This document shows, piece by piece, positions 1 through 64,000 of a stretch of 64,000 nt of DNA. A program made the position numbers and the translations under genes. This DNA comes from Vulcanimicrobiota bacterium. Its GTDB lineage: Bacteria > Vulcanimicrobiota > Vulcanimicrobiia > Vulcanimicrobiales > Vulcanimicrobiaceae. The notes beneath the pieces are model-generated. The model saw only the letters and a list, made by a program, of their open reading frames with translations, searched no databases and was not told where the DNA came from. The stretch covers positions 32,001 through 96,000 of the forward strand of contig CAWHWQ010000008.1 of assembly GCA_963833095.1 (NCBI GenBank), read 5' to 3'. How positions within the stretch are numbered: position 1 is the first letter of the stretch; every line of letters begins with the position of its first letter.

Positions 1-487
1 AAAGCGCGAGCGTGGCCTTGCGCGTTTGAATCGAATCGCACGGCACCACTACGGTCATGTGTGGAATCACGCGCATAATCGCGATATCCTCGATCGCTTG
101 GTGCGTCGCGCCGTCGGGACCGACCGAAACTCCAGCGTGTGCGCCCGCAATCTTGACATTGCTTTCGTTGAGGGCCATGATCGTGCGCACTTGCTCCCAC
201 GAGCGCCCCGGATTGAACATCGCGTAGGACGCAATCCACGGAACCTTACCGACCGCCGCGAGCCCTCCCGCAAGCGCAACGAGCATTTGCTCAGCCACGC
301 CGATCTCGATGTACTGCGCCGGGTGCGCCTTCTTGAAGCCTTCCATGCGCGTCGATTCTGCGAGATCGGCGCAGATTCCCAACACATTTGGATTGCGGTC
401 ACCGGCCTCGATCAGCCCTTCGCCAAAGCCGTTACGCGTCGGAACGAATTTTAGTTCGCCGGCGTTGCGATAATCAACCAGCGACAT
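1..487 (-). CDS. Transketolase C-terminal (pyrimidine-binding) subunit; 3' end runs off the window
   Basis: Own translation from ATG at 487: MSLVDYRNAGELKFVPTRNGFGEGL...VKIAGAHAGVSVGPDGATHQAIEDIAIMRVIP, containing the GxDGxTHQ motif; start overlaps the stop of the N-terminal subunit. Confidence 0.92.
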   Translation of the reverse strand, partial: MSLVDYRNAGELKFVPTRNGFGEGLIEAGDRNPNVLGICADLAESTRMEGFKKAHPAQYIEIGVAEQMLVALAGGLAAVGKVPWIASYAMFNPGRSWEQVRTIMALNESNVKIAGAHAGVSVGPDGATHQAIEDIAIMRVIPHMTVVVPCDSIQTRKATLAL

Positions 488-1338
488 TCGCGACAATCCT
501 TTCGCGTGCAGCAGCGAGTTCGGCCAGTGCGGCATCGGCTTGCTCTTTGTTCGGTGGCTTGCCGTGCCAGGTGTAGTCGCCTTCCATGTAGCTCACGCCC
601 TTGCCGGGCACGGTGTTGGCGATAATCACCTGCGGCTTGCCTTTAATCGCTTTTGCGCGCTCGGCGACCTCGATGAACGCACCGATGTCGTTGCCGTCGC
701 ACTCGAACACTTCCCAATTGAACGCGCGATACTTGTCGGCGAACGGCTCGAGCGGCATCACGTCCTCGGTGCTACCGTCGATTTGAATGAAGTTGCGATC
801 GACGATGCATGTAAGATTGTCGAGCTTGAACTTGGCTGCCGTCATCATCGCTTCCCAATGCAATCCGCATTGATGCTCGCCGTCGGAAGTGACGACGTAA
901 ACGCGCCAGTCTTTCTTGTCGAGCTTGGCTCCAAGCGCCATTCCGGTTCCTTGCGCGAGCCCTTCGCCCAGCGGGCCCGAGGTCGTCTCGAGCGCGGGCA
1001 GCTTCACTCGCTCGGGGTGCCCTTGCAGTCGCGAACCAAATTTCCGCAGCGTCAGCAACTCCTCAACCGGAAGATATCCAAACGTTCGCCATTGCCGCAT
1101 AGCGTACCGGCGCGATGTGCCCGCACGATAGGAGCAGGCGATCGCGCTCGGACCAATCGGGCCGCTTGGGATCGTGGCGCATAATGTGACCGTAGAGGGC
1201 GGTGAAAATGTCGGCCATGTCGAGCGAGCCGGCCGAGTGCCCGGAACCCGCGGCGAGCAGCGAGCGGATTATACCCTCGCGCACATCGTTGGCCTTCAGT
1301 TCGAGCTCCTTGCGGTGCTGCGAAGTCAGGGTCTGCAT
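474..1338 (-). CDS. Transketolase N-terminal (TPP-binding) subunit; one frameshift at about 1090
   Basis: ORF 1063..1338 (GSGHSAGSLD, DRLLLSCGH) joins ORF 474..1100 (LQGHP, TSGPLGEG, SDGEHQCG...DRN, GKG..WHG). Confidence 0.93.
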
Positions 1339-1345
1339 ACCGCCC

Positions 1346-1354
1346 GTTATACCA
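1346..1354 (-). promoter_or_regulatory. Extended -10 element (TGgTATAAC) 7 nt before the transketolase ATG; probable leaderless promoter
   Basis: Minus strand reads ctctggtataacgggcggtATG; no Shine-Dalgarno. Confidence 0.55.
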
Positions 1355-1372
1355 GAGGCGCCCGCGACTGAC

Positions 1373-1745
1373 CTACGCCCGTTGTCGGCGAGTCTCGACC
1401 TGGTGGCAGGCTAGGCAGAGCGTCTCGAGATTCTCGAGATGGTGGAGGCAACTTATGGTGCGATGAGCGCCGCGGGCTTGACGGATATGATTGACTTCAA
1501 GCCGATCCGTTTTGCGCAGACGCTTATATTTTGGATGTGAACGCGGCGGCGGCTTGTGACCGCACCGCGTGCAGCGATAGCGGTCGCGACGTTTGGCTGC
1601 GCGCCGCGCCAACGTCCACCAATGATTGTTCCAAAAGCGCTCGGCGCAGCGATCGCTGCACCACATTTTTCGTCGAGGCGGTAACGGTTTCGCGCACCAG
1701 CGGCATTGGCCGTCGGTCCCTGCAGCGAGGACGCAAACAGTGACT
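1373..1745 (-). CDS. Small HNH endonuclease with Zn-finger motifs; start codon uncertain
   Basis: 3' part of ORF 1373..2074: CRWC..WCSDRC, RDRYRCTRCG, LEVNH...ENLETLCLACH; no in-frame ATG/GTG/TTG after the upstream stop (GTC at the expected position). Confidence 0.78.
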
Positions 1746-3492
1746 AACTGATCAGAGCGACGCGCGGGCTGCTTTCGATCCATTGGTTGAAGTCGATAAC
1801 CGTCATCGGCTGCGCGACGGCAAAACCCTGCATGTATTTCACGCCCGCCACGCGGATTGCCGCCCGATCGTCGGCCGTTGCGACGCGCGTCGCAATCACG
1901 TCCCAGCCGTACACGCGCGATAGTGCGACGATCGCTTCCATGCTCTTGCCGCGGGCGCCACCGGAAGGAAGCAGCGTGCGGGACGGCTTGACAAAACGCA
2001 CCGCCAACGACTCGAGCATCGGCAGATCGAGTTCGGTCTCGCCGAATCCGTCCAATCCGACGTAGAGACCACAACGTTCGGCTGCCTCGGCAAGATTGTG
2101 ATATGCCTCAAAATCACTTTTGAACTTCGTCCACTCGAGTTCTAGCGCGAGCATCGACGTATCACATCCACTTCCATCGACGGCGCGCAACACGTTGCTC
2201 AAGATCTCGTCGCTAGCTTGCCCGATATTCACGTGGATGCGCTCCACGCCTTGCGCGCGCCACTCGTGGGCGCAAGCAAGGGCGCGTCGCACGACCCAGG
2301 CGTCGAGATGCTCGATCGAACGTCGCGCCCGCGCTGCCTCCATAGTAATGAAGGCCGATTGCACGCCGTCTTGCGGATGCAGCGAACGCAACAGCGCCTC
2401 CGCCGCGACCACTCTCCCCGACTCAACTTCGAAGATCGGCTGAAAACATAGAAGAAATTCGCGCGAATAAGCGTCTTCGATGTCGGCTGCGAGCGGCGCC
2501 CAATCCGCTGGCGACTCTCCGGGGTTGAAGACGCAGTGCGACTCACGCTGCCGCTTGGCCTGATACATTGCAAGGTCGGCGTGGTGCAGCCATTCATCGA
2601 CGTCGGTCGCGTGCTCAGGGTAAAATGCGACGCCGACGCTGAGCGAAACCGAGCCCGCGCCGTGCACGATTTCCAGATTGCGCACCGCATCGGCCAGGCG
2701 TTTTGCCGCCGAGGTCGCTTCTTCACTGTTTCGCACAATAGGCAGAATTACGGCGAATTCATCGCCGCCGATACGCCCGACGAATTCATTGGCGCGCAGC
2801 GCGTCGCGTAAGGTGCTCGCGATCGTCTTGAGCACCATGTCGCCGTGCGCGTGACCGAACGAATCGTTGACGCCCTTGAATCCGTTGAGGTCGATGAAAA
2901 GCAGCGCCGCGTGCGTGCCGTTCCGCCGGGCGGCCGAAACGGTTTCGGTAAGCCGGTTCATCGTCGCCCAGCGGTCCGGCAGGCCGGTGACATGGTCGAC
3001 GAGCGAACGGGCTTCGACGCTGTGGACGAGTTGACGGAGCAATTGGGTGAAAACGTCGAGCAGCGTCTCGACGTCGGCGGCGAAGACCTCGCGGTCGATT
3101 CGTCCGGTGCGTTCCCCCAGCAACAACACCCACTCGCGCTCGCCGGCATAGAGCATCGCGCAGAGAGCGTCGCCGACGGAGGCCGCTTCCCGGAGCCGAT
3201 CGTTCCCATGCTCGTGAACTTCATGCTCGTCCCCGAGGGAAACGCGACCTTCGAGCAGGGAGGGGTCAGTCGAGAAGGCGCAGCGCAGCACGTCGAGCTT
3301 GACTTCGAAGATCGCCGCCACGTCCGCCCTGGTAATGCGGGCGGCTTCCTCGAGCGCCTCGACGATCACCTGGGGCAATTCGGTATCCAGGCGCTTGAGA
3401 AACGAGCGCATGAGTGCGAGGCGCTCAACGGGACGAGCGCCCTTCTTGGAAATGGTTCCAAAAATTTCGTCAAACACCGGCTTAGTGGTCAT
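1744..3492 (-). CDS. GGDEF-EAL protein with a GAF-like N-terminus; GGDEF intact, EAL domain degenerate
   Basis: DHVTGLPDR, FIDLNGFKGVNDSFGHAHGD, RIGGDEF; AEALLR is present but LDGFGETE replaces DDFGTGY. Confidence 0.92.
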   Translation of the reverse strand: MTTKPVFDEIFGTISKKGARPVERLALMRSFLKRLDTELPQVIVEALEEAARITRADVAAIFEVKLDVLRCAFSTDPSLLEGRVSLGDEHEVHEHGNDRLREAASVGDALCAMLYAGEREWVLLLGERTGRIDREVFAADVETLLDVFTQLLRQLVHSVEARSLVDHVTGLPDRWATMNRLTETVSAARRNGTHAALLFIDLNGFKGVNDSFGHAHGDMVLKTIASTLRDALRANEFVGRIGGDEFAVILPIVRNSEEATSAAKRLADAVRNLEIVHGAGSVSLSVGVAFYPEHATDVDEWLHHADLAMYQAKRQRESHCVFNPGESPADWAPLAADIEDAYSREFLLCFQPIFEVESGRVVAAEALLRSLHPQDGVQSAFITMEAARARRSIEHLDAWVVRRALACAHEWRAQGVERIHVNIGQASDEILSNVLRAVDGSGCDTSMLALELEWTKFKSDFEAYHNLAEAAERCGLYVGLDGFGETELDLPMLESLAVRFVKPSRTLLPSGGARGKSMEAIVALSRVYGWDVIATRVATADDRAAIRVAGVKYMQGFAVAQPMTVIDFNQWIESSPRVALIS

Positions 3493-3522
3493 TCGGCCTT
3501 CGCAGCAATCTTCTTGTAACCG

Positions 3523-5154
3523 CTACGCGAGCCAGACGCCCTCCTTCCCGTAGGTGGTCATAAAGTCCCATGCACTGACTGGATGCCCAAAATGATAGCC
3601 TTGTAACTCGCGGCAGCCGATATCCCGCAAAAATTCGGCCTGACCCGCCGTCTCGACGCCCTCGCCGATGACGTTCATGTGCAGAGAATCCGCAAGCGCC
3701 GCAACGGAACGGCAAATTGCGCGACTGTACCGATCATTTTCGGCGTCTTTTACGAACGCGCGATCGATTTTGATACAACTGACCGGGTACGATTTCAAAT
3801 ACGACAACGTGTTATAGCCGGTGCCGAAGTCATCGATTGCGATCGAGACACCGCTATCGCGCAACTGTTCGAGGGTTGCTACGGCGCTGGGAATATCCTC
3901 GATGAGCAATTGTTCGGTAACTTCGAGTTGCAAAGCCGAAGGATCCCAGCCCGAGTCATGCAGCGCGCTGGATACGTGCCCGATGAGCCGTGAGGACTGC
4001 ACGTGGCGCGGCGATACGTTGACGTTGAGCCGAACGTTTCGGCCGAGCGAGTCGCGAATGAGCATCGCGTCGCGACAAGCGCGATCGATTGCCCAACGCC
4101 CGATCTCGACCACCGCATCGCTCTCTTCTGCGATCGTGAGAAAAACGTCGGGCGTGAGTAGCCCGAGTTCGGGATGCTGCCAGCGCAGCAACGCTTCGGT
4201 GGCGGTGACGCCATTGCTCGACGCATCGATCAGCGGCTGATAATACATGGCGAACTCGCCGCGCTCGATCGCAGCCGGCAAATCGCGCGCAAGCCGGCTG
4301 CGTACGCTCATCTTACGCTCGAGCGCGGGGCCATAGCGCACGAGTCCGCCGCGCGCCGCGGTCTTAGCAGCATGCAGCGCCATTGCGGCATTTTGCAGGA
4401 GCAGCTCGCCGGCGCCATCCCGCCCGAGCGTGGCGACACCCATCGTTGTACGCAACACAAACTCCGCGTGGCCGGCTTTGAACGGTGCATCCAGCGCATC
4501 GCGCAGCTGCTCGATACGCCGCTCCACCACCGCGTGGTCTTTCGGTTCGATCAGCAAACAGGCAAATTCGTCGGATCCAAGACGCGCCACGAAATGTCCG
4601 TCGATCTCCAAAAAGCGCATGCGATCCGCGATTGCGCAGAGCAATTCATCGCCGGCGGCGTGTCCCGCGATCTCGTTGATTTGCGCGAAGCGATCGATGT
4701 CGAAGACAACCAGCGCGCCACGGGCAGCGCCGGTATCCGCGTAATGGTTGAGCGCTTCGAGCAGCTGATGTCGATTAAGCAGACCGGTGAGCGGATCGTG
4801 CGTCGAGAGAAACAGCACCGCGCTCTGCGCTTCGCTGGCATCCACACCCACGGCAACCGCGCCGGCGATTTCGCCGTCGGCGACGATGAGCGGAAATACG
4901 TGGCCGTCAAACGCGACGCCGCCGAAGTCGGCCTTTAACGCACGGGGGCGTCCGCGCAGCGCACCGCGAAGCGCGCGCAAAGCTGCACCGCTCAGCGGCC
5001 GCTGCTCCAAATCCATGGAATGCGGTCCATATGCGGTCGTAATGCGTAACGCTCGATCGGTCGCCACAACGATGGTGGGAACCGGTCCGCGCTCCGGCGC
5101 CAGTGCCACGGGTTCTCCCTTCGCCACACGTGAGCGGCAGGGCCGCGACGCCAA
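3523..5154 (-). CDS. GGDEF-EAL protein; EAL intact (c-di-GMP phosphodiesterase), GGDEF variant GSDEF
   Basis: HDPLTGLLNR, RLGSDEF, TEALLRW, LEVTE, IDDFGTGY, IKIDR, EGVET, QGY; true start may be the GTG near 5109. Confidence 0.92.
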   Translation of the reverse strand: MASRPCRSRVAKGEPVALAPERGPVPTIVVATDRALRITTAYGPHSMDLEQRPLSGAALRALRGALRGRPRALKADFGGVAFDGHVFPLIVADGEIAGAVAVGVDASEAQSAVLFLSTHDPLTGLLNRHQLLEALNHYADTGAARGALVVFDIDRFAQINEIAGHAAGDELLCAIADRMRFLEIDGHFVARLGSDEFACLLIEPKDHAVVERRIEQLRDALDAPFKAGHAEFVLRTTMGVATLGRDGAGELLLQNAAMALHAAKTAARGGLVRYGPALERKMSVRSRLARDLPAAIERGEFAMYYQPLIDASSNGVTATEALLRWQHPELGLLTPDVFLTIAEESDAVVEIGRWAIDRACRDAMLIRDSLGRNVRLNVNVSPRHVQSSRLIGHVSSALHDSGWDPSALQLEVTEQLLIEDIPSAVATLEQLRDSGVSIAIDDFGTGYNTLSYLKSYPVSCIKIDRAFVKDAENDRYSRAICRSVAALADSLHMNVIGEGVETAGQAEFLRDIGCRELQGYHFGHPVSAWDFMTTYGKEGVWLA

Positions 5155-5217
5155 CCGCTCGGTCGCACCCTCTGCCCGCGCTTTTACGGAACTTTTACCG
5201 AACCCCTGCCGAAGGGC

Positions 5218-6890
5218 TCAGTAGCCCAATGCGGCGCCGGCCGGACGACGGCGATCGGTTCCACCTTGCAGCGCACCGCTTATCGGATCGACAACGATCG
5301 CTTGCGCCGAGCCCCAGAACGGGATCTCTGCAAACGCGTAGCCGTCGCCGCGCAGAGCGGCAAGGGTAGCATCGGTGAGAGCGTTTGGTTCATATTGAAT
5401 TTGATCGGGCAGCCACTGCATGTGGATGCGTGGCGCATCCACGGCCGCTTGCGCGTCCATGCCGAAATCGAAAACGTTCAAGATCGTTTCGAGCGCGATG
5501 GTGATAATGCGCGAACCACCCGGGCTCCCCGTCACCATCGCGAGCTTACCGTCGCGCAGCACCATTGTCGGCGCCATCGACGAAAGCGGACGCTTTCCCG
5601 GCGCAATGTCGTTCATCTTGCCTTGGACGAGTCCAAACCCGTTGGGCACACCGGGCTTTGACGTAAAATCATCCATCTCGTCGTTGAGAAAGAAGCCAGT
5701 GTTGCCGGCGATAACGCTCGATCCGAACCAGTCATTGATCGTGTATGTCACCGCAACCGCATTGCCCGCGCTATCGACGATCGAGTAGTGCGTCGTCTGC
5801 CCGTTCTCGTGCACGTCGATGTGCAATCCCGGCTTGACCTGCGATGACGGCGTGGCGCGCCGCGGATCGATCTGCGCGCGCAATTGCGCCGCGTAGTCGG
5901 GGCTGAGCAACTGCGCGATCGGATTTTTCACAAACGCCGGGTCGCCGAGATATGCGTTGCGGTCAGCATACGCGCGGCGTTCCGCTTCGACGACATAGTG
6001 CGTTTCACGCACGCTGTGCCAGCCCCAATCGGCCAGCGGGTATGGCGAAATGATGTTGAGGATTTGACAAAGCGTTACACCGCCCGAACTCGGCGGCGGT
6101 GCCGAAATGACGGTTAGTCCGTGATACTCACACTGCAAAGGCGAGGACTCGTCAACCGTATAGTCAGCGAAATCTTGCATCGAAAGAATGCCGCCGTTCG
6201 CGTTGCTCGCATCGACGACGGCGCGCGCGATCGCGCCGCGGTAAAACGCCGAGGTACCACCGTCGGAAATCTCTTGCAGCGTGTTGGCTAAGTTCGTTTG
6301 CACGATGCGCTGGCCCGCGCGAGGCATCTTGCCGTCGGGCATCCAGATCGCGCGCACGTTGGGCTCTGAAAACGTAGAGGCACCGGTATAGCCCTGCGCC
6401 GCCGCGCCGTTGAACGGAACGAGATCCCCGGACCGAGCACGAAGCCGTCGCGCGCTACATGGATCGCCGGCGCGAGCAGCGTTGCCCGCGACATCGTACC
6501 GAACTCGATGCGCGCGCGCTCCATCCCCATCACCGTGCCGGGCACGCCGATCGCAAGCCAGCCTTTGCGCGAGCGATTGGGAACGACGTTGCCTTGCGCA
6601 TCGAGGTACATGTCGCGCGTCGCGCGCAGCGGGGCTTTCTCGCGAAAATCGATGAAGCGCTCGCGTCCATCGTGCATGCGGATCAACATGAACCCGCCAC
6701 CGCCGATGTTGCCGCAGCACGGATCGACCACGGCGAGGGCGTACCCGACGGCAACCGCCGCGTCGACCGCGTTGCCGCCGGCCTCGAGCACGTCGAGCCC
6801 AGCTTGGGAGGCGAGGCGTTGCTCGGTGACGACCATGGCGTGAGGCGCAGTGACCACGCTGAGCAGCGCGGTGAGAAGCAATGCGTGCAT
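5218..6890 (-). CDS. ggt: Gamma-glutamyltransferase; one frameshift at about 6430
   Basis: GGNAVDAAVA, NIGGGGF, IDFREKAP (ORF 6288..6890); PPPSSGG, TTHYSIVD, LNDEMDDF, PGKRPLSSMAP, GSPGGSRII (ORF 5218..6720). Confidence 0.95.
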
Positions 6891-6971
6891 GAGCGGCCTT
6901 TTCGCGATGGGCCGGTAAAGATTTCCTGTAGCCCCGGCCGCCTGAGGGTCAGTAATGGTACGATCAGCCCG

Positions 6972-7352
6972 ATGAGCACTTCGTATATCGGTGCCGACGC
7001 CCTGATCGGACCGATTACCCCCAACGTCGTCCCCGGCTTTGACGTGCTCAATCCGGCCAGCTACGCCGAGACCTCGACCGCGCCGGCGAGCTCCCCGCTA
7101 CCGTCGAGCAGTTCGAGCTCCACGAGCGAAGCCACGACGGGCCAAAACCCCTACCAGCAGGCGCTCTCGACCCTCGAAAGCTGGCAGAACCAGGTCCTTC
7201 AGCAGAGCCTTTCGGGCAATACCGCCGGTGCGGTGAACGCGCTCTACTCGTCGGCCGGCCTCAACGCCGATCAGTTTGCCCAGCTGGCAACCGAGCTCCA
7301 GAATTTGGGCTCGACGCCGGCCGCCGGCTCGACCGTCGACACCTCGGCATAG
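6972..7352 (+). CDS. Hypothetical 126-aa Ser/Thr/Gln-rich protein ending GSTVDTSA
   Basis: ATG at 6972 inside ORF 6459..7352; strong GC3 codon bias; extended -10 TGgTACGAT 7 nt upstream. Confidence 0.7.
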   Translation: MSTSYIGADALIGPITPNVVPGFDVLNPASYAETSTAPASSPLPSSSSSSTSEATTGQNPYQQALSTLESWQNQVLQQSLSGNTAGAVNALYSSAGLNADQFAQLATELQNLGSTPAAGSTVDTSA

Positions 7353-7472
7353 ACGATTCCGCCCAGCCTGCGGCCGCTTCGTGCGGCTGCCCGCCAGGGG
7401 CGCGGTGAGCGCTGCGCGAACCGAGCACGGTTCATTTAAAAGAGCAAAAAGCAAAAGAAACTAGGAGTTATT

Positions 7473-9776
7473 GTGCCCGAATCCGTGACCTTAGAGGTCG
7501 GCGGGCGCACGATGGTCATTGAGACCGGCGAACTCGCGAAGCAAGCCAACGGCTCCGCGCTGATTCGTTACGGTGAACAGAATGTCGTGCTCTGCGCCGC
7601 CACTGCCTCGCTAAAACCTCGCGAAGGCATCGACTGGTTCCCACTTACTTGCGATTTCGAAGAGAAGATGTACGCTGCTGGAAAGATTCCGGGCGGCTAC
7701 ATCAAGCGCGAAGGACGCCCGCCCGAGCACGCCGTGCTCAGCTCGCGTCAGATGGATCGTCCGATCCGTCCGCTCTTTCCCGAAGGTTTTCAGAACGACG
7801 TGCAAGTCGTCGCGACCGTGATGTCGGTCGATCCCGAACTCGACCCCGACGTGCTCGGGATTTGTTCTGCCGGTGCAGCGCTCGCGTTGTCGGACATCCC
7901 GTTCGACGGACCGGTAGCCGGCGTTCGCGTTGGACGCGATGAGAACGGTAAATTCATTGCCAATCCCACGCTACCGCAATATGTGACCGGCGGCATGGAG
8001 ATCGTGGTTGCCGGCACCGCCGATGCGATCATGATGGTCGAAGGCGGCGCGGACGAAATTTCCGAGGAAGATTTCCTCGGCGCAGTCGAATTCGCGCACG
8101 GCGAGATCAAGAAGATCGTCAAGGCGATCAATCAACTCGTGAAAAAGGCCGGCAAAGACAAGCGCGAGTATCCGCTCAAAAAGGTCAACGCTGACCTCGA
8201 CAAGTGGGTGCGCAAGACGTTTGCGAAGGATGTCGCCAAGGCGATGCGCATCGTCGACAAGCACACGCGCGAAGCCGCGTTCTCGGACATCAACGTCGCC
8301 GAGGCGCTCGAACGCGTCGGCAAAAAGGACGACAACGTCAAAGCGTTGCTCGAGAACTCGGACACCGCCAAAGAGTTCGGCAAGATCGTCAAGGGGATGG
8401 AAGAGGACGAGCTGCGGGTAATGGTCGTCGACGAAAAGATTCGTCCCGACGGCCGCAAGCCCGACGAAATCCGACCGATTTGGAGCAAGGTGCATTACGT
8501 GCCGCGCGTCCACGGTTCGGGCGTGTTTACGCGCGGACAAACGCAGGTCTTTACCGCAGCGACGCTCGGGTCGACCAGCGACGCTCAGCGGCTCGACGGT
8601 ATCGTCGCGCTCGAAGATAAGCGCTACATGCACTTCTACAACTTCCCGCCGTTCTCGGTCGGCGAAACGCGTCCGATGCGCGGACCGGGTCGCCGCGAAA
8701 TCGGCCACGGTGCGCTCGCCGAACGCGCGTTGCTGCCGGTGCTTCCGAAGAAGGAAGATTTCCCGTACACACTGCGCCTGATGAGCGAAGTGCTCGAATC
8801 GAACGGATCGTCGTCGATGGCGTCGGTCTGCGGTTCGTCGCTTGCACTGATGGATGCCGGCGTGCCGATTACCGACCACGTCGCGGGCGTGGCGATGGGC
8901 CTGATTCTCAAAGGTAAGGACTACTCGGTCCTTACCGACATCCAGGGCCTCGAAGATGCGCTCGGCGAGATGGACTTCAAAGTCGCGGGCACCAAGAAGG
9001 GTATCACCGCGATTCAGATGGACATCAAAGTCCAAGGCATCACAATCGAGATCATGCGCGAAGCGATGGCGCAAGCCAAGAAGTCGCGCTTCTTCATTAT
9101 CGACAAGCTCACCGAAACGATCGCCGAGCCGCGCAAGGAACTCTCGGAGTATGCGCCGCGAATGATCGTGATCAAGATCAACCCCGACAAGATCAAAGAC
9201 GTCATTGGACCAGGCGGCAAGATCATCAACAAGATCATCGCCGAGACCGGCGTCGAGAAGATCGACATCGAGGACGACGGTACCGTGTTCATCACGTCAC
9301 TCGACGGTGCGAGCGGCGAAGCCGCGCGACAGTATGTCGAGAACATCACCAAAGACATCAAGGTCGGTGAAATCTACACCGGCACGGTCAAGCGGGTGAT
9401 TCCGATCGGTGCATTCGTCGAGATTCTTCCGGGTAAGGAAGGCCTCGTGCACATCAGCCAACTCGCGCCCGAACGTGTCGCGAAGGTGGAAGACGTGCTC
9501 AACGTCGGCGATACGACGCAAGTCAAGGTGATGGAAATCGACGGACAAGGCCGCGTCAATCTCTCGCGCAAGGCCGTGCTTGCTCCGGGTTCGGAGAACA
9601 GCGGCGGCGGTGGTCGCGAGAGTCGTGGCAACGGCGAATTCCGTCCGCAGCGTCCGCGCCGTGACGACGCAGAGCCCGCCGGCGCAGTTGCCGGACCCGG
9701 CCCTGCTCCCGATGGACCCGGCGCGCCGCCAACGCGGCGACGCCGTCGACCGCCGACACATCGCGACGACGAATAG
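7473..9776 (+). CDS. pnp: Polyribonucleotide nucleotidyltransferase (PNPase)
   Basis: GKIPGGYIKREGRP, HGSGVFTRGQTQ, RREIGHGALA, SNGSSSMAS, GEMDFKVAGT, KH domain (VIGPGGK) and S1 domain; SD AGGAG at 7463. Confidence 0.99.
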   Translation: MPESVTLEVGGRTMVIETGELAKQANGSALIRYGEQNVVLCAATASLKPREGIDWFPLTCDFEEKMYAAGKIPGGYIKREGRPPEHAVLSSRQMDRPIRPLFPEGFQNDVQVVATVMSVDPELDPDVLGICSAGAALALSDIPFDGPVAGVRVGRDENGKFIANPTLPQYVTGGMEIVVAGTADAIMMVEGGADEISEEDFLGAVEFAHGEIKKIVKAINQLVKKAGKDKREYPLKKVNADLDKWVRKTFAKDVAKAMRIVDKHTREAAFSDINVAEALERVGKKDDNVKALLENSDTAKEFGKIVKGMEEDELRVMVVDEKIRPDGRKPDEIRPIWSKVHYVPRVHGSGVFTRGQTQVFTAATLGSTSDAQRLDGIVALEDKRYMHFYNFPPFSVGETRPMRGPGRREIGHGALAERALLPVLPKKEDFPYTLRLMSEVLESNGSSSMASVCGSSLALMDAGVPITDHVAGVAMGLILKGKDYSVLTDIQGLEDALGEMDFKVAGTKKGITAIQMDIKVQGITIEIMREAMAQAKKSRFFIIDKLTETIAEPRKELSEYAPRMIVIKINPDKIKDVIGPGGKIINKIIAETGVEKIDIEDDGTVFITSLDGASGEAARQYVENITKDIKVGEIYTGTVKRVIPIGAFVEILPGKEGLVHISQLAPERVAKVEDVLNVGDTTQVKVMEIDGQGRVNLSRKAVLAPGSENSGGGGRESRGNGEFRPQRPRRDDAEPAGAVAGPGPAPDGPGAPPTRRRRRPPTHRDDE

Positions 9777-9792
9777 TAGCCGAACGGAAAAG

Positions 9793-9820
9793 AAAGGGCT
9801 CGCAGCAATGCGGGCCCTTT
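9793..9820 (+). terminator. Intrinsic terminator hairpin after pnp
   Basis: AAAGGGCTCGCA-GCAA-TGCGGGCCCTTT: 12-bp stem with one G.U pair and a GNRA loop, 16 nt after the stop. Confidence 0.8.
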
Positions 9821-9856
9821 ATGCTATCATTCGTGAGCGGCGGGAGGGCCGATCCT

Positions 9857-10942
9857 ATGCTTCGCATTCGGATATTTCGCGCTTCCCTTTGCATTGCAGC
9901 TGCATGTGTGCTCCTCAACTCGGGCTGCACGGGACGAACGACCGGAACCAACGCGACTCCGGTGCAAACACAATCAGATTCAATAGTTCAACCCGGCAAA
10001 GTTCCGTTTCAACCGGATAGTTATAACGACGGCTCGAGCATCTACGTCGCATCGGGTTCAAACATGCCGTATGAGACAACGATTCTCGTGTACGGTGAGG
10101 GAGAAAACGGCAACGCCGCGCCGATCCGCACGATCCAATCCCCCGAATTGCACGCCAAAGACATCGGGGCAATGGCGGTGGATGCGAGCGGCTATCTCTA
10201 CGTCTTCGTCCAGGCGTTAGGCCCGAACACGATTCTCGTCTTTGCGCCGCTCGCGAACGGACCCAACGTCACACCGGTGCGTATTATTGCCGGCAATAAC
10301 ACCGAGATGGTGATGGCCGAAGGCATGGACGTCGATGCGTCGGGTCGCATCTACGTCAATGAAAACGCCGGCCTCGGCAAAGGTATTATTCTGGAGTTTG
10401 CGCCGCTCTCGAACGGCAATATCGCGCCATCCGCCGTTATCGAGCCTTCCCCGCTTTGGCGAACCTTTTGGGGTGTAGAGAGTGGCCCGAGCCGCCTCTA
10501 CATTACGCAACGGCTCGCGCTGGGGCTGCGGATCGAGTTGTTTTCCAAAAATGCCGTGGGCGTGACGGCGCCGCTGTGCACGATCTCGAATCCAAGCGTG
10601 CTGCCGTACGCCTATGAGGACCTGGCCAAGGGGCCCGACCTCTATCCACTTTGGGCGGCCGTCGAGTTCCCCGTGTCCGAATTGATCGCGTACTCCGACT
10701 GCAATTCCACGCCTGTCGGGGTCATTCGCGGCCCGAACACCGGCCTGGCTGCGTTTAAATGGGTCAGCGGTATGGCGGTGAGCGAGCGTGGCACGCTGTA
10801 TGAGGTCTCCTTCAACGAGGTCCCCGCAGCGATACGCTCCTGGGCTCTGGGAAACCAAAACGGCGACGTGGCTCCGACTGCTGTGATATCGGGTCCGAAC
10901 ACCAAGCTCGGCATTTTGACCGCCATCGCCATCGGCCCTTAG
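9857..10942 (+). CDS. Secreted lipoprotein with about six NHL-like beta-propeller repeats
   Basis: Lipobox-like LLNSGC; repeats NGNAAPIRTI / NGPNVTPVRII / NGNIAPSAVI / AVGVTAPLCTI / NSTPVGVIRGPNT / NGDVAPTAVISGPNT; SD GGAGGG. Confidence 0.75.
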   Translation: MLRIRIFRASLCIAAACVLLNSGCTGRTTGTNATPVQTQSDSIVQPGKVPFQPDSYNDGSSIYVASGSNMPYETTILVYGEGENGNAAPIRTIQSPELHAKDIGAMAVDASGYLYVFVQALGPNTILVFAPLANGPNVTPVRIIAGNNTEMVMAEGMDVDASGRIYVNENAGLGKGIILEFAPLSNGNIAPSAVIEPSPLWRTFWGVESGPSRLYITQRLALGLRIELFSKNAVGVTAPLCTISNPSVLPYAYEDLAKGPDLYPLWAAVEFPVSELIAYSDCNSTPVGVIRGPNTGLAAFKWVSGMAVSERGTLYEVSFNEVPAAIRSWALGNQNGDVAPTAVISGPNTKLGILTAIAIGP

Positions 10943-11097
10943 CCGAGATTGTTTGGGGCGTAGCCAATATTGCCCTGGGTCTCTTTTACTATTTCAATCG
11001 AGAGGCCGAGCACTCTCCGGATCGAATTTTATTGATCGGATACTAACCGTGGTTATTCGTTCGCCGTAGTGCTTAAAGCACTATAAGGAGGCGGCAC

Positions 11098-13209
11098 ATG
11101 CCGCATTTGCGCTCATCCCTCGCCCTCGCGGCACTTGCCGCATTGCTTAGCGCCTGCGGCGGAGGTGGCGGCGGCTCGTCGCCGATCCCTTCGAGCGGTG
11201 GGTCCGGCACCCAGCCGGCGCAAACATCCCCCGCAAATTTGGTGATCGTCATTCCGCCTGCGAGTCAACAGAATACGCATTTCCGCCCGACCTACATTTC
11301 GGCCGGTACGCAATCGATGACCGTCGGCCTCGTTACAGGTACCTCGACCACGCCGCTTGCGACCGTGAATCTCACCACCGGATCGCCGAATTGCACCGTG
11401 CCGACGGGTGGCGGATTGCAGTGCACCGCGACGGTACAAGCCCCATTCGGCACCGACACGTTCCTTGTATCGACCTACAGCGGACTGAACGGCGGCGGCA
11501 CCCTCTTATCGACGGGCCAAGTGAAAGTGACGCTGACAAGCGGTGCAGCGCCGCCAACGGTCGCGCTCTCGCTCGACGGTGTGCCGCACACGGTTTCGCT
11601 CGTGCTTGGAACCACGGCGCTACCGGTGGGCACCGCCGGCTCGACCGCGGTCATCGTGCAAGCCTCCGACGCGAGCGGAAATCTCATCATCGGCCCCGGT
11701 CTGTTTTCAACGCCGATCACGCTGACGGTTAGCGGTGACACGTATAATACACTCAAGCTATCGAACACGTCCGTGACGTCGCCGGGACAGGTCGTGACGC
11801 TAAGCTACAACGGCAACACGAACGTCGGCTCCACGATCACGCCTACCGGCTCGGGCCTCAGCGGAGCATCAGTGTCATTCAACGCGACCGGCGCAGTACT
11901 CACGCTATTCCAGTATTACGATGCGACGAACGGCGTCTACGGATACCCGCAGGACGTCGCAGCATTCCCGACGGGCACGCCTGGATATGCGGGTGAAGCC
12001 GCGGTACTGATGGAGCTTTTCAGCACTCCCAACGACAGCGAATACTATGGAATCGGCGTTGCGTCGCCAGCCGGCGTCAAGCAGACGTTTGTGGGCGACA
12101 CGAGCGATCCGTACAATCTCCCGGCCCCCGGCTCGCTTACGATTCCCGGCGTGATCGTCGTCCACGGGATGAGCAGTGGGCTCGACAACGAGGTGCTCGA
12201 TGCATACGACGATATCGCGGCGAGTTCGGGCGCCTACGTCTTTTACTCGGGCTATTTCACGACGGAATCGGGGACAAGCTGCCCGGAAGAAGAGACAGAA
12301 ACCAGCGGCACCATCGGTGCTTTGAATCCGACGAACGGCACGACGACCGAGCACGTACTTCTTGGTTACCCCGCCGCGATTCGAGTCGATAGCGCAGGGA
12401 ACGTCTGGTTCATCGAATCCAGCGGCGATTGCGACGAAGAGAGCCCGCTTATCGGCGGAAACGGCTATGCCATCGGTGAGTGGAAAGACGCACCGATCGG
12501 GCCGGTGACCGAAACACTGTTTAATGCTGCCGGTTTGGGAAGCATCGGCTACCCCAGCGACATGTCGATCTCCGCGGATGGTTCCGCGATGTTCATCGCC
12601 GACGAAAACAAAAGCACCATTTCGAAGATCAAGACAGCGCCGTTTTCCTCACTTCCGGCTCTGACGTTGACGAACAGCCTCTATCCGGAAGCTATTGCGA
12701 CGGCGAACGATGCAGCGCAAACCACTGCCTGGTGGAGTGACAATGATCCACTCGACAACTACTTCTACGGCTATGTTTCGGGAACCGCGTTCTCGACCGT
12801 CGCTGAAGCGACATTCCCGATCAACTACTTCTACAGTTTCGACATGAGTTACGCCGACGGAAGCTTCTGGGTCGCCGGGGCTGAGGACGCGACAGGTATC
12901 GGCCGCGTATCCGGACTCTCGGCGGGATCACCGGTGAACGGATACTATGCGATGCCGACCTCCAGCGAGGGCGACGACGATTGCGGCGGATATCAAAACG
13001 TCCAGAGCATCTCTTCGGCCAGCGGGAGCGTCTGGGCGGTTGACGACGACTGCAACAACTTCGATATCCTGCAATATGGGGAGCCCAGCAACGGCACCGT
13101 AACCTACACTGCCGTTCGCCATATCGGAGCAACGAACACGCGGCGTAACCCGCACCCGCTGACGAGCCACCACGCGGTGAATCGGCGAGCGCACGCAAGG
13201 CCGCACTAG
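11098..13209 (+). CDS. Large secreted lipoprotein: T/S/G-rich beta-sandwich N-half and acidic beta-propeller (Vgb/NHL-like) C-half
   Basis: Lipobox LLSAC followed by GGGGGG; SD AAGGAGG; blade-like segments DSAGNVWF, ADGSAMFIAD, ADGSFWV, SGSVWAVD. Confidence 0.75.
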   Translation: MPHLRSSLALAALAALLSACGGGGGGSSPIPSSGGSGTQPAQTSPANLVIVIPPASQQNTHFRPTYISAGTQSMTVGLVTGTSTTPLATVNLTTGSPNCTVPTGGGLQCTATVQAPFGTDTFLVSTYSGLNGGGTLLSTGQVKVTLTSGAAPPTVALSLDGVPHTVSLVLGTTALPVGTAGSTAVIVQASDASGNLIIGPGLFSTPITLTVSGDTYNTLKLSNTSVTSPGQVVTLSYNGNTNVGSTITPTGSGLSGASVSFNATGAVLTLFQYYDATNGVYGYPQDVAAFPTGTPGYAGEAAVLMELFSTPNDSEYYGIGVASPAGVKQTFVGDTSDPYNLPAPGSLTIPGVIVVHGMSSGLDNEVLDAYDDIAASSGAYVFYSGYFTTESGTSCPEEETETSGTIGALNPTNGTTTEHVLLGYPAAIRVDSAGNVWFIESSGDCDEESPLIGGNGYAIGEWKDAPIGPVTETLFNAAGLGSIGYPSDMSISADGSAMFIADENKSTISKIKTAPFSSLPALTLTNSLYPEAIATANDAAQTTAWWSDNDPLDNYFYGYVSGTAFSTVAEATFPINYFYSFDMSYADGSFWVAGAEDATGIGRVSGLSAGSPVNGYYAMPTSSEGDDDCGGYQNVQSISSASGSVWAVDDDCNNFDILQYGEPSNGTVTYTAVRHIGATNTRRNPHPLTSHHAVNRRAHARPH

Positions 13210-13220
13210 AAAGGTCTGGC

Positions 13221-13637
13221 ATGCACATCAAGGTCAACTGGTGGGCGATTCTTGTTTCCGATATCGTCCTGTTTCTTCTTGGATGGCTCTGGTACGACGT
13301 GTTCTTTGGCAGGGTGTGGCTGGCCGCGCTGCGCGAGGTCACACCGCAAGTCAGCATGGGGTTCACGTCGTATGCGTTTGTGGTCTCGCTCGTCGGCGGC
13401 TTCTTTCTTGCATACGGACTTGCCCTGATTTTGAAATGGCGCGGCGCCGTCGGACCCCTTGAAGGCGCATGGATCGGCTTTGCGTTCGGATTGCTGATCT
13501 TCGGAACGATGACATGGATGGACTACGTCTATTCCGGATGGGGCGCGGCGCTGGGCTTCATCAACACCGGCTTCGTGTCCGTCGGCATGGGGGTCATGGG
13601 CGCCATTTTGGCAGCCTGGAAACCGCGCGGCGCCTAA
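13221..13637 (+). CDS. DUF1761-family four-TM membrane protein
   Basis: N-terminal motif VNWWAILV...LGWLWY..FFG..W; four hydrophobic segments. Confidence 0.8.
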   Translation: MHIKVNWWAILVSDIVLFLLGWLWYDVFFGRVWLAALREVTPQVSMGFTSYAFVVSLVGGFFLAYGLALILKWRGAVGPLEGAWIGFAFGLLIFGTMTWMDYVYSGWGAALGFINTGFVSVGMGVMGAILAAWKPRGA

Positions 13638-13638
13638 T

Positions 13639-13672
13639 TATGACAGCGCCTGTCATATATGGGCGCTACGCT
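13639..13672 (+). promoter_or_regulatory. Palindromic operator TATGACAG-cgc-CTGTCATA plus -10 TACGCT, upstream of the VOC gene
   Basis: Perfect 8-bp inverted repeat at 13639..13657; TGTCAT-N10-TACGCT geometry. Confidence 0.7.
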
Positions 13673-13706
13673 TGGGGCAGGCTAATCGATGAACAAGGAG
13701 AGTCCC

Positions 13707-14474
13707 GTGAGCGTTCAGTCAACGTCCACCGCCGCGACCGCCATCACCGGCACCGATCTGGTCGGATGCACGGTAGCGGATTTCCAAAAATCCCTCGCGT
13801 TTTATCGCGACACCCTTGGCATGGAGCCGTCGGTCGTCGCCGAAAGCGGCGCCGAATTCCATCTTCCCGACGGCACAACGTTCGGTCTCTGGCAACCGCC
13901 CGAGAGTGAAGGCATGAAGCCGAGCTTCAGTGTGATGTTCTCCGTCGCGGACGCAGCCGGCGCCACGCAAGCAATTCGGGAGCGCGGCGGCACCATCAGC
14001 GACCTATTCGAATCGCCCGTCTGCTACATGGCGATGGGCACGGATTCCGAGGGCAACGGCGTCATCGTGCACCAGAAAAAGACGCGCGACGAACATAAGC
14101 CGTCGGGCCAAGCCCGCACCTTAACGACCATCCACGGTATCGACCTCGCCGGATTCTTCGCCACGGATCCCGAGCGTGCAATTGCATTCTATCGCGATAC
14201 GCTCGGTCTCACGCCGACCGAGATCACCCCGGGGCGCGGCTCGGAGTTCGCGCTAGAAGACGGATCGACGTTCGGCGTCTGGAGCATGCCCAACACACCT
14301 CCGGGTGGATTCGTGATGTTTGCCGTCGATGACGCGCGCGCCAAGGCGGCGGAACTACGCAGCCGCGGCATGCAGCTCACCGACGTTCTAGAAACGCCGA
14401 ACTGTTTTATGGCCTGGGGTCCCGATCCCGAAGGCAACAGCGTCATCATTCACCAACGAAAGGCGCATGACTAA
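13707..14474 (+). CDS. Two-domain VOC (glyoxalase/bleomycin-resistance) family protein
   Basis: Duplicated AFYRDTLG...EF.L.DG.TFG.W...MF.V.D...D.EGN.VI.HQ; GTG start with SD AAGGAG. Confidence 0.9.
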   Translation: MSVQSTSTAATAITGTDLVGCTVADFQKSLAFYRDTLGMEPSVVAESGAEFHLPDGTTFGLWQPPESEGMKPSFSVMFSVADAAGATQAIRERGGTISDLFESPVCYMAMGTDSEGNGVIVHQKKTRDEHKPSGQARTLTTIHGIDLAGFFATDPERAIAFYRDTLGLTPTEITPGRGSEFALEDGSTFGVWSMPNTPPGGFVMFAVDDARAKAAELRSRGMQLTDVLETPNCFMAWGPDPEGNSVIIHQRKAHD

Positions 14475-15306
14475 CGAGGCAGTTTTAGTAACAGGTGCAT
14501 CGACCGGCATCGGTCATGCCGTTTCGATGCACCTGGCGCGCAATGGATTCACCGTCTACGCGGGTGTTCGCAAAGAGGGCGACCGCGAACGGCTCGAAGC
14601 CGAACACGAAAGCATCCGCCCGCTCATCCTCGACGTCACTGTTCCAGCCGACGTCACACGCGCGGTGCAGTCGGTGCGCGAGCGTGGTGATATCCTTACC
14701 GGCCTCGTGAACAATGCCGGCATCGCAGTCGCCGGTCCACTCGAATTTCTCCCGATCGAGGCGCTGCGCCATCAATTCGAGGTCAACGTCATTGCGCCGA
14801 TTGCGATGACGCAAGCGGCATTGCCGATGTTACGCGAATCGCGCGGCCGGATCGTCACCATCGGCTCCATTGCGGGGCGCCTCGCGGCGCCGTTCATCGG
14901 ACCGTACAGCGCATCGAAAGCCGCGATCGCTTCGCTCACCGATTCGCTGCGCCAAGAACTCGCGCCGTTCGGCATCGGCGTCTCGCTGCTCGAGTTCGCT
15001 TCAGTCAAAACGCCGATTTGGGCGAAGGGGCGCGCCGGCCGCGACAGGCTGGCCGCATCGATGCCGCCGCAAGCAATGACCTATTATGGCGCGCTTGCCG
15101 ACGCTGTCATCGCGCAGACCGCCGTGGAAGAGCGCGAAGGCATGGACCCGAATGTCATTGCGGCAACGGTGTTGGCCGCGTTGCGCGCGCCCAAGCCGCG
15201 CGAGCGCTACCTCATCGGCAGTAAAGCCAAGATGCAGGCGGTCGTCGCACTCCTTCCGCCGGGAACACGCGATAAGCTGGTCAAGAGTGCGATGAAGCTT
15301 CCGTGA
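14467..15306 (+). CDS. SDR family oxidoreductase
   Basis: TGASTGIG, LVNNAG, YSASK. Confidence 0.95.
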   Translation: MTNEAVLVTGASTGIGHAVSMHLARNGFTVYAGVRKEGDRERLEAEHESIRPLILDVTVPADVTRAVQSVRERGDILTGLVNNAGIAVAGPLEFLPIEALRHQFEVNVIAPIAMTQAALPMLRESRGRIVTIGSIAGRLAAPFIGPYSASKAAIASLTDSLRQELAPFGIGVSLLEFASVKTPIWAKGRAGRDRLAASMPPQAMTYYGALADAVIAQTAVEEREGMDPNVIAATVLAALRAPKPRERYLIGSKAKMQAVVALLPPGTRDKLVKSAMKLP

Positions 15307-15860
15307 TCGCCGTGCTTCTCGCCGCGGTTCTTGCCTGCGGAGCCTCGGCAAATCAGATGGAACTCAACGAGTGTGCCGCCGAAGCGCGCGAACGCGCCAA
15401 TGCACAGGAGCTATCTACCTACCGCGCAGCGATGCAACGCCATGATAATGACGCCGTGCTTCGCGAGAGCGAACTACGCTGGCTCGCGGCGCGTGCCAAT
15501 GCGTGCAATTTCGACTCCGCGCTGGTCAGCGGCGGCTCGATCGAACCGATGATTGAGTTAGCGTGCCTTGCGCACTCGGCGCAGGCGCGCATCCGCGATA
15601 TCGGTCTTTTTACCGGCCGGCCCAATCCCGCCGGCGCAATTGCGTCTCCACAGGCGGTTGCTGAGCACGATCGGGTCTACGGGCTCCTCGAGAATTTGGT
15701 CACACCCGACCAGCGAACGCTGCTGGTCGGCGCGGAGAACGCGTGGTTATGGTATCGTGACGAGGCTTGCTCGCGCGCGACCAATGACTGCGCGACCGCG
15801 CTGACCATCACACGCACGCAAGAGCTCAAGGACTCGTGGCTCGCCGAGAAGTTCTGGTAA
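15303..15860 (+). CDS. Secreted LprI/DUF1311 lysozyme-inhibitor-like protein with two tandem domains
   Basis: Signal peptide; NQMELNECA, LRESELRWLAARANAC and LVGAENAWLWYRDEAC. Confidence 0.8.
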   Translation: MIAVLLAAVLACGASANQMELNECAAEARERANAQELSTYRAAMQRHDNDAVLRESELRWLAARANACNFDSALVSGGSIEPMIELACLAHSAQARIRDIGLFTGRPNPAGAIASPQAVAEHDRVYGLLENLVTPDQRTLLVGAENAWLWYRDEACSRATNDCATALTITRTQELKDSWLAEKFW

Positions 15861-15863
15861 CCG

Positions 15864-16628
15864 CTACAAGTACTGCTTGAAAAACGCGAGCACACGGTCG
15901 CGTGCGTCGGCGGCTGAGGTGGCGTTGTACCGGAGCGTGTAGACATGCCCATGAATGTGCACAAGCTTGTTCGCCGTGGGGTCATCGAACCTGTGATAGG
16001 TGTTCGGATACACGTGAATAGTACCGGGAGTTCCGTTTTGAGCCAGCGCGCTCATGAAATCTTCGCACGACTTTGCATCCGTCCAATCGTCCGATGCACC
16101 GATCAGGAGAAGCAGCGGATCGATCAGTGCCTTTGAGGGCTTTTGCTCGCAGGCGGCCGGATAGAATGCGACAGACGCGGCAAAACCGTTCTGCGCGAAG
16201 CCCGCGAGTGTCGCGGTCTCGGCGTTCTCGGTGTACAGTACGGCACCGCCGCCGTGGGAGAAGCCGATGACCCCGATGTGTGCGGGATCGACGTCAGGCA
16301 ACGTCCGCAAATAGGCGAGTGCTCCGTACGCATCGAACGCGCGCATGCGCGCCGGTATTGCCGGCGTGCCGCACACGCGGTCGACGTGGCGCGGACCGAA
16401 ACTATCAACCGCGAGCGCAATGTAGCCGTTTTGCCCAAGCCAATTTCCCCAATCGGTGATGTCCGAGTCGAGTCCGTCACACGCATGCAAGATCACGACA
16501 CCCGGACGGCGCTCGGGTACTCCGACCTGCTCGTAGAGCGTCCCGGTCAGCGTGACGCCGGGATCCTTGCTCGGAAAACTCACCGGCGAGAGCTCGATTT
16601 GCGCCGCCATGAAGGCCGCCAAGAGCAT
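15864..16628 (-). CDS. Dienelactone hydrolase family alpha/beta-hydrolase
   Basis: VILHACDG, GFSHGG nucleophile elbow, GASDDWT, YPNTYHRFD. Confidence 0.9.
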   Translation of the reverse strand: MLLAAFMAAQIELSPVSFPSKDPGVTLTGTLYEQVGVPERRPGVVILHACDGLDSDITDWGNWLGQNGYIALAVDSFGPRHVDRVCGTPAIPARMRAFDAYGALAYLRTLPDVDPAHIGVIGFSHGGGAVLYTENAETATLAGFAQNGFAASVAFYPAACEQKPSKALIDPLLLLIGASDDWTDAKSCEDFMSALAQNGTPGTIHVYPNTYHRFDDPTANKLVHIHGHVYTLRYNATSAADARDRVLAFFKQYL

Positions 16629-16630
16629 GA

Positions 16631-16919
16631 TTACCCGCGCGGGCCGAAGCCGCGATAGCCGCGCAACGGCACAAACTGCGCTTCGAGCATCCCCGCGGCC
16701 GCGAGCGGAAAGACGGCCAAACGCCGCCTGAGCTTCGTCGAGCGAAGCAATTTCGAGCAGCAAGCACGCGCCCAGCACGTCTTGCCGGCTCCATGCAGAA
16801 CGCACGATGCCCTCAGCATACATCGTGCGCAGCACCTCGGCTTCGGGTTCGAGCAGTTCAGCGAACTGCGCTTCGGTAAACGCTTCCATGCGGCGACGTA
16901 CGAGTACTAGGACTTGCAT
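16631..16919 (-). CDS. Small muconolactone-isomerase-like (dimeric alpha/beta barrel) protein; one frameshift at about 16715
   Basis: PEAEVLRTMYAEGIVRSAWSRQD..GACLLLE..SLDEA continues as FPLAAAGMLEAQFVPLRGY in ORF 16631..16819. Confidence 0.65.
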
Positions 16920-16922
16920 ACC

Positions 16923-17366
16923 TTACGATATCACTCCAAAGATGCGCCGGTCGTCGGCGTCGATGATGTCGAGAATGTGCTCGAGCTCCGGATGCAGCGC
17001 GAGTGTCGGCGCGTAGATCTGCGCAAAGTACTCCGGATCCTGCGCATGCCGCGGACGGACGCGGCGGAGAATTTCATTGATCGCGGGATACTCCGACGGG
17101 TCGGTGTGCTCGCGCAGCCACACCGCAACGTCCGCTTCGCCGGCGGCGCGCTGCACGACGGCGCGTAACTCATCCTCATCGACACCCAAGCGATGGAGCA
17201 GGAAACCGGAGATTCCCGGGATTTTGCCGTTGATGAAATATTCACCGGGATTGCCGCCGGGCAACAGTCCGCGCAATTTGTCGATGGTGCGCGGCATGAG
17301 CATCAATCCGTCGAGCTCGTCAAAACACGAACGCGGCGGTTGCCGCGTCAAATCGAGCGGTTCCAT
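16923..17366 (-). CDS. DUF5069 family protein
   Basis: DLTRQPPRS..ELDGLMLMPRTIDKLR..LPGG..GEY. Confidence 0.8.
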   Translation of the reverse strand: MEPLDLTRQPPRSCFDELDGLMLMPRTIDKLRGLLPGGNPGEYFINGKIPGISGFLLHRLGVDEDELRAVVQRAAGEADVAVWLREHTDPSEYPAINEILRRVRPRHAQDPEYFAQIYAPTLALHPELEHILDIIDADDRRIFGVIS

Positions 17367-17417
17367 GCCGGCTGCTTCGACGGGGAGGCCTATGGAACTG
17401 CCGAGAAAGGGTGGGGC

Positions 17418-18923
17418 ATGCCCTTCGATTCCCTGCGAGCCTTTGTCGACGCGCTGCGGCGCGCCGGCGAAGTCCACACGATCTCCGCCTCGGTCGACCC
17501 CAACCTCGAAATCGCCGAGATCACCGATCGCGTGGTCAAAGCCGGAGGCCCGGCGTTGTTCTTTGAGGACGTCAAGGGCTCGGCGTTCCCCGTGCTGACC
17601 AATCAATTCGGGTCGCAGCGCCGGATGGCAATGGCCTTTGACGCATCCGCGCTCGACGCGGTCGCGGCGCGTTTACGCGCCTTGCTCGATCTTTCTCCGC
17701 CGGGCGCTTCATGGGGCGAGAAGTTCGATGCGCTCAAACGTTTTGCGCCGCTTGCGAACGCGATTCCCAAGACGGTGCGCGATGCTCCGTGTCAAGAGGT
17801 CGTGCATGCGCGAACCCGACTTGCGCAAATTACCCGTGTTGACCACCTGGCCCCTCGACGGCGGACCGTTCATCACGCTTGCCGCTCGTGATCACCAACG
17901 ACCCGCGCAACGGACGGCCCAACGTCGGCATGTATCGCATGCAGGTGTACAACGAACGCGAGACCGGAATGCATTGGCAACGTCACAAGCAAGGACGCGC
18001 GCACGCCGATGCGTGGGGTGAAAAAATTCCGGTTGCCGTCGCGATCGGAAGCGATCCGGTGCTGACCTACGCCGCGACCGCGCCGCTGCCGCCGGTACTG
18101 GATGAGTTCGCGTTCGCGGGGCTCTTGCGCGGCAAACCGATCGAACTGGTCAAGGCGCGTACCAACGATCTCAAGGTGCCGGCGGGCGCCGAGTTCGTGC
18201 TCGAAGGCTACGTCGACAACACTGACCTTCGCACCGAAGGGCCGTTCGGCGATCACACCGGCGTGTACAGTTTGGCCGACACCTATCCGACGTTTCACGT
18301 CACGTGCATCACCCATCGACGTAATCCGATCTATCCGGCAACCGTCGTCGGCAAACCGCCGATGGAGGATGCGTGGCTCGGCAAAGCCACGGAGCGCATC
18401 TTTTTGCCGCTGTTGCAAATGGTGTTGCCCGAAGTCGTCGATATGAATCTGCCGGTCGAAGGCGGTTTTCACAATCTCGCGATCGTCTCGATTCGCAAGC
18501 AATATCCCGGCCACGCGAAGAAAGTCATGAACGCCCTGTGGGGCTTGGGCCACATGATGATGCTTACCCGCATGCTTGCTGATCGTCGATGCCGATATCG
18601 ACGTGCAGGACGTGCGCAGCGTCGCCTGGTTTGCGCTCAACAATCTTGCGCCGGATCGCGACGTCGTGATGATGCCGGGTCCGGTGGACGATCTCGATCA
18701 CGGTTCGTACACGATCGCGTACGGCACCAAAGTCGGCATCGACGCAACGCGCAAGAGCGCAGCCGAAGGTTACACGCGCGAGTGGCCGCCCGACATCGTG
18801 ATGGATAAGGCGACCAAAGAACGCGTAAGCAAACGCTGGCACGAGTATGGGCTCGATCGCATCGCGCAAGCGCTGGTTCCCGATGGATGGTCTGGTCAGG
18901 GCCCGCAGGCGTTCGGAGGATGA
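17418..18923 (+). CDS. UbiD-family (prFMN) decarboxylase of the menaquinone/futalosine MqnL type; frameshifts at about 17800-17880 and 18575
   Basis: VDPNLEIAEITDRV.K.GGPAL.F, TWPLDGGPFIT, NVGMYRMQ, MHWQRHK, EGPFGDHTG.Y, GKPPMED, KVGIDAT. Confidence 0.92.
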
Positions 18924-18926
18924 CGC

Positions 18927-19777
18927 GTGATTAAGCTGTTCTTGCGCGAGATTCGCATCGAGCATACGCTCTTCGCGCTGCCGTTTGCCTACGTCGGCGC
19001 GGTGCTCGGAGCACGCGGTCTGCCGAGCTGGCCGGCGCTCTTGTGGATCACGCTCGCGGTCGTCGGCGCGCGGACCGCCGCGATGGCCGCCAATCGCTAT
19101 TTCGATCGCGACATCGACGCGCGCAACCCGCGTACCGCGCGGCGCGCGCTTGCAACCGGCGCGCTCTCGCCGGCGGTAATGCTCTGGGCTATCGCGCTCG
19201 GCCTCGTCTTGCTGTTGCTCTCGGCCTGGATACTCAATCCGCTCTGTGTGAAGCTCCTGCCGATCGCCGCCGTCGGCGTGCTGGTCTATCCGCTGTGCAA
19301 GCGTTTCACGTGGCTGCGTCCATTTCGTACTCGGCGCGGTCGACGGGCTCGCACCGCTCGGCGCCTACATCGGGGTTACCGGCACGGTGAGCGCGAGCGC
19401 GTTGCTGCTCTTCGTCGCCGTCACCGTCTGGGTCGCCGGCTTCGACATCGCCTATGCGCTCATGGATCTGCCCACCGACCGCGAGCAACACATCAGTTCG
19501 GTGCCCGTACGCTTCGGCGAGCGCGCCGGCCGCTGGCTTCCGATCGCTCTGCACGCGGTGATGGCCGCGCGTCCTGGCGCTCGCCGGCATGCTCGGCGGA
19601 GCGGGCTGGCTATACTACGCTGGCGTCGCCGCTGCGATCGCGCTGACGGTCTACGAAAACCGGCTCTACGGCGTATCCGAGAACGTTTTCGTTCTGAACG
19701 AACGTATCTTTACCGGGAACATGGCGTTCTCGGTGGTCTTTTTGGCCGCCACGCTCGGAGGCTACCTTATCCATTGA
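18927..19777 (+). CDS. UbiA-family polyprenyltransferase (MqnP type); frameshifts at about 19320 and 19570
   Basis: IEHTLFALPFAY, ARTAAMAANRYFDRDIDARNPRT, WVAGFDIAYALMD..DR....S.P.RFG. Confidence 0.92.
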
Positions 19778-20925
19778 TGCAGCGCGCGACGTTTCTCCAA
19801 GGCCTGCTCGCGACGACTACGCTCACGCCCGTAACGCCGCTGCAACAGCCGGTGTTGCAACAGCTCACGCATCGGCGTCAACGTGCCGCTCTCGGGAAAT
19901 TACGCGAACTACGGGCGTGAGATCGTCAAGGGCGTAACCGCCGCGATCGATGAGACCAACAAATTCAATGCGCACGCTGACCAAGGCGTACGGCATTCGC
20001 TACTTCGACGATCAGAACTCGGGTGCAATCGCCACGTCCAACGTGCTGGTCGCCGCCGCCGATCCCAGCATCGTCGGGATGGTCGGCAATCTCACGCTCG
20101 ACGTCACCATGACGGCGTTGCCACAGTACGCGAATGCCGGCTTCGCAATCGTGGTGCCGTCCGTTACGGCCGACAAGCTCACGCAGCAGGGCTATCACAA
20201 CATCTATCGCCTGCCGACCAACGATTCATCCGAAGGACGCCTTTTCGCAAGCGCCGTTCTACACGGTCGCGCGTCGATGAACGTGCTCGGCGTGGTCGTC
20301 GACGGCGACTACGGCCTCGAGGTCGCGCGCGCGTTCGTCGCGCAGGCCAAGGCCGACAAGCATACCGCCGACCTGCTCACGCTGGAATCAAATGCCGACG
20401 TCGCCGACTCGAGCGCGATCATCTCTCGCCATTCGCCCGGCGTATCTCTTCTTGGCCGGCCGTCCGGAGAAACTCGGGCCCATCGCGGTCGCGTTGCGCG
20501 CCGGCGGGTACACCGGACAATTCGGGTTGAGCGACAGCTTCTACACGGCTGACGTTCCCAAGAACTACGGAAAAGAACTCAACGGTGCGATCGTCGCTTC
20601 AGCGATGCCGCCGCTCGAACGCGTTCCCTCGATCATCACGTATCTCCAAGACTTTCGCAACGAAGTCGGTGCGGTTACCGCGTTCTCCGCTTACGGCTAC
20701 TCGGCAGCGCAACTGCTCATTCAAGCGTCGCAGCGATCCAACGTGACCAACCGCTATCAACTTCTTCAGCAACTGCAGCAGGGCGGAACCTATGGATTAA
20801 TGGTCGGACAGTATTCCTTCAACTACGCAGGCGACGCGACGCTGCCGAATGTCTACCTCTTCACGCTGACCGCCGACGGATTCAACTTCTACCGTCCCGC
20901 CTTCGAGAACGGCTTCGTCGCGTAG
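19777..20925 (+). CDS. Branched-chain amino acid (LivJ/LivK-type) substrate-binding protein; several frameshifts
   Basis: MQRATFLQGLL signal, GVNVPLSGNY..YG, FDDQ, ADPSIVGMVG, IYRLPTND, DYG, YGYSAAQLL; ATG overlaps the ubiA TGA. Confidence 0.85.
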
Positions 20926-20936
20926 CCGACGGTCGA

Positions 20937-21098
20937 CTACGCTTCGCGGCGCGAGTACGCATCTTCGGAGATGATGCGGACGCGATGCGGCGGCGGTTCC
21001 TTTGCGTGCAGCGGCGTATCGACGTCTTCGACGGAGAAGCCGAAGCCTATGCGCCACGATCCAAGCGTTATCGAGAAGTTCGTACCAAGGATTTCCAT
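20937..21098 (-). CDS. Small 53-aa hypothetical protein, last gene of the GntR-ABC operon
   Basis: MEILGTNFSITLGSWRIGFGFSVEDVDTP...; ATG 4 nt after the permease stop, with GGAGG upstream. Confidence 0.55.
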   Translation of the reverse strand: MEILGTNFSITLGSWRIGFGFSVEDVDTPLHAKEPPPHRVRIISEDAYSRREA

Positions 21099-21102
21099 GG
21101 CA

Positions 21103-22117
21103 TTACGCCTCCACCCGGCGCCACTGCACGATGGCAAGCGCACCGTAGATTAGCATGAGTCCAGAAACCGCCAGCGTGCGGGCCGTGTAGCTCCACCCTT
21201 CCGGGTGTCATCGAAGTTCCTTGGTGTGTGCCGGAGAGGTAGGTGAGCGGAATAATGCGCGATACCGACCAGAAGATCGTATGGAATGTTTGGCCGACGA
21301 TCGAGTCACCGAGCGGGATCTAGCTGAGCGCAATAATCACAAACGCGATCGGCCAGGCAAACCCGACAACCGCGCCCGCTCCGCGCTTGAATGAAGCCGT
21401 TGCTGCATTTAGCGCGGCATACCACGAGAAGGGCAGGACGATCAGCAGTAGGGTGATCGGATCGGCAAGCTGGCTGAAATCGAAGTGCGGAACCTCGAAC
21501 ATCGTCTGGCAGATGATCGCGGCCACCACGGTCATTGCCCCCGCCAGCACTATGCCCGCGAAATCGACACCGATGATCCCCAGCGCATAGCGCATACGCG
21601 AGACGGGTTTGAGGCAGGCGATTTCGAGGTGACCGTTCTCGCACGCAAACGATGCGCCGAAGATCGTCGCAAAGATCAAGCCGGCAAAGCTGGCGATGGC
21701 GAGGAAGATCACCACGTTCACGGGGGAGTTCGTGTCGACGTTAATCGTTTCGATGCCATTGGATACCGAGTCGTTGGCACTGATGGCTTCCGACAGCGCT
21801 CGGCTTGGGTCGTGCTTTTATGCGAGCTCGACGGCTGGACGATGTGGATGATGCGGCCGCCGTCCGGTTTTTCGTCGATCGTAATCGTCGTGTTGTCGCT
21901 CCCGACTCACGATCGTCGTCCGATTGACGCCGTTCACCACCGAATGGGAGATCTTCGTACCCGGCTCCTTGCTCACACGATCGATGAGATACTGGTCGTG
22001 ATTCAGTTGCGGCGTAAGGGAGACGCGAACGATCAAGCCGATCACGATCAGGATGCCCAGCACGATCGCATAGATGCGCAGTGCATTGCGAACGCGCAGC
22101 CATTCGACATAATTCAT
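21103..22117 (-). CDS. ABC exporter permease-like membrane protein; several frameshifts
   Basis: MNYVEWLRVRNALRIYAIVLG..., FACENGHLEIACLKPVSRMRYALG, C-terminal LIYGALAIVQWRRVEA*; directly follows the ATPase. Confidence 0.75.
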
Positions 22118-22120
22118 GAG

Positions 22121-23022
<902 letters not shown>

Positions 23023-23026
<4 letters not shown>

Positions 23027-23421
23027 GCGTCCTCCCGGAACCACCGGTCGATAGCGGCGCTGGATAGTTTTCGGATCTCGTCGGCGCTCAAGCCAATCGA
23101 CTTGGCTTCGCGAACCGCGGCCTCGAAGGCGTCCCGCGCCACGGAGGTCGCCGCGGCTTTGGTCGTCTCGATCGAGCCGTTGCCCCGGACGAACGATCCG
23201 CGTCCCGCCGCCGTCTCGATCACGCCGTCCCGCTCGAGTTCGCGGTAGGCCTTCGCAACGGTGTTGGGGTTGATCGTCAAGTCGAGCGCGAGCTGCTTGA
23301 CCGTCGGTAGCTGCTCTCCGGCAGCGAGAACGCCCAAGGCTACCGACCGCTTGACCTGTTCGATCACCTGAAGGTAGATGGGCACCCCGCTTCGGGGGTC
23401 AACCGTTAAAACGACCGGCAT
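23023..23421 (-). CDS. GntR family transcriptional regulator, YtrA subfamily
   Basis: PIYLQVIEQVK, GEQLPTVKQLA, INPNTVAKAYRELE.DG, GRGSFV; short C-terminus; precedes the ABC ATPase. Confidence 0.95.
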
Positions 23422-23427
23422 CGCGGG

Positions 23428-23532
23428 TTAGAGCTTCGGGCCCCAGCCTTGGAAGAGTGGGGTCGCCATGCGCTGCGGCTGGCAGACGCGCGATTCGCGA
23501 AGGTCTTCGGGATGATTGATGAAGCGTGTCAT
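23428..23532 (-). CDS. 34-aa peptide MTRFINHPEDLRESRVCQPQRMATPLFQGWGPKL (below the ORF-track cutoff)
   Basis: ATG at 23532 with SD AGAGGA; TAA at 23430, 6 nt before the gntR ATG; fills the space between the promoter and gntR. Confidence 0.65.
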   Translation of the reverse strand: MTRFINHPEDLRESRVCQPQRMATPLFQGWGPKL

Positions 23533-23554
23533 GTTCTGTTCCTCTGTTTGCGTC

Positions 23555-23617
23555 TAGTACTACTGTGCTGTCGTACTAGTACACTAGTACAATAGGACAG
23601 TAGCTCGCCACTGTCAA
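23555..23617 (-). promoter_or_regulatory. Sigma70 promoter TTGACA-N17-TATTGT with overlapping YtrA-type operator repeats
   Basis: -35 at 23612..23617, -10 at 23589..23594; palindromes GTACTAGTAC (23573..23582) and TAGTACTA (23555..23562); tandem ACTAGTAC x2 (23575..23590). Confidence 0.85.
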
Positions 23618-23655
23618 GGCGATCGCGGCAATTCTTTTTTGGCATGTCGGCAAGC

Positions 23656-23865
23656 TCGAGGGAGCGCGTCAACGGGCTACGCGAGCGGCGAGCACCCTGA
23701 CATTGCCAGTGCGAGACGCGAGCGTCTTAGTGAACCCCGAATGTCGAGCAGCCACGTGGTGAACCGGCGAGGCGCGTCCCTCGACTTCGCGGGTAACGCT
23801 TCGCGCTACCCGCTCTACGCTCGGGATGACAAGGGAGCGCTTCGCTACGCTCGGGATGACAAGGG
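23656..23865. repeat. REP-like/structured intergenic element with a 21-bp direct repeat
   Basis: CTACGCTCGGGATGACAAGGG at 23815..23835 and 23845..23865; TCGAGGGA (23656)/TCCCTCGA (23777) inverted pair; hairpin at 23789..23813. Confidence 0.7.
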
Positions 23866-23973
23866 GCGGATTGGGTACGCATTTCTGGAGGTCAGGGGTT
23901 TCTACGGATGATCCCGGGACGCCGCACCGGCTAGGATGAGTTCACCCAGAGACGCTTACGGAAGAGGACGACG

Positions 23974-25206
23974 ATGCGCAACCAGGCGCTGATCTGGAAC
24001 ACCGATACCTCACTGCGGGTCACGTCGCTTACGGCTCGGCTGCGCGGCTTCGCGGGGATCGGCGAGCGCAAGACCATCCTCCACGTGAGCGATCTCTGGG
24101 ACGGCCCAGACCCTTTCCCGATTCTTGCCCACCAGTGGGCGCTCGCGGGCGAGACGCTCGCCTTTGAAGCGCGCGTGCACGGAGCGCATTTGGCGTTCGA
24201 AGTCGAGCCGCTGCTCGACACGTAAGGCGCGATCGCCGGCGTCACCGGGCGCGCAGCCGAGATTGCCAACCCCGCCAGCTCGCTTGCAGCTGCATATCCG
24301 CACGCCGAACGCGCCGCGGGTCTTGGCACCTGGCACGAAGATCTGCGCACCGGGGCCGTCGCCATTTCCGAAGGCCTGGCGAATCTGCTCGGACTTCCGT
24401 ATGAAACGACGCATCTGTCGCTGCGCAGTTTCGATCATCCCGCCGATCGCGAACAGATCATGCGTACCCTCGCCGAGCACGAAAACGAATTCAGTTATAC
24501 GTGCGATCATCGCATTCTTTGCCAAGGTGGACGCGTACGGAGCGTCCGCGAACGCTTACGCACGATGTTCGACGAGCGTGGCGTGGCGATTGCGCGGGTC
24601 GGCTCGCTGATGGACATTACCGATCTTAAGGAGCGCGAAGCCGAACTTTGCGAGCTCGCCTTGCACGATGCGCTAACGCACCTGCCAAATCGGCACGCCT
24701 TAGAAGAGCGCCTGCGCGCCTCACTTGCCCGCTGCGAACGCAACGGTCGCCGCTGCGCCGTGTTTTTCATTGACCTCGACGACTTCAAAGACATTAACGA
24801 CGTGCACGGTCATGCTTACGGCGATCGCGTGCTCGTTGCGGTCGCCGATCGTCTCACGCGCCACGTGCGGGCTTCCGATACGGTCGCGCGCATCGGCGGC
24901 GACGAGTTCGTCGTCTTCATCGATGATCTCTATACTGACGAGGCGGCTGCCGATGCGGCCCGCAAGATCCTGCATAGCCTCGACGATCCGCTCACCATTG
25001 GCCAGGGCACCATTCGCGTTGGCGCCAGTATCGGGGTTGCAACCTATCCGGGCTCATGCAGCACGGTGCCCGCGCTGCTCGCCGCCGCCGATCGCGAAAT
25101 GTACGCAGTAAAGCGGAACGGCGGCAACGGTATCAAACTTGCCCCTGCATGGCAAGCCCACTCTTCACCGGCCCGGCCTCTATTCGAGAACCGCGAGAGC
25201 GCCTAG
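23974..25206 (+). pseudogene. PAS-PAS-GGDEF diguanylate cyclase interrupted by one in-frame TAA at 24223..24225
   Basis: ORFs 23974..24225 and 24460..25206 share a frame; read-through gives PLLDT*GAIAGV...GLGTWHEDLRTG...DHPADRE; HDALTHLPNR, FIDLDDFK, RIGGDEF. Confidence 0.75.
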
Positions 25207-26489
25207 CCTTCGTCCTCACGCTGCTCTTTGCGTTCCCGATCGCCACGCTGATCGGGTTCGTGATTCATGAAAGCGTCGGAATCCCCGAAGTGGCGCTCTT
25301 TATCGTCGTCGCCATGTTGTACGTCACGCTCGCGCGCGGACGTCTGATCGGTTCGTCGGTCATGATTCACCAAGAGCAATACCCGCGCGTCTTCGAGATC
25401 GTCAAAACGGCCTGCGCGCAGCTCGACATTGCGATGCCCCTGATTTTCGTACGCGAAGACAATTACGTCCCGGTTGCGGCGCTCGGTTTCGGCGAGCCGT
25501 ATTCGCTCGTGCTCTCGACCCACTGGGTCGAGCACTTCGAAGACGACGAGCTGGCTTTCGCCGTGGGTCGCGAGCTGGGGCACATCGCCGCGGGGCACAC
25601 ACGCTTTCTCTCGCTGCTCAGCGTCAACGGCAACGAGAATCCGATTATCTCGCTGATCTTCGGTGGATGGCTGCGCACCTGCAGTCACACCTGCGACAAA
25701 GTCGGTCTCCTCGTCTGCGGTTCGCTCGATGCGGCGACGCGGTCGATCGTGATCTCGTCATTTCACAGCTTCGGACGCCACATCAGCACGGAACAATTCA
25801 CCCAGCAAGGGCGTGAGATCGCAAGCGACGGCGTGCTGCGCCTGGGCGAGTGGATGGGCGGCGAACCGTACGCGACCCGTCGCATCGCCGATTTGGCCGA
25901 ATTCATCCACACCCTCAGTATGAAACGGCGCGTGCATGGCTCATGCGTGAAATTCCGGCGGAGCCGCCGAAGCTCGTCGCGGGTAGCGCCAACGTGACGC
26001 GTGCCGATTGCGCCGGCATTTTTCGCCGGTTTTGGTCGATCGCGATCGACAGCGGTGTCGTCGCGGCCGCTGTTCTCGTGTTCGCCGGAGCACATGCGAC
26101 ATTCGGCGCTGGGCGGCTACCTTACCGACGAAGACATCCACAACCTCACCCATTCCAAGTTTTTCGGCGAAGTGCTCTCGGTCTTTGGACGCTACAGCTC
26201 CAGTCCGCCCTTTTTCTTTACCGCGCTTTACCTGTGGCTGCTGGTCGGCATCGCGGGCCAAAGTTTCGGCATGATGATCACGGGACTACGGGTCGTAACG
26301 ACCGACTTTCGTTCACCCGGCCTGCTGCGTTCGCTCTGGCGTTACTTGATCGTCTTCTTTTTGTGGTGGTTGATCCTGCTCTGGGCGCCGTTTTCGCGGC
26401 GGATCATGCTGCACGATCGCTGGAGCGGGACGCGCCTCATCCGCGCGGAGACGATTATGGCGCGTGCGGCTGGAGTTGCAACGCGTTGA
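25149..26489 (+). CDS. M48 (HtpX/Ste24)-like peptidase domain with a degenerate zinc motif, fused to an RDD domain; frameshifts at about 25915 and 26090
   Basis: QYPRVF..V..AC..L, DDELAFAVGRELGHIAAGH; RDD motifs RRFWSIAID, GQSFGMMITGLRVV, LHDRWSGT. Confidence 0.8.
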
Positions 26490-26895
26490 TCGCGCGACTC
26501 AAATAGTTGTTCAGGCCGATCGCGGCGATGATTTCGACGCAGCCGCCCTCATCGTAATGCGCGCGGAGCGCCTCCCACACCGCAGGCGGCAGCGCGCGCG
26601 GTTCGCGCGTGAGCGCCACGGCCGCGCTGAGCGCAGCACGCTCGGCTTCCGAAAAATGCGGGCTGCGCGCGAAGTCACCGAGCGTCGTGAGCGTCGCTTC
26701 GTCGACGCCGAGGCCGCGCGCGATTTCCTCGTGCACGCACGTACAATACTCACACGCATTGAGCCACGCCACCATCAGCGCGATCAACTCCAGCGTGCGG
26801 GCCGGGAGCGTCCCGGACTCTACATCGCGTAGGTGCGCGGCAAGCGAACGCGCCAACTGCGGCCGCGCCGAAAGCGCGTCGAAGAGCCCTGCCAC
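26455..26895 (-). CDS. Carboxymuconolactone decarboxylase/AhpD-like protein
   Basis: ELIALMVAWLNACEYCTCVH, FSEAERAAL, LRAHYDE...EI. Confidence 0.88.
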   Translation of the reverse strand: MAGLFDALSARPQLARSLAAHLRDVESGTLPARTLELIALMVAWLNACEYCTCVHEEIARGLGVDEATLTTLGDFARSPHFSEAERAALSAAVALTREPRALPPAVWEALRAHYDEGGCVEIIAAIGLNNYLSRAINALQLQPHAP

Positions 26896-26905
26896 CGCTA
26901 CGCCG

Positions 26906-28288
26906 TTAGCCCGCCTGCGTAAGTTGGCGGAACCCCGCATCGCCACGCAGCATGTCGAAGCGCGGATCGTTCTCAATCGAAATCAACGACATGTGTCCAC
27001 GCATGCGCCGTAACAACTCGAGCGCAATTGTCCGGTCTCCGATCGCGGCGGCCGCGGCGATGAGGTCGGCGGGTTCGACGTCTTGCGCATGCAGCATCGC
27101 AAAAGCCAACTGTGCGCGTGCTTCTTGCACGCGGTGCTGATTCGCATAAGCATGCGCGAGCAGCGCCGAGGCCTCTGCACGGCAATTCTTACACGACGTG
27201 GCGTACTGCCGGTACGAGTCGATCGCGCGGATGAAGTTGCCCTCCGCTTCGTACGCTTCGCCGATGGTGGTCAGCACATCGGTGCGCTGCGGCGAAAGGT
27301 CCAGTGCTTGCCGCGAATAGGCAATTGCTTCACTGAAGTGGTGATCCAAATATGCTGCGGAGCCGAGCCACGCGCTGGTCGAAACCGAAAGCGGGTCGAG
27401 TTCGCCTGCGACTTGCAACTGCGCGAATGCCGCGCGCAGATTGCCCTGCTGGATCAGCGCCACGCCGTACCATTCATGCGCCGGCCCGTTGGCCGGATCG
27501 AGCGCGATCGCACGCTGCAATTCGCCGATCGCCGAGCCAAGGTTGTGCGCATCCATATTGATCAGGCCGAGCGCCGCATGCGCTTCCGACGAGTTGGGGT
27601 CGAGCGAGAGCGCAAGTCGCGCGTAGCTGCGCGCACGCGAAAAGTAGACGTGTGGTTTCTGACCGCCGTATTTGTAGTCGCCCATGATCGCATTTGCATC
27701 GGCAAGCGCCGCGTAACCGCGCGCATCGCGTGGATCGGTCCGAATCACCTGCGCGAAGTAGTCGAGACTGCGTTCGACGCCGACGCGCGTGCGCAGATTC
27801 CAATAGTACCGCCCGATCTCATAGACACGTGCGCCCTCGGACGAAAGGCCTGCGCTCGTGCTTCGATGCGCGGCTGCCAGCGTGAAGAACACTGCGCAGA
27901 TCACGGCGAATGCGGCCGCTCCCGTTGCAACGATCCAGCGTCGCTCCGGGCGAGCCGGAGGCAGCGCCGCGGCCTTCTCGGAGCGGCGCACGCCGACCGC
28001 GAAGCGATAGCCGCGCCGCGGAACGGTCTCGATCGCATCAAGCGAGGCAAGCGAGCGAAGCGTCTTGCGCAGCACATAGATGTTCTGCGCGAGGTTGGCC
28101 TCCTCAACGTAGCCTTCAGGCCAAATCCGCTCGATCAGTTCGTTTTTGGGGAGGACCTCGCCGGGATGCTCGATGAGGGCGAGCAACGTTTCCACGACCT
28201 TGGGCCCAAGCGGCACCGGTTCGTTCCGATGCAGCAACAATAAACGCTCGACGTCGAGCCGGAATGATCCGAACTCATAGGTGCTCAT
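26906..28288 (-). CDS. CadC/ToxR-like regulator: OmpR-type winged helix, one TM helix, TPR repeats
   Basis: YEFGSFRLD, LGPKVVETLLAL, VEEANLAQNIYVLRK.L, IETVPRRGYRF; TM WIVATGAAAFAVICAVFFTLA; TPR-like ALSLDPNSSEAH, AIALDP. Confidence 0.9.
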   Translation of the reverse strand: MSTYEFGSFRLDVERLLLLHRNEPVPLGPKVVETLLALIEHPGEVLPKNELIERIWPEGYVEEANLAQNIYVLRKTLRSLASLDAIETVPRRGYRFAVGVRRSEKAAALPPARPERRWIVATGAAAFAVICAVFFTLAAAHRSTSAGLSSEGARVYEIGRYYWNLRTRVGVERSLDYFAQVIRTDPRDARGYAALADANAIMGDYKYGGQKPHVYFSRARSYARLALSLDPNSSEAHAALGLINMDAHNLGSAIGELQRAIALDPANGPAHEWYGVALIQQGNLRAAFAQLQVAGELDPLSVSTSAWLGSAAYLDHHFSEAIAYSRQALDLSPQRTDVLTTIGEAYEAEGNFIRAIDSYRQYATSCKNCRAEASALLAHAYANQHRVQEARAQLAFAMLHAQDVEPADLIAAAAAIGDRTIALELLRRMRGHMSLISIENDPRFDMLRGDAGFRQLTQAG

Positions 28289-28357
28289 GTCATCGTTTCC
28301 TGTGGCGGGCGAACTCGTCTGTTGTCGTGTACAGTCCCGCGCCACAAGAGGTTTCGC

Positions 28358-29333
28358 CTAGGCGAGATAGGGTTCATTCGGCGCCACCGGGCCGAGGATG
28401 CGATCGATCTGTGCGACCAGATCCGCTCCCAGGTTGACCTCGCCCGCGCGGACATTATCGGCCACGTGTGTAGGGTTGGTCGCACCGACGATGGCGCTCG
28501 TCACCGCACGCTGTCGCAGTACCCAGGCCAGCGCCATTTGCGACATGCTCAGGCCGGTTTGCGCCGCCAGCGGTTTGAGTTGCTGCACGGCGTCGAGCAC
28601 GGCTTGAGTGAAATATTCCGCCATCATGTCGCGGTACGGACCGGCGGCACGCGTGCCGGCCGGAGGATGAGCGGCGTCGGTATATTTTCCGCTGAGGATC
28701 CCCATGGCCAGCGGCGACCACACGACGTTGCCAAGACCGTACTCCTCGCAGACCGGCAGCACTCGCTCTTCGATTCTCCGCCACAGCGCGCTGTATTGAG
28801 GCTGATTGCTGACCGGCACGGCCCAACCACGGGCGCGGCACAAGGTCACCGCTGCGACCAATCTGATCGGCATTCCATTCGGAAACGCCCCAATACAAGA
28901 ATGTTCCCGCGCGCACCAAGTCGTTCATCATCTCGCACGTCTCCTCGAGCGGCGTCGTTCGATCGAACCGATGGCACTGATAGAGGTCGATGTAATCAAC
29001 GTCTAAACGGCGCAGCGAGCGATGGACCTGATCGCGAATGTGTTTACGCGAGAGGCCGCGCTCGTTGACGCTCTCGCCCATCGGAAAGTAGACCTTGGTT
29101 GCCAAGACCAGCGCGTCGCGATTGAGCTCGTTCACGATCGGCGCAAGCACTTCTTCGGCAGCGCCCTTCGCGTATACGTTGGCGGTATCGATAAAATTGA
29201 CGCCGGCTTCCCACGCTTGCAGGATACACGCGCGCGACGTATCGCGATCGACACTGTTGCCGAAAGTCAGCCACGACCCGATGCCGATGACGGAGAGCTT
29301 GAGTCCGCTGTGGCCGAGCGTACGATATTGCAT
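28358..29333 (-). CDS. Aldo/keto reductase (Kv-beta-like); frameshift at about 28865
   Basis: YRTLGHSGLKLS.IG.GSW.TFG, IDTANVY, LATKV, SLRRLDVDYIDLYQCH, WSPLAMGILSGKY. Confidence 0.93.
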
Positions 29334-29338
29334 GCGTT

Positions 29339-30179
29339 CTACTGCGGCGCAAAGACACGCAGCGCCTTCGGGAAAACCTCGAAGGCGCGCCGGTGTCGTT
29401 CCGGCCGGTTCGCCGTCGGCGGTGATATGATGCGGCCGCCTCGTCACGACCTCGAAGCGCCGCGAGCGCAGCGTGCGTAGTCCAGGCACATCGAATGCGC
29501 GCCCGGTCAGCATCGCGTGCGCGATGCCGAATGCCTCGCGCAGATTTTCGATATCGACACTGTAGAGATCGAGATAGCCGTCGTCGATCGCGGCGCCGTC
29601 CACGTTCAAGAAATCCGCCGAAATGCTGGCTGTTCGCAACCGTGAGCTGAATCGTTCGCATCCGCTCGCTTCGGCCGTCGAAACGAACCTCGGCTCGGAT
29701 CGGCCGCGCATAGCGCAGCGCACGAAAAGGCCGTGGCGATCACGCCCCAAAAGCCGAAGCGCTGTTTGAGCTCGGTGGTCTGCAGGCGAGCAATACGGCT
29801 GGAAATGCCGATGCTGGCTTCGTTGACGTAGTATTGGCCGTTGACGCGCGCGGCGTCGATCGCGCGTTCGTGATGCGCCGCGATCGTAGCGGACCGCACC
29901 GCGAACGTCGAGCGGAATGCCGAGCGTGCGGGCGAGATCGTTGAACGTGCCCAGCGGCACGATGCCGAGCGGAAGGCCGCGCGTAATTGCCGACTCGATT
30001 GCACCGAGCAGTGTGCCGTCGCCGCCCGCGCAGATGATGCAATCCGCGTCCGCAACGACGTCGCTCGGCCATCCCGCTTCAACGAACTCAATGTTCGCTT
30101 CACGCAAAGCCGCGCGGGTAGCATCGGCCAACGCGCGAGCGCGCCCCGAACGCAGATTGATCACAAGTTGCGCGCGCAT
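29339..30179 (-). CDS. YegS/DagK-family lipid kinase; several frameshifts
   Basis: IN.RSG, CAGGDGT, GIVPLGTFND, NEASIG, VANSQHFGG, IDDG.LD, ADGE. Confidence 0.88.
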
Positions 30180-30188
30180 CGTTGAGCG

Positions 30189-30638
30189 CTAGCCCACCAA
30201 GTGGGCGTTGATCTGCGCAACGAGCGGCGCTTCGCCGGCGAGTTCGACCACCTCGACGCCGGCTTCGGCTAAAACCTCAGCACCACGGCCTTCCACAAAA
30301 ACCGACGGCTCTCGCATCGCAAAGACCACTCTTGGGATTCCGGCCTCGAGAATTCTCGCGGTACACGCGCGCAGCCCCGAACCGCGTACGCTGCACGGTT
30401 CGAGCGACGTGTAAAGCGTGCTGCCTTGCAAATCGACCCGTAGCTCGAGCGCTTTTTCGATCGCAACTTGCTCGGCGTGCCATTGCGCGCCGCGTTCACG
30501 GCTGTAACCGGTCGTCAAAGTCGTACCGTCGGCGGCCGCGATAATCGAGCCGACCGAGAAGGCCGTGTTCGACGCCGGTGCGTTTCGCGACAAAGCGATC
30601 GCCTCGCGGAGCAGCCGCTGATCGCGCGCGTCGATCAT
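30189..30638 (-). CDS. Zn-dependent deaminase (RibD N-terminal/cytidine deaminase fold)
   Basis: AFSVG, HAE, SLEPCS...C, GIPRVVFA.REP. Confidence 0.9.
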   Translation of the reverse strand: MIDARDQRLLREAIALSRNAPASNTAFSVGSIIAAADGTTLTTGYSRERGAQWHAEQVAIEKALELRVDLQGSTLYTSLEPCSVRGSGLRACTARILEAGIPRVVFAMREPSVFVEGRGAEVLAEAGVEVVELAGEAPLVAQINAHLVG

Positions 30639-31252
30639 GCGCTGGGATGCTCGTAGTCGAGTACCGCCATATCTCCGAGCGCTCGCACGCGCGCAAGCGC
30701 GAGGCGGTGGCGAGCATCGTTGAGAAACGATGCCGCGTTGACTAGGCGCGGCGCACCGGCATCGCCGACAAAGAACGGAGCAATCGCCAGACGCAGACGA
30801 TCGAATGTTCCGCTAGCGAGAAATGCGGTGAGAATGCGCGTGCCGCCCTCGACGAAGAGCGAGCGCACGCCGCAGTCCGTCAAGGCCGCAATGATCGAGG
30901 AGGGCTCGAAGCTCTCGATTCCGATTATTTCGGCATGACTGCCGAACCGCGTGCGCAGCTTCTCGACGCGGTCGCGTGCGGTCAAGACGATCGTCCGCGC
31001 GCTCCCGTCGAAAAAATTTAGCGACGGATCGAAGTCGCCCGACGCCGTTACGGTGACGCGCGCGGCTGATCCACTACGCAGCGACGGGTTGTCGCGCCGC
31101 ACGGTTTCGGCCCCGACGAGAATCGCGTCACTTTCCTCGCGCGCAAGGCGCATCTCGGCGAGGTCCTCGGGGCTCGAGAGAACGAGGCGTTGGGACGAAC
31201 GATCGTCGATATAGCCATCCAGCGAGATCGCGACCGATATGTGAACGCGCAC
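30635..31252 (-). CDS. RibD C-terminal (DHFR-like) reductase
   Basis: VAISLDGYID, DAILVGAETVRRDNPSL, LFVEGG, IAPFFVG; TGA overlaps the deaminase ATG. Confidence 0.88.
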   Translation of the reverse strand: MRVHISVAISLDGYIDDRSSQRLVLSSPEDLAEMRLAREESDAILVGAETVRRDNPSLRSGSAARVTVTASGDFDPSLNFFDGSARTIVLTARDRVEKLRTRFGSHAEIIGIESFEPSSIIAALTDCGVRSLFVEGGTRILTAFLASGTFDRLRLAIAPFFVGDAGAPRLVNAASFLNDARHRLALARVRALGDMAVLDYEHPSA

Positions 31253-31254
31253 CC

Positions 31255-32404
31255 TGCGCCGTTCGATGACGGTACGTAGCTGCGCCTGCGTTTCGTCGAT
31301 GAGCGTCGCGGGATGCGGGGCGTCTCCCCTGGCGCCGAACACCGCGCGGTGCAGGCGAACCGGCGGCGCGACGCGCTCGAGCTGGGCCAGATGATGCTCG
31401 CAGATCGTGGTCGCCGGTGCCGCGGACGACGTCGCGCAGGGCGGCTCGCGCGTCAGCGACACGCCGCCGCACCAGAAGCTCGGTGCGAATCGGGTACACG
31501 AACCACGTCGCGACGATCGCGCACAGGGCGCCAATGACAATGCACAGCACGCGCACGGCAAAGAGCGGGCCCGGATCCGTCGCCTTGCGAGCCTTGCAAG
31601 AGCGCGAAGATCAGCGTCGCGCACGCCGCCCAATAGGCGTAGTTGACCGTACGCAGCCAGATGCCGAAGAAGAGTACGACGAAGATGACCGCTGCGCTGA
31701 CGGTACCGTTTGGCATTGCGACGCGCGAAAGAATGGCGGCGATCAGCGTCCCGCCGATCGCACCACCAACGCGCAGCAGACCTTTGTAGATCGCATCGCC
31801 GCGCCCAACCGCGCCGCTGCAGACGATGAACGCCGTCAACACGACCCACGACCAATGCTGCGGAAAGGCGAACATCCCGATCGCAAACGCCAGCGCCAGC
31901 GCGACCAGCATCTGCAGCGCCATCCGCGTGGGGACCGTCATGCGATGCGCTGCACCGCGGACGTACACACGAAGGCGATGGCACCGGCAAGTATCACGAG
32001 CAGCGCGCCGAGCCAAAGCTGGCCGCTGTCGACGTGCACCGGGACGACGAGCATCGCGATGAAGGGAAGCGCGATCGTTCGTCCGATTGCGCTGCCGCGC
32101 TCGCCGAAATTTCGCAACCAAATCGAGAGTGCGATGCCGGCGCAAAATAGCGCGGCACCGAGGGCGCGGCGCAACGCGGAACGCTACGCCGACAAGCCCG
32201 GCCGCAAGCGCGACTGCGGGTAACACGACCAATCCGCGCGCGAGTGCGCGCGGATCGAGGTGCTCGGGGCGGCGCGAGAGTCCAACCGCAAGCGCCGCCG
32301 CAAGAATCGCCGGCGACGGATTCACGCCCAGACGAAGACAGATCGCGTACATCACCCCGAAGCTCGCCAGCACGCCGGCGATCGGCAACGAGGGCGCTTT
32401 TCAC
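31255..32404 (-). CDS. FUSC-family membrane protein; several frameshifts, 3' end uncertain
   Basis: TRMALQMLVALALAF, HWSWVVLTAFIVCSG..GRGD..YKG..R..GA..GT, YAYWAAC.T. Confidence 0.75.
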
Positions 32405-33647
32405 GCGAAGGCGGGTTCCACGCGCGGATGGCGCGCGATCGCAAGGACGATCGTGCTTGCGACTAAACAGAGGATGCCGCTCGTGATGAAGGCTTGATCG
32501 TAGGTGCCCGTCAGCGTGCGCGCCCAGCCGGCGCCGAGCGCAACCGCGCCTGCACCGAGTTGATGCGATGCAGCGATCCATCCGAAGACGACCGGCGCGC
32601 GCTCGCGACCGAACGCCGCCGTCGTCAGGCGCAGTGTCGGCGGAACCGTCGCGATCCAATCGAGTCCGTAGAAGACCGCAAATGCGGGCAACCCGATCGC
32701 GGCGATACCGAACGCATACGGCAAGAAGATGAGCGAGAGTCCGCGCAGACCGTAGTACCAGAAGAGCAACCAGCGCGCATCGAAACGATCCGAGAGCCAG
32801 CCTGACGCGGTCGTGCCGAGGAGATCGAACAAGCCCATCGCCGCGAGCAATCCCGCCGCGTGCGTTTCCGGTATTCCGTGATCGCCGCACGCCGGCACCA
32901 AGTGCGTTCCGATCAATCCGTTCGTGCTCGCTCCGCAAATGAAGAACGATCCGGCCAGCAGCCAAAAGGTTCGCGTGCGCGAGGCGCTCGCCGAGCACGC
33001 TAAAGGCTTCGCGAGTGGATTGCGCTTATGCGTCGGCGCGGGCTCGATGACGTCGCCGCCCCAGGGCGGGATGCCGACGTCGACCGGCCGCTCGCGCAGA
33101 AAGAACCAAGCGAACGGAATGAGCGCGAGGGCGACAATAGCGAGAACGATTGCGGAGTTGCGCCAGCCGCCGTGATCGATCAGCACGCCGAACATCGGCA
33201 AAAAGACGAGCTGGCCGGTCGCGTTACCGGCGCTGAAGATGCCGATGACCAGTCCGCGCTGGGTTACGAACCAACGATTGGCAATCGTCGCGCCCATCGC
33301 AAGCGCCAGGCAACCGACGCCGATGCCGGCCGCGGCGCCCAGAGCAGCAGTTGCCAGGCGCTGTCGATTCGCGTGAGCGCAAGCATTGCAGCCGCCAACA
33401 ACGCGATCGCCACAACCGCGGTCTTGCGAACACCGTAACGCTCCATCGCGGCTGCTGCAAACGGTCCGGTGAGACCATAGAGCGCGATCTGCAGTGCCAG
33501 CGCGTTCGAAATGACGCCGTCGCTCCAGCCGAATTCATTTTCGAACGGGCGCACGTACATCGTGGGAACCGAACGAACACCGGCGGCGGCAACCAAAAGT
33601 ACGAACGTGACCCCCGCAACAAGGAGCGGGTAATACGAGCGCTTCAC
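32401..33647 (-). CDS. MFS transporter (YbfB/YcxA-like); frameshift at about 33320
   Basis: MERYGVRK, ANRWF..RGLV.G, FFICGASTNGLIGTH, SGWLSDRFD, VFGWIAASHQLG. Confidence 0.9.
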
Positions 33648-33678
33648 AAGCCCTTCAACCCGCGGTAGAATCGGCAGG

Positions 33679-35109
33679 ATGCGCGACGCGCGCTGGACAT
33701 CACTCTACGTCCTTTGCATCGGCATGCTGATGATCGTTCTCGATATCACGGTCGCGAACGTCGCTTTGCCGTCTATTCAGCACGATCTCGGGTTTTCCCA
33801 ATCCACCCTCGCGTGGGTGATCAACGCCTATCTCATTGCCTTTGCGGGGTTGCTCCTGCTCTCGGGGCGCTTGGGCGATCTGTTTGGCGGAAAGCGCATT
33901 TTCGTCATCGGTCTCGGCCTTTTCACCGCATCGTCGCTACTCTGCGGAATTGCATGGAGCGCTCCTGCCCTCGTCGCGGCGCGCTTTGCGCAAGGCGTCG
34001 GCGGCGCGATGGCATCGGCGGTGATTCTGGCGATGATCGTGACCGCATTCCCGCAAGCGGGCGAACGCGCGCGAGCGATCGGCGTATTCAGCTTCACCGC
34101 ATCGGCGGGTGGTTCGGTCGGATTGTTGCTGGGTGGTGCGATCACACAAACGCTGGGTTGGCACTGGGCGTTTCTGGTGAACGTACCGATCGGGATCATC
34201 ACGATTGCTCTTGGGCTACGCTATATCGTCGCGCCGCCAGGCATCGGCTGGCGAGAGGGCGCCGACGTTATCGGCGCGGTGACGATCACCGCATCGCTCA
34301 TGCTCGGCGTTTATGCCGTGGTCCAGGTTCCGATGGTTGGAATCGCGTCACCGTCCGTGCTTATCTGCGGCACGCTTTCGCTGCTGCTCTTCGCGACTTT
34401 TCTCGGGCGACAGGTAAGCGCGAAGAAGCCGCTCGTCCCGCTGAGTTTGTTCCGCTCGCGCAACATTGCGGGGGCAAACGTATTGGAGATGCTGCTGAGT
34501 GCCGGGTTATTCGGTTTCTTCTTTCTCGATGCACTTCTGTTGAGGAGAACGCTCAACTACGGCCCGTTTGAAACCGGCCTCGCGTTTTTGCCCCTCACGA
34601 TTACCAGCGGCGCGCTCTCCCTCGGTTGGGCCGAGCGCCTGGTCACGGCGTTTGGCGCGCGCCGCGTGCTTATCGTAGGAAGCGTTCTCGCGTTCGCTGG
34701 ATTGCTGGCGCTCACGCTCGTACCGTCGGACGCTAACTACCTTGCATCGACCTTCCCAGCGATGGTCCTCATTGGTGTCGGGATGGGTGCCGCGTTTCCA
34801 CCGTTGATGATGTTCGCGATGTCCGGCACGACCGAAGCAGACGCCGGCGTCGCATCGGGCGTGCTTGCAACGTCGTCGGAAGTCGGCGGTGCGGTCGGCC
34901 TCGCCATCCTCGCAACCATCGCGACGATCGGCGGTTTTCGCGTGGCCTTCGCGGCGGCCACAGCATGTGTCGCCGTCGCAATCGCGGTAGCAGCAACCGC
35001 GCTCGATCGCGACGCGGCGTCAGATGCCGGTGATAACGAACACCGTCACGATTCCGAGCGCGCAGAGGACCACGACGGCGACGTAAGCGTTGCGTACGGA
35101 GAGCCGTGA
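33679..35109 (+). CDS. DHA2 (EmrB/QacA) MFS efflux transporter
   Basis: LDITVANVALP.I, WVINAY, GRLGDLFGGKR, WAFLVNVPIG; -10 TAGAAT 7 nt before the ATG. Confidence 0.93.
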   Translation: MRDARWTSLYVLCIGMLMIVLDITVANVALPSIQHDLGFSQSTLAWVINAYLIAFAGLLLLSGRLGDLFGGKRIFVIGLGLFTASSLLCGIAWSAPALVAARFAQGVGGAMASAVILAMIVTAFPQAGERARAIGVFSFTASAGGSVGLLLGGAITQTLGWHWAFLVNVPIGIITIALGLRYIVAPPGIGWREGADVIGAVTITASLMLGVYAVVQVPMVGIASPSVLICGTLSLLLFATFLGRQVSAKKPLVPLSLFRSRNIAGANVLEMLLSAGLFGFFFLDALLLRRTLNYGPFETGLAFLPLTITSGALSLGWAERLVTAFGARRVLIVGSVLAFAGLLALTLVPSDANYLASTFPAMVLIGVGMGAAFPPLMMFAMSGTTEADAGVASGVLATSSEVGGAVGLAILATIATIGGFRVAFAAATACVAVAIAVAATALDRDAASDAGDNEHRHDSERAEDHDGDVSVAYGEP

Positions 35110-35367
35110 TTCTTGACCTTGGACCAACGCTCGCTCAACCGAAGCGTAGCGGTAGCCGCCGAAGATCGCAATCGCGATGCCCGCGAAGATCATGAGTATT
35201 CCCAGAGTTGCCGAGATTGGGCTCGCATGCTCGTCCACGCCTTTATTCGCCGCTAACTCGCGTACGAAGAGGCCGAAGCGCGCAACGACGAAGCCGAAGC
35301 CAATCGCTGCAAATGCGGTTCGAAGATAGGCGAGAAAGGTGCGCTCGTTAGCGAGCTGATCTCTCAC
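35020..35367 (-). CDS. DUF202 (YidH-like) membrane protein
   Basis: RDQLANERTFLAYLRT. Confidence 0.9.
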   Translation of the reverse strand: MRDQLANERTFLAYLRTAFAAIGFGFVVARFGLFVRELAANKGVDEHASPISATLGILMIFAGIAIAIFGGYRYASVERALVQGQESRLSVRNAYVAVVVLCALGIVTVFVITGI

Positions 35368-35741
35368 GTTACGGTGTTCGTCAGCGCATCGAGCGCGTGA
35401 TCCATCGCTTCAATGCGCGCATCCATTCCGGTCACGCCGTACCGCGAGGCGATCTCCGACATCGGCACGTAGGTGACGTTCACGCTTTTGCCGTCTTCCC
35501 ACACCAGCAGTTTGAGCGGAAGATCGAGCGCAACCAGTGGGAACGCGTCCATGAGCGGCGTTCCGCCCTTGGGATTTCCAAAGACGATCAGCGTCGTCGG
35601 CCGCAGCGTCATACCAACGCCTTGCGCGGCTGCGGCTTGATCGATCGTCGCGAAGATCGTGTTGCCGCCCGCGACGATCGCCGTCGAAAGCTGCGTCACC
35701 GTCTCCGCGAATGCGCGGCGGCTCTGCTTGGTCGTAGCCAT
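35364..35741 (-). CDS. DUF302 family protein
   Basis: IFATIDQ..AA..VG, LIVFGNPKGGT.LM, LDLPLKLLVWE. Confidence 0.9.
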   Translation of the reverse strand: MATTKQSRRAFAETVTQLSTAIVAGGNTIFATIDQAAAAQGVGMTLRPTTLIVFGNPKGGTPLMDAFPLVALDLPLKLLVWEDGKSVNVTYVPMSEIASRYGVTGMDARIEAMDHALDALTNTVT

Positions 35742-36058
35742 TAGTTCTTGATCGTGACTCGAAAAACGTTCGGCTTTTCTCGCTGCAGCGTGCAGACGTT
35801 CTCTTTGTTCACCGCCAACCGCGCTTCCCAGACGTCGCTGCTGGGCCACATCGAGAGCTGGCAATACCCTTTTCCCGGCCCCCTCACGTTGGGCGCGATA
35901 CTCCAGCTCCCGCTGCCCGAGCAGAGATTCTGCCCCTGGGCGTTGGTGACGCAGGGGCCCGTGAACGGATTCACCGAGGGCGTAACCTGCGCATTCGTAC
36001 CGTGGACGACGAGATAACCATACGTGAGTGCAGCGATAAGAAGTGAATGCATCCACAT
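35741..36058 (-). CDS. Small, probably secreted four-Cys hypothetical protein
   Basis: Hydrophobic N-terminus and four Cys; TAA overlaps the DUF302 ATG. Confidence 0.55.
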   Translation of the reverse strand: MWMHSLLIAALTYGYLVVHGTNAQVTPSVNPFTGPCVTNAQGQNLCSGSGSWSIAPNVRGPGKGYCQLSMWPSSDVWEARLAVNKENVCTLQREKPNVFRVTIKN

Positions 36059-36074
36059 GGGGTTCAATTGCGGC

Positions 36075-37001
36075 TTACACGTTCACCTGTTGCTCGAAGT
36101 AGGTGCCTTGCTCGAGGTCTTGCAGCAGCGTCCGGTGTGTCGGATTCCATCCGAGCCGTTCGCGCGTAAGGCGGCTCGAATTCGGAGCGTCCATCGCAAC
36201 GAAGCGCCCCATGCGTCCGAAGTGCTCATCGGCTTCCTCGGCGGGCACCGAGACGATAGGCAGGTTCAGGTTTTTTCCGATCGCAATAGCGATATCGCGA
36301 AACGGGACGCCCTCCTCGGCTGATCCGTGAAGCCGCGAACCAGCTGCCGCTTTTTCAAGTGCCAAGCGGAAGAGCACGGCGGCGTCGAGCCGATGCACTG
36401 CGGGCCAGCGGTTTGATCCGTCACCCACATACGCTGAGGTACCCTTGGCGCGGGCTATGCCGATCAAGCCGGGGACGAAGCCCTTATCGCCGTCGCCGTG
36501 GACCGATGGGGGAAGGCGCACGACCGACGAGCGAACGCCGGTCCCCGCCATCGCCAAGGTTACGACTTCCGATGCGTTGCGAGGCGACGCCGGATCGCCC
36601 GCGTCGTCTTCGGTTCCCAGCCGCCCGGGTGTCAGGCCCAGGAGTCCCGAGGTGATGACCAGCGGACGATTGGACCCGGCCAGCACTTCGCCCATCGCCT
36701 CGATCGCGCGCCGATCCGCTTCGGCCGCTGCCATAAACAAGGCGAAGAAATCGCCGTCCGCGGCATGCAGCCAGTCATGGTTGTATCCGGCGTGAATCAC
36801 GCCGTCGGATGCCTGCGCGCCACGTTTGAGGCTGTCAAGATCCTCGAGCGGGCCGCGTTGCACAGCGACCCCCTTGGCCTCAAGCGCCGCGGCGGAAGCA
36901 TCCGAGCGAGCAAGACCGACCACGTGGTGCCCCGCACCGGTTAATTCATTCACGATGGCCGAGCCGATAAATCCGGTCGCGCCGGTTACAAAAACTCTCA
37001 T
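36075..37001 (-). CDS. Extended SDR / NAD-dependent epimerase-dehydratase
   Basis: VFVTGATGFIG, VRLPPSVHG, WPAVHRLDAA. Confidence 0.93.
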   Translation of the reverse strand: MRVFVTGATGFIGSAIVNELTGAGHHVVGLARSDASAAALEAKGVAVQRGPLEDLDSLKRGAQASDGVIHAGYNHDWLHAADGDFFALFMAAAEADRRAIEAMGEVLAGSNRPLVITSGLLGLTPGRLGTEDDAGDPASPRNASEVVTLAMAGTGVRSSVVRLPPSVHGDGDKGFVPGLIGIARAKGTSAYVGDGSNRWPAVHRLDAAVLFRLALEKAAAGSRLHGSAEEGVPFRDIAIAIGKNLNLPIVSVPAEEADEHFGRMGRFVAMDAPNSSRLTRERLGWNPTHRTLLQDLEQGTYFEQQVNV

Positions 37002-37046
37002 GAGCGCTATGCTAGAGCCTTATCGTGGTAACGAAAAGCCGTGGGG

Positions 37047-37061
37047 TTATACCGGTATAAT
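37047..37061. promoter_or_regulatory. Perfect 14-bp palindrome TTATACCGGTATAA overlapping TATAAT, between the divergent SDR and XRE genes
   Basis: Palindrome at 37047..37060; TATAAT at 37056..37061. Confidence 0.65.
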
Positions 37062-37905
37062 GATTAACAGGCAGAGCGCGGTGCCGGAGCAGGAAGAGAA
37101 TCTGCTTGGGAATTTCTTGAAGGATCGCCGCACCAAGCTCGATGCCGCTCGCTTCGGCTATGCGTCGACGAGAAGGCGTACGCCCGGCTTACGGCGCGAA
37201 GAAGTTGCGCAGCGCGCCGGCGTGAGCACCACCTGGTATACGTGGCTGGAGCAAGGGCGCGGCGGAGCACCCTCCGCCGATGTGCTCGAACGACTGGCTG
37301 ATGCGCTCGCGCTGAGCGAGGTCGAGCGCGAGCATCTTTTCTTGCTCGCGCAAAACCGGCCGCCGGAAGTGCGTCATCACGACGTCGAAGCCGTTTCGCC
37401 GCAACTGCAGCGCATTCTCGACGCGATGGAGTATAGCGCCGCGTACATCAAAACAGCGGAATGGGACATCCTTGCTTGGAATCGCGCGGCCACCGTCGTG
37501 TTTCGCGACTTGATGGCGCTTCCGGACGATCAGCGCAATCTCTTGCGCGTGGTCTTCGATCCGCGCGCTCGAGCGGCGATACTCCACTGGGAAAGCGTCG
37601 CACAATTCGTAGTAGCGACATTCCGAACCGAAATTGCGAGAATCGGGGTCTCCGCGCGCGCCAAGGCGCTGATCGATGAGTTACATCTATCGTCCGCGGA
37701 ATTTCGAGCATTGTGGCGCAGCCATGACATCCGCGCGCACGGCGAAGGAACGAAATACATTGCGCATCCGACCGCCGGATTGGTCACCTTCGAATATTCG
37801 GCTTTTGCAATCGACGGTCAACCACAGCTGAGCATGATCGTCTACAACCCGGCGACACCGAAGGATAAAGCCGCCGTTGCAGCGCTCATCGAAGCGCTAC
37901 CGTAA
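37060..37905 (+). CDS. XRE HTH regulator with MmyB-like ligand-binding domain (start at ATG 37060 or GTG 37081)
   Basis: RRRTPGLRREEVAQRAGVSTTWYTWLEQGR, WDILAWN, FRALW..HD. Confidence 0.93.
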   Translation: MINRQSAVPEQEENLLGNFLKDRRTKLDAARFGYASTRRRTPGLRREEVAQRAGVSTTWYTWLEQGRGGAPSADVLERLADALALSEVEREHLFLLAQNRPPEVRHHDVEAVSPQLQRILDAMEYSAAYIKTAEWDILAWNRAATVVFRDLMALPDDQRNLLRVVFDPRARAAILHWESVAQFVVATFRTEIARIGVSARAKALIDELHLSSAEFRALWRSHDIRAHGEGTKYIAHPTAGLVTFEYSAFAIDGQPQLSMIVYNPATPKDKAAVAALIEALP

Positions 37906-37911
37906 CCACCG

Positions 37912-38550
37912 TTACTTACACTTCGTATCGCCGGAGAACATCCCGGCAACACATTCTTCGTTGCGCTGCATCGCTTGGGCCGCGGCGTTAATCTCGTGAT
38001 TCAGCTGGGCCAATGACTGGAGCGTCTCACTTAGCCGCGTCACCGCGCGATCGCGATGGACGCCAAAATCACCGCGCGCTGTTTGCACCTCGTCGCTCAA
38101 CGCAGCGAGCCTCGTCTGATAAGCACGCATTGCTGAGGCCCCCGCTTCGATGGCGCCAAAATTCCAACTCTGCTGGCCGCTTTTTCGCAGCATCCCCATA
38201 TTCATCTGAGGCAGTACCTGCTCGTTCGGCGCGTTGTATTGCGAGGATGCGGATATCGCTTGGAGCGCCTGGTGAAGTTCGTGCAGTGCGGCGCGCATGT
38301 TGTCGCTCGTGCGCTGCAAGCTAGCGTTGACTTGCGTTCCGGCCTGACCTCGAAGGTGAACGGCGATTTCCGAACCGGTCGTCTCGATCTGCCCGCCCAC
38401 TTGAGCGATTTCACTGGTGAGTCGGTCAAAATTTGCGGCATTCGCGGCAGACGCCGCGGGGTCGGTCTTCATGTCCGCCGCGCAAGTCGGCACCGGGACA
38501 AAGAATGCGGCTATGGCCAGCACACCAACGAAAAGATAAAGAGGCTTCAT
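37912..38550 (-). CDS. Signal peptide plus CFP-10(EsxB)-like and ESAT-6(EsxA)-like tandem WXG100-derived fusion, 212 aa
   Basis: ADMKTD..A..A.NFDR...Q.ETT...RGQAGT...QY resembles CFP-10; QQSWNFGAIEAGASA...DE and AQAM..E..VAGMF resemble ESAT-6 (compared with sequences recalled from memory); ATG overlaps the upstream TGA. Confidence 0.82.
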   Translation of the reverse strand: MKPLYLFVGVLAIAAFFVPVPTCAADMKTDPAASAANAANFDRLTSEIAQVGGQIETTGSEIAVHLRGQAGTQVNASLQRTSDNMRAALHELHQALQAISASSQYNAPNEQVLPQMNMGMLRKSGQQSWNFGAIEAGASAMRAYQTRLAALSDEVQTARGDFGVHRDRAVTRLSETLQSLAQLNHEINAAAQAMQRNEECVAGMFSGDTKCK

Positions 38551-39581
38551 GCCGCTCGGTTGACCGTAAGGCGCTCGTCGACCAGCGCGACGATTTCGTC
38601 GACGACGTCGGACTGCATGCCTTTTTGCGCGGCGAGCGACTGCACGAGGCGATCGACGCGCTCGATGTTCTTTGCGCCGGCGTAGAGCGCGCGCGCGGCC
38701 GAAGCGGGCTTCACGAGAATGTCGGCGGCGTTTGCGTACTTCTCGAAGGGCACAAGGTCGTCGCGCGAAGCGCCGAGCGCTACGCACAGATCGGCTACCC
38801 AGGCGTACACAGCGCCTGATGCATCGCGATCGCTGTGCACGGCATCGCGGATCGAGCGCGCATCGCCCTTTTGTATGCAGCGATAGTTGCCGGTCATGAG
38901 CATCGCCCATTTCGCCATCGGCACGTAGATCGAGTCGTACACCTTCAGCTTCACCGGAAGGCCGACGGCATCTACGGCCGTTTCGAGATCGCGAAGCATC
39001 TGCGTGCGCGCATCAGATTCAAATCGCGCCGCTTTGAAGTTTGTCGGCAGCGTTACTTGCAGCACGTTGATCGGTTCGTCAGGGGGGCGGAACGCTTGAG
39101 GATCCGGGCTACACACCGTGATGTTTGCCGCGTCAAAGTGCTGCCACACGCTCGGATCGGTATAGCACCGTTCGAGCGCGCTTGCATCGACGCCGGGCAC
39201 GCGCTTGAAATACGGTAGCGGCGGCATATTCATGATCGCCATGCATGCGACGCCGGCTTTAGCGGTTGCGCCCAAGAGCTCGCGTACACCCGGCGATCCG
39301 TACTGCGGCTCTTGCATCGCCAGCACAACGAGATCGTACTTGCTTGGATCGACGTCGTTCGGGCCGGCAGCGCGAAGCGTGCCGGGCGCGTTGCGCGTAT
39401 CGATCTCGACCAATGTCTCGCGCCCTTTGACCGGAACCCGGAGCACCACGCCGTCGCGATTGATCGCCTCCACTTCGGTGGGCAGGCACACGAGTGTAAC
39501 GTCCTGGCCGGCAAGCGCCAACTTCGCGCCTAGCAACGAGCCATACGATGCACCAAAGACGAGGACGTTATAACGCTTCAC
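38547..39581 (-). CDS. Ketopantoate reductase (ApbA/PanE)-like Rossmann-fold protein
   Basis: VLVFGASYGSLLG...G.DVTLV, YDLVVLAMQEPQY; GTG start. Confidence 0.7.
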   Translation of the reverse strand: MKRYNVLVFGASYGSLLGAKLALAGQDVTLVCLPTEVEAINRDGVVLRVPVKGRETLVEIDTRNAPGTLRAAGPNDVDPSKYDLVVLAMQEPQYGSPGVRELLGATAKAGVACMAIMNMPPLPYFKRVPGVDASALERCYTDPSVWQHFDAANITVCSPDPQAFRPPDEPINVLQVTLPTNFKAARFESDARTQMLRDLETAVDAVGLPVKLKVYDSIYVPMAKWAMLMTGNYRCIQKGDARSIRDAVHSDRDASGAVYAWVADLCVALGASRDDLVPFEKYANAADILVKPASAARALYAGAKNIERVDRLVQSLAAQKGMQSDVVDEIVALVDERLTVNRAA

Positions 39582-39627
39582 ACGACCCCCAAAAACTTGG
39601 CCTTGGATCTTTGAAAACTTGAAAACG

Positions 39628-39714
39628 TGGTGCCCAGGAAGGGACTCGAACCCCCACGATGTTGCCACCGCCAGCACCTGAAGCTGGTGCGTCTACCAAT
39701 TCCGCCACCTGGGC
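39628..39714 (-). tRNA. tRNA-Leu(CAG), 87 nt, CCA encoded
   Basis: GCCCAGG/CCTGGGC acceptor stem, D-loop GGAATTGGTAGAC, anticodon arm CCAGC-TTCAGGT-GCTGG, long variable arm, GGTTCGAGTCC. Confidence 0.98.
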
Positions 39715-39843
39715 TTGTTGCCACAGCGCTTCGCGCCGCCGCCATCCTGGCTTGGCAACTGCACCCACTTCGTGTGGGCGCACATTGCGGCCCGCTCTCG
39801 TTCGTGAAACCGGGCGATTGTCCTCGGGGTTTGCGGATGGGCA

Positions 39844-40837
39844 ATGCCCCAACTCAGACTAATCTCGCACGACGAAGCTACCCTTCGGGGCGCGCTTTCG
39901 CTCGCACCTCAAGACAGTGACGATATCCTAGACCCGTACTCGCAGGCGGTGACCACTGCCGCCGAGCGCGTTAGTCCCTCGGTCGTCGCCATCGAAGTCC
40001 ACTCCGGCCGCCATGGCGGTAACGGCTCCGGCTTCGTCTTTACGCCCGACGGTTTCGTCCTCACCAACAGTCACGTCGTTCATGAGGCCGATCACATCTC
40101 GGTCGGATTGCTCGACGGACGGGAACTCTCGGCAACGTTAATCGGCGAGGATCCGCATACCGATCTTGCGGTGCTGCGTGTCGATGCGCCCGAACTCGTA
40201 CCGGCAGCGCTCGGGGATTCGTCGCGCTTGCGCCCCGGGCAACTCGTGGTAGCGGTCGGCAATCCGCTCGGCCTGGCCTATACTGTAACCGCCGGCGTCA
40301 TCAGCGCGCTTGGCCGGTCTCTCCGTTCGCAATCGGGACGACTCATGGACAACATCATTCAAACCGATGCCGCCCTAAATCCCGGGAACTCCGGCGGTCC
40401 GCTGGTGACGTCCAACGGTGAGCGTGATCGGTGTGAACACCGCGGTTATGCCGGGTCAAGGGTTGTGCTTCGCGATCGCGATCAACACCGCGAAGCACAT
40501 TGCCGGACTCTTAATCCGTCACGGCAAAGTGCGGCGCGGCTATTTCGGTATCGCCGGGCAAGACATCACGCTCGCGGCCTCCGCGGCGCGTCGCTTCATG
40601 CTCACCGATCCCCGCGGCGTGTTGGTCGATTCGGTGGAGCCAGGTAGTCCGGCTGATACCGCGCGTTTGCGCGCGGGTGACGTGCTGCTCGCAATCGAAG
40701 GCGAACGCATCGTGGGAGTGGACGATTTGCACAAGCGCCTTACCTCGATCGATCTCAGCCGTCCGTACAAACTCGATATCTTGCGCAAAGGCGAACGTCA
40801 CGCGCCGATAATCTTACCCGTCGAATCACCAGAATGA
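39844..40837 (+). CDS. HtrA/DegP-like S1C serine protease with PDZ domain and no signal peptide; frameshift at about 40420
   Basis: [45 protein letters not shown]. Confidence 0.93.
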
Positions 40838-42043
40838 TCCGTAAGCTCATCCCGATCCTTGGGATCACGTTCATCGATATCATCGGCTTTAGCATGCTGC
40901 TGCCGGTGTTGCCGTATTTCGTGACCCATTTCGGGATGAGCGCGATCGTCGTCGGGCTTCTGCTCTCGACATTCTCGTTCTGTCAGTTGGTTTCGGGTCC
41001 GATCTGGGGCAACATCTCGGATCGCATCGGGCGGAAGCGCGTACTGATCATCAGTCAGATCGGCGCCACAATCGGATGGTGCATGCTCGCGTTCGCGCCG
41101 AACATCCTGTGGGTCTTTTTCGCGCGAATCGTCGAAGGCGTCTCGGGCGGAAACATCGGCGTCACCCAGGCCTATGTCGCCGACTTGGTGGAAGGAAAAG
41201 ATCGCGCGCGCGCATTTGGATTGCATCAGCGCGACCTTTGCCGCGGCGATGGTATTCGGGCCGGCCGGAGGCGGCCTGCTCTATAGTAAATTTGGCTTTT
41301 CGGCCCCGTTCCTCGCCGCGTCGGCGTTGCAGTTCCTCACGCTGATCCTCACGATCGTGCTCCTACCGGAATCGCGTTCGAAAGTCGAAGAGGATCAGGC
41401 CCACGTCGGAATGCGCGAGATCGCCGCGACCTTCACCAACCCCCGCTTCTCGCCGCTTCTTATCCAGAAACTTGCGCTTTCGCTCTGCCTATACGGGTGG
41501 TACTCGGTGATCGCGTTGTATCTCGCCGGACAACTCCACTTCGGCCTGGTTGCGACGACCTATTATTTTTCCGCTTTTGCGGTGATCAACGTGCTGATCA
41601 ACGGCGTCGGAGTCGGCAAGGCATCGAGTCGCTTCGGTGACCGCGTGATGTCGACACTCGGCCTCGGGCTGCTTGTCGTGGGTATGGCGTGCACGCCGTT
41701 CGTGCACAATCCGCTCAGCTTCGCCGGCGTGATGGTGCTCTTTGCAATGGGCAGCGCGTATGCGAACAACGGCATCAACGCCATGCTCTCCAACGCCGCC
41801 TCCGAACGCGAGCAGGGCACGGTGCTCGGCGTCGGCTCGTCACTCGACGCACTCTCCGGCATCATCGCGCCGCCGATCTCCACTGGTCTCTTGACCACGT
41901 ACGGGCCGGGTTTCGCCGGCATCGAATCGCTGGTGATGGCCATCATCGGACTGATCCTCGGCGTGCGAAACACTCTGCTGACTTCCGCAGTACCACCTGT
42001 CACAACTGAACCACTGGCTGCTGAAGAATTGGAGCCAACGTGA
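40834..42043 (+). CDS. DHA1/TetA-like MFS transporter; frameshift at about 41220
   Basis: [37 protein letters not shown]. Confidence 0.9.
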
Positions 42044-42816
42044 AGTCAAAGATCACCGGCAGCACGCTTCCCGTGCTCGAAGTCGGACTAGAACCTGGCG
42101 ACAAGATCGTAGCGGAACCCGGTGAGTTTTCGTGGATGACCTCCAACGTGCAACTCAACACGACGGCAATGACCGCCGGCGTCAAGGGCGTATGGGGTGT
42201 GCTCGGGCGCGCGCTCTCAGGCGGCGGTATCTTCATGACCGAGTATAGCGTCGCAAGCGTGAACGGCCTGATCGCGTTCGCGGCCAAAGTACCGGGCGAG
42301 ATCATGCAAGTCGACGTCTCACCAGGACACGAATATCTGATCCACCGTCATGGATTTCTCTGCGCGACCGAAGGCGTGCAGCTTACGATGGGATTTCAGC
42401 AATCACTCGGCGCGGGGATTTTCGGCGGCAACGGCTTCGTGCTGCAAAAGCTTGCCGGCACGGCGACCGCCTGGGTCGAACTCGGCGGCGAGATCGTGAC
42501 CTACGATTTGCAACCGAACGAAACGATCCAAGTGCATCCCGGTCACATCGGCATGTTCGAATCGACCGTCAATTTCGACATCACGTTTATGAAGGGCATC
42601 ATGAACGCCGTCTTCGGCGGCGACGGGCTCTTCATCGCGCGCCTCACCGGGCCGGGCAAAGTGTGGCTGCAGACGCTCACCATGCCCAATCTCGCGCACG
42701 CTCTGATGCCGTATCTCGGAAAAGAAACGGCAGCGCCCGCGCAGGCCGCCATTGGTGGCGGCATCGCGGGCGGCATTGCCGGTTCGCTCCTCAAGGATAT
42801 GTTTGGCGGCTCTTAG
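42040..42816 (+). CDS. AIM24 (TIGR00266) family protein
   Basis: AEPGEFSWM, GGGIFMT, FGGNGFVLQKL.G, FGGDGLF...LTGPGKVWLQT. Confidence 0.92.
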   Translation: MKSKITGSTLPVLEVGLEPGDKIVAEPGEFSWMTSNVQLNTTAMTAGVKGVWGVLGRALSGGGIFMTEYSVASVNGLIAFAAKVPGEIMQVDVSPGHEYLIHRHGFLCATEGVQLTMGFQQSLGAGIFGGNGFVLQKLAGTATAWVELGGEIVTYDLQPNETIQVHPGHIGMFESTVNFDITFMKGIMNAVFGGDGLFIARLTGPGKVWLQTLTMPNLAHALMPYLGKETAAPAQAAIGGGIAGGIAGSLLKDMFGGS

Positions 42817-42831
42817 GACGGTTCAGCCGGC

Positions 42832-43305
42832 CTATTGTTCGCAGAACAAGAAGCCGTTGCGGTTTCCGACTTGACGCGATGGACATGAGCGCAGGTCGAG
42901 TGAGCTCGAGCGATAGCCGTTGCCGGTGCTGCACTCGGCGCTGAGCACTGAACCGTTCATCGAAGCGTTGTCGCAGCTAGCCACCCAGCTACCGCGGGGG
43001 AGATGGTGCCAGCGACCGTAGCCGGCGTCCGAGCTATAGCTATTTCCACTTTCGCAAAACAGCTGGCCGTTGTTGTTCCCGAATTGACCGCCCGGGCACG
43101 AATTCAAACCGATTGACGAATACGTCCAGGAACCACCGGTTGTTTGGCATGAGGCGCTGAACTGGTTTCCCGAAATGCGAGCATGACGGCAGCTTGCCTG
43201 CCAACTGCCGCCCGGCCAACTTGGATATGACTGCGCGTGGGCGGGTTTCGAGAAACCGAAGAGCGCGAGCGTTGCAACGGTGAGAATGGATAGCGCGATG
43301 CGCAT
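42832..43305 (-). CDS. Secreted CVNH (cyanovirin-N-like) two-repeat protein
   Basis: Signal peptide ending AHA; repeats GSWQASC...FSASC...SSIGLNSC...GNNNGQLFCE and GSWVASC...LSAEC...SSLDLRSC...GNRNGFLFCE. Confidence 0.82.
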   Translation of the reverse strand: MRIALSILTVATLALFGFSKPAHAQSYPSWPGGSWQASCRHARISGNQFSASCQTTGGSWTYSSIGLNSCPGGQFGNNNGQLFCESGNSYSSDAGYGRWHHLPRGSWVASCDNASMNGSVLSAECSTGNGYRSSSLDLRSCPSRQVGNRNGFLFCEQ

Positions 43306-43317
43306 GCGAGAACTCCT

Positions 43318-44182
43318 CTAAGCAGCGGATTTCTTGCGGCGCGCGGTCGTCGGCTTCTTCTCCGGTTTGTCGTTCGAGGCTGCGCGGCCGTTGCCGGCAC
43401 GACGCTTTTTGCTTTCTTCGAGCGACTGTGCCAGCACGTCCATGAGATTGACTACCTTCGAGCGCGGCGCCGCGGCCTTCTTGGCCTTGGGTAGTTCTTT
43501 CCCCTGAGCGCGCGCTTCAATCATCGCCAACAGCTCGTCATGGTACTTGTTCTTGAATTTCTCGGGCTCGAACGCTTCGACGCTCATCGTGTCGATCAGC
43601 ATGCTGCGCCATCTTCATTTCGGCTTCCGGCAGCGCTTCTCTTCCCGGGAAGTTCGAGCGTCGATGATTCGCACGATCTCGTTGGCCCAGTGCATCAGCT
43701 CGAGCACCAGCGCTTCGCCGATCGGCTTAACCGCGGCGATGTATTCCTTCGTGCGGATCACGACGCGAGCGATCGCCACTTTGTTCGATTCGGTGAGCGC
43801 CTCGCGCAGAGCGCGTAGGCGTGTTTGCCCTGTTTGCTCGGTTCGAGGTAGTACGGCTTATCGAAGAACATCGGGTTGATCTTATCGAGGTCGACGAATT
43901 CGAGGATGTCGACCGACTGCGTCGCCTCAGGATTGACCTTCTTGAAGTCGTCGTCGGTCAGCGTGACGTACTGGCCCTTCTCGTACTCGTAGCCCTTGAC
44001 GATCTCGTCCTACTGGACGGTTTGCCGTCGACGGAGCAGATGCGCTCGTACTTGATGCGCCCCTCGTCTTTGTCGTGCAGCAAATTGAACGAGAGCTCGT
44101 CGGTGCGGACCGCCGTGAAGAGCTTGACCGGAATCGTGACCAGACCGAAATTGATTGCCCCGGACCAAATCGCGTGTGCCAT
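43318..44182 (-). CDS. ku: Ku protein (NHEJ); several frameshifts
   Basis: AIWSGAINFGLVTIPVKL, IVKGYEYEKG, KVVNLMDVLAQSL, basic C-terminal tail. Confidence 0.93.
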
Positions 44183-44257
44183 AGCCGAATTAGTTTCCCA
44201 CGGCCGTTGGAACCCACTCCGTCCCCAATATATTTGCCGGAGCAGCGGGCGGCGCCA

Positions 44258-46775
44258 CTATTTCCATTGTTTCTGTGCCTTGGAAATGGCCGGTTCCAAT
44301 CGATGCTTTTTCCAGGCCTTCCCACCATGGTCACCGTCGCGTTCCAGGCGCTTGGGCTCGTGCGAGGTTAAAGGCGGTAAAAACGTCTGCGGGCAGGCCG
44401 GCCCGCTTGCGGGCAAGGCCTCGACCTCGTCCCACGCAAGCGGCGTCGAAACGGGCGCGCCGTCGCGCGCGCGGACTGAGTACGGGGCGACGAACGTTTT
44501 GCCGCGCCCAACTTGCAGAAAATCAAAATAGACCGCGCTTTGACCGCGCTGCGATACGTGTCGGTCGAGTGTGATGCGCGCTGCATCCTCGTGCGCGAGC
44601 CGGTGCGCGACGATCTCGGCAAACATTTTGGCAGCATCGTACGTGTAGCCCGCCTCGAGCGGCACGACGACGTGCAGGCCCATTCCGCCGGAGGTCTTGA
44701 CCAGCGGCGTCATGCCAAGGGACGCGAGCAGATCGCGAACCTCGAGCGCGACCGAGGCGAGCGTCTTGATCGTACAGTCTCGCCGGGATCCAAATCGAAG
44801 AAGATGAAGTCGGGTACCTCGAGTGTCGCTTCGCGCGACGACCAGACGTGCAGCACGATCGACGGCGAGATTGGCGACGAACGCGAGCGTCGCTTCATCG
44901 TTGCAAATGATGTACGTCGTCTTAGCGGCTGACTCGGGGCTCGTGATCGTCGCCGCTCCGCCCAATCGGGCAACCCTTTGGGAAGTGCTTCTCCAAGAAC
45001 CGGCGCCGTCGATGCCGTCAGGATAGCGTTCAAGGTCAGCGGCCGGCCTTGCACATGCGGCAGCAGCCACGTCGCAACCGCGCGATAATACGCAATCAAG
45101 TCGCCCTTGGTATAGCCGTCGCGCGGCAACAGCACTTTGTCGAGATTGGAAAGCTACAGCGTGCGGTTGCCGACCGCCACTCGACTTCCGTCGCGCATTT
45201 GCTCGTCCCTTCGGACGTTCGCGCGTGACGTCTTTGGCGGTTTTGTCCGCGCAAACCGAGAAAGGCCGGTTGGCGAGGCACGTGTCGCGCGTCCATTCGG
45301 TAAAGCGGATCTCGGCGACGAGTTCCGGCGTGACAAAGTGCAGCGGCGGGTTTCAATGGCTGGATTCAGCGAACGGTGAGGTCTCGCGCGCAAGCGCTTT
45401 GAGCTGTCCCATGATGTCATCGATGCGTCTCACTGAAAACCCAGTGCCGACTTGTCCGCCGAAGCGAGTTCCTTGCCTTCGTAGAGCCCAGCAGCAGCGA
45501 ACCGAAATCCTAGCGGCTGCCCGTCGGATCGGTCCAGCCGCCGATCACGAACTCTTGCTCGAGCTTGGCCTTGATCTTCACCCAATCGCGCGAGCGCGTC
45601 ATACGTAGGGCGACGCGCGTTTCTTGCCGATGATGCCCTCCAAGTGCTTGCGTTTGGCCTGCTAAAAAACGCCTTGCCCTTTCCGACGACGTGTTTGGAA
45701 TAAAGCACGAGCTCATCGTTGCCGATCAGGCGTTCGAGCATGGCCTTGCGTTCTTCAAGCGGGATCTTGCGTTGGTCGCGACCGTCGGCATATAGCACGT
45801 CAAACGCCGCGTAGGTGAGCGTATGTCCCTGTTCGGCGTATTCTTGCAAACGTTGAAAATCGGAGCGGCCCTTGCGAATCCAAACTCACGATCTCGCCGT
45901 CGACGATGATCGGTACGCTCTCGAAGGCGTCGGCAAGACCCGGCCAAATCGGGGAACTGTTTGAGCAAATCGAGCCCGTTGCGCGAGACGAGCGTGAGCT
46001 TTCCCTTTGCGTCAACGGTGCAAATCCCACGATAGCCGTCCCACTTGATTTCAAAAAGCCAATCGTCGCTATCAAACGGCTCGTCGATGAGCGTCGCGAG
46101 TTCGACGCCCTTGATCTTCGGCAGCGGTTCAGCTTTAGCAGCCGCGCGCGCGCGCTTCTTCTTGGGCGGGTCAACGGGGCGCGACTGCCAGGTCTTGGGG
46201 TTGCTCTCTTTCTTGATGTCTTCGATCGTCTTGCCGCTAACGACCGACTCAGGGTAGTCATCGACGTCGTAGTGGGTGGGATCGTTGCCGTCGTGATCTT
46301 TGATCAGCAACCACGGATCGCCGGACTCACCCTCCTTCGGCTTGATCTTCACCAGCGTGAACATGCCGTGCATCTTTTTCCCGTGCATGATGAACTTGAT
46401 CTTCCCGTTGGCTATCTCACGCGCCGGATCGGTGCCCTCGGCGAGCTCGTACCACCCCTCATCCCAAATGATGACTTCGCCTGCGCCGTATTGGCCTTTC
46501 GGAATGACGCCTTCGAAGGTGCGATACGCCAGCGGATGATCCTCAACGTGCATCGCAAGACGCCGCTCGCCCGGCACCAACGTCGGGCCCTTGGGAACCG
46601 CCCACGACGGCATCGCGCCGTCGGCCTCCAGCCGGAAATCGTAGTGTAATCGGGTTGCGCGGTGCTTTTGGATGACGAAGCGCAACCGCTTGCTGCCGCG
46701 CTCCGGCTTGCCGCTGGGCTCGGGGGTCGCGGCAAAGTCGCGCTTCTTGTTGTAGGTCTCGAGGGAACGCGCCAT
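44258..46775 (-). CDS. ligD: DNA ligase D (phosphoesterase-ligase-polymerase order); many frameshifts
   Basis: PE: FVIQKH.ATRLHYDFRLE, SWAVPKGP, VEDHP; Lig: EIKWDGYR, DGEIV, RSRDWVKIK, EFVIGG; Pol: TKGDLIAYY, FDLDP, KTSGG.GLHV, APYSVRAR. Confidence 0.92.
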
Positions 46776-46883
46776 TCCTAACGACCGTACCCAAAGACGT
46801 GCGCCAGCAGCGCGATCGCGCATGCTGCCAGGATGATCGCCGCCAGGCCGATTCCGGCCGCCGGTCGTCGAATCACCGAACCC

Positions 46884-47171
46884 ATGAGTTGGGAGCTTGC
46901 CGGCGCGATCGCATCGATACTCCTTGGTGCCACGGCCTACGTCCGCAGCCGCGGTTCGGGGGGTTTCTATGACAACGAAGTCTACGGCATGACGGCGCAC
47001 ACGCATCAGCGCTATGCGCTCGCCGCGGCCGCTTTTGCCCTCGCGTTTTTCGCCGCCGGCTGGTGGTGGCCTCGCACCGGCGCAACGATCTGGCTGTTCG
47101 CGGCGTTCGTGCTCTTTGCGGTGTTTTATCTCACTTCATACCTGCGTGGAGCCTCCGAGAGCGATGACTGA
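46884..47171 (+). CDS. Small three-TM hypothetical protein
   Basis: MSWELAGAIASILLG...GGFYDNEVYGM...; overlaps the start of the next gene. Confidence 0.7.
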   Translation: MSWELAGAIASILLGATAYVRSRGSGGFYDNEVYGMTAHTHQRYALAAAAFALAFFAAGWWWPRTGATIWLFAAFVLFAVFYLTSYLRGASESDD

Positions 47172-48875
47172 ATTTCACTTCTCCCCACGGCCCAACCGCG
47201 CCGCCGAGATCGCCTGGCAGGCCTGGAGCGACGAGACCTTTGCCCGCGCGAAGCGCGAAGACAAGCCGATTCTCCTTTCGATTTCGGCAGTGTGGTGTCA
47301 CTGGTGCCACGTGATGGACGAGACGAGTTATTCGGATGGCGACATCATCGAGGCGATCAACGCCCACTACGTTCCGGTTCGCGTCGACAACGATGAGCGT
47401 CCCGACATCAACGCGCGTTATAACATGGGCGGCTGGCCAACCACGGCTTTTCTTTCGCCGGATGGCTCGCTGCTGACCGGCGCGACCTATCTTCCGCCCG
47501 AACACATGCGGCGCGCTCTCGACCAAGTCTCTGCGTTCTATGCCGAACGCAAGACGGACATTGCCGAAAAGTCGCGCGAGCTTCGCACCACCCGCGCGAC
47601 GTACGACATCGCACCTCCCGACGCGCTCTCGCAAGCGCTCGTGGACGACTTTGCCGCATCGTTGCGCAATGCGTACGACGAAGAGTTTGGCGGCTTTAAC
47701 GAAGAGCCGAAGTTTCCGCAGCCCGACGTTCACGAATTTCTCCTCGCATACTGGCGGCTCACCAACAACCCGCGATTCTACGAGATTGTCGTGCACACGA
47801 TGCGCGCGATGGCCCATGGCGGCATGTACGATGACGTCGAAGGCGGCTTCTTTCGCTACTCCACCACGCGTGACTGGACCGTTCCACACTTCGAAAAGAT
47901 GGCCGAGGATCACGCCGGGCTGTTGCGTGTCCTTGCGCAACTCGAACTATGGGCGCCAAGCGCGCTCGTGCGCCGCGATCTCGAGCGCACGATCGGCTAC
48001 GTGCGCACCGTGCTGCGCGATCCCCAGACCGGATTCTTTGCCGGCAGCCAAGACGCCGACGAAACGTACTACGCCCTTCCGATGGAGGAGCGCCGCGCGT
48101 TGCCGGCGCCGTTCATCGATCGCCGCTCGTATTCCAATTGGACTGCTGCGCTCGCCGGAGCATTCGCATGGAGCGGTATTGCCCTCGACGATCGCTCCCT
48201 GATTGATGACGCGCTATTTACGCTCGACTCGATGCACGAGCGGCTGCGCGATCCCAGCGGCTTGCTCTTTCACGTCGCCGCAGTTGGTGAAGCGCCGCGC
48301 ATCTGCGGACTGCTCGGCGATCAGGTTGCGTATCTGCGCGCGCTGCTTGATGCCTATGAGATTAGCGGAGAGCCACGCATGCTCGAGCGCGCACGAGTCC
48401 ATGCCGATGCCACGATTACCGCATTCGGGGCGGGCGAAGGCGGATTTTACGACCGGGTCGAGCGCGAGGCACTTGGACGCCTCGAAGTCCCCGATCGCCC
48501 CATCGTTGAGAACGGCCTCATGGCCGAGACCCTGCTGCGCCTGGCCGAGTTATCGCACGAGACGCAGTACTGGGACGTGGCCGAGCGAACGCTGCTGCTT
48601 TACGCCAAAACCTTCAGCCGCGCGATGTCGTTCTCGGCTGCCTACGTGCGCGCGCTGGCGCGCTACCTCGCAACCGGCGTCACGGTGCGGGTCACGGGCG
48701 ATCTTGGCGCCGCAGCAGAGCTGCGCCGCGCGGCCCGCCAACTTCCCTCGCCCTTCGTCACGGTCTCGAGCGAGCCGGGCTACGAAGCCCTGGCCTACGT
48801 CTGCCGGGGGACCACCTGCGGTTCCCCGTCGGCCGGGCGCTCGAGCTCACCCAAGTCTACGCTGCGCTGGCCTGA
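47164..48875 (+). CDS. YyaL/SSP411-like protein (DUF255 thioredoxin plus alpha/alpha barrel); probable frameshift at about 48830
   Basis: AKREDKPILLSI.AVWCHWCHVM, ERPDI..RY..GGWPTT.FL, PKFP, GGFFRYS...W.VPHFEKM, AYVCRG.TC. Confidence 0.9.
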
Positions 48876-48921
48876 AACATCGCCCTACCCGCCGCGTAGA
48901 GAAGGGTGGAGGAGTTCCATC

Positions 48922-49326
48922 ATGACGCCGTACGCCCACATGCTGCTTGCCTACGTTCGCCCCGAGGCGCAAGGCGTGTACGCCTACGAGTACGACCGCT
49001 ACGCCAAAGATCCGATTGTCGCGCTCGTGCTCACGATTTTCTTTGGAATCATCGGCGGCGAAGCGTACTACATTGGAAACTGGCAACGCGGCCTTTGGAT
49101 GACGATCGCGATGTTCAGCGGAGTCGGCATGTTTATCAGCGTACCGCTGTGGATCGCGCGCTGCTTCACGATTCAGGGCGAGTGTGAATCCTACAACGAC
49201 TATGTTGCGTGGCTCGTCGCGAGTCGCTACGTTTCACCCGGGCAAGGCGTGCAACCGCCGCAGCCGGCACCACCCTCGGGGAAACGCCCGGTTATCGGCG
49301 GCCTCCCGATGGCCGCTCCCTCCTAG
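48922..49326 (+). CDS. TM2-domain membrane protein
   Basis: KDPIVALVLTIFFGIIGGEAYYIG; own SD GGAGGA. Confidence 0.75.
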   Translation: MTPYAHMLLAYVRPEAQGVYAYEYDRYAKDPIVALVLTIFFGIIGGEAYYIGNWQRGLWMTIAMFSGVGMFISVPLWIARCFTIQGECESYNDYVAWLVASRYVSPGQGVQPPQPAPPSGKRPVIGGLPMAAPS

Positions 49327-49358
49327 TTTCGTTTCTTCGCAACGACACTGCGGGCGAA

Positions 49359-50486
49359 TCAGTTCGTACGGACGAAGCTATTCCAGTACCAGACGCCCCA
49401 CAAACCCACAACCATCGAGTACGCCATGAGCGCCATGCCCCACCGGGGTAGGCGCTCTTTGACGCCAAGGAAGATCAGCGCCACAAGAAACGGTTCGAAG
49501 TCCAGCGCGTGTCGCATGCCGAACTGCGCAAATCCGTTGACGTAATAGACGAAATTCGGGGCCGCGCATAACAGCGTGGCAACCCAGAGCGCAGCGACCC
49601 AGCGCACCGGTTTGCGCGCGAGGAATGCCAGCACGAGCGCAGGCGACGTCCAGGTCAACGCGACACCGCTGATCGTCGGTGCAAGGTACGGATAATTCGC
49701 GACACGCTGCGGTGTCTGAATGAAGAACGACCACAATTCGTAAGGAAAATACTCCAAGCGAAACGGCGAGCCGGTGGGCATGCCGGCTTGATCCTGGTGA
49801 TACCACGTGGTGTAGCCGATGTCGTACCAGGTGCCCCAACGCGCAAGATTATAGCCGATCCAAATCAGCGCGATCGGCACGAGCATCGTTCCGAACGAGC
49901 GCATGCGTTCGCGGTCACCGAGCAAATACGCGTAGACCGGTAGCGCGAGCACGAGATCGAAGCGCGAGAGGATCGCGCAACCCGCCCAAAGGGCGACGAG
50001 CCAGCCGCGTTTGGAGCCCGCGAGTTCCATCAGCGCGAGCATCGTGAAGCAGACGGCACTGACGTGTGCGATAAACCACACGTCGCCGAGCATCGCGCAC
50101 CAGAGCAGGTCGGTACCCGCAAGCAGAAACGCGCAGACCCAGACGTTCGTCCGCTGCGGAACGCCGAGACGTTCGCCCAGTTCAAAGGCTGCGCCGACTG
50201 CGATTGCGCCGAGCACGACCGCGAGCGCAGTTTGATTGAAGGTTCCGAAAATCGCGACAAACGGCAGTAAGAGAATGGCCGGCATCGGGGCCTCAATCAC
50301 GTAGTACTGGCCGTTGAACGGCAACGCGTCGATGTACCCGCCCGGCCACGTAATCCAAGTGTGCCCATGCAGGAACGCCTGCGCAAGCAACACGTAGTTG
50401 TTGTACGGCGATGAGCGCCCATGCGCGAAGAGCGCGATGACGATCAGTGCAAGACATCCGGCGACAATCGAAGGTTTGATCTTCAC
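49359..50486 (-). CDS. Polytopic membrane protein, probable GT-C-fold glycosyltransferase
   Basis: About 10 TM segments; YVLLAQAFLHG, YNLARWG, QFGMRHALD; adjacent to the DUF2723 gene. Confidence 0.6.
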   Translation of the reverse strand: MKIKPSIVAGCLALIVIALFAHGRSSPYNNYVLLAQAFLHGHTWITWPGGYIDALPFNGQYYVIEAPMPAILLLPFVAIFGTFNQTALAVVLGAIAVGAAFELGERLGVPQRTNVWVCAFLLAGTDLLWCAMLGDVWFIAHVSAVCFTMLALMELAGSKRGWLVALWAGCAILSRFDLVLALPVYAYLLGDRERMRSFGTMLVPIALIWIGYNLARWGTWYDIGYTTWYHQDQAGMPTGSPFRLEYFPYELWSFFIQTPQRVANYPYLAPTISGVALTWTSPALVLAFLARKPVRWVAALWVATLLCAAPNFVYYVNGFAQFGMRHALDFEPFLVALIFLGVKERLPRWGMALMAYSMVVGLWGVWYWNSFVRTN

Positions 50487-50489
50487 GAA

Positions 50490-51962
50490 CTAATGGTCCA
50501 CTCCCACGCGATAGAGTTCAGTACGCGTCGGCATCCGTTCGAGGTGATATCCCGGAACGCTTCCCTCCGGCGTGCCCGCGACGAACACCGCCTGCGCCGC
50601 AATCCAATCCGACATCCGGTCGACCTGATCGCCGTACCACGACGGTACGATCGCGCGAGCGCCGGTCTGGTGCAGCACGTATGCGTCATAGGCTAGCGGC
50701 GGTGCGATCACCCAGGTCGCGATGATGACTGCGTGATCCGGTGTCGCGCGAAGAATCTCGGCGGCATCGCGCGCCGCACGGTTGTCGTTCGGCTGATCGA
50801 AGAAGTGCCGCTGCGAAAAGACGAGGTAGAGCGCTGCCGCCGCAAGGGTAAGAGTAACCGTCATCCTGACCAGGTTCGGCAAAGCCGAACCCATGGCGTT
50901 CGGCCCTCGGCCGATCCGCGCTCCAAGAGTGCCCGCAGCGATTGCCAAGAGCGCAAAGGCCGGGAGAAAGTAACGATCGACGTCGGATTCTGCGCCAAAA
51001 CCGAACGCAAAGAGCGTGCCGGCAAAGAGGGTCGCGCATGCGACGATCGCGCGCGTTGGCCCGCGGCGGAACGTGGCGATGAGTCCGGCGATTGCAAGCA
51101 CGCACCCGATCGGCGTCAGCTCGCGAACGGCCAGCATGACAAAGCGGACAACGCCGAGCGTGTACGCATGCGCCGTGTATCCGAAGCGCACTTCATCGAT
51201 ACCGATATCGCGACCGGTCACCAGCGAAGCAAAATTCCCGACCAGCACGGGATCGTCGTAATTCCAGAAGGCGCTTCCGACGATGCCGTAGCCCGCAACC
51301 GGATCGAGATGTTCGGCGTTGACGTACGCGCTGCGCAGCGGGAGATAGAGGAAGCACACGGCCGCGCACGCGCACGCGATCACCGTCGCGCGCCGCAGCA
51401 GGCGAGGATCGGTCTCGTGGGCACGCGCCACGACCGCAGCGAGAATTCCTGGCAGCGCGCAGGCGACGACCGGATGGATTGCAACGCCGAGGCCAAAGAT
51501 GATTGCGCAGATATAAAGATCGCGAGCGATGCCGCGATCGAGCCAGCGCAGCAAAAAGCATAGCATCGCGACGCACGCAAGCACAACGAGCGCATGCGCC
51601 TCGGCGCGCGTCGCGTGTTCCCAGGCATCCTCGCCGAAAGCAAAGACTAGTGCCGCGCACAGGCCTGCTATCGCGTCACCGCGTGCGTCGACGACGATCC
51701 GCCAGATGAACCAACAGGTAGTGGCAATGGCAAGCGCGCTAAGCGCGCTCATCCGGAATGCCACCGATCCGAACGGCACGACGTGGGTGAAGGCCCAACC
51801 GATCATCGTATAGAGCGGAAAGCCCGGCGGATGCGCGATGCCGAGGATGTACGGCACGGTATCCATCTCGCCGACGTCCCAGTACATGACGCTGTGATAC
51901 GCACTCGCAAGATAGACCGCAAGCGGTATGACCGCGGCCGCCAGCGAAGGGGCCGCAGACAT
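50490..51962 (-). CDS. DUF2723 / TMEM260-like GT-C glycosyltransferase
   Basis: YWDVGE......LGIAHPPGFPLY, W..ATRAE.H.L, YLPLRS, DRYFLP. Confidence 0.85.
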   Translation of the reverse strand: MSAAPSLAAAVIPLAVYLASAYHSVMYWDVGEMDTVPYILGIAHPPGFPLYTMIGWAFTHVVPFGSVAFRMSALSALAIATTCWFIWRIVVDARGDAIAGLCAALVFAFGEDAWEHATRAEAHALVVLACVAMLCFLLRWLDRGIARDLYICAIIFGLGVAIHPVVACALPGILAAVVARAHETDPRLLRRATVIACACAAVCFLYLPLRSAYVNAEHLDPVAGYGIVGSAFWNYDDPVLVGNFASLVTGRDIGIDEVRFGYTAHAYTLGVVRFVMLAVRELTPIGCVLAIAGLIATFRRGPTRAIVACATLFAGTLFAFGFGAESDVDRYFLPAFALLAIAAGTLGARIGRGPNAMGSALPNLVRMTVTLTLAAAALYLVFSQRHFFDQPNDNRAARDAAEILRATPDHAVIIATWVIAPPLAYDAYVLHQTGARAIVPSWYGDQVDRMSDWIAAQAVFVAGTPEGSVPGYHLERMPTRTELYRVGVDH

Positions 51963-52593
51963 GAGCATTCCGCGCATCGATCCCTACTGTGCCGTTCGAA
52001 CCGAAGAGCCCTTGGAACGCTTTCTCGAACCAAGCCCATTCATCCAGTCGGATGCGCCCGCGGTCATCGCATGGGTTGCCGATCGCCTCGCGGGCTGTGA
52101 TGACGTCGAAAGCGCTCGCCGTGTCTTCCATTTTGTGCGCGACGAAGTCCATCATTCGTGGGATATTCAAGGAAAGCGCGTAACGCGGACGGCGCTCGAT
52201 GTGCTTGCCTACCGAGAAGGCATTTGTTATGCAAAGAGTCACCTGGCTGCAGCGCTTCTTCGTTGCGTCGGAGTTCCGGCGGGGATCTGCTATCAGCGGC
52301 TGACGTTGATGGACGACGACTCGCAAGGATACGCGGTGCATGCCCTCAATACCGTCTATCTACAAACGCTTGAACGTTGGATACGCTTTGACGCGCGTGG
52401 GAATAAGCCGGGCGTCGATGCGCAGTTCTCGCTAGAGCGCGAACAATTGGCGTTTCCGATTCGCGCCGAGTACGACGAAGTTGACTACCTCGTAAACCTT
52501 GCCGAGCCGCACCCCGCCATTCTCGAAACACTCGTCCAAAACGACGACGCGATGACGATGTACCGCAAGGGTCTACCCGCGGCGCTCGCCTAG
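51961..52593 (+). CDS. Transglutaminase-like family protein
   Basis: Triad motifs GICYAKSHL, HALN, W.RFDARG. Confidence 0.9.
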   Translation: MSIPRIDPYCAVRTEEPLERFLEPSPFIQSDAPAVIAWVADRLAGCDDVESARRVFHFVRDEVHHSWDIQGKRVTRTALDVLAYREGICYAKSHLAAALLRCVGVPAGICYQRLTLMDDDSQGYAVHALNTVYLQTLERWIRFDARGNKPGVDAQFSLEREQLAFPIRAEYDEVDYLVNLAEPHPAILETLVQNDDAMTMYRKGLPAALA

Positions 52594-52599
52594 CGCAGC

Positions 52600-53289
52600 T
52601 TAAATCGGCGGCAGTGTCGCGTGCGGCAACGGCTTGGGCGGGACAAACGTCGAGGCCGGGAGCGCCGGTGGAAAACGATAGTCGCCCCACGCAATGCGCT
52701 CGCGCGCGGGTTTTCCGCTCACGCTGGCTTCGACCGTGACGTAGAACGGCACCCAATACTTATCGGATTTCCCATAGACCAGGCGCCCGTGTCCATGGGC
52801 CGTGCCCGACGTGGTCGTAAAATCGATTTCGCGCGGAAGATACGAATCGCCATCGATTACCAGACCAGTGACGACAAACCCGCTCGCCCCGTCGAGCGGC
52901 GTGAGCTCGTAACGATAGTCGAGATGCGATCCGTCCAACACCGTGCGCAAAAAGATCATCGAGTAGTTATTGCTTCGCGGCGCTAGGCGCACAATCGCAT
53001 AACGATCTTCACGCCGCCCGAAATTCACGATCTTCGGCTTGATCGGAATGCCGTCGACGGCGATTGTCTCGTCGCGCACCTCCAGGCCACTTCGATAAAT
53101 CACGTGACGCTGCTCGATGTCCGTGGTACCGAGCTGCGAGACGCTGTAGCTGAAGATCATTGCCTTAGGCGGCTGAAGGTCGCGCAGCTCGAGCGCATAG
53201 CGCGCAAGCACCAATTGGGAATCCAGCGTCGCCGGCACGGCGCCGATCAACGTCAGGCCCGCAAGCATTGCGACGAGCGAATATTTCAC
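52600..53289 (-). CDS. Hypothetical secreted protein
   Basis: Signal peptide MKYSLVAMLAGLTLIGA; beta-rich body; Pro-rich tail. Confidence 0.65.
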   Translation of the reverse strand: MKYSLVAMLAGLTLIGAVPATLDSQLVLARYALELRDLQPPKAMIFSYSVSQLGTTDIEQRHVIYRSGLEVRDETIAVDGIPIKPKIVNFGRREDRYAIVRLAPRSNNYSMIFLRTVLDGSHLDYRYELTPLDGASGFVVTGLVIDGDSYLPREIDFTTTSGTAHGHGRLVYGKSDKYWVPFYVTVEASVSGKPARERIAWGDYRFPPALPASTFVPPKPLPHATLPPI

Positions 53290-53296
53290 GCGCGTG

Positions 53297-55922
53297 TTAC
53301 GAACTCAACACGGCGTCACGAATCGCTTGCACCGCAGCCGGGGCGCCCGCGGTATTCTTTCCACCGCCTTGCGCTTGCGTCGCAGCCCCGCCGCCTTTGC
53401 CACCGACCAGCGGTGCGGCCAGCTTAACTAAATTGCCGGCGTGGACGCCGGCCTTGACCAAATCGTCGCTGGCGGACACGAGTAGGCTCACCGCGCCATC
53501 ATCGACGCCGGCAAGCGCGATGACGCCGCTTGGGAGGCGGCTGCGCAGCGCGCTCGAGAGATGACGAATCGCTTCGGCGTTAGCTTCCTGCACGACCGCG
53601 CCAACGAATGTGCGCTCGCCTTTGCGCTCGGCGCGCTCGAGATAGCTCTGCGCTTCGAACGCGGCCATCCGCGCCTTCATCTGTCCCACCGCTGTCTGCA
53701 AGTCGCGCATTTCGCGCTGCAGTTTGTTCACACGATCACCCAGTTCTTCGGGCGTGGTCGAAAGCGACGTCGCGAGCTCACTTACCAAGTCCTGTTGATG
53801 GACCACGAACCGCTCCGACGATTGCGAGACGCAGCTCTCGATGCGGCGAATCCCGCTCCCGATCGAGAATTCACTCAAGATCAGAAATAGCCCAAGCTCA
53901 CCGGTCGAATGCGCGTGCGTTCCCCCGCAGAACTCGACCGACGGGCCGGCCTGGAGGACGCGGACCGTCTCACCGTACTTCTCGCCGAACATCCAGATGG
54001 CGCCGCTTTGCTTGGCTTCGTCGATTGGCAGTTCGCGTGTGATCACCGGCGAGTCGTCACGGATCATTTCGTTGACGCGCGCTGCGACGGCGTGCTTCTG
54101 TTCGGGCGAAAGCGCGCCCGCCGGATTGCGGAAATCGAAACGCATCCGATCGATGCCCACCCAGGACCCGGCCTGCGTCACCTCTTCACCGAGGACGTCG
54201 CGCAGCGCGCGCTGCAAGAGGTGCGCCGACGTGTGATGCCGCCGAATCTCGCGCCGCCACCAGTCGTAGACCGCGCCGTGCGCGCGAACCCCGACGGAAA
54301 ATTCGCCGCTCTTCACGACCCCGTGGTGCGCAACCGCCTCGCCTAAGTACTGCGTATCGTCGACGTCGAAGACCGAACCGTCTTGAAGCGTAAGCCGGCC
54401 GCGGTCGCCGATTTGGCCACCTCGTTCGGCATAAAATGGGGTCCGATCGAGGATCATGACGCCGCGCTCGCCCGCACTCAGCGTCTCGACGGGTTTATCA
54501 TCCCGCAAAATCGCGACGACCTCGCCGTCGGCTTCGAGACCACCGTAGCCGGTGAATTCCGAGCGCACCGCCGGCAACTCGGCCAGCGATACCACCGCGC
54601 GCTTCGATTTTGCGTCCGCACGCGCGCGTTGGCGCTGCTCGTTCATTTCCGATTCGAACTCTACCGAGTCGACGGCTACGCCGCCATCGGCTGCGATCTC
54701 GCGCGTGAGTTCGATTGGAAAGCCGAACGTGTCATGCAGCACGAACGCGTCATCGACCCGAAATCAAGCGCGTGCAGTTTTCGTTCGCGTCGGCGATCAG
54801 CCCGTCGAGCATCGCTCATGCCGCGTTCGAGCGTTCGATCGAACGTCGTCTTCCTCAGCACGCAGCGCCTGCACGATCCTCGTGACGTTGTCGCGCAGTT
54901 CGGGATAGCCAGGTGCGAGCGACCTCACGACCGCGGGAACGAGTTCGGTGAGAAAGCCATTCGGATAGCCGAGCAGCTTGCCGTTGCGAATCGCGCGCCG
55001 AATCAAGAAAGCGCAACACGTAGCCGCGATCGGTGTTGGACGGATAGATGCCGTCGTTGATCAGGAACGTCACGGCGCGCGCGTGGTCGGCAATGATATT
55101 CTGCCGCTCGCGCCGCTCCAGCGCGTGCATCGACGTGCTCGCGACCGGCGGCTGCGCTGCGATGATATCGGTGAAGAGATCGGTTTCGTACATCGAGGCG
55201 TTGCCGTTACAGACCGCGAGCATCCGCTCGAGCCCGGCGCCCGTATCGATCGATTTCTTCGGCAAGCTCGGTCAACTTGCCGTCGGCGCCGCGATTGTAT
55301 TGCTGGAAGACGACATTCCAAATCTCGACGTACCGATTGCCTAGATTCGGCCCGGTGTCGTCGGGACCGCTCGCATATGGCTCGCCGGTATCGTAAAAGA
55401 TTTCGGTGCACGGACCGCACGGGCCGGTCGGCGCCCATCGTCCAAAAGTTGTCTTCGTCGAAACGCGTGATCGCGCGAAGCGTCGAGCCCAACCTCGTCG
55501 CTCCAGATCTGCGCTCGCCTCATCGTCGTCGGTGTGCACCGTGACGTACAGACGCAAGGGATCGAGCTTGAGCACGTTGGTGACGAACTCCCACGCAAAC
55601 GCGATCGCTTCGCGCTTGTAATAGTCGCCGAAGCTGAAATTGCCCAGCATCTCGAGGAACGTGCCGTGCCGCCCGGTGCGCCCGACGTTCTCGATGTCGC
55701 TCTTCGCCCCGGCCACGCGCAGACAGCGCTGCACGGTAACCGCGCGCGGCGCGGGCGCGCGGCTGCTCGCCGAGAAACACCGGCACGAACTGCTCCATGC
55801 CGGCGATGGTGAAGAGCGTGGTCGCACATCTCATCGGGGATCAGGCTGGCCGAGGGCATCAACTTGTGCTGCTTGGCGACGAAGAAGTCGATCCAAGCCT
55901 GGCGGAGTTCTTGGCTTTTCAT
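53297..55922 (-). CDS. alaS: Alanine--tRNA ligase; several frameshifts in the 5' half
   Basis: TTLFTIAGM, VQRCLR, RHGTFLEMLGNFSFGDYYK, GPCGPCTEI, SIDTGAGLER, TPFYAERGGQ, HTSAHLL, EFCGGTH, GKGGG. Confidence 0.96.
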
Positions 55923-56027
55923 GGGCTCAATGGGGAATGATAGCAGAGAGACCCCCCGCCTCCTACTGACGTTCAATACCCAAAGGGTGCGACTTTAGCC
56001 CGCAGAGCTTAGCTCTGAGGATAAAGT

Positions 56028-56825
56028 CTACTCTCCTAGCGCACCCCGGAGCTTCTCCAGCGCCTTGGCCTGCAGGCGCGAGACGTGCATCTGCGAGACG
56101 TTGAGACGCTTGGCGATCTCGGTCTGCGAGACCGATTCGTAGAAGCGCAGATAGATGATCACGCGCTCGCGGCCGCGTTAGCACGTGGAAGGCGCGCTCG
56201 AGATTGGCGCGGTCTTCGAGCAATTCGAGGCCGGTATCGGTCACGCCGACGGTGTCGGCAAGCGTCTGCGACTTTTGTCGCCCTCGCCGCATCACTTCGG
56301 AATCGAGCGAGAGCAGGTTGTAGGCCTGCCCGAGCTCCTGCGCTTCGAGAATTTCTTCTTCGCTCGCGCCAAGCTGCGCGGCCAGCTCGGCGACGGTCGG
56401 GACTGCGGCCCAAGCTCGACCGAGAGTTTCTCGCTCGCGCGGTTGACCGCGAGATTGAGTTCTTGCAGGCGGCGCGGTACTTTGACCGCCCAGCCTTTGT
56501 CGCGAAAATAGCGCTTGATCTCGCCGACGATCGTCGGCGTCGCATACGTCGTGAACTCGACGCCGCGATCGCGCTCGAAGCGGTCGATCGCCTTGAGCAA
56601 CCCGACCGTGCCGACTTGCACCAGATCGTCGAGCGGCTCGCCGCGATTTGCGAACTTCATCGCGAGAAAGCGCACGAGGTTCAGGTGGGCGACGACCAAC
56701 TCGTCGCGCAGCGTTCGTACTCGCGTTCGAATACGTTGGTAGCCTTCGTCATGCCGCGCGCGCGCGTGCGCAAAGAGCGCGAATAACTCGCGCGTCCGCT
56801 CACGCGACGCGTCGCTCGTCGCCAC
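56028..56825 (-). CDS. SigB/SigF/SigG-family sigma factor; frameshifted
   Basis: DDLVQVGTVGLLKAIDRF, FTTYATPTIVGEIKRYFRDKGWAVKVPRRLQE, SQTEIAKRLNVSQMHVSRL. Confidence 0.93.
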
Positions 56826-57270
56826 TATGGTGCTGCACGTTCGGCCTCGAGCCTCTTGACCATAACCAGTCGCGTTCCATGTTCCGGATGGACGTCGTAG
56901 TCCACCTCGTCCATGAGCGAGCGAATCAGGAAGACACCGAGCCCGACGATGCGCGCTTCGTCATCGAGTTCGCGCGAGCGGATATGCTCGGCGCGTGCGT
57001 GCCGCGACCGTGATCGCGCACGTCGAAGCGCAGTCCACCCCGGCTCGCTTCGCACGTGATCTCGATGTCGGCTCCCATGTGTCATGCTGGATCGCGTGGT
57101 GCACGCCTCCGCGACGGCGAGCTTGATGTCTTCGATCTCATCGATCGAAAAGTTCAGACGGCTCGCAACTGCCGCGACGGACAGACGCGCGAGCGCAACC
57201 CATTCCGCGCGGCACGGGATCCGAAGCTCGACGACATCGACTGTCGTCCGTTGCCGGCATCGGCTGGTTC
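56825..57270 (-). CDS. rsbW: Anti-sigma factor Ser kinase (RsbW-like); frameshifted
   Basis: ELRIPCRAEWVALARL, IEDIKLAVAEA, GLGVFLIRSLMDEV..GTRLVMVK; lies between the STAS and sigma genes. Confidence 0.85.
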
Positions 57271-57613
57271 ACACAAGCGCCTTCATCGCGGCGTCTTCAT
57301 TTTCGAAGATGCCGAAGATCTTCACGAGGCCCGTGATGTCGAAAATCTTCTTGATCTGCGGATTCGTGCAGACGAGATTCACCGAGCCGCCGTGTTCGCG
57401 CACGCGCTTGAGTCCGCCGATCAGCACGCCGAGACCGGTCGAATCGATATAGCGGACCTTTTCGAGATTGATGACGAGATTGTAGACGCCGCGATCGATC
57501 AGGTCGCCGATCGCATCTTTCACTTTCGGTGAGGTGTAGACGTCGATCTCTCCGCTGAGTTCGACGACGTAGCAATCGCCCTGCGCTTCGCGCACGTTAA
57601 CTTTGATATCCAA
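57269..57613 (-). CDS. rsbV: Anti-anti-sigma factor (STAS, RsbV-like)
   Basis: LSGEIDVYTSP, YIDSTGLGVL, IFDITGL; TTG start with SD GAGGA. Confidence 0.92.
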   Translation of the reverse strand: MDIKVNVREAQGDCYVVELSGEIDVYTSPKVKDAIGDLIDRGVYNLVINLEKVRYIDSTGLGVLIGGLKRVREHGGSVNLVCTNPQIKKIFDITGLVKIFGIFENEDAAMKALV

Positions 57614-57630
57614 CGTCGTCCTCGCTTCCA

Positions 57631-57939
57631 TTGAGTTCGTTGCGTTCCTGCCGCGTCACCCATCGGTGACGCGCGTCGATATCGTGCGCGCGTCGACGAT
57701 CGTGCGACCGCGTTCGTACAGATCGGTCGCACTGGCTTGCCACTGCGTGGTCGCGTCGCTCGAACCTGCCACGTAGATCGCCGCGAGGCGTCCATCGCCA
57801 GGTTACCGGCTTCGCTGGCTTTCCCAACCAAGAGATCGCGCGTTTCTTCCTGGGTCAGCAGCACCGCGACCGCAGCCGCCGCGATCGCGCCAAGGACGAA
57901 TCCGGCGAAGAAGCCGCCGCCGCTGTTCTCGTTACTCAT
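57631..57939 (-). CDS. YtxH-like protein; frameshifted, 3' end approximate
   Basis: MSNENSGGGFFAGFVLGAIAAAAVAVLL..EETR. Confidence 0.7.
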
Positions 57940-58360
57940 GCCTTGCCATTCCTTACGTCCCGTCGCTGGAGTGTTCTTCCCGTCACGATGCGCCGCAAAC
58001 CAGCGCTGACACCCCGTAATCGTCGCGCCGATGTTGACGATCGCCGGCGCAGAGCGCTCCTTGATCTGGTCAGCGGTGTCAGAAACCGAGGCCGGCAATC
58101 CCCTCGAGCGACCCGACGACGCCACGCAAGCGCGCGAGCGTCTGGTCGGCAGTGTCGGCGATACCGCCGACGTGATCCAGGGTCTCGCCGACGGGCGACC
58201 GAGATTCTCGATCTGTCCGTCGATCACGGTCAGCGTCAGATCGACGCGCCCGAGCGTGCGCGCGAGCGCAATGCCGGCGATGAACGCGCCGACGCCCACG
58301 AGCAATACGCCGAGACCAACACCGATCGTCCAAGCACGTCCGATGTTCCACGTCTACCAA
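57936..58360 (-). CDS. DUF948 (YtxG/YoxC-like) protein; frameshifted, ends approximate
   Basis: N-terminal TM GVLLVGVGAFIAGIAL followed by coiled-coil RTLGRVDLTL..ID.Q...ETLDHV..IAD. Confidence 0.6.
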
Positions 58361-58388
58361 TGCACCCTTCACGATGCCGTCTCCCCCT

Positions 58389-59540
58389 TCACGATTCGGC
58401 GGTGATACGACGGGAGCGAGTTCCAGAACCCGATCGATCTCTTCCTCGGTCGTCGCTCCTCCCAGCGAAAACCGGATCGACGCCTGGTGCCAGCGCGGAT
58501 CGATGTCGCAGTGCCGCGATGACGTGGCTGGGCTCGAGGGCACCCGAGGTGCACGCGCTTCCGGCCGAAACCGCGATGCCCTCCAGATCAAGCGCATCAA
58601 CAGTGCTTCGGAATCGAGCGCCCGCAAACGAAACGTTGCTGTTGTTCGGCAAGCGCGGCGCGCCCGCGCCGTTGACGCGAACGTCCGGCATGCGCGCGGA
58701 TGCCCGCCTCCAGGCGGTCGCGCAAGCGGCCGACGCGCTCAGCGCGCTGCGCTCGTTCCCGCAACGGCGAGCTCGAGCGCCGCAGCCAGCCGACGATGCC
58801 GGCGACGTTTTCGGTCCCCGAGCGCCGCCCGAACTCTTGGCCGCCGCCGTGCACGATCGGCTGCGAGCAGCGACGCCGTCGCGAACGTAGAGCACGCCGA
58901 CGCCCTTGGGCCCGTAGAATTTGTGCGCCGAGAGCGAAAGCAGATCGACACCAAGCGACGCGACGTCGAGCGGCAACCAGGCCCGGGCGCCTGAACGGCA
59001 TCGGTGTGAAACAGCACGCCGCGTTCGTGCGCGACAGCCGCGAGCTCGCGCGATCGGTGAAGACGTCCCGATCTCGTTGTTCGCGTACATGACCGAGCGA
59101 GCACCGTGTCGTCGCGCAACGCGCCGCAAACGCGATCGGATCGACCAGTCCGCCGCGTCGTCGACCGGCAGCAGCGCGACCTCGAAGCCCTCGTCGCGCA
59201 GCGCGTCGAGCGCGTGCAGGACGGCGTGATGTTCGATCGCCGTCGAGACGATGTGCCGGCCCCGGCCGGGCAGGCTCGCGCGACGCCCAAGAATCGCCAG
59301 GTTGTCGGATTCGGTGCCGCTCCCGGTGAACGTGATCTCTTTGCGGCTAACGCCGAGCGCTGGCGCGACGCGGTCGCGCGCATCGTCGAGCCGGCGCGCG
59401 CGCGCCGCCCTTCGGCGTGGAGCGAGCTCGGATTGTAGCGCCGCCTCGACGCAGTACGGCAGCATCGCGTCGAGCGACATCCGCGGCGCAGCGGCGTCGT
59501 CGCGGCATGATCGAGATAGATGCGCTTTTTCGTCCGGTTC
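58389..59540 (-). CDS. iscS: Cysteine desulfurase (IscS/NifS type); many frameshifts
   Basis: [60 protein letters not shown]. Confidence 0.9.
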
Positions 59541-59626
59541 TCAGATCGTTCTCAGAGCCCCGTCGTACGATCGATGTCGTGTGCGAAGCTCCAACGCACA
59601 CTCCGAGAAGTAGCAACGGGAAACGG

Positions 59627-59649
59627 CGGTCCGAGAGTCACTCGGGCCG
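59627..59649. terminator. Hairpin just downstream of rarA; possible terminator
   Basis: CGGTCCGAG-AGTCA-CTCGGGCCG on the plus strand, followed by TCATTTTTG; only a weak U-tract on the coding (minus) strand. Confidence 0.5.
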
Positions 59650-59670
59650 TCATTTTTGTATCGTCCGCGC

Positions 59671-60940
59671 TCACGCGGCATCGTTCTCGCCCGGCTCGTA
59701 GTAACGCCGCCCGCGCACGTTCTCGGGCAAGTTGTCCTGATCGCGTCGTAGTCGTCGTGCGCGTAGTGATAGTCGCGTCCGTACCCGAGCCGCTTCATCA
59801 AGCCGCGTCGGCGCGTTGCGAAGGTGCAGCGGCACCGGATCGTTGCGCGTTTCGCTGCACGTCGCGCATCGCGCGCCGAATAGGCGCGCCCGACGCTGTT
59901 GCTCTTCGGCGCGCGTCGCGAGATAGAGCGTCGCGTGCGCGAGCGGATAGAAGCCTTCGGGCATGCCGATGAAGTGCACCGCTTGCTGCGCGGCGACCGC
60001 GACCTGCAGCCCGCTGCGAATCGGCAAGGCCGACGTCTTCCGACGCAAGAATCACAGCCGGCGCGCGATAAAGAGCGGATCTTCGCCGCCGTCGATCATG
60101 CGCGCGAGCCAATAGATCGCGGCGTCCGGATCGCTCGCCGCGAATCGACTTGATGAACGCGCTGATGATGTCGTAGTGCGCTTCGCCGCCTTTGTCGTAC
60201 GTCGAGCCGCGCTTCTGCATCGCCTCGAGGCGAGCGCGCGGTCGATCGACGCGTTTACGCCGTCGCGCTGCGGCGCGCTGGATGCGGCGAACTCGAGCGC
60301 GTTGAGCGCGGTGCGCGCGTCGCCGTTGGCGCAGGTCCGATCGAGCGTCGCTCGCGCGTCGTCGTCGAGCTCGATCGTCGCGTTGCGCCGAGGCCGCGCT
60401 GCGCGTCGGTGAGCGCGCGATCGACGATCGTTGCGACCTCGTCGTCGGAAATGGCGTGCAGCACGAAGACGCGCGAGCGCGAGAGCAGCGCGGAGTTCAC
60501 TTCGAACGACGGGTTCTCGGTCGTCGCGCCGATCAGCGTGACCGTGCCGTCCTCGACGTACGGCAGAATCGCGTCTTGCTGCGCTTTGTTGAAGCGATGG
60601 ATCTCGTCGATGAAGAGCACGGTGCGTTTGCCGACGCGCGCGGCGCGCTTGCGCTTCGGCGACGACGCGCCGCAGATCCGCGACGCCGGCGCTCACCGCC
60701 GAAAGTCGCTCGAAATGCGCGCCGGTCGAACGGGCGACGACTTCGGCCAGCGTCGTTTTTCCGGTGCCCGGCGGACCCCAGAGAATCATCGACGGGACGC
60801 GATCGCTCTCGATCGCGCGGCGCAGCGCGCGGCCTTGACCGAGCGATCTCGCTCTTGACCGACGAACTCTTCAAGCGTGCGCGGCCGCATGCGCGCTGCG
60901 AGCGGCGCCATCCGGCGACGTCGAAGAGCGACCGTATCGA
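59671..60940 (-). CDS. rarA: Replication-associated recombination protein A (RarA/MgsA); many frameshifts
   Basis: [73 protein letters not shown]. Confidence 0.93.
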
Positions 60941-60946
60941 CGCGCC

Positions 60947-61661
60947 TTACGCGGGGCGCTCGGCGACGTCTGCGGTGCCGCCCGTCTTGTGCGTGCAGCG
61001 GATTTGGGAATATGGATCGGGCGCGGTGTCGCGACGTGCTGATTGACTGCGCTTGGGAATTGCATAACGACGTCGCCCTCGGCGTGCGCTTGACCCGATA
61101 ATCGTGTTGTACAACACGTGGTTGGCGACCATGTTGCGCTCGCCTTGAACGATCTTCACGTTGCCGGTTAAATCCAAATCGTGCGTGGTGTCGTTGAGCA
61201 TGCCGTTGTCCGCATCCACCGTGGTATCGGCTTGGACGTAATGGACGTTGCCGGTGGCGGTGTAGATTTTGCCCATGCCGTCGATGTGCACCTGATCGGC
61301 CGTAAGCGTTGAAGGTCCGCGCGACTTTGCGGGCTTTGTGCTCGAAAGGCCGGCAAAGTTGCCTTCGGTATCGTGCATCACGACGTGGCCGTAAAGCGTT
61401 GCAGCTTTTGATTTATAGTTGCCGCTCGCGCGATCGGCAGTGATATCGCCGCCGCCGCGCGTCATCGTCAGCTGTTGCGGTGTGCTAAAGTCTCCCGACT
61501 TGAAGTTCACGTCGAGCAACGCTGCATGCACGGTCCACACGCCCACTTGGAAGGTGTCCGGGCCGGAGGGGCTTGGGTGCGCGGCTAGGACTTAGGGTCG
61601 GACTGGGCGTCGCCGCAATCAAGGCGGCCGCAACGATGAGCGCAATCGCAAAACGGCTCAT
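60947..61661 (-). CDS. LptA/OstA beta-jellyroll protein; frameshifted
   Basis: Signal peptide; repeats ITADRA, LTADQV, ATGNVHYVQ, LTGNVKIVQG. Confidence 0.78.
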
Positions 61662-62277
61662 GATTGCAAGCGCACCTTCACACTGGGGCGCTCGATCGGC
61701 CCGAGGAGTTCGGCGAGACGTTCATAGCTCACCGCGCCTTCGCGTACGAGTCGGGCATGTCGGCTAGTTAGATCCACGATGGTTGATTCGCGGTCGTAGC
61801 GCGCCGGTCCATTCTCGATCGTGAGATCTGCCGGCGCTATCGTCGTCGCATCCGGAACGGTCGCAGCGGCAAGGGGCCCAGAGCGCTCCAAGATTGCGCG
61901 CGCGAGCGGCTCGTCGGGAACGCGTAGCGCGAGCGTCATAGTCCTGCGGTCACCTCGTCGCTCACGAACGCCGGCCGGCGAACGATCAGCGTAACCGGCC
62001 CCGGCAGCAGCCGTTTCGAGGAGAGGATCGCAAGGGGGTTCTGCGGTGCGTATTCCAGGAATTCAGCGGGTGACGCGACCAGCAACGTCAGCGGCTTGTG
62101 ATCCGGACGGGTTTTGAGCCCATATACGCGATCCACGGCCTGGCTGCGATAGGGGTCGCACGCTAGGCAGTAGCCCGTATCGCTTGGAAAGAGAATCGTG
62201 CCGCCTGCAAAAATTGCACGCGTGCACGCTTCGACGATACGCTCGAGCGGCTCGACGCGAGCGTCGAGGGTAGACAT
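61658..62277 (-). CDS. tsaC: L-threonylcarbamoyladenylate synthase (TsaC/YrdC); frameshift at about 61938
   Basis: FPSDTGY.L.C, K.RP..KPL, PGPVTL, LRVP, STIVD, REGAV. Confidence 0.88.
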
Positions 62278-63300
<1,023 letters not shown>

Positions 63301-64000
63301 TTATCCGGCTGCGGAACTCACGCGCGGATATTCGCGCGTCTCGAAAATACCGGCCGGTTCGACCAGCGGCGTGATGCCGCTGCTGCGCTGCACTTGACCG
63401 CCGAGCGCGGAGAGCAGCTCTTCCAGCCGCTCGTAACCGCGATCGATATATTCCAGGCCGATGATCTCGGTTTCGCCGGCTGCGGCGAGACCCGCGATCA
63501 CGAGGGCCGCGCCGGCGCGAATGTCCGGCGCTTCGACCGGCGCGCCCGAAAGCTGCGCTGCGCCTTTAACGACCGCGGTGTTGCTCTCCATCGAAACTCT
63601 GCACGTCGGCGCCCATGCGCGCGAGTTCGTTGACGTACGAGAAGCGCGCGTTGAAGATCGACTCTTCGACGACGCTCGTTCCCGGCGCGGTCGCAAGAAA
63701 CGCGACCATCTGCGGCTGCAGATCGGTCGGGAAGCCCGGATACGGCGCGGTGAGAATGTCGGTGCCGCCGGTGATCGCCGTCTGCCTTCACGCGAATCCA
63801 ATCGTCGCCGGTACGTGAGATCGACGCCGCACTCTTGCGAGTTTAGCGAGCACGCGCGAGATGCTCGGGATTGCAGCCGGTAACCGTGACGTCGCCGCGC
63901 GTGACGGCGCCGGCGAGCAGCAGCGTTCCGGTGACGATGCGATCGGGAATGATCTCGTATTCGACGCCGTGCAGTTCTTTGACGCCGTCGATCGACGATG
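63301..64000 (-). CDS. murA: UDP-N-acetylglucosamine 1-carboxyvinyltransferase; 5' part outside the window, frameshifted
   Basis: [45 protein letters not shown]. Confidence 0.95.

Follow-up and report, generated by a model that had tools for sequence, protein, structure and literature searches.

EsxA and EsxB are the defining proteins of type VII secretion, and it is still debated to what extent their biology stems from an activity of their own or from a part played in the secretion machine. In M. tuberculosis, the two proteins (ESAT-6 and CFP-10; PDB 1WA8, 3FAV, 6J19) are the products of two genes and form a heterodimer, and a YxxxD/E export motif and a free C-terminal tail on the EsxB partner are features of type VII substrates. 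EspB, a mycobacterial single-chain PE/PPE-like ESX-1 substrate that is exported by the type VII route without a Sec signal (PDB 6XZC), provides a precedent for two partner hairpins of the EsxAB-like superfamily joined in one chain, although its halves are PE- and PPE-like rather than EsxB and EsxA. Esx units also share a single chain in engineered CFP-10/ESAT-6 and ESAT-6 antigens (P0019, P0026), whose sequences are almost those of the M. tuberculosis proteins, with designed joins. In the literature covered, which did not extend to subscription journals, natural WXG100 proteins that are fused or routed to Sec were not reported, in Eremiobacterota or elsewhere.

The gene described here lies at 37912..38550 on the minus strand of a 64,000-nucleotide stretch of DNA (the window) from an Eremiobacterota MAG of a soil lineage. 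A reading of the bare sequence had claimed a single uninterrupted frame combining both Esx proteins; translation of 37912..38550 (-) is indeed free of stops and yields 212 amino acids plus the stop codon (P0001), and the residue letters that had been quoted for the two halves are correct. The chain consists, in this order, of a predicted signal peptide, an EsxB-like half, a linker, an EsxA-like half and a cysteine-containing tail. Formally, the longest open reading frame extends further upstream to an ATG at 38910. The additional stretch overlaps the adjacent gene in a different frame, and in the alignment most homologues of the fusion start at the MK/MR codon adopted here. We regard the gene, with a probability of about 0.8, as the outcome of an old inter-phylum capture of a mycobacterial ESX-1-type esxB-esxA pair that was fused to one frame, furnished with an N-terminal Sec signal peptide and domesticated.

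The identity of the two halves was established by phmmer, profile, HMM and AF2 analyses. When all PDB sequences were searched with phmmer at E<=10, five sequences matched and no others: three M. tuberculosis EsxB/CFP-10 chains aligned with residues 21-112 of the query (E 7.5e-7 to 4.6e-6) and two ESAT-6 chains with residues 126-206 (E 5e-4). With the family profile, E values against PDB improved to 9e-12 for EsxB and 4e-7 for ESAT-6; 4lws_A followed with 7e-5, and S. aureus EsxA was not significant (0.26). The proposed CFP-10-like nature of residues 25-120 (38191..38478, minus strand) is thereby borne out, as is that of an ESAT-6-like second half, which had been placed at residues 124-206 and is delimited here as residues 126-206 (37933..38175, minus strand). 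Comparison with both HMMs separates the halves clearly. The N-terminal half of the window copy scores 62.9 bits with the EsxB HMM versus 8.1 with the EsxA HMM, while the C-terminal half reaches 46.5 bits with the EsxA HMM versus 6.8 with that for EsxB. The same discrimination is clear in all 12 members compared, with 39-72 bits versus 4-10 for the N-terminal halves and 23-50 bits versus 4.5-9 for the C-terminal ones, so that the fusion keeps the B-then-A order of the operon. These comparisons identify the halves as homologues of EsxB/CFP-10 and EsxA/ESAT-6, respectively. The suggested scan with Pfam WXG100 (PF06013) gave a divided answer: the window copy stays below the threshold (18.8 bits, cut-off 27.3, N-terminal half only), while E<=0.01 is reached by 10 of the 13 members of the family and the distant member P0015 clears the threshold with 42.4 bits. 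TIGR03930 likewise detects only the N-terminal half of the window copy and falls short of its cut-off (20.1 versus 44.85 bits).

Among unfused relatives, the nearest found lie in Mycobacterium and uncultured Actinomycetota, at PPE-esxB-esxA loci (L016-L020; best single match P0020). Half of the ten confirmed related loci on genome contigs belong to Mycobacterium or Actinomycetota, and each of the three loci inspected has a PPE-like ORF followed downstream by esxB and esxA as two neighbouring, unfused genes; PF00823 was confirmed in both PPE ORFs that were scanned (L018, L016). At L018, esxB (7998-8294) and esxA (8332-8616) occupy different frames with a spacer of ~37 nt. In the fusion, the stop codon of esxB, the intergenic spacer and the start codon of esxA are replaced by the linker LRKSG (residues 121-125, 38176..38190, minus strand), as defined by the alignment and by AF2 pLDDT. 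The N-terminal half is 33% identical to EsxB of L018 over 99 columns and the C-terminal half 34% identical to the split EsxA over 92 columns with 12 gap positions. Words at both termini of the split proteins, MKTD, WNFGAIEAGAS, MNMG and GMFS, recur in the fusion, WNFGAIEAGAS identically; the MNMGM end of the N-terminal half matches the EsxB C-terminus, and QQSWNFGAIEAGAS and AAQAM...VAGMFS are kept in the EsxA-like half. In comparison with the M. tuberculosis pair, too, the fusion keeps the conserved N-terminal words and the C-terminal GMFS of ESAT-6. Unlike the fusion, the split proteins have intact WXG motifs (Pfam WXG100 54-58 bits) and lack a signal peptide, and their genes have a PPE gene upstream and, at L020, one for a ParA/MinD-like ATPase downstream. 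That an actinobacterial esxBA pair had been captured and fused, as the sequence-only reading proposed, is supported by these relatives; the donor and the direction of transfer, from Actinomycetota, we infer from distribution rather than from a rooted tree. One could instead suppose that the family never came from Actinomycetota, being an independent, older WXG100-like lineage or even the source of the actinobacterial genes, and that its likeness to CFP-10/ESAT-6 stems from common descent or from helical bundles having converged. Such an origin would fit the identity of just 33-34%, the existence of deep members that carry no assigned taxonomy and the base composition of the gene, since GC (0.588) and GC3 (0.667) lie only slightly under those of the neighbouring genes and give no signal of recent transfer. 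It is nevertheless quite improbable: the halves match specifically the ESX-1 pair, and in operon order, with other WXG100 structures not significant; long words are common to both sets of proteins at the termini; no match was found in the 383 other Eremiobacterota genomes sampled; and split esxBA pairs are widespread in ESX loci across Actinomycetota.

The resemblance ends at the features that serve type VII secretion. At the turn of the N-terminal half, QWRGAAGT of CFP-10 has become HLRGQAGT, and the C-terminal half reads A-R-G-D where ESAT-6 has A-W-G-G, i.e., RGD for WGG, so that Trp-x-Gly is lost from both. The EsxA-like half is also short of ~12 residues about its WXG turn. The tryptophan is missing from several actinobacterial EsxB matches as well. 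The YxxxD/E site of the window copy reads YNAPNE, which does not correspond to the motif; the tyrosine is invariant, position +4 is N, H, G or R in the genus clade, and YxxxD is intact in P0015 and P0017. Moreover, the EsxB tail, a free C-terminus in the separate protein, is internal to the fused chain. Judged by these residues, the features specific to type VII secretion are decayed, at the two WXG turns, in the YxxxD/E motif and at the EsxB tail, which is no longer free. Compared with the M. tuberculosis pair, the fusion has gained Cys pairs. The tail GDTKCK (residues 207-212, with the stop codon at 37912..37932, minus strand; delimited by alignment) contributes Cys211, which together with Cys200 forms a Cys pair in all ten family members that reach that far. 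In the copy of genome G411 (locus L015), TGA stands at the codon of the first Cys and removes the tail.

AF2 predicts four helices with an overall pLDDT of 77 and a pTM of 0.71. They are arranged in one chain as two helix-turn-helix hairpins, residues 31-65/68-101 in the EsxB-like and 131-156/165-201 in the EsxA-like half, with helix pLDDT of 84-97, while pLDDT drops below 50 at residues 119-126 around the linker and over residues 1-27. The model thus suggests a compact single-chain four-helix bundle built from two hairpins, comparable to that of the M. tuberculosis pair. Foldseek against PDB, in which Esx chains are single hairpins, returned zero matches at E<=0.001. Two runs of VIA-align superposed 120-143 residues on solved four-helix bundles with Z 10-12; these matches are generic (ferritin/Dps, YciE/YciF, vinculin-like), and Z<=12 is within the common range of helical bundles. 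The same applies to ferritin-like/Dps proteins, whose structural Z of 9-12 at 5-10% identity is in the range common for helical bundles and to which neither Pfam nor PDB searches found a link at the sequence level, and to EspB, which aligns over 153 residues with Z 8.9 and an rmsd of 4.0, again in the generic range.

The fusion also differs at its N-terminus from type VII substrates and from the M. tuberculosis pair. Sequence reading, hydropathy and alignment together predict that residues 1-24 (38479..38550, minus strand), MKPLYLFVGVLAIAAFFVPVPTCA, followed by AD, form a signal peptide of the Sec type, which would be cleaved at an AXA site. Kyte-Doolittle means over 11 residues amount to 2.2-2.9 across residues 3-21, a twin arginine is absent from residues 1-24, and the N-termini of the fused family are conserved, their signal-peptide consensus ending in ARA before AE. 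Of the 12 members whose N-terminus is available, 11 have a small-x-small site (TCA, ARA or ARS, each followed by A) and one has ART. With the putative cleavage at this site, the mature end would fall almost exactly at the N-terminus of CFP-10. A signal peptide of this type would account for a protein that manages without a type VII system. The hydrophobic segment could also be an uncleaved signal anchor, or a lipid anchor in the copies that carry a cysteine, tethering the bundle to the inner membrane on its outer side. In favour of such a tether, there is a single hydrophobic stretch of ~20 residues, and a cysteine stands at -2 (position 23) in the window copy, as it does in the relatives nearest to it. 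We consider it unlikely, given that the small-x-small site precedes the mature end in all members but one, that the sequence past the cleavage site begins exactly where CFP-10 starts, that threonine, the residue at -1 relative to the cysteine, is atypical of a lipobox, and that most members have arginine instead of cysteine and hence no conserved lipobox. A lipoprotein as such was ruled out because the cysteine is not conserved in the alignment.

For the preferred reading of an exported, domesticated pair, the following course of events can be envisaged. The precursor would cross the inner membrane via Sec, and signal peptidase I would cut after AXA to leave a mature A-D/E-M-K-T-D end coinciding with that of CFP-10. 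The mature chain would then fold outside the cytoplasm as the intramolecular counterpart of the 1:1 ESAT-6/CFP-10 bundle, which one or two disulfides may staple in most family members; P0007, for instance, has four cysteines. The disulfide idea is weakened, since neither DsbB nor VKOR turned up in the host genome, which is 80.7% complete. Features needed only for type VII export, i.e., the EsxB C-terminal tail, YxxxD/E and the WXG turns, would have been free to decay, while the helical faces and the N- and C-terminal segments of ESAT-6 would have been retained. The host had been taken for a non-actinobacterial diderm, and this is supported: it is the Eremiobacterota MAG named above, in which a BamA-like match points to a diderm envelope.

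The surroundings of the gene give no hint of its function. Upstream and co-directional lies a gene for a PanE/ApbA-like oxidoreductase (38547..39590, minus strand; PF02558, E 7.9e-6), the TGA of which overlaps the ATG of the fusion (ATGA), so that the two are probably co-transcribed in the window strain. An ApbA-like gene is also found upstream at L015, downstream at L011 and L014 and not adjacent at L012 and L013. On the other side, a convergent gene encodes an MmyB-like HTH regulator (36826..37905, plus strand; PF17765, E 1.3e-46; PF13560, E 4.3e-16) and ends 6 nt from the stop codon of the fusion. A tRNA-Leu(CAG) gene (39628..39714, minus strand) borders the variable region that contains the fusion. 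Gene order around the fusion differs among L011-L015, and neither there nor in the window is there a conserved operon partner or a neighbour that would indicate function. In a scan for promoters and terminators, the number of sites was no higher than in shuffled controls. The ten neighbouring ORFs scanned include no ecc, mycosin or PE/PPE genes, in agreement with the earlier placement of the gene outside any type VII locus and in contrast to the M. tuberculosis pair.

This absence extends to the genomes. EccC/EssC, for which a search had been suggested, was not found above cut-offs in the genome of the window or in the five other carriers (67-93% complete; G168 is a single contig). The sole FtsK-like region, present in the genome of the window and four of the five other carriers including G168, lies far under the EccC/EssC cut-offs. 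No other WXG100 gene was found, and tblastn against plasmids gave no match.

Reads and homologues show that the gene is real. A short-read contig of 1294 nt from run X3 spans 37600-38567, which takes in the complete ORF together with a flank on one side, and agrees with the window at every letter and without gaps; none of four read runs lists an insertion or deletion. The junction around 38170..38200 is therefore in frame, and the gene is joined to its flank. In other runs, the sole RNA run (0.07) among them, just 0.07-0.10 of the words were present. Five further Eremiobacterota genomes have the same fused frame amid syntenic neighbours from this phylum, and in one of these five the chromosome is a single contig. 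Altogether, 12 fused homologues from other assemblies (61-90% identity) all show the same fusion. An artefact of assembly, binning or contamination, or an indel that makes two genes read through, might be suspected from the HtrA-like, MFS and BamA-like genes of the host genome, each of which is split over two frames, and from the Alphaproteobacteria label of one related locus; against the exact contig, the four runs free of listed indels and the recurrence in syntenic contexts, its probability is negligible. A synthetic construct was likewise ruled out by the divergence, diversity and chromosomal synteny of the family, which set this natural family apart from the engineered antigens.

The fusion was detected in 6 of 401 Eremiobacterota genomes, all of a single genus, g1 (the genome of the window and 5 of 17 others). 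There was no match in the remaining 12 of the 18 genomes of this genus or in the 383 genomes sampled from 115 other Eremiobacterota genera. The 12 genomes without a match, together with the one premature stop, indicate that the gene is dispensable; its family is small, evolves fast and is patchily distributed. The gene is nonetheless under purifying selection, with dN/dS of 0.26-0.39 (10 within-genus pairs; four orthologues versus the window copy) at dS up to about 1.0. The dS values are similar to or below those of neighbouring genes, as expected for vertical descent inside the genus. Had the fused gene been acquired once and were it now a functionless relic being lost, its presence in only 6 of 18 genomes, the TGA at a conserved Cys codon in one copy, the decayed type VII motifs and a dN/dS roughly threefold that of most neighbouring genes (0.02-0.29, median near 0.10) would all find an explanation. 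We nevertheless think this very unlikely, as dN/dS is well under 1, 59 alignment columns are invariant across 13 family sequences, the frame is intact in five of the six genomes and survived a local rearrangement that swapped its neighbours, and the architecture is retained in members only 38-40% identical.

With a domesticated and selected gene thus remaining the favoured reading, the protein probably acts outside the cytoplasm as a helical-bundle factor, with membranes or proteins as its binding partners, that individual strains can do without; this putative role is the weakest part of the explanation. A more specific, tentative version, which we would hold as possible without leaning towards it, has the ESAT-6/CFP-10 bundle active without the type VII machine, such that a diderm captured and welded the pair and exports it via Sec as a selected, strain-variable extracytoplasmic factor, e.g., a membrane-active or competitor-directed one. 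If this were true, the family would be a natural single-chain, T7SS-free form of a much-studied effector pair and could separate its effector role from its secretion role. A fused EsxB-EsxA that is kept under selection, is predicted to be exported by Sec and occurs where no type VII system was found argues that the bundle can be useful alone, and the fusion offers a harmless soil-bacterial protein with which the bundle's own usefulness can be tested. On the preferred reading it is also a clear example of genes that passed between phyla and then switched to another export route, gaining a signal peptide and losing T7SS motifs.

Beyond the genus, three further distant fused members (P0015-P0017, 38-40% identical) share the same signal-peptide architecture. 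These deepest members sit on contigs without assigned taxonomy, and the family may therefore exceed one genus in age or breadth. Fused forms that lack a signal peptide occur as singletons (P0037, P0041, P0056, P0076, P0077). A search with P0016 returned only P0016 itself, and a metagenome scan with a narrowed alignment only the contig that carries it (L021, 3.3 kb), on which two long ORFs are its neighbours. In the ESM Atlas all scores were below 0.9, which makes the matches no more than leads; among them is a cluster of ~204-aa WXG100 proteins (0.82).

The esx fusion gene occupies positions 37912-38550 on the minus strand and comprises 212 codons without an internal stop, so that the single unbroken frame described in the sequence-only reading is confirmed, as are the residue strings quoted there. 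An upstream ATG at 38910 could lengthen the formal ORF, but the added stretch shares its DNA with the upstream gene, read in a different frame, and the majority of homologues begin at the MK/MR codon (family alignment A1). Logan contigs from four public sequencing runs were compared with positions 37600-38900. A 1294-nt contig of run X3 spans 37600-38567 with zero differing letters and zero gaps, and insertions or deletions were not found in any of the four runs. The junction between the halves is thus in frame and the gene is linked to its flank. Ten pairs among five distinct within-genus esx alleles gave dN/dS values of 0.26-0.39 with dS up to 0.97 (Nei-Gojobori). For seven segments of neighbouring genes, 15 comparisons yielded ratios of 0.02-0.29, the median lying near 0.10, and dS was similar to or above that of esx. 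These values show that purifying selection acts on the gene and that it is inherited together with its surroundings, its protein evolving about three times faster than those of the neighbours. Its composition is largely ameliorated (GC 0.588 and GC3 0.667 versus 0.60-0.64 and 0.68-0.75 in neighbours).

When all PDB sequences were searched with phmmer, three M. tuberculosis EsxB/CFP-10 chains matched residues 21-112 (E 7.5e-7 to 4.6e-6), two ESAT-6 chains matched residues 126-206 (E 5e-4), and no other sequence appeared at E<=10. EsxB aligns over the full length of residues 25-120, and the proposed resemblance of this stretch to CFP-10 and of the part after a short linker to ESAT-6 is thus borne out. 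With a 13-sequence family profile the PDB matches were EsxB (9e-12), ESAT-6 (4e-7) and 4lws_A (7e-5), S. aureus EsxA reaching only 0.26. HMMs were also built from 16 EsxB-like (B) and 6 EsxA-like (A) matches of the family's own profile, for which reason only the contrast between them is informative. In all 12 members tested, the N-terminal half scored 39-72 bits on B and 4-10 on A, and the C-terminal half 23-50 bits on A and 4.5-9 on B. Judged by these scores, each half is specifically of the B or the A type. A match to Pfam WXG100 (PF06013), suggested earlier as a check, holds for the family and not for the window's copy: the latter lacks the WXG motif and stays below the curated cut-offs of the class (18.8 vs 27.3 bits; TIGR03930, 20.1 vs 44.85), whereas 10 of 13 members match WXG100 at E<=0.01 and the distant relative P0015 passes its threshold with 42.4 bits.

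At the turn of the EsxB-like half, HLRGQAGT replaces QWRGAAGT of CFP-10; the Trp of WXG is also missing from some inspected EsxB-like proteins. Of the export motif YxxxD/E, the Tyr is invariant across the family. Within the genus clade the acidic residue at +4 has become N, H, G or R, and YxxxD is retained in P0015 and in P0017, another distant relative. The C-terminal MNMG(F) of EsxB persists as MNMGM and leads directly into the five-residue linker LRKSG. Residues 126-206 then align to ESAT-6 from QQSWNFGAIEAGAS through AAQAM...VAGMFS, with about 12 residues missing from the turn region and R-G-D in the position of W-G-G. Since the deletion is common to P0015-P0017, it is old in the family. 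The Arg-Gly-Asp (window 38068-38076, residues 159-161), invariant or nearly so in the genus clade and not retained in P0015-P0017, is probably coincidental.

The short C-terminal tail carries a cysteine pair, Cys200 and Cys211, present in all ten A1 members reaching that far and in P0014, and absent from P0015 and P0016. In the L015 copy (G411:C21, about 8595-8605), the conserved Cys codon before VSGMFS is TGA, which removes the tail while the codons downstream remain in frame; P0011-P0013 likewise stop near this point. Most members outside the window's clade have a second pair, located where helix 1 begins and where helix 2 ends. Its residues lie at about 31 (after TD) and about 103 (before the conserved Tyr) in alignments A1/A2; both are missing together from the six sequences of the window's clade, and the first is displaced by four residues in P0008. 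By its placement, the second pair would fit a disulfide stapling the EsxB hairpin, but the pattern amounts to a single loss event.

Residues 1-24 consist of M-K, about 18 hydrophobic residues and P-T-C-A, without a twin arginine, and we read them as a putative Sec signal peptide with a signal-peptidase-I site. The N-terminal family consensus is ...P-A-P-A-R-A|A-E-M. Most members have Arg in place of the Cys of P-T-C-A, so a lipobox is not conserved. The predicted mature end, A-D/E-M-K/R-T-D, aligns to residues 1-6 of mature CFP-10.

An AF2 model computed with the family alignment (pLDDT 77, pTM 0.71) places helices at 31-65, 68-101, 131-156 and 165-201, with residues 1-27 unstructured and the linker (119-126) disordered. 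Foldseek with this model gave no match at E<=0.001. VIA-align aligned 120-143 residues (about 32-205) to solved four-helix bundles with Z 10-12 and rmsd 2.5-3.6 Å. EspB reached Z 8.9. These scores lie within the range that the tool calls common for helical proteins. The model supports a compact single-chain four-helix bundle.

Full-length fused orthologues, for which a search had been proposed, do exist. A word-based search of 5.8 billion proteins returned 12 further proteins of 191-221 aa (61-90% identical), and an exhaustive profile search added P0015-P0017 (E 5e-49 to 1e-41, 38-40% identity), all with the identical fused layout. A contig scan confirmed ten loci, five of the fused family and five from Mycobacterium sp. 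(three) or uncultured Actinomycetota (two). In the actinobacterial loci the match extends over both halves (26-33% identity). The three inspected (L016, L018, L020) each have a PPE-like ORF followed by esxB and esxA as two ORFs of their own, lying side by side. The PPE-like ORFs of L018 (E 3e-47) and L016 (E 6e-48) were confirmed by PF00823, and a ParA/MinD-like ATPase follows the pair in L020. Among 1.84 billion representatives, the best match outside the family was the L018 EsxB (P0020, E 8e-11). The L018 pair is 33% and 34% identical to the two halves and has the word WNFGAIEAGAS and the MNMG tail in common with them. Of 63 profile matches at E<=0.001, those inspected are about 100 aa long and resemble EsxB or EsxA. 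These split relatives support the proposed capture and fusion of an actinobacterial esxBA pair.

The position of the fusion outside any type VII secretion system also holds at genome level. The window's genome contains a single FtsK-like ATPase region, scoring 118.5 bits against a cut-off of 778 for EssC (TIGR03928) and 101.7 against 509 for EccC (TIGR03924). With the EccC model, four of the five other carriers, including single-contig G168, gave the same sub-cut-off picture, and the fifth (67% complete) no match. PF06013 genome scans returned the fusion itself and noise only. The ten neighbouring ORFs that were scanned encode an MFS transporter, DUF302, an epimerase, an MmyB-like regulator, an ApbA-like protein, an HtrA-like protease (two frames), a second MFS transporter (two frames) and AIM24. 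A BamA-like match in the genome, obtained with a model that among controls was positive in diderms alone, suggests an outer membrane and agrees with the diderm host assumed earlier. In this genome the HtrA/DegP-like protease, an MFS transporter and the BamA-like gene each fall into two frames (window 39844-40837 and 40834-42043; G000:C8:205627-206743), owing to either real frameshifts or assembly indels; in L011 the HtrA-like gene is one 330-aa ORF.

The window (G000:C8:32001-96000) belongs to a genome of 2.8 Mb in 8 contigs, 80.7% complete. Related loci are labelled Candidatus Eremiobacteraeota, and one protein Candidatus Baltobacteraceae. The family profile matched 2 of 201 genomes of the host's family and 6 of 401 of the phylum, all in one genus (5 of 17 genomes plus the window's own); it found no fusion in 383 sampled genomes of 115 other genera, some of them incomplete. 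A DNA search with the 2.5-kb MmyB-esx-ApbA stretch in five genomes of the same genus (G108, G063, G133, G339, G192; 92-96% complete) found the MmyB part in every one, over its full length at 79% in three and partially at 71-73% in two. It found the ApbA part in G063 only (86%) and the esx segment in none. Presence or absence thus varies at strain or species level within the genus. A related-strain contig of run X4 is an empty site: it joins 37896 to 38552 with 21 unrelated letters between, so that precisely the 655 bases with the esx ORF are absent and the ApbA-like gene stands directly next to the MmyB-like gene. In three runs, loose ends at 38536 match upstream sequence of the L011/L014 type.

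The same HtrA-like gene is always near the fusion, while the immediate neighbours vary, and no conserved partner gene was found among the compared loci. In the window, tRNA-Leu(CAG) (39628-39714) borders the variable region. The ApbA-like gene precedes esx in the window, where the two overlap in ATGA, and in L015; it follows esx in L011 and L014 and does not adjoin it in L012 and L013. This order swap concerns window 37900-39600 versus L011, L014 and L015. After the L014 esx stop codon, 13 nt are identical to the complement of the MmyB 3' end. These arrangements hint at tandem duplication with differential loss, or at excision and reinsertion. The L012 contig (DATKPZ010000229.1), from an Alphaproteobacteria-labelled MAG, carries a fusion (86% identity) accompanied by HtrA, DUF302 and MFS genes just as in the Eremiobacterota loci and is probably misbinned.

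In the simplest account, an ESX-1-type esxB-esxA pair would have moved from an actinobacterium into the ancestor of the Eremiobacterota genus or, alternatively, into a wider, still unplaced lineage holding P0015-P0017. Deletion of stop codon, spacer and start codon would then have fused the genes, a signal peptide would have been gained directly before the EsxB start, and features of EccC-dependent export would have decayed, with the helices that form the bundle and the terminal segments remaining. We assign this identity and origin a probability of about 0.8. The earlier interpretation is supported and extended by signal peptide, motif decay, family, distribution and selection data. The product is homologous to the ESAT-6/CFP-10 pair and bundle-like in architecture, but a single gene instead of a two-gene heterodimer; unlike type VII substrates, it has a predicted Sec signal and no EccC linkage. 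We infer that it may be exported by Sec, cleaved, folded outside the cytoplasm and stapled by disulfides; DsbB and VKOR were not found in the 80.7% complete genome, which counts against the last step. A dispensable extracytoplasmic factor interacting with the environment would be consistent with the patchy distribution, the rapid evolution and the variable locus, and any particular biochemical role is proposed with low confidence.

In the literature within our scope, which takes in few subscription journals, we found neither WXG100 proteins in Eremiobacterota nor tandem or fused WXG100 proteins. The 50%-identity protein library contains the synthetic constructs P0019 and P0026 (ESAT-6 multimer, Ag85-type fusion), so its matches are not all natural. 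Five rare single-chain EsxB-EsxA proteins, mostly singletons, have an intact WXG; P0056 begins with a signal-like N-terminus, and P0037, P0041, P0076 and P0077 have no signal peptide. They may represent natural fusions from actinobacteria or artefacts of gene calling or assembly.

Follow-up and report, generated by a model that had tools for sequence, protein, structure and literature searches.

How both partners of the mycobacterial ESX-1 pair, EsxB (CFP-10) and EsxA (ESAT-6), came to lie in one chain behind an apparent secretory leader, and what such a chain might do, is the question raised by a single gene in the 64,000-nt stretch of DNA analysed here (the window; positions 32,001 to 96,000 of contig CAWHWQ010000008.1). 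In the passages cited, CFP-10/ESAT-6-like gene clusters are described as exclusive to Actinobacteria and strictly associated with type VII secretion systems (T7SS; PMC3935865). An earlier note on this DNA described an Esx fusion at 37912–38550 and proposed that it had been re-routed from type VII secretion to the Sec pathway.

The fusion gene and its probable ESX-1 ancestry

The gene at 37912–38550 encodes a protein of 212 aa and lies on the minus strand, as do all features given below, and its open reading frame and translation match the earlier description. The protein runs from a predicted Sec/signal peptidase I (SPase I) signal peptide (residues 1–24; 38479–38550) through an EsxB/CFP-10-like hairpin (residues 25–119; 38194–38478), a Pro-containing crossover linker from Y105 to W129 (38167–38238), and an EsxA/ESAT-6-like hairpin (residues 126–206; 37933–38175) into a Cys tail. 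Against 177,635 PDB sequences, residues 21–112 matched M. tuberculosis EsxB (E = 7.5e-7) and residues 126–206 matched ESAT-6 (E = 5e-4), while a profile of the whole family reached 6.6e-13 against EsxB and 2.4e-9 against ESAT-6 in the PDB. Coordinates, translation and both matches thus bear out the fusion that was first described.

AlphaFold2, run with an alignment (A2) of 15 of the 17 full-length family members (all except two near-copies of P0003), predicted four confident helices, at residues 31–64 and 68–100 in the EsxB half and 131–157 and 163–204 in the EsxA half (mean pLDDT 76, pTM 0.69), with the leader disordered or at low confidence and the linker a low-pLDDT coil. The model matched four-helix bundles across residues 29–208. 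A wide fold search returned generic four-helix bundles, topped by the ferritin-like 3HIU at Z 11.3 and with many at 8–9.6, scores too low to indicate kinship among helical bundles, and EsxA and EsxB chains were not among its best 50. We consider it probable that the two hairpins form one intramolecular, disulfide-bearing bundle. Ferritin-like, Dps and DUF305 bundles have the helix-helix-crossover-helix-helix arrangement in common with the fusion at 4–13% identity. A ferritin-like di-iron protein was rejected as a candidate: the window's protein (P0001) has no E-x-x-H, none is conserved across the 15 members, and the sequence ancestry is clearly Esx.

A 1294-nt short-read Logan contig from run X4, possibly the sample behind the window, equals positions 37274–38567 (0 differences, 0 gaps), which excludes a long-read indel artefact as the origin of the fusion. 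Contigs of X2 (exact) and X3 (a related strain) span the EsxB-EsxA and leader-EsxB junctions, and together with the X4 contig and the orthologues they rule out an assembly artefact more generally. A synthetic construct or contaminant is ruled out by the divergent family, the syntenic host flanks and a GC content of 0.58–0.61. Engineered ESAT-6 or CFP10-ESAT6 antigens likewise have an added leader (e.g. P0019, a leader with three ESAT-6 repeats), whereas the fusion family is natural, with a 34–90% identity range, host-like GC, syntenic flanks and purifying selection. The start codon of the fusion gene overlaps the stop of an upstream ApbA-like gene (38547–39677) in the sequence ATGA, and a Shine-Dalgarno-like motif was absent upstream in 5 of 8 copies checked, the window's copy included. 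Many genes adjoining the fusion gene look frameshifted. The metatranscriptome run X20 yielded a 455-nt contig ~90% like the fusion gene; in this run all 30 bins spanning 17 kb had similar depth, which leaves room for DNA carry-over, and the contig speaks neither for nor against expression.

Unfused relatives of the two halves are esxB-esxA pairs, 30–49 nt apart, in Mycobacterium and Actinomycetota records, where they stand in ESX-1-type order with EccB, EccCa, EccCb, and EccD (all four confirmed for L029, EccD for L028 and L053). We take these pairs to be ESX-1 from their ESAT-6/CFP-10 match and the gene order. Within five mycobacterial genomes that each held 5–19 WXG100 matches, the family profile matched the ESX-1 pair only, and profiles of the halves gave 38–69 bits on ESX-1 EsxB and 34–50 bits on EsxA, compared to at most 13 bits on WXG100 proteins of other kinds, three of which came from the host phylum. 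Trees, built on an ESX-1 comparison set that had been retrieved with the fusion family's own motifs, grouped each half with ESX-1 (support 88/87 and 80/91, and for the B half 94/94 and 90/92). EsxB proteins for the first trees and the donor consensus were picked by W-x-G, which left out a group with LQG at this position, and the later B-half tree included that group. AU tests on ~100 columns did not reject grouping of the B half with WXG100 proteins of the host phylum (p = 0.068 and 0.20) and did not distinguish placement inside ESX-1 EsxB from placement beside it (p = 0.47 and 0.42). LQG-type EsxB as the specific donor was neither supported nor rejected (AU p = 0.08; 38–51 bits vs 69 for L029).

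Across the junction, the Tyr and the Trp are 21–25 aa apart in family members. A direct join of the donor genes would yield 20–30 aa and stop read-through 33–42 aa, so the observed distance fits a direct join. The T7SS is native to mycobacteria, whereas the fusion occurs in one narrow lineage without this system, and from this contrast we infer the direction of transfer. Both halves very probably derive from a mycobacterial ESX-1 locus. Compared with the ESX-1 EsxB/EsxA heterodimer (PDB 1WA8, 3FAV, 6J19), the fusion has homologous halves in the same order, four predicted helices, and the hallmark T-D start, EsxB-turn G, Y, Q-x-W-x-F, and final G-x-F. It differs from the pair in being one chain with a leader and Cys pairs, in the deletion of the EsxA WXG loop, in the loss of YxxxD in 13/15 members, and in its occurrence outside Actinomycetota where no T7SS was found.

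Leader, type VII signals and cysteine pairs

The pattern of n-, h- and c-regions was present at the N-terminus of 15/15 members (P0013 at the DNA level only, L026), with a positive n-region in 13/15, a hydrophobic peak of 2.6–3.3 in the h-region, and a Pro-containing c-region. The leader in the window has one basic residue and a Kyte-Doolittle 9-residue peak of 3.1. Cutting after residue 24 leaves a small or aliphatic residue at −3 and a small one at −1 in every member, while cutting after A25 would put Arg at −3 in 11/15, so the −3/−1 rule across the family favors cleavage after A24, the first of the two sites that the earlier note had allowed. The predicted mature start coincides with that of CFP-10 after Met removal, in agreement with the original reading of a basic n-region, an h-region, a Pro turn, and a cut where CFP-10 similarity begins. 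No 19-residue window of the mature part exceeded 1.14 in any of the 15 members, and the mature protein hence has no transmembrane window. Inspection of alignment A2 found RR in the leader of P0015 only and no Tat twin-Arg consensus. The leader Cys varies, as most members have Arg in place of C23, and there is no lipobox Cys at +1.

Translation from the internal Met27 would have removed the leader altogether. This residue is replaced in 6/15 members in which the leader remains in frame, so an internal start cannot be general, and a Shine-Dalgarno-like motif was also absent before Met27 of the window's copy. The leader is constrained as well, with dN/dS below 1 in 33/35 pairs when it was analysed alone. 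Searching the leader profile against 45,250 candidate N-termini of the genome returned sequences that were mostly signal-peptide- or membrane-segment-like by inspection. No donor of the leader was found within the genome (best blastn-short matches 12–20 nt; best profile score 17 bits vs 61 for self). From these sequence features, export of the fusion by Sec with SPase I cleavage is predicted, and we regard this as highly likely.

The type VII signals have changed to different degrees. The turn of the EsxB half is LRG (residues 66–68; 38347–38355), and W was found at this turn in 0/15 members and G in 15/15. The earlier note took LRG as decay of WXG, but 7/20 distinct unfused ESX-1 EsxB proteins have H-L-Q-G at the turn, one of them (L028) beside a confirmed EccD, and [H/L/F]-X-G variants are on record in the cited part of PMC3935865. 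Since LxG also occurs in unfused ESX-1 EsxB, LRG is not proof of decay. The EsxA half did lose its WXG, as was first noted along with a shortening of about 12 residues: the best single gap was 12 residues against 8/9 ESX-1 EsxA proteins, and the deleted block holds WXG in 9/9. A new short turn (residues 158–163; 38062–38079) stands at the site of the deletion, which comprises 8 residues in P0016.

Farther along, Y105–E110 (YNAPNE; 38221–38238) is a remnant of the YxxxD/E export motif. The Tyr is invariant in the family, while D/E at +4 was found in only 2/15 members (P0016 and P0017) versus 20/20 unfused EsxB proteins, and the window's copy has N there. Exact spacing is required according to the passages cited (PMC3935865), and the acidic residue of YNAPNE lies one place too far for a YxxxD/E motif, consistent with the degeneration described in the earlier note. 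Both members with YxxxD branch first in the EsxB-half trees, which suggests stepwise decay after fusion. In EspB, WxG comes together with the Tyr motif at a single bundle end in the structural account drawn on here (PMC8313811), and by inference from EspB this composite WXG and YxxxD signal would be what the fusion lost.

P0001 scored 18.8 bits against a cut-off of 27.3 for WXG100 (PF06013) and 20.1 bits against 44.85 for TIGR03930, for which the best member, P0017, reached 35.5 bits. WXG100 proteins have ~100 residues and one hairpin, versus 212 aa, two hairpins and a leader here, and the central W-x-G is missing from both halves, as no member has W at the EsxB turn and the EsxA loop is deleted. 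By tests of this kind the fusion does not qualify as a WXG100-family member or as a T7SS substrate, though it very probably descends from ESX-1 EsxB/EsxA. No orthologue keeps the EsxB-turn W, and none sits in a T7SS locus.

Two Cys pairs occur in the family. Pair 1 comprises position 31 (34 in P0008) and position ~104; it is complete in 11/15 members and absent in 4/15, including the window's copy, which has no Cys at positions 31 and ~103 (38242–38460). Pair 2 is C200 and C211, a predicted C-terminal disulfide loop (37918–37953), with both residues in 9/15 members, neither in 2, and the tail missing in 4. Every member has at least one pair and none of the 15 has half a pair, while unfused EsxB had no Cys in 20/20. 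Helices 31–64 and 68–100 of the model set residue 31 opposite ~101, a register argument rather than a measured distance, and pair 1 would accordingly close the open end of the EsxB hairpin. The pattern of Cys residues perhaps reflects about three evolutionary events, not 15 independent cases. Judged from the alignment, the older pair is the one in the EsxB half, which the window's copy would have lost. The C-terminal pair to which the earlier note drew attention is present in both residues, but it is not the ancestral disulfide, as distant members without it carry the EsxB-half pair. Across the orthologues, the leader (15/15), at least one Cys pair (15/15), and the absence of W at the EsxB turn (W in 0/15) co-occur.

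Carriers, genomic site and export machinery

A protein search found 12 relatives at 61–90% identity, and a library of 50% representatives added three at 35–41% (P0015, P0016, and P0017) and three single EsxB proteins. Identity among the 15 aligned members is 34–90%. The records of the relatives are assigned to Ca. Eremiobacteraeota and Ca. Baltobacteraceae, and the bacteria with the fusion live in soil and water. The family profile matched 6/401 genomes of the phylum (a tally that includes ten genomes flagged unpublished, none of them a carrier), all six in the Eremiobacterota genus of the window. The family is rare and patchy within this genus (6/18). A single-sequence search for shorter proteins returned a fragment only, and more distant members may be missed.

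Within the genus, the fusion gene lies ~1–10 kb from tRNA-Leu(CAG) (39628–39714 in the window), which marks the edge of a variable region with changing neighbors; 11 non-carriers, of which two were represented by short contigs, did not show the gene there. The P0015 contig is 76% identical at the DNA level to another part of G000, and P0015 lies between two genes that are direct neighbors in G000; it thus occupies a different site in a related organism. On a 1.26-kb flanking marker from 15 genomes, a clade of four carriers was rejected (p-AU = 2e-7), and gene identities roughly parallel marker identities across carriers, which fits early gain and repeated loss; exchange of the gene inside the genus could also account for the distribution. 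The ApbA-like gene is missing or on the opposite side in other carriers and present in non-carriers, and is thus not an obligate partner. Among 16 neighbors scanned there was no conserved immunity or partner gene, and neighbors differ between carriers. PADLOC gave only weak coiled-coil-type matches for the family, and PHROGs a weak match for 1/15 members. Neither 72,556 plasmids nor 50,697 phages nor the contigs of IMG/VR contained a match that would point to a mobile vehicle.

Nine copies yielded 35 informative pairs, not independent of one another, and whole-gene dN/dS was 0.25–0.61 and thus under 1 in every pair. The ApbA-like neighbor had dN/dS of 0.08–0.14, well under the fusion gene, which selection therefore maintains although it evolves fast. 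In G014 a stop stands at the C200 codon and in L034 the gene ends prematurely, so the Cys tail is missing in both. The fusion gene represents a small natural family under purifying selection.

EccB and EccD were not found in the carriers G000, G002, G009, G013, and G014 (68–93% complete), of which only G002 and G009, nearly identical at the fusion gene, are at least 90% complete; the sixth carrier, G012, was left out of this search. The single-contig genome G002 had no T7SS core. Each of the five carriers contained one FtsK-type gene, which explains a weak EccCa match, and no EccC was found. The fusion gene was the only WXG100-like match in each of these genomes, and tblastn of the L029 ESX-1 proteins against G000 hit FtsK, a weak AAA match and the fusion only. 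Across the phylum, WXG100 exceeded its cut-off in 4/401 genomes and EccCa in 0/401, with near-full-length EccC-like matches from a distant family only. Signal peptidase I was present in 5/5 carriers and VKOR in 4/5, the VKOR locus being missing from the 81%-complete G000. Omp85 was found in 4/5 carriers by HMM, and its G000 locus by blastn. VKOR and Omp85 make an outer membrane and a disulfide-forming route likely in carriers. The proposed re-routing from type VII secretion to Sec is thus supported by each computational test applied, among them a leader kept in 15/15 members and carriers in which no EccB, EccC or EccD was found. Two conditions under which the earlier note would have given it up, a true start at Met27 and orthologues with WXG in T7SS loci, did not hold. 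The original argument from LRG as decay was not supported, and C200/C211 is not the ancestral disulfide.

Possible functions and meaning for EsxAB

We favor, as somewhat better than an even chance, a Sec-exported, disulfide-stapled, single-chain four-helix bundle of ESX-1 descent that acts alone, likely as a non-lytic binding or envelope protein; for the non-lytic role taken by itself we see the odds as balanced. Such a protein would have arisen when a mycobacterial ESX-1 EsxB-EsxA pair was captured and its genes joined. The product, its translation possibly coupled to the upstream gene in the window through the ATGA overlap, would be exported by Sec and cleaved after A24, the tethered hairpins would fold into one bundle with the Cys pair(s) oxidised, and the mature bundle would act alone in the periplasm or outside. 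EsxB-EsxA is an obligate heterodimer that the T7SS exports pre-folded, whereas Sec threads unfolded chains singly. On the Sec route the dimer would thus be reliably rebuilt outside only if its partners were joined, and, with T7SS recognition not needed, the composite WXG and YxxxD end would be free to erode. In an oxidising compartment, Cys pairs could seal the two ends of the bundle.

Sec export is also compatible with a membrane-active protein, whose EsxA half would part from its tethered EsxB chaperone at low pH and insert into membranes of competitors or predators, perhaps as domain-swapped oligomers, but we think this unlikely. M. tuberculosis ESAT-6 lyses acidified liposomes in the account cited (PMC8931374), and 15/15 members have the N-terminal EsxA motif Q-x-W-x-F and the Met that corresponds to M83; these residues are, however, also conserved in environmental ESX-1 EsxA and may be structural, and EsxA of the non-pathogen M. 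smegmatis is described in the sections used here as not inserting into membranes at acid pH (PMC8313811). The flexible linker of 21–25 aa would permit the domain swapping that the same source speculates on for EspB (PMC8313811, in part), while the Cys staples and covalent tether should hinder separation of the halves, the EsxA hairpin is 12 residues shorter with both inner Trp gone, and no immunity gene is conserved. EspB itself, in which two hairpin-type partners and a long flexible linker make up one bundle according to the portions cited (PMC8313811; bioRxiv 2024.01.30.577966), is like the fusion a natural single-chain four-helix bundle and appears in the fold list (Z 9.0, rmsd 3.1, 140 aligned, 7% identity), but this Z is within the range of unrelated helical bundles and not at a level that shows kinship. 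Unlike the fusion, EspB is a T7SS substrate that retains both WxG and YxxxD, and its parent family is PE-PPE-like. Among the envelope, membrane-active, and decoy roles that the earlier note had suggested, membrane lysis is the less likely.

A decoy or signal mimic that is exported to bind a mycobacterial EsxAB partner or a receptor of a grazer or host, and so disturbs ESX-1-dependent contact behavior, would agree with the specific ESX-1 ancestry, with moderate dN/dS and patchy presence as in an interaction gene, and with the signaling by ESX-1 in M. smegmatis conjugation reported in the cited parts of PMC8313811 and PMC9040860. We rate it as improbable, given that WXG and YxxxD, the recognition surface known best, are the very parts that disappeared, just 17–28 of 75 ungapped positions are identical to ESX-1 EsxB, and there is no known target. 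A leader that stays uncleaved and anchors a periplasmic bundle would suit the long, strongly hydrophobic h-region but sits poorly with SPase I in carriers and with a Pro-containing c-region and, exactly where EsxB homology begins, an A-x-A-type site in 15/15 members, and we give it little credence. No more credible is a cytoplasmic protein whose translation starts at Met27, export as the substrate of an unassembled T7SS, or a neutral island relic. In favor of these readings, G000 has a completeness of 81%, the tail is gone from two copies, and the first ATG in the window has no Shine-Dalgarno-like motif before it, but neither does Met27, which is absent in 6/15 members; the leader is in frame and constrained, whole-gene dN/dS is below 1 in all 35 pairs, and single-contig G002 has no T7SS core. 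A bolder reading, in which an Eremiobacterota lineage rebuilt the pair as a Sec-exported, one-gene, secretion-system-independent effector with its own chaperone half, redox- and pH-gated by the Cys staples and acting on membranes or neighboring mycobacteria, strikes us as doubtful.

Fusion as such is probably not new, given that the ESM Atlas contains clusters of ~205-aa WXG100-domain proteins, double length like the fusion, with Bacillota the commonest recorded phylum; their feature scores of 0.82–0.87 fall under 0.9, so the clusters are leads only. For ESX-1 ancestry, a Sec-type leader, Cys pairs and a T7SS-free host together, we found no description in the mostly open-access literature searched.

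The family is a compact case of a heterodimeric substrate changing its export pathway, through fusion, exchange of one export signal for another, and Cys pairs; P0016 and P0017, in which YxxxD persists, are intermediates. A standing question, as posed in the cited part of PMC8931374, is whether EsxAB is active itself once outside or mainly serves the secretion of other substrates. Selection on an orphan, Sec-routed copy suggests that the bundle is useful in itself, and the fusion family offers a protein from a non-pathogen for testing the activity of EsxAB itself. If the effector reading were true, the family would be a natural experiment showing that an EsxAB bundle is active in its own right, beyond its part in type VII export. 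A probable descendant of a pair described as confined to Actinobacteria and tied to the T7SS has been kept under selection in another phylum, in carriers where no such system was found, and with a predicted Sec route.

Gene order and reading frames around the fusion gene

In co-occurring strains the fusion gene and its ApbA-like neighbour had exchanged places (window 37895-39600; loci L022/L025; sequencing runs X1-X3). The joints of the swapped order, 37896>38552 and 39572>37895, were found in three runs and agree with the arrangement in G002 and G009, two fusion-gene carriers of the window's genus. The stretch adjoining tRNA-Leu behaves like a set of shuffled cassettes. Two other small proteins near the fusion gene had signal-like leaders, both on the minus strand: one with CVNH (cyanovirin-N homology) domains (E 6e-12; window 42832-43305), the other 108 aa long and containing Cys (35741-36067), for which the profile search gave no family match above the cut-off.

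Numerous genes between window positions 28455 and 47006 looked frameshift-broken, including HtrA-like, MFS and ligase-D-like ORFs, the latter two being putative identities based on motifs. Short-read contigs showed single-base indels in some of these genes, as expected of long-read assembly errors.

Unfused ESX-1 variants, signal peptidases and database records

Within Mycobacterium, one set of ESX-1 EsxB proteins of environmental origin (loci L027, L028, L036-L041 and L045) had H-L-Q-G in place of W-x-G but retained YxxxD; protein P0021 had F-R-G. Genomes G402, G403, G405 and G406 had esxB and esxA in a shared reading frame with one or two stops between them. Three consecutive signal peptidase I domains were encoded at G000:C5:589211-591006, in the 81%-complete carrier genome, and at orthologous loci; two of the three shared one 454-aa frame.

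The deposit behind locus L023 (G012) is likely mislabelled, since it is titled Alphaproteobacteria yet genome search placed G012 in the window's Eremiobacterota genus. P0019, a synthetic-looking record with a eukaryotic-type leader and three ESAT-6 repeats with basic spacers, is listed among the proteins of the library as though it were natural.

Probable type VII-like genes elsewhere in the phylum

Within the window's own family, two genomes had extra partial EccC-like matches, G254:C1:23797-24814 (139 bits) and G397:C184:4511-6448 (132 bits), the latter 1 kb from a weak WXG100 match. In another, distantly related family of the phylum, profile search matched near-full-length EccC/EssC-like genes at 309-387 bits, below the cut-off (G137:C97:85514-91947, G129:C141:51828-58613, contig C347 of G160 and contig C12 of G107). 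WXG100 genes adjoined those in G137 and G129. Our literature search found no paper joining a type VII system with Eremiobacterota. Taken with their WXG100 neighbours in G137 and G129, these near-full-length EccC/EssC-like genes probably mark a type VII-like system of Eremiobacterota, in a family distant from that of the window.
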